Below are positions 1 to 11,570 of a stretch of DNA of 11,570 nucleotides, one piece after another. Every line of letters starts with the position of its first letter. Position 1 is the first letter of the stretch. The notes below the pieces were generated by a model, which saw nothing but the letters and a program-made list of their open reading frames with translations, ran no database searches and was not told the origin of the DNA. Where the stretch lies: assembly GCA_023136205.1 (NCBI GenBank), contig JAGLRQ010000050.1, forward strand, positions 1 through 11,570, in the 5' to 3' direction. The DNA comes from Candidatus Auribacterota bacterium. GTDB taxonomy: Bacteria > Auribacterota > UBA6266. A program made the position numbers and the translations under genes.

Positions 1-872
1 AGAATACGAACCGCGTGTAAACGGACAATATCATTTCCAGGCGCTTTGTCCGGGCCGGGCCAGGATACCTCGCCGCCGCCCGAACGTACCGACGTCAGGT
101 ATTGCTGGACAACATCAGCGGATTTTCCATCTGCTATTATCCTTCCTTTCTCAAGAAGAATAGCCCGCTGACAGAGATTAACGACACTCGGCATATTATG
201 GCTTACAAACAAAACCGTCCTTCCTTCCTTTGCCACATCACTCATCTTTCCCAAACATTTTTTCTGAAATTCGACATCCCCCACTGCCAGTACCTCATCT
301 ACAAGTAAAATTTCCGGCTCCAAATGAGCGGCGACAGAAAAAGCCAAACGCAAATACATGCCGCTGGAATAAAACTTAACAGGGGTATCAATAAATTTTC
401 CTACCTCTGAAAAAGCAACAATCTCATCAAATTTGCTGATCATTTCCCTTTTTCTCATACCTAAAATCGCGCCGTTTAGAAATATATTTTCCCTGCCGGT
501 AAGCTCGGGATGAAAACCCGTTCCCACTTCAAGAAGAGATCCAATCCTTCCGTAAATCCTTCCCCATCCTTCTGTTGGTTCGGTAATACGGGAAAGGACC
601 TTCAACAATGTACTTTTTCCGGCTCCATTATGGCCGATAATACCAACAATTTCACCGCGGCCTACCTCAAAGGAGACTCCTTTTAATGCCCAGATTACCT
701 CATCCATCTCTGCCGCGCCATATGCTTCTCCGCGCAGTAATTTTGCAAACCGCCGAAACGGCGACTGTATCGCGCCTGTTAATGTTTCTCTAAGCGTTTT
801 ATAAGAAGCCTGCCGCGCGCCTATATTATACCGTTTGCCTAAATTATTAACTTTAATAACAATATTACTCAT
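1..872 (-). CDS. wzt: ABC transporter ATP-binding protein of the Wzt/TagH/KpsT polysaccharide-exporter type. The 5' end is complete and the 3' end runs off the left edge (290 codons visible).
   Basis: This ORF is absent from the supplied track because it has no stop in the window. My minus-strand translation from ATG 872-870 stays open to position 3: MSNIVIKVNNLGKRYNIGARQASYKTLRE... It shows Walker A GHNGAGKST (nt 609-635), Q-loop region LLEVGTGFHPELTGREN, ABC signature YSSGM, Walker B EILLVDE and H-loop LFVSHNM. The start lies 3 nt after the wzm stop. Residues after about aa 259 (nt 1-95) continue beyond the nucleotide-binding domain. Confidence 0.93.
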   Translation of the reverse strand, partial: MSNIVIKVNNLGKRYNIGARQASYKTLRETLTGAIQSPFRRFAKLLRGEAYGAAEMDEVIWALKGVSFEVGRGEIVGIIGHNGAGKSTLLKVLSRITEPTEGWGRIYGRIGSLLEVGTGFHPELTGRENIFLNGAILGMRKREMISKFDEIVAFSEVGKFIDTPVKFYSSGMYLRLAFSVAAHLEPEILLVDEVLAVGDVEFQKKCLGKMSDVAKEGRTVLFVSHNMPSVVNLCQRAILLEKGRIIADGKSADVVQQYLTSVRSGGGEVSWPGPDKAPGNDIVRLHAVRI

Positions 873-875
873 AAA

Positions 876-1721
876 TCACACCACATCCGCAAAACTTTTT
901 TCCATCCGTCGAAAATAAAAGACACCGCTAACCAACAATGTAATAGATACAAATGCTGAAACAAAAATAATAGGCCCCGGAGCCGTATTGGTACCGAGAA
1001 GCGCCCAGCGGAATCCCTCAATAACCCCGGCCATCGGATTAATTCCATAAAGAGTGCGCCAGGGTTCTGAAAGAAGACTGCTGGGGTACGCTATGGGTGT
1101 AGCAAACAACCAGGCCTGTATCAGAAAGGGGACAGCAAAACGCACATCACGAAACTGCACATTCATCGCTGTAAGCCACATACCGGCACCTAAACAGGTT
1201 GTTAACGCCAGCAGTAACAAAAATGGCAGCCAAATCACATTGGCAGTCGGCGTAATACCATAAAACAACATCATCCCCAACAACACAAAGAAAGCCAGGA
1301 TAAAGTCAACTGCTCCCGAAATTATTGCTGAAATAGGCAATACCATACGTGGAAAATAAACTTTTCTAACCAGATTGGCACTTGATACCAGCGTGTTTGA
1401 GGACTGCATCAAACCGTTAGCAAAAAAAACCCATGGCACAAGAGCAGCATAACTGAAAATCGGGTAAGGAATACCATCAGACGGAATTTTCGCTAACCGC
1501 CCAAAAAATAAACTAAAAATCACCATTGTGAAAAAAGGTTGTATAATAGCCCAGGCCGCGCCCAAGACCGTCTGTTTATAACGTACCTTTATATTACGCC
1601 AGGTTAGAAAATAAAGAAGCTCGCGGTATCTCCAAACCTCACCCAAATTAATAGACCGCCAACCGTGTGAGGGTTGGATTTCAAGGAACTCTTCTTCATT
1701 CTTCGGCTGGCTGATACTCAT
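876..1721 (-). CDS. wzm: ABC-2 type polysaccharide/teichoic-acid export permease (Wzm/TagG-like)
   Basis: The 281-aa ORF starts at ATG 1721-1719. A cytoplasmic N-terminus (WRYRELLYFLTWRNIKVRYKQTVLGAAWAIIQP, typical ABC-2 permease opening) is followed by about 6 hydrophobic spans. It sits directly upstream of the ATPase gene, separated by a 3-nt gap. Confidence 0.9.
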   Translation of the reverse strand: MSISQPKNEEEFLEIQPSHGWRSINLGEVWRYRELLYFLTWRNIKVRYKQTVLGAAWAIIQPFFTMVIFSLFFGRLAKIPSDGIPYPIFSYAALVPWVFFANGLMQSSNTLVSSANLVRKVYFPRMVLPISAIISGAVDFILAFFVLLGMMLFYGITPTANVIWLPFLLLLALTTCLGAGMWLTAMNVQFRDVRFAVPFLIQAWLFATPIAYPSSLLSEPWRTLYGINPMAGVIEGFRWALLGTNTAPGPIIFVSAFVSITLLVSGVFYFRRMEKSFADVV

Positions 1722-1723
1722 TT

Positions 1724-2446
1724 CTAAAATGTTGCCCTTTTCTTCCTTTTAAGCTTTCTCACCTCTCTCCAGACTCTAAAAAGCTCTTTCAATGTACGCG
1801 GTATATATTTCAGTGAAACAGTGGATTTTCCGGCGGTGCGGGGAAAGTGAGGAACACCTACCTCTATCATGTTGTACCCGTAATAATGCGCTTTTACAAG
1901 AATTTCAGTATTCACAAAAAATTTCTTTGATGTAATATTTATTTTTTCAAAAATCTTCTTGTCAAAAATTTTAAACGCGCAATCAATATCTTTTACATTA
2001 AGGTCAAATACGAATCCGACCAGGGTATTATATCCCCATGATAAAAACCTTCTTAAGAAAGCATCTTTCCTTTTAAGCCTGTATCCTATGATAAGGTCTA
2101 CAACCCCCGTCTTAATAAGCGGAAACATTATATCCAAACTTGAAATATCAAACTGCCTGTCACAATCTGTAAAAAACAGGTACTCATACCGCGCGGCATC
2201 AAACCCATCTTTCAATGATTTGCCATACCCTTCATTTTTCGGATGGCTAATAACCCTCACCTGCTTATATTTATTTTCCAATCTATTAGCAAGTTTTCCG
2301 GTCATATCGGAAGAACCATCATCCACAACTATAACTTCATATTTTTCTTTTTTCTCTTTAAAATACCCCACTATATCACCAACAGCATGGCCGATATTCT
2401 CTTCTTCGTTATAAGCAGGCAAAACTATAGATATTCCTCTGTCCAT
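1724..2446 (-). CDS. Family 2 (GT-A) glycosyltransferase, Dpm1/GtrB-type catalytic domain, soluble (no TM helix)
   Basis: Motifs seen: ISIVLPAYNEEENI, VIVVDDGSSD, DxD-like TDCD and DIDCAFKIF. The longest ORF in the track starts at TTG 2458. The ATG at 2446 has GGAG 6 nt upstream (TTGGAGAAATATATG), so I call 2446. The stop at 1724 lies 2 nt before the wzm start. Confidence 0.88.
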   Translation of the reverse strand: MDRGISIVLPAYNEEENIGHAVGDIVGYFKEKKEKYEVIVVDDGSSDMTGKLANRLENKYKQVRVISHPKNEGYGKSLKDGFDAARYEYLFFTDCDRQFDISSLDIMFPLIKTGVVDLIIGYRLKRKDAFLRRFLSWGYNTLVGFVFDLNVKDIDCAFKIFDKKIFEKINITSKKFFVNTEILVKAHYYGYNMIEVGVPHFPRTAGKSTVSLKYIPRTLKELFRVWREVRKLKRKKRATF

Positions 2447-2579
2447 ATATTTCTCCAATCTAAAAACAGTATTGAGTATTGAGTATTGCGTTAAAAAACT
2501 AAAAACAAATAATACAACACTGATTTTTTTATCTTTTATTTGTGTAAATTCGTACTATCTGTGGTTACTTTCTCTTTTT
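2447..2579 (-). promoter_or_regulatory. Only sizeable intergenic gap inside the operon. It is a candidate internal promoter/attenuator region for the GT2-wzm-wzt sub-operon.
   Basis: The spacer is very AT-rich and holds the heptamer triplet. Each coding-strand copy contains AATACT (4/6 match to TATAAT). An AT-rich inverted repeat ACAAATAA/TTATTTGT (arms 2505-2512 and 2536-2543, 23-nt loop) is followed on the minus strand by TTTTTAGTTTTTT. No strong -35/-10 pair or GC-rich terminator stem is visible. Confidence 0.3.
2468..2488. repeat. Three perfect tandem copies of the heptamer AGTATTG (CAATACT on the coding strand)
   Basis: Read directly: agtattg at 2468-2474, 2475-2481 and 2482-2488. The repeat ends 11 nt upstream of the GGAG Shine-Dalgarno of the GT2 gene. 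Confidence 0.95.
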
Positions 2580-3518
2580 TTATTTCCTGTCCTTTGACAT
2601 ATATTTTATCATAAACGGCAAACCGCAAAGGGCGGGAATGATATACCTCACGGTACACATCAAGCCAACGGCCGCCATTAAATAATCCGGGTAACCATAC
2701 CAGCCAAAAAGAACTATTAACGCTTTATCTCTTGTTCCGATACCGGCAAAAGCAATTGGAATCAGGCCTATAAAAATTGCTATCGGAACCAGCGCGAAGG
2801 TTAGAACAATTTCAGCATCGTTCGAAAAAGCTTTAAAAAAACAAAATATCTGAAATACCTGTATAAACCAGGAAGCTGCCGAAAGAATTGCCGCGAGAAC
2901 CAGCTTAGCCGGATTCTTTTTCATGTTTTCCAGAAAGTTCTGGACTTCCAAAAATACTTTGTCCAGAGCCGCGAACCTCTTTAAAAACTTAAATCTTTTA
3001 AAATCAAAAAAATAAATAAGGGACGGCAAAAACAAAAAAACCAGCCCGACAGCAACAATTGTATGTTTTATTTGTGGAGTAAAATTACTATCAGGGGGAA
3101 GCAATGCTAACCCTGTCAGCATAACCACGCTCAGTCCCGCGACATCAAATATTTTTTCCGCGACAACACTGCTAAAGCCGGCGGGAAGGCCGATTATCCC
3201 TTCTTTTTTAAGGAAAACCGCTTTGCTCATGTCGCCTATCTTAGAAGGAAGAACAACATTTAATGAATTCCCCGCGAAATAAAGCTTAAGCGATGTCTTA
3301 ATCGGTATCCTGACACTGGTTGAAAGCATTACTAAATACCTGTACGATGTAATTAACGCGGACATAACAAAGATTGACATCCCCAGCCAGAACCAGGCAT
3401 GGTTCATGCCTGAAAAGATGTTTGAAAAGGCATCGATATCTATATCAGAATATATAATATAAAGGATAAACGCGGTTATAAGAAAAGTTATAGCAAGACG
3501 GATTTTCTTCCAAGTCAT
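2580..3518 (-). CDS. Integral membrane protein of the LPG_synthase_TM / UPF0104 family (MprF-type flippase-like domain), stand-alone
   Basis: The 312-aa ORF has about 7-8 hydrophobic spans. The N-terminal pattern ITSYRYLVML...NSLNVVLPSKIGDMSKAVFL matches the family hallmark (R-x-x-x-L followed by P-x-[RK]-x-G-[ED]). ATG 3518-3516 overlaps the upstream stop (ATGA). Confidence 0.8.
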   Translation of the reverse strand: MTWKKIRLAITFLITAFILYIIYSDIDIDAFSNIFSGMNHAWFWLGMSIFVMSALITSYRYLVMLSTSVRIPIKTSLKLYFAGNSLNVVLPSKIGDMSKAVFLKKEGIIGLPAGFSSVVAEKIFDVAGLSVVMLTGLALLPPDSNFTPQIKHTIVAVGLVFLFLPSLIYFFDFKRFKFLKRFAALDKVFLEVQNFLENMKKNPAKLVLAAILSAASWFIQVFQIFCFFKAFSNDAEIVLTFALVPIAIFIGLIPIAFAGIGTRDKALIVLFGWYGYPDYLMAAVGLMCTVRYIIPALCGLPFMIKYMSKDRK

Positions 3519-5113
3519 TTTAGTTTCCTAGTAATTTCAACAACTCTTTCCGAGTTAAGCTTATCAAGATACGGGTTAAGATCAATCCACGGCTTCAGGG
3601 CGCCCGTATTAAAACACTCCGACATCGCGATATAAATCGAGACCTTATCGGTTGAAACATACATTCTCTTAACATTTTCATTGCCCAAAAGAGATATCTT
3701 GTCTCTAATCTCTAAACCATCTTCTCCAAGATGTAATGTCCGATTAAAAGAGACCGGTGCCTTATCCTTCCCAATTATAAGAATTCTCTGCAGCAATTTT
3801 CTTATAAATCTGCTAAAAGCCGGGAGCCACCCCAAAAAAAATAAAATTATCCTTAAAAGAGCCTGTTTTGCGGGAGTGGCAAGCTGTCTCTTATAATAAA
3901 ACAGTTCTTTTTCAATCCCAATAACGTCTCCCCTAACCTGGCCTTGAAAACTGTTTTCGGTATCTATTCTGTTTGTCACACAAACTTTTCCCGAATCAAG
4001 TTCGCAAACAATCCCGGTGTCAGTAAAAAGAAGTTTATCGTTCTTAAATAACTTAAAAACTCCTCCCTTGCTGTAGGAACATACAAAATAATAATTCCTT
4101 TTTTTCGCGGCATATAAACAGGAATTAGTAAAATCTTTTTCAATATCGGGCCTTCCCCTTACCGTTATATCCTTATCATTATAATCAAGCCATGCCATCA
4201 AATGGCTGTATGTCATATGTCCGAATATTCTGGAATCCTCAAAATTTGTATCTTTTCCTTCTTTAAGACAACTTAAATATCTTTCTTTAATTTCCAGTGA
4301 TTTTTCACAAACCGAACCGAGCAGTTCAAAACCATGAGGCATAAAAATATAAGTATCTCTGCTGCCGATTTCTCCGCCGCAAGTTCCGTCGGGATAAACA
4401 AAATAATCTAAAAATTCCACGGCTTTTTTCAGGGCTTTTAACAAATCTTCATTTTTTACCTTTTTATAGTACCTCGCGAGAAAATCTATTGTCATAGAAA
4501 GATAGCCGGGATCGCACCCTTCATATTCCTGGAACCAACCCTCTGTGGATTGCCATGAAAGGCATAAATCTATCTTTTCCCCGGCAATATGTTTGTATTT
4601 ATGGACACCGGTAATTTCCCATAATTCATATAACGCCAGAGCGGCAATCGCGTGATGGTTAGAAAGCTTCCCTGACTCCACATTTGAAGCAAGCCAGTTT
4701 CCTCTCCTCTTCAAAAATGTTTCAATTGAATCATCTTTAATGTCCAGGAGCAAATACGATTCTGTAAAAGCATAAAGAGAAAACGAGGCAGCGCCATAAG
4801 CCCTTTCATACGGAAAATAATCGTCACAGGAACCATCCCGATGGGAACTTTTTTCGGCAAATCTTATGCCTGCCAGAATTATCTCTTTAATCTTCTCATT
4901 CCCAAAAAATGGATTATCTCTGAATTCAGTCTTATATACAAGTGCAAGAGGCAAAACAAATTCCTGGCTCATTCCACATGGAAAATCAGCTGTTCTATAA
5001 TGCCAGTACTCTCTGTCAAAGCAGCCGTATGTCGGGCTTGTCATATCAGTATCAACAAGTGTAAGAATCCTCGGAATCTGCTTTAATGCAAGTTTAAGAT
5101 ATAAATCTTTCAT
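3515..5113 (-). CDS. Hypothetical protein, 532 aa. It is predicted cytoplasmic or membrane-associated, possibly an alpha/alpha-toroid plus beta-sandwich polysaccharide-modifying enzyme. The family is not recognised.
   Basis: Long clean ORF with ATG at 5113-5111 and no signal peptide. A G-x-C-(acidic/Gly) motif occurs four times: TYGCFD, DGSCDD, YEGCDP and DGTCGGE. The N-terminal two thirds look helix-rich and the C-terminal third looks beta-rich. A basic-flanked hydrophobic segment ALLRIILFFLGWLPAFSRFIRKLLQR is present. Confidence refers to it being a real CDS, not to its function. Confidence 0.9.
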   Translation of the reverse strand: MKDLYLKLALKQIPRILTLVDTDMTSPTYGCFDREYWHYRTADFPCGMSQEFVLPLALVYKTEFRDNPFFGNEKIKEIILAGIRFAEKSSHRDGSCDDYFPYERAYGAASFSLYAFTESYLLLDIKDDSIETFLKRRGNWLASNVESGKLSNHHAIAALALYELWEITGVHKYKHIAGEKIDLCLSWQSTEGWFQEYEGCDPGYLSMTIDFLARYYKKVKNEDLLKALKKAVEFLDYFVYPDGTCGGEIGSRDTYIFMPHGFELLGSVCEKSLEIKERYLSCLKEGKDTNFEDSRIFGHMTYSHLMAWLDYNDKDITVRGRPDIEKDFTNSCLYAAKKRNYYFVCSYSKGGVFKLFKNDKLLFTDTGIVCELDSGKVCVTNRIDTENSFQGQVRGDVIGIEKELFYYKRQLATPAKQALLRIILFFLGWLPAFSRFIRKLLQRILIIGKDKAPVSFNRTLHLGEDGLEIRDKISLLGNENVKRMYVSTDKVSIYIAMSECFNTGALKPWIDLNPYLDKLNSERVVEITRKLK

Positions 5114-5129
5114 AAGTAAAATACGATTT

Positions 5130-5987
5130 CTATTCCTTGTGCATCATAACTATAAGATCAGCAAGAAGCCCTATCGCGAAAATAAGGACTGCCGTTGAAA
5201 GCAGAATAATATCGGACTCCTGTATTGTATGAGTTATCATAAAATCTAAAATTGATTTAATAACACCCGCGCAAAAAACAATCAATGATAAGGGGAGAAA
5301 AAACCTCAACGGATTAAAATACATTAGTGTCCTTACCACAAGAGAGAAATAATTATAACTATCTCCCAGAGGATGGAACGTGGATTTTCCAACCCTTGGA
5401 TAATAATCTATTGAAACATACCTGACTTTATAACCCCTGGATAACATAACAAGTGTAATAGTGCTAACCCATGAATGTGTCACCGGAAGATACTTTTTAT
5501 ATTTCAATACCAGAGATTTTTTAACAACCCTCAATCCTGAGTTGAGGTCAGGTATCTTTGCTTTCACGAGATAAGACGCAAGCGCTTTTATAAACAACTT
5601 GGCAGATGTCCTTAAAATTTTAAGTGTTCCCTTCTCTTTCTTCCTCGCGCCAACAACCATATCATTCTCTTGCATTTCTTTCAGAAGCCCGGGAATGGCA
5701 TTCGCGGGATAGGTACAGTCACCATCAATCATTACTACCAGCTCCGTGGCTGATTCTTCAACTCCGGTAGTCCTCGCGGCGCCAATCCCGCGATTAACCG
5801 AGTGCCGTACAACACGCGCACCCAAAGATTTCGCTATCTGTCCTGAATTATCTGTTGACCCATCGTCCACAACCAAAATTTCATAACCGTACTGCTGGTT
5901 TTGCATCGCCTTCTTTACATCTTCTATCACCTTAGGCAAGGCGCTTTTTTCATTATAAACCGGTATCAATATTGTTACCTTTTTCAT
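5130..5987 (-). CDS. GtrB/ArnC-like polyprenyl-phosphate glycosyltransferase (GT2 catalytic domain plus two C-terminal TM helices)
   Basis: Motifs seen: VTILIPVYNEK, ILVVDDGSTDNS, DxD IDGDC and PDLNSGLRVV. The C-terminus carries two hydrophobic helices (LRFFLPLSLIVFCAGVIKSIL and IILLSTAVLIFAIGLLADLIVMM). ATG 5987-5985 overlaps the stop of the GT-C gene (ATGA), and GAGGAG lies just upstream. Confidence 0.88.
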   Translation of the reverse strand: MKKVTILIPVYNEKSALPKVIEDVKKAMQNQQYGYEILVVDDGSTDNSGQIAKSLGARVVRHSVNRGIGAARTTGVEESATELVVMIDGDCTYPANAIPGLLKEMQENDMVVGARKKEKGTLKILRTSAKLFIKALASYLVKAKIPDLNSGLRVVKKSLVLKYKKYLPVTHSWVSTITLVMLSRGYKVRYVSIDYYPRVGKSTFHPLGDSYNYFSLVVRTLMYFNPLRFFLPLSLIVFCAGVIKSILDFMITHTIQESDIILLSTAVLIFAIGLLADLIVMMHKE

Positions 5988-7699
5988 CTTCTCCTCTTTA
6001 TTTTTCTCTTTATCAATTTAAATACCTGGATAGTATACCCTGTTTTATCTCTCAAAAAAACCTCATTATCAAGAAAAGGCCCACCGGTAAGAACCTGGCT
6101 ATTCAGTGAATACTTCCTTGTTTTATCTTTATATGGATTAAATTCGGCTATAAGTTCCGAATTAGATTCCAGTTGTTCAAAAAATTCATCGTGTTCACGT
6201 TTTAGCACACTCTTTGTTACCACAACATATTCTATCTCCTCATCAATAAGGAAATTGTAATCAAAAGGTATCTGCGGCCTTGCAAAAAGAAACTCGTTTT
6301 CTCCAGATGGTTTATCTTTAAGAAAAAAAAGTTTGTATCCCCCCTTCTCATCTACTAACGTCTTGAGGGCCTTAATCCTGATTTTTTTTGACTCCGGCAG
6401 ATTTTCTTTTTCGACAATCTTAATCTTTTCTTCAAGCTGGCCTGAATCAGGCATCAGTTTCGGGCCAAAAAAGGTATGGTCCAGCGCTATTTTTGAACTC
6501 TTGGCAATATTAACGTTTATCCAAGCCTTAGCATCCAAACGTGTATCTCCCGCGACAAATATATAGTTTGAGTAAGCTGTCTTAGCAAAGGTGGAAATCG
6601 ATATTATAAAACAAATAACAGCATACCAGAATTTTCTTGTCCTGACATGTGGAACTACACGGGAAACTTTATGAAGTAAATAAGCAGCAAAATAACATAG
6701 TACAGGGATAAGTGGAAGAACATATCTCGCGTGAGGCTGGCTGAAAAAGATTAACACCATATATTCGGTTACAATGTAAAAAAACAGAACCAGAAAAAAT
6801 TTCTTCCTCTCAGTCAACGCTGCTATAATCCCGAAAAACGAACATATAAGCAGCGGCATTGAAAACCCATTTAAAAGCGAATAGAATAAATGATGGAACC
6901 ATTCCTGTGAACCCATTTGAGAAGACTGATCCGCAAAACCGGCAAGAAAAGTTTTAAAATCTATAATTGAAAAAGGATTTAGCAGCACGTAAACACCGAA
7001 TACCACAAGAAATGAGTACAACAACTTTTTATCATCGGCCGACACAATCCCTTTCCTTTCGGAGCTTACGAAATGTGAAACCGCGAAAGGAACCACCAAA
7101 AGCGCGGAGTTATATTTAAAAGCTACTGCTATACCAAGGAACACTCCGGCAAGTATATAATTCTTCAATCGGCAATCCTTTAAAATTTTTATTATGTAAT
7201 ACAAAGATACCAGCATCATGGAAATTCTTGGCATATCAGCATAAATGTAATGGCTGTCCCTGACAAAAAGAAAATTCACGGCAAGGAAAAAGGAAGCCCC
7301 CAGGCCAACATTGTTACTGCCGGAAGCTTCCTTTGAAAGCTTATAAAGTATCCATACGGAAAAAACCGACGGTATAACACCAAGAAAGAAACGCCCGATA
7401 AGGTAAAAGTTCGTTGGGTTGGCAAGAAAAATCGTTCTGAATTCTTCTGCCGAATGAACAATACCAATTAATTTTCCAACGAGAAAAGATATCCCATAAA
7501 TAAAAAACAGTACATAAGAGGTAAGCGGCGGAAGCAAAAACCAGTGCGGATTCAAATCTCCCATCCCGTAAGATAAAGCTTTGTTAACAACTATGGGTTC
7601 ATCAGCATGAAGCATTTCAGGAAGCCCATAATCAAGGCCCCAGATTCTAAGAACAACCGCCAAAAATAGTATGAGTAACAAAAACCCTTTTTTGTCCAT
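5984..7699 (-). CDS. GT-C fold glycosyltransferase, PMT_2 / GT39 / ArnT-like (polyprenyl-phosphate-sugar dependent), with a C-terminal soluble domain of about 188 aa
   Basis: The 571-aa ORF opens with a TM helix, then GLDYGLPEMLHADEP (an acidic DE motif in the first extracytoplasmic loop, typical of PMT_2/ArnT-type enzymes). About 10 or more hydrophobic spans run to about aa 383. A hydrophilic Lys/Glu-rich tail follows. Confidence 0.85.
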   Translation of the reverse strand: MDKKGFLLLILFLAVVLRIWGLDYGLPEMLHADEPIVVNKALSYGMGDLNPHWFLLPPLTSYVLFFIYGISFLVGKLIGIVHSAEEFRTIFLANPTNFYLIGRFFLGVIPSVFSVWILYKLSKEASGSNNVGLGASFFLAVNFLFVRDSHYIYADMPRISMMLVSLYYIIKILKDCRLKNYILAGVFLGIAVAFKYNSALLVVPFAVSHFVSSERKGIVSADDKKLLYSFLVVFGVYVLLNPFSIIDFKTFLAGFADQSSQMGSQEWFHHLFYSLLNGFSMPLLICSFFGIIAALTERKKFFLVLFFYIVTEYMVLIFFSQPHARYVLPLIPVLCYFAAYLLHKVSRVVPHVRTRKFWYAVICFIISISTFAKTAYSNYIFVAGDTRLDAKAWINVNIAKSSKIALDHTFFGPKLMPDSGQLEEKIKIVEKENLPESKKIRIKALKTLVDEKGGYKLFFLKDKPSGENEFLFARPQIPFDYNFLIDEEIEYVVVTKSVLKREHDEFFEQLESNSELIAEFNPYKDKTRKYSLNSQVLTGGPFLDNEVFLRDKTGYTIQVFKLIKRKIKRRR

Positions 7700-7710
7700 T
7701 TACCAACCTT

Positions 7711-8421
7711 TCAAAAGTTTCTGTGAACCTTTCTAATCTTAAATAAATCAAAAAACATGGAAACGGAATCTTTGACAGGGTGTACCTTTGAATCAGCAGA
7801 ATTATACCATTTCACAGGAACTTCAACCATTTTAAACCCGAGTTTTTTCGCAAGATATAATATTTCCACATCAAAAACAAAATTTTCAAGGCGCTGGAGC
7901 TCAAATATTTTTCTCGCGGCCGCGCTGGTGAAGAGCTTAAAACCACACTGAGTATCTTTTACACCATCAACAACAATCAATCTTACAAGAAGATTAAAAA
8001 TACGTCCCATATTTTCCCTGATAAAATTCTGATGAATTTCGATCCTGGACCCTTCAACTCTTCTTGAGCCGATAACAACATCAAATCCTTTATTCACATA
8101 CTCAATCATATTAGAAATGGTTTCCATGGGGGTTGACATATCCGCATCGCTGAAAAGCAAAATGTCTCCTGTTCCGTTAAGCATACCCTTTTTTACAGAA
8201 TAACCTTTTCCCCTGTTCGTGCCATTTTTAAAAAGTTTTATTCTGGAATTTTTTTCAATAAATTCAGCCACAACAGATATAGTATTGTCCTTACTGCCGT
8301 CATCAACAATAATTAATTCATAATCTTTTCCAAGTGTGTCAAGACAGGATTGAGTTTTTATAAGAGTGTCTCTTATCCTTTTTCCCTCATTGTACGCAGG
8401 AATTATCACAGAAATCTTCAT
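7711..8421 (-). CDS. Family 2 glycosyltransferase, ALG5/Dpm1-like (polyprenyl-phosphate beta-glucosyl/mannosyl-transferase type), soluble
   Basis: Motifs seen: ISVIIPAYNEGKRI, LIIVDDGSKDNT, DxD FSDADM and DTQCGFKLF (characteristic of ALG5-like dolichyl/polyprenyl-phosphate glucosyltransferases). No TM helix is present. ATG 8421-8419 overlaps the upstream stop (ATGA). Confidence 0.88.
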   Translation of the reverse strand: MKISVIIPAYNEGKRIRDTLIKTQSCLDTLGKDYELIIVDDGSKDNTISVVAEFIEKNSRIKLFKNGTNRGKGYSVKKGMLNGTGDILLFSDADMSTPMETISNMIEYVNKGFDVVIGSRRVEGSRIEIHQNFIRENMGRIFNLLVRLIVVDGVKDTQCGFKLFTSAAARKIFELQRLENFVFDVEILYLAKKLGFKMVEVPVKWYNSADSKVHPVKDSVSMFFDLFKIRKVHRNF

Positions 8422-10163
8422 TGTTTCTCATGCCCTTTTTGTAATATCCCGGCTATCCTCCCGGATGCCAATCCATCCATACCATCTAAACAATAATTAA
8501 CCGCTGACTCCCAATTTGCCATGTGGCCTCTGTATGAACCATTAAGGATACCCTCTATGGAGTTTTTAAGCTTTTCGCTCTCTGTCCCATCGTAAAACAC
8601 TCCTAAATCTTTGTACCGTTTCATACAGCGATTATACGTTAAAATCACCGGTTTGCCATATGCCAATCCATCTATGGTAAATGTCGACGCGCAAACAATT
8701 AAAAAATCCACCCCTTTTGCTAAGGCTAAAGGATCATAATTTCTTAGAACTCTAACTTTGTCAGAATTTAGATTTTTAACTAAATCTCTGACAAATGGCT
8801 CATTATAATCTCCCGGATGCAATTTTATTATTATTTGAATATCGGGAAAACTGCTTGCTGTAACTATTACCTGCTTTATTTCCTGCCAGAGGGTGTTTTC
8901 CAAAACATTTCTTCTTTTCTTTAACGGACAGGTAGCTATTAAACCGACAGGCCGGGAAACATTGAAACCCAAATCCCCGCAGATTTTAGCTTTTATGGAT
9001 TCTGATGACACGCGAATATATTTATCATATTTTGAACAGCCTGTAACGATAATTTTGTTCTCCTCCATCCCCCAATTTATCAAGAGCTCTTTCTGGCTTT
9101 TACCCCAAACAAGTATATAATCCGCTGTTAACGGTACAATCCCATTTTTATGGAACGGCTCACTGTGACAATTTACATAAGACATACATTGATATTTTTT
9201 CGCGGTTTGAACTAATATATTCGTAAAAACTCCGCTGTCTTCATCAACTAACAACGATTTCATTTTAAATTTTCCAAACAAGGAATTAATTTGAGCGGCC
9301 CTCATAAGAACAAGCATCAGGTCTTTTTGCCAGATAACAGCAAGGAACTTTTTAACATAGGGAGTAAAATTCACCCCGGAAACACTTTTATCAGGCAATA
9401 AACTCTCCAATTTCCGCATAAAGTCATTTTTTACGTCCGATACAGATTCTCTGTGTTTCCCTGAAACTTTAAAATCGGAAAACAACCTTAAACTTACACG
9501 ATTCCCAATCAAGTAAAAAACAAGCCTCTCAGGAAAATCCTCTCTCATGAAAATAACATTCTCTTTTTTAAAATAGCTCATAAGCGTCGGGATTTTTTCT
9601 AAATCAGAACATATCAAAATATTATCAGCCTTCGATTGATTTACAATATTCGAAAATCTTCTTATTAAATCCAAAATAAACCGTATTGGATATAATTTAA
9701 GCTTTTTGGGATTACTGCTATTTGATTTTTTCGCGGGCAGATCCTCAAAATACCTGATAGAAATGTCCGGGCTGACAAAATCAGACAGGAACATACTTAA
9801 GAATGGATACTTTGAATTACTTTCAACCGAAGCTTTTGCCACCCATATTTCAGAAGGTGATTCTTTTTCTATTATTTTCTTCGCAACATGTATTTTTTGA
9901 TAAAAGTTGGAAAGAAAATTAAAAATCTTTTTTCTATAAGCATGTAAGATATCTATATCCTGATAGACAAAATTACTATTCATGCCATCCTGCTTGAGCC
10001 AGGAATCTAATTCAAGATATACCTGATCAGCAATTCTGTAGGAATCGTCCTCCACAATGTAGTTGTCTACATTCGGATAACCATCCCTGCAGAAACTGAT
10101 AACTTTATCAAACTTTGAAGGATCAACTTTTCTTTCTTCTTCTATTATTGCTATTTTGCTCAT
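8418..10163 (-). CDS. 581-aa putative GT-B-fold transferase resembling the TagF (CDP-glycerol glycerophosphotransferase) / KpsS-KpsC capsule-synthesis families, with an unassigned N-terminal region of about 170 aa
   Basis: The C-terminal half shows the pattern shared by these families: NCHSEPFHKNG...ADYILVWGKSQKELL...IIVTGCSKYD, then IIIKLHPGD (nt 8814-8825 encode KLHP) and DFLIVCASTFTIDGLAYGKPVI. ATG is at 10163-10161. The protein has no TM helix or signal peptide. The CDS call is confident. The family call is moderate, about 0.45. Confidence 0.85.
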   Translation of the reverse strand: MSKIAIIEEERKVDPSKFDKVISFCRDGYPNVDNYIVEDDSYRIADQVYLELDSWLKQDGMNSNFVYQDIDILHAYRKKIFNFLSNFYQKIHVAKKIIEKESPSEIWVAKASVESNSKYPFLSMFLSDFVSPDISIRYFEDLPAKKSNSSNPKKLKLYPIRFILDLIRRFSNIVNQSKADNILICSDLEKIPTLMSYFKKENVIFMREDFPERLVFYLIGNRVSLRLFSDFKVSGKHRESVSDVKNDFMRKLESLLPDKSVSGVNFTPYVKKFLAVIWQKDLMLVLMRAAQINSLFGKFKMKSLLVDEDSGVFTNILVQTAKKYQCMSYVNCHSEPFHKNGIVPLTADYILVWGKSQKELLINWGMEENKIIVTGCSKYDKYIRVSSESIKAKICGDLGFNVSRPVGLIATCPLKKRRNVLENTLWQEIKQVIVTASSFPDIQIIIKLHPGDYNEPFVRDLVKNLNSDKVRVLRNYDPLALAKGVDFLIVCASTFTIDGLAYGKPVILTYNRCMKRYKDLGVFYDGTESEKLKNSIEGILNGSYRGHMANWESAVNYCLDGMDGLASGRIAGILQKGHEKQ

Positions 10164-10188
10164 ATTTTTTGTCCGGCGAAATTCAGAT

Positions 10189-11403
10189 TTAGCCTGTTTC
10201 CACTTTTATCAAGGAAACAGCTTTTTTAGCGGCGGCAATAGATTTTCTTCGGGTATCGGCCACAGTTATTACAAATCCTGTTCTTTTAGTGTGATTGTTA
10301 ATTTCACCTACAATTCTTCCCTGTCCAATATTAATGCCTATCTTCTTCACATTCGAAAGTTTTCTCGCTTTAGCTAAACCTGAAATTTTGATTATTCTGC
10401 CTTCATCTGAAAAAATATACCGTTGTGTAACATATTTTTGATACACGGGAACCAGCTTTTTAAAATCAGGTTTTATCCCTAAGGACATATTAATAACCGC
10501 TTTGACTATATTCACTCCCGTGGAAAGAGGAATCTCATCCGTAGCAAACCATCCGCCGCTTAAACGCGCCGCAATCTCTATAACTTTAGGGCCGTCTTTT
10601 GTATAAACAATATCGCCCTTCAAAGAACCCCTTTTTATCCCTAGTGATTTTGCCGCTTTTATCAACAACTCATCAACTTTTAGCTGCTGCCGCTTGCTCA
10701 AACAAGCAGGCAAATCCCCGCCATTCTCAATAATATAAGGGCTGAACTTTTCCAGATATTCGTAATTCCTGTTTGATAAACCCGGGGTGATAAAACAATC
10801 GTCATAGATAATTGATTCGGAACTAATCTGTAAACCATTTAGAAATTTTTCTATCATAACCTGTTTTGTGGGAGATTCCCCCTTACTTTTTTTAAAGGCC
10901 CACTCTAAATTTACACCCCCGGTTAATCTTAGAACACCCCTCGCGCCACGGCTGTCTACCGGTTTTAATACAACAGGATATCTATATTTTTTAATAAATT
11001 CTTTGATTTCCTTAACATTTTTCACTCCGCTGAATTTTGGAATAGACACTCCGTCTTTAGCAAATCTTCTTTTCATCAATAACTTATTCGATGCCAATTT
11101 TGCTGTTTTGATGGAATTTCCGGGGAGTCCAAGGGCATTCGCGACCGAAGCCACGGTTAATGGGACATCAGACGCAACCGTCATAACACCGTCTATTTTT
11201 CTTTTCCTGTTATACTTGATGGCAAATTGAACCATGTTTTCCACATCGTAAGTACTTATTACAGCAGATTCGTCAGCATATTTAAATCCAGGCGCTTTTT
11301 GCTGACGGTCAGCTGCAATAACAAATAACCCCATTTTACGGGCCAGTTTTATCCCGGGAACCTGTTCTACGCCGGCGCCTATCATTATTATAGTTTTGCC
11401 CAC
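10189..11403 (-). CDS. ATP-grasp superfamily carboxylate-amine/thiol ligase (PurK/PurT / L-amino-acid-ligase-like)
   Basis: The 404-aa ORF has an N-terminal Rossmann-like strand KTIIMIGAG, an ATP-binding Lys in YPVVLKPVDSRGARGV with a flexible Gly-rich loop, the hinge MIEKFL, and the Mg/ATP site KGDIV...VIEIAARLSGG. GTG start at 11403-11401 with AGAGG 5 nt upstream. The internal ATG (M7) would delete the first beta-strand. Confidence 0.88.
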   Translation of the reverse strand: MGKTIIMIGAGVEQVPGIKLARKMGLFVIAADRQQKAPGFKYADESAVISTYDVENMVQFAIKYNRKRKIDGVMTVASDVPLTVASVANALGLPGNSIKTAKLASNKLLMKRRFAKDGVSIPKFSGVKNVKEIKEFIKKYRYPVVLKPVDSRGARGVLRLTGGVNLEWAFKKSKGESPTKQVMIEKFLNGLQISSESIIYDDCFITPGLSNRNYEYLEKFSPYIIENGGDLPACLSKRQQLKVDELLIKAAKSLGIKRGSLKGDIVYTKDGPKVIEIAARLSGGWFATDEIPLSTGVNIVKAVINMSLGIKPDFKKLVPVYQKYVTQRYIFSDEGRIIKISGLAKARKLSNVKKIGINIGQGRIVGEINNHTKRTGFVITVADTRRKSIAAAKKAVSLIKVETG

Positions 11404-11446
11404 TTTAACCTCTATACCTTGTAACCCGGCAAAATCACGTCACGAG

Positions 11447-11475
11447 AGCATATAGTCTCTTACCCCTAATAACAA
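11447..11475 (-). promoter_or_regulatory. Candidate sigma70-like promoter for the operon
   Basis: The minus strand reads TTGTTA (11475-11470), a 17-nt spacer, then TATGCT (11452-11447). Each hexamer is a 4/6 match to consensus. The element lies about 44 nt upstream of the GTG start. Pattern match only. Confidence 0.25.
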
Positions 11476-11495
11476 GAACTCACTTACCAACATCT

Positions 11496-11570
11496 TTATC
11501 TCGCGTACAATACCGTGTCCATTATCGTGGCAGTATGATGCCCCAGATAGAATTCGTAATCGGGATTAAG
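11496..11570 (-). CDS. Possible 3' end (24 codons plus TAA) of an upstream minus-strand gene entering from the right edge. Product unknown.
   Basis: Minus-strand frame from 11570 reads LNPDYEFYLGHHTATIMDTVLYAR then TAA at 11498-11496. The composition is coding-like rather than AT-rich like the 2447-2579 spacer. It is ambiguous because a second minus frame is open for 15 codons and a plus-strand ATGATG at 11535 is also open to the edge. Confidence 0.3.
   Translation of the reverse strand, partial: LNPDYEFYLGHHTATIMDTVLYAR

Follow-up and report, generated by a model that had tools for sequence, protein, structure and literature searches.

An 11,570-nucleotide stretch of DNA from Candidatus Auribacterota bacterium (GCA_023136205.1, contig JAGLRQ010000050.1; the whole stretch is referred to here as the window) encodes a 532-aa protein, here called the target protein, between a putative polyprenyl-phosphate sugar synthase and an MprF-like, flippase-only membrane protein. 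Which step could a protein in this position perform? Lipid-linked monosaccharides serve to decorate extracytoplasmic glycans, a process that drives both antigenic diversity and the properties of the envelope, and to our knowledge very few enzymes edit the sugar while it is carrier-bound, namely ArnD, DprE1/E2 and a single SDR epimerase. Because the target gene lies between a sugar-loading enzyme and a predicted exporting flippase, it probably provides an undescribed extra step in surface-sugar decoration. The new elements are a large unannotated family, a confident structural model and a tightly conserved position between lipid-sugar synthase and MprF-like flippase.

Gene and neighborhood

The features of the window are summarized in Table 1. 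The target reading frame, the 16-nt gap that separates it from the upstream GT2 gene and its overlap with the downstream PF03706 gene were all found as given in a preliminary description of this DNA, as were the positions of the helix-like and beta-like stretches quoted there and of four Cys motifs, TYGCFD (aa 28-33), DGSCDD (aa 93-98), YEGCDP (aa 197-202) and DGTCGGE (aa 242-248). The loose pattern G-x(0-1)-C-x(0-2)-[DE] occurs four times in the protein versus 0.6 times expected (20,000 shuffles, P=0.004). An internal repeat relates aa 73-96 to aa 222-245 (hhalign probability 94%, E=1.4e-7), the remaining unit pairs being not significant with the same program. The best NCBIfam similarities of the upstream GT2 protein were to AglJ (top), dolichyl-phosphate hexose transferase, PgfS, ArnC and PpgS, all below the equivalog cut-offs. 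The module probably decorates the Wzm/Wzt ABC-transporter-dependent glycan. In scans for promoters and terminators the signals were not in excess over shuffles, and scans for Rfam families and tRNAs returned none.

Table 1. Features of the window, with strand and supporting evidence
Position	Strand	Feature	Basis
1-875	-	Partial Wzt ATPase	Window context
876-1721	-	Wzm ABC-2 permease	Window context
1724-2458	-	GT2	Window context
2580..3518	-	PF03706 / TIGR00374 MprF-like "PplT" flippase-only membrane protein, 312 aa, at least 6 TM; flippase activity predicted	Pfam E=3e-40, NCBIfam E=3e-20, TM scan, PplT/GpgF/HexF literature
3515..3518	-	ATGA stop/start overlap of target gene and flippase-like PF03706 gene (translational coupling)	Sequence
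3515..5113	-	Target gene, 532-aa member of a large unnamed family	Intact ATG-started ORF
3518..4156	-	C-terminal beta-sandwich, ~aa 320-532	Strands 324-531 in AF2 model; Foldseek; conservation
3773..3874	-	Cationic amphipathic helical hairpin, aa 414-447, inserted in the beta-sandwich	AF2 model and family conservation
4169..5113	-	N-terminal (alpha/alpha)6 toroid domain, ~aa 1-315	DSSP of AF2 models
4502..4552	-	Family signature block Q188-x2-E-G-W-F-x-E-Y-x-G-x-D-x-G-Y204; candidate sugar-binding or catalytic loop	Column frequencies
5130..5987	-	GT2, DPM1/GtrB/AglJ/ArnC-type putative polyprenyl-phosphate sugar synthase	Glycos_transf_2 E=1.8e-30; C-terminal TM 229-247, 260-278
5984..7699	-	GT-C fold membrane glycosyltransferase (PMT_2/PMT), predicted extracytoplasmic user of lipid-linked sugar	PMT_2 E=2.7e-14, PMT E=5.9e-8; at least 8 hydrophobic segments

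Family and annotation

The protein had been called an orphan, a term that applies to curated annotation and not to homologues, of which at least 2,381 were found at E<=1e-3 in a word-index search; an exhaustive profile search yielded 2,438 clusters at 50% identity. The family is large, unnamed and mostly bacterial, spans phyla and has members in at least 590 species genomes, many filamentous cyanobacteria among them. By sequence it belongs to no named family, as had been noted: searches of Pfam, NCBIfam and the PDB with the single sequence and with a profile gave no match above threshold, and no confident match to a well-characterized family unrelated to glycan modification appeared. The best match in the PDB profile search was 6lja (E=0.43); the target protein scored 18.8 bits with Pec_lyase (PF09492; cut-off 22), covering model positions 44-80 of 292, and 15.6 with TIGR02474 (cut-off 189.8), and did not match the Pfam models Hepar_II_III, Prenyltrans and SQHop_cyclase. 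In a survey of sub-threshold Pfam matches in 42 family members, Pec_lyase matched weakly, over one hairpin, in 31, GH127 in three and Alginate_lyase in two (best E=0.076), and GH88 was also weakly matched. Membership in the heparinase II/III-like and alginate-lyase-like families (PL12, PL15, PL17, PL21) and in the pectate-lyase family (PL10) was rejected, as the sequence thresholds were not reached. The name "pectate lyase" carried by some relatives in databases is a propagating mis-annotation, because it is based on the one-hairpin match. A literature search for the family, or for a module with a toroid component, returned no description.

Predicted structure

The full-length AlphaFold (AF2) model (pLDDT 92.3, pTM 0.93) consists of an alpha/alpha-toroid followed by a beta-sandwich, an architecture that the preliminary description had suspected, and the nearest solved folds in Foldseek are of the classes named there (chondroitin, xanthan, alginate and heparin lyases). 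Overall, polysaccharide lyases, GH127, AGE 2-epimerases and GH88 come closest in fold, with 8-15% identity. Matches over both domains were to PL8, PL33, PL15, PL17 and PL12 lyases, PL35-type enzymes and GH127 (E=9e-9 to 1e-5, TM 0.45-0.56). The toroid alone matched carbohydrate-active six-hairpin enzymes only (among the best 50 structural matches): AGE 2-epimerases were best (TMq 0.60-0.71, with cellobiose 2-epimerase at 0.71 and GlcNAc 2-epimerase at E=2.8e-5), and GH88, GH127, GH76 and PL enzymes were also found.

Conserved residues of the beta-sandwich include K349-G-G351, D365 and G367. The hairpin inserted in this domain is formed by helices 414-427 and 431-447 (pLDDT 74-86); family-wide, its hydrophobic positions alternate, basic residues occupy positions 421, 429, 438 and 443 in 78-91% of the family, and acidic residues are essentially absent. 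These features are consistent with the earlier suggestion that a hydrophobic segment flanked by basic residues (aa 418-443) serves as a membrane dock; a TM scan gave a single borderline hydrophobic segment in the whole protein. The hairpin is predicted to be an interfacial membrane anchor or partner-docking element, with attachment of the protein to the membrane as its probable function. Judged from the lack of a signal peptide or TM segment and from natural C-terminal fusions of two family members (P0187 and P0191) to class-I SAM methyltransferases, the target protein is cytoplasmic.

Conserved residues

Column frequencies were determined over 247 members (27-99% identity). Conservation reaches 95% or more at about 25 positions among these members, which go as low as 27% identity; the near-invariant positions are mostly Asp, Glu, Tyr, Trp, Arg, Asn and Gly and lie in the loops before the first helix of each hairpin, a pattern that would be typical of an enzyme. 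The family signature, QxxEGWFxEYxGxDxGY plus N152, R252, E103 and D33, includes E191, G192, W193, E196, Y197, G199, D201, G203 and Y204, each at least 97% conserved. Values for single residues of interest were 98% for N152 and Y204, 97% for Y197, 83% for H153 (Gln in 14%) and 81% for H38.

The fourfold Cys motif did not hold as a family feature. C31 is conserved in 90% of the 247 members, C96 in 55% (Phe in 28%), C200 in 35% (Ala in 50%) and C245 in 9% (Tyr in 48%), and the Cys-bearing loops are kept through residues other than Cys.

Genomic context across phyla

The order GT2 with C-terminal TM segments, target gene, PF03706 gene recurs in Auribacterota, Omnitrophota, Cyanobacteria, Desulfobacterota, Verrucomicrobiota, Sumerlaeota, bacterium HR37 and a MAG labelled Nanoarchaeota. 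Within three genes of the target gene, 84 loci contained PF03706 in 42 cases, GT2 in 43 and a large polytopic membrane protein in 47; any of the three was present in 68 of the 84, and about 16 had no partner gene at this distance. About 30 loci were without GT2 and PF03706 inside 10 kb of the target gene. Two recurring clusters of neighboring membrane proteins are PMT_2/GT-C-like and adjoin the target gene in other phyla, and methyltransferases were the commonest other same-strand neighbor (15/82). Target and flippase genes overlap by 4 nt (stop/start) at 13 of the first 81 loci, in several phyla, and also at L082 and L083. Together with the conserved gene order, this overlap supports the functional link to the flippase-like and GT2 genes that had been proposed for the window. 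Fusions of target and flippase were found neither among the best 150 family representatives nor among the 11 homologues retrieved for the PF03706 protein of the window. Across phyla the target family shows 42-46% identity, whereas the few detectable PF03706 relatives show 28-35%. Wzm/Wzt genes were near the target gene in Auribacterota loci only. A role as uronate lyase or C5-epimerase, suggested earlier from the architecture, is without contextual support because UDP-sugar dehydrogenases were near the target gene in only two independent loci (87 loci searched).

Proposed role

We propose, with moderate confidence, that the target protein is a cytoplasmic, peripherally membrane-docked carbohydrate-active protein which joins a "three-component" glycosylation module for polyprenyl-phosphate sugars as its conserved extra, fourth member and converts the lipid-linked sugar before it is flipped. 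We infer the following order of steps. The GT2 with its TM segments would load a sugar onto polyprenyl phosphate at the inner membrane face; the acidic and aromatic toroid pocket of the target protein (D33, E103, N152, E191, W193, E196, Y197, D201, Y204, R252) would bind the sugar head group and might convert it by cofactor-independent acid/base chemistry, e.g., by epimerizing it or by rearranging it in some other way; the translationally coupled MprF-like PplT flippase would then move the product outward, where the GT-C enzyme would transfer the sugar onto the surface glycan. Where a SAM methyltransferase is fused or adjacent, as in some lineages, it may add a further cytoplasmic modification.

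That neither candidate His is invariant speaks against this role, as do the loci in which no partner gene lies nearby. Members of the AGE superfamily (GlcNAc and cellobiose 2-epimerases, YihS isomerases), the best matches to the toroid, combine an (alpha/alpha)6 toroid with a catalytic His pair that does not vary, whereas H38 and H153 show the frequencies given above; they also need a free reducing end, which the presumed substrate, a glycosyl phosphate with a blocked anomeric center, would lack. Lyase or C5-epimerase chemistry requires a uronate, and UDP-sugar dehydrogenases are rarely encoded close to the target gene. A more specific reading is put forward tentatively, as a possibility on the doubtful side: the family would be a new cofactor-independent enzyme class whose substrate, a monosaccharide linked to polyprenyl phosphate, is converted at the cytoplasmic face and then passed on to an MprF-like flippase. 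If true, the sugar could be epimerized, have its ring form changed or have its head group rearranged in some other way, a widespread "four-component" route would decorate surface glycans with sugars lacking a nucleotide-activated precursor, and at least 590 species, many filamentous cyanobacteria included, would harbor a new carbohydrate-active enzyme family. An editing function would also explain how some bacteria, cyanobacteria included, install sugars without a nucleotide donor, give MprF-like flippase-only proteins a defined polyprenyl-linked cargo and add a tool for glycoengineering.

Alternative explanations

The target protein could instead be a non-catalytic subunit that selects substrate for the flippase and loads it, with a lectin-like toroid pocket and a hairpin docked on PplT, so that the sugar is delivered to the translocation channel; by analogy, this would resemble the MprF synthase domain cooperating with its flippase domain. 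Translational coupling to the flippase gene in many phyla agrees with such a role, as do the cooperation of MprF synthase and flippase domains even when separately expressed and the fact that no catalytic motif of a known family was recognized in the target protein. We nevertheless consider it unlikely, since the near-invariant charged residues D33, E103, E191, E196, D201, R252 and K349, kept down to 27% identity, are more typical of catalysis, the target family is far better conserved than its flippase partner, and PF03706 is not adjacent to the target gene at many loci.

A rather improbable reading is that the protein is a genuine polysaccharide lyase or glycoside hydrolase with a polymer as its substrate and could, for example, trim or proof-read the ABC-exported glycan, which is assembled in the cytoplasm, or recycle mis-made lipid-linked oligosaccharide. 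The best full-length structural matches (PL8, PL33, PL35-type, PL15, PL17 and PL12 lyases and GH127), the weak Pfam matches to Pec_lyase, GH88, GH127 and Alginate_lyase and the presence of Wzm and Wzt in the window point in this direction, and N152-[H/Q]153 followed about 50 residues on by Y197 and Y204 resembles what we take to be the Asn-His...Tyr arrangement of toroid lyases, in whose cleft a catalytic Tyr and His are accompanied by an Asn/Gln neutralizer. However, all of the sequence matches are sub-threshold and cover one hairpin, the replacement of H153 by Gln fits poorly, and the conserved partners are the TM-bearing GT2, PF03706 and GT-C proteins, Wzm/Wzt genes occurring in the Auribacterota loci only and UDP-sugar dehydrogenase genes near the target gene in only two independent loci. 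Toroid lyases are normally secreted or periplasmic, whereas the target protein is predicted to be cytoplasmic.

It is highly improbable that the toroid is terpene-cyclase- or prenyltransferase-like and acts on the polyprenyl carrier rather than on the sugar. The Pec_lyase model belongs to the same six-hairpin clan, and the Q/H-x-x-[DE]-G-[STW]-[CFY] loops with the aromatic residues W37, W193, F194, Y197 and Y204 recall what we assume to be the repeats of prenyltransferase beta-subunits or of the QW type, just as D93-G-S-C-D97-D98 loosely recalls DxDD. The DxDD register is unmet, though, because position 95 is Ser/Thr; D97 is conserved in only 80% of the 247 members and D98 alternates with Glu. 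Neither a terpene cyclase nor a prenyltransferase was among the best 50 structural matches of the full-length or toroid-only model, and the Pfam models Prenyltrans and SQHop_cyclase were unmatched.

A Zn- or Cys-dependent enzyme (LanC-like, or with a GH127-like Cys nucleophile) using the four Cys-containing loops has, in spite of GH127 being among the structural matches, next to no likelihood, because no Cys is invariant among the 247 members, which rules out LanC-like, Zn-Cys and GH127-like Cys chemistry for the family (LanC-like toroids have conserved Cys-Cys-His zinc ligands), and LanC-like proteins were absent from the best 50 structural matches of both models.

Comparison with known systems

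The proposed converter of a lipid-linked sugar shares its architecture and domain order with the toroid and beta-sandwich lyases (PL8 chondroitin AC and xanthan lyases, PL33, PL15/PL17 alginate lyases, PL12 heparinase III and exoHep). It differs from these secreted enzymes in its predicted cytoplasmic location, in the extra amphipathic hairpin of the sandwich, in the absence of a uronate-pathway context and in a candidate His that is not invariant; identity is 8-13%, and no sequence or profile match is significant. AGE-superfamily 2-epimerases/isomerases and the six-hairpin enzymes GH88 and GH127 are the best matches to the toroid alone, with 10-14% identity and no sequence match. The AGE enzymes consist of one domain, are soluble and use free reducing sugars as substrates, whereas the target protein has an additional beta-sandwich. 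A Cys nucleophile and a Cys3-Glu zinc site, which we take to be the hallmark of GH127, have no counterpart in the target family.

With regard to gene order, archaeal UPF0104 genes adjoin AglD-like GT2 and PMT/STT3-like GT-C genes (Makarova et al. 2015, PMC5898192). The window shares this triad, which comprises a GT2 of the Dol-P-hexose type, a flippase-like PF03706 protein that is in some cases fused to the GT2, and a GT-C-like enzyme, but the toroid/sandwich component is absent from the archaeal description and the target family is mostly bacterial. The synthase-modifier-flippase operons hexSDF (C. difficile) and gpgSDF (P. aeruginosa) encode a glycosyltransferase, a cytoplasmic head-group modifier and a flippase-only MprF-like protein, in the order and logic seen here, the target gene occupying the "D" position and being coupled to the "F" gene. 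In those operons the modifier is a deacetylase acting on a GlcNAc-lipid, whereas the target protein has no deacetylase match and a toroid/sandwich fold. Their lipid is a phosphatidylglycerol or diradylglycerol glycolipid, their synthase is GT4 or MGDG-synthase-like instead of a polyprenyl-phosphate-type GT2, and no GT-C enzyme follows, unlike in the neighborhood described here.

The three-component systems (GtrB/GtrA/Gtr*, CsbB/GtcA/YfhO and the pentofuranose systems described by Kelly et al. 2024, PMC11127046) combine, as here, a GtrB/DPM1-type GT2 with C-terminal TM segments, a flippase and a GT-C enzyme, and they too adjoin an ABC-transporter-dependent glycan locus. In the system of C. youngae O2, an auxiliary cytoplasmic epimerase acts on undP-ribofuranose before export. 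The target protein would likewise act in the cytoplasm on a polyprenyl-phosphate-linked sugar before export, although the C. youngae epimerase is an SDR and the target protein a toroid plus beta-sandwich without a cofactor-binding motif. In contrast to a serotype-specific add-on, the target family is conserved across many phyla. Since the predicted flippase is MprF-like (PF03706/TIGR00374) and not of the GtrA/SMR or MATE type, the module may be regarded as a variant of the three-component system.

Gene content and organization

The ORF of the 532-aa protein is intact, starts with ATG and belongs to a single array of genes, all on the minus strand (Table). The order is ATP-grasp, Epimerase_2-like, GT2, PMT_2 GT-C, GT2 with two C-terminal TM helices (GT2tm, a putative polyprenyl-phosphate sugar synthase), the 532-aa protein and the PF03706 flippase-like protein, followed by GT2, Wzm and Wzt. 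As the preliminary description had it, the gene is separated from GT2tm by 16 nt, and its stop codon overlaps the start of the flippase-like gene within ATGA. No RNA genes (Rfam families, tRNAs) were found in the window, and a scan for promoter and terminator signals gave no excess over shuffled sequences.

The ATP-grasp and 581-aa proteins suggest an amino-acid-modified sugar or glycan; the N-terminal ~330 aa of the latter are without assignment. Two Methyltransf_21 genes are located past the end of the window opposite to the tabulated contig continuation. The gene content suggests a glycan based on heptose or another unusual sugar. The complete ABC ATPase on the source contig comprises 440 aa, a length that would accommodate a C-terminal glycan-binding extension like that of Wzt proteins recognizing capped chains. 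The window and its continuation are a large surface-glycan locus.

Coordinates of features in the window, its source contig (L088) and other contigs carrying the family
Feature	Location	Strand	Remarks
ABC ATPase, partial	window 1-875	-	Downstream of the Wzm permease; Walker A GHNGAGKST
Flippase-like protein	window 2580-3518	-	PF03706/TIGR00374, MprF-like ('PplT')
532-aa protein	window 3515-5113	-	
GT2tm	window 5130-5987	-	
GT-C protein	window 5984-7699	-	PMT_2
581-aa protein	window 8418-10163	-	C-terminal half weakly similar to Epimerase_2/'surface carbohydrate biosynthesis'/BFO_1060-type
ATP-grasp protein	window 10189-11403	-	L-amino-acid-ligase-like (LAL_C2); precedes the 581-aa protein gene
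Contig continuation	L088:13959-20832		Beyond the low-coordinate end of the window; SDR epimerase/dehydratase, ALGX-domain protein, heptose-type genes for an HldE-like PfkB and cytidylyl/adenylyltransferase and for an SIS (GmhA-like) isomerase, radical SAM/SPASM enzyme, split transketolase genes (halves)
Cluster 0 membrane proteins	L086:5543-7129, L023:14372-16099, L026:12467-14107, L005:4842-6635, L040:15380-17134		Examples; 9 more loci
Adjoining methyltransferases	L084:7218-7973, L034:9642-10460, L082:9297-9944		Examples

Family size and naming

The protein had been described as an orphan, a view that the abundance of its homologues overturns. A word-indexed search yielded at least 2,381 homologues, the closest (99% identity) from a Candidatus Aureabacteria (Auribacterota) MAG, with full-length relatives at 42-60% identity in many phyla. 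An exhaustive profile search yielded 2,438 clusters at 50% identity (1,154 with E<=1e-30), nearly all of 520-580 aa length. The family is present in at least 590 GTDB species genomes, including those of many filamentous cyanobacteria, Desulfobacterota, Myxococcota, Sumerlaeota, Omnitrophota and others.

Searches of the PDB, by sequence and by profile, gave no significant match. Regarding Pfam, only a sub-threshold Pec_lyase match to one hairpin was obtained (residues 208-244, 18.8 bits vs. a cut-off of 22), and regarding NCBIfam, the pectate-lyase equivalog TIGR02474 scored 15.6 bits vs. 189.8 required. The same weak one-hairpin match occurs in 31 of 42 members tested. Some relatives (the family member P0008 and other NCBI entries) are named 'pectate lyase' because of this match, which covers about 37 of the 292 positions of PF09492; given scores far under the TIGR02474 cut-off, the label is likely an over-annotation that is propagating.

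Predicted structure and conservation

The AlphaFold2 model (42-sequence alignment; pLDDT 92.3, pTM 0.93) comprises about 13 helices up to residue ~310, forming an (alpha/alpha)6 toroid, and a beta-sandwich (strands 324-531) into which a helical hairpin (helices 414-427 and 431-447) is inserted. The best Foldseek matches of the full-length model in the PDB were two-domain polysaccharide lyases (chondroitinase 9o3q, PL33, PL8 xanthan and chondroitin AC lyases, GAGases, PL15 and PL17 alginate lyases, exoHep and HepC), then GH127, at 8-13% identity and TM 0.45-0.56. For the toroid modeled alone (pLDDT 93.4) the top matches were 2-epimerases of the AGE family (TMq up to 0.71), followed by GH88, GH127, GH76 and one PL, all with E around 1e-4 to 1e-5. 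The prediction thus combines a six-hairpin toroid of the carbohydrate-active type with domains arranged as in the lyases, and no specific family is assignable; toroid and beta-sandwich had been anticipated from the sequence.

The four cysteine motifs noticed previously, and the stretches quoted with them, are present at the residues reported, and the loose pattern G-x(0-1)-C-x(0-2)-[DE] is enriched (4 observed vs. 0.6 expected in shuffles, P=0.004). They are not a family feature: in 247 members, 27-99% identical to the protein of the window, the four cysteines show 90%, 55%, 35% and 9% conservation. Zn/Cys, LanC-like and GH127-type mechanisms were ruled out for the family on this account. Positions conserved at 95% or more in the same sample are G30, D33, W37, Q50, G94, P101, E103 and N152, then E191, G192, W193, E196, Y197, G199, D201, G203 and Y204, and finally P241, G247, S251, R252, G261, K349, G351 and G367; H153 (83%, Gln 14%) and H38 (81%) are less strict. 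In alignment and model the conserved residues sit in loops before the first helix of successive hairpins, in toroid enzymes the usual active-site face. The periodicity after helix pairs is thus real, though what defines it is acidic, aromatic and Gly residues, not Cys. Profile-profile comparison identified residues 73-96 and 222-245 as a true internal repeat of hairpin units (probability 94%, E=1.4e-7); the remaining pairs of units gave no significant similarity.

No signal peptide is present, and a TM scan found a single borderline hydrophobic segment. In two members, P0187 (802 aa) and P0191 (787 aa), the C-terminus carries a fused class-I SAM methyltransferase (Methyltransf_23/11), which also places the protein in the cytoplasm. 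Throughout the family, hydrophobic positions of the 414-447 hairpin alternate with strongly conserved basic ones (Lys/Arg 78-91% at 421, 429, 438 and 443, and 54-71% at 449-451), and acidic residues are essentially absent. An Arg in the middle of its first helix speaks for interfacial membrane binding or partner docking rather than for a hairpin that crosses the membrane.

Genomic neighborhood

The order GT2tm, family member, PF03706 recurs in unrelated phyla, supporting the functional association proposed in the preliminary description, which is partly confirmed overall. Of 84 loci, 42 contained a PF03706 flippase-like gene within three genes of the family member, 43 a GT2, 47 a large polytopic membrane protein, 68 any of these three and 11 a methyltransferase. 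In at least 13 loci the family member and the flippase gene overlap by 4 nt. Of the other neighbors on the same strand, methyltransferases are the most common (15/82); adjoining ones occur especially in Myxococcota and Bradymonadales, where they precede the family member. The flippase-like protein yielded 11 homologues at E<=1e-10 (28-62% identity) in the word-indexed search, a low count that may partly reflect word indexing of a low-complexity membrane protein; the 532-aa protein keeps 42-46% identity between phyla, and its partner appears to evolve much faster.

Membrane neighbors sort into recurring clusters, two of them PMT_2/GT-C-like. Another, cluster 0, consists of cross-phylum polytopic proteins (529-598 aa, about 8-12 hydrophobic segments) adjoining the GT2tm-family member-flippase module in 14 loci. 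Pfam still had no match to it at E<=1, and hhalign detected no relationship to the window's PMT_2 GT-C; it may represent a divergent GT-C, a polymerase or ligase, or some other component.

A Nanoarchaeota-binned contig (L082/L083, family member P0081) likewise carries a complete module, with a 688-aa membrane protein, the family member, PF03706, a methyltransferase, two PMT_2 and FkbH/ACP/ACPS genes. The neighboring genes resemble bacterial ones, which leaves mis-binning or lateral transfer as possible explanations.

Proposed function

The fold model, conservation, synteny, gene overlap and fusions are observations; we infer a substrate, catalysis, docking and an order of steps in the best-supported model, to which we give about an even chance: the protein would convert the head group of a polyprenyl-phosphate sugar between synthesis and export. 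GT2tm would make the lipid-linked sugar, the amphipathic hairpin would hold the protein at the inner leaflet, and a pocket of acidic, Tyr and Arg residues would bind and convert the head group; the coupled flippase would export the product and the GT-C enzyme would move it onto a surface glycan, with methyltransferases as an optional step. AGE-type chemistry requires a free reducing end. Uronate chemistry is without contextual support (UDP-sugar dehydrogenases close in 2 independent loci only).

A non-catalytic subunit loading the flippase would also fit the gene overlap and the basic hairpin; set beside the near-invariant residues on the presumed active-site face, it is unlikely. Somewhat less probable still is a genuine polymer lyase or hydrolase, to which the full-length fold matches point and against which the cytoplasmic location speaks. 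A lipid-directed, terpene-cyclase-like role is improbable. A Zn/Cys enzyme, suggested by the cysteine motifs, is effectively refuted by their poor conservation.

Comparison with known systems

PF03706/UPF0104 ('PplT') is the MprF flippase domain, standalone or fused to GT-A, GT-B, methyltransferase or other domains. Since the PplT paper records PF03706-methyltransferase fusions, the 532-aa family, methyltransferases and PF03706 are linked pairwise. The synthase-deacetylase-flippase operons hexSDF and gpgSDF are experimentally supported, and in archaea UPF0104 genes stand beside AglD-like GT2 and PMT/STT3-like genes (PMC5898192). Outside the cytoplasm, glycans are decorated by three-component systems of synthase, flippase and GT-C. 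In one of these an additional epimerase in the cytoplasm works on the undP-linked sugar, which its authors consider otherwise unprecedented in O-polysaccharide side-chain systems (PMC11127046). The literature searched for the family and module gave no description of the 532-aa component, a well-defined gap that is directly testable. The window shares the triad of the three-component systems, with an MprF-like flippase, and differs in having a conserved fourth component where the 'modifier' would stand. From these comparisons it is therefore the known triad plus a fourth component, a system of known type with a large uncharacterized protein family at its center.
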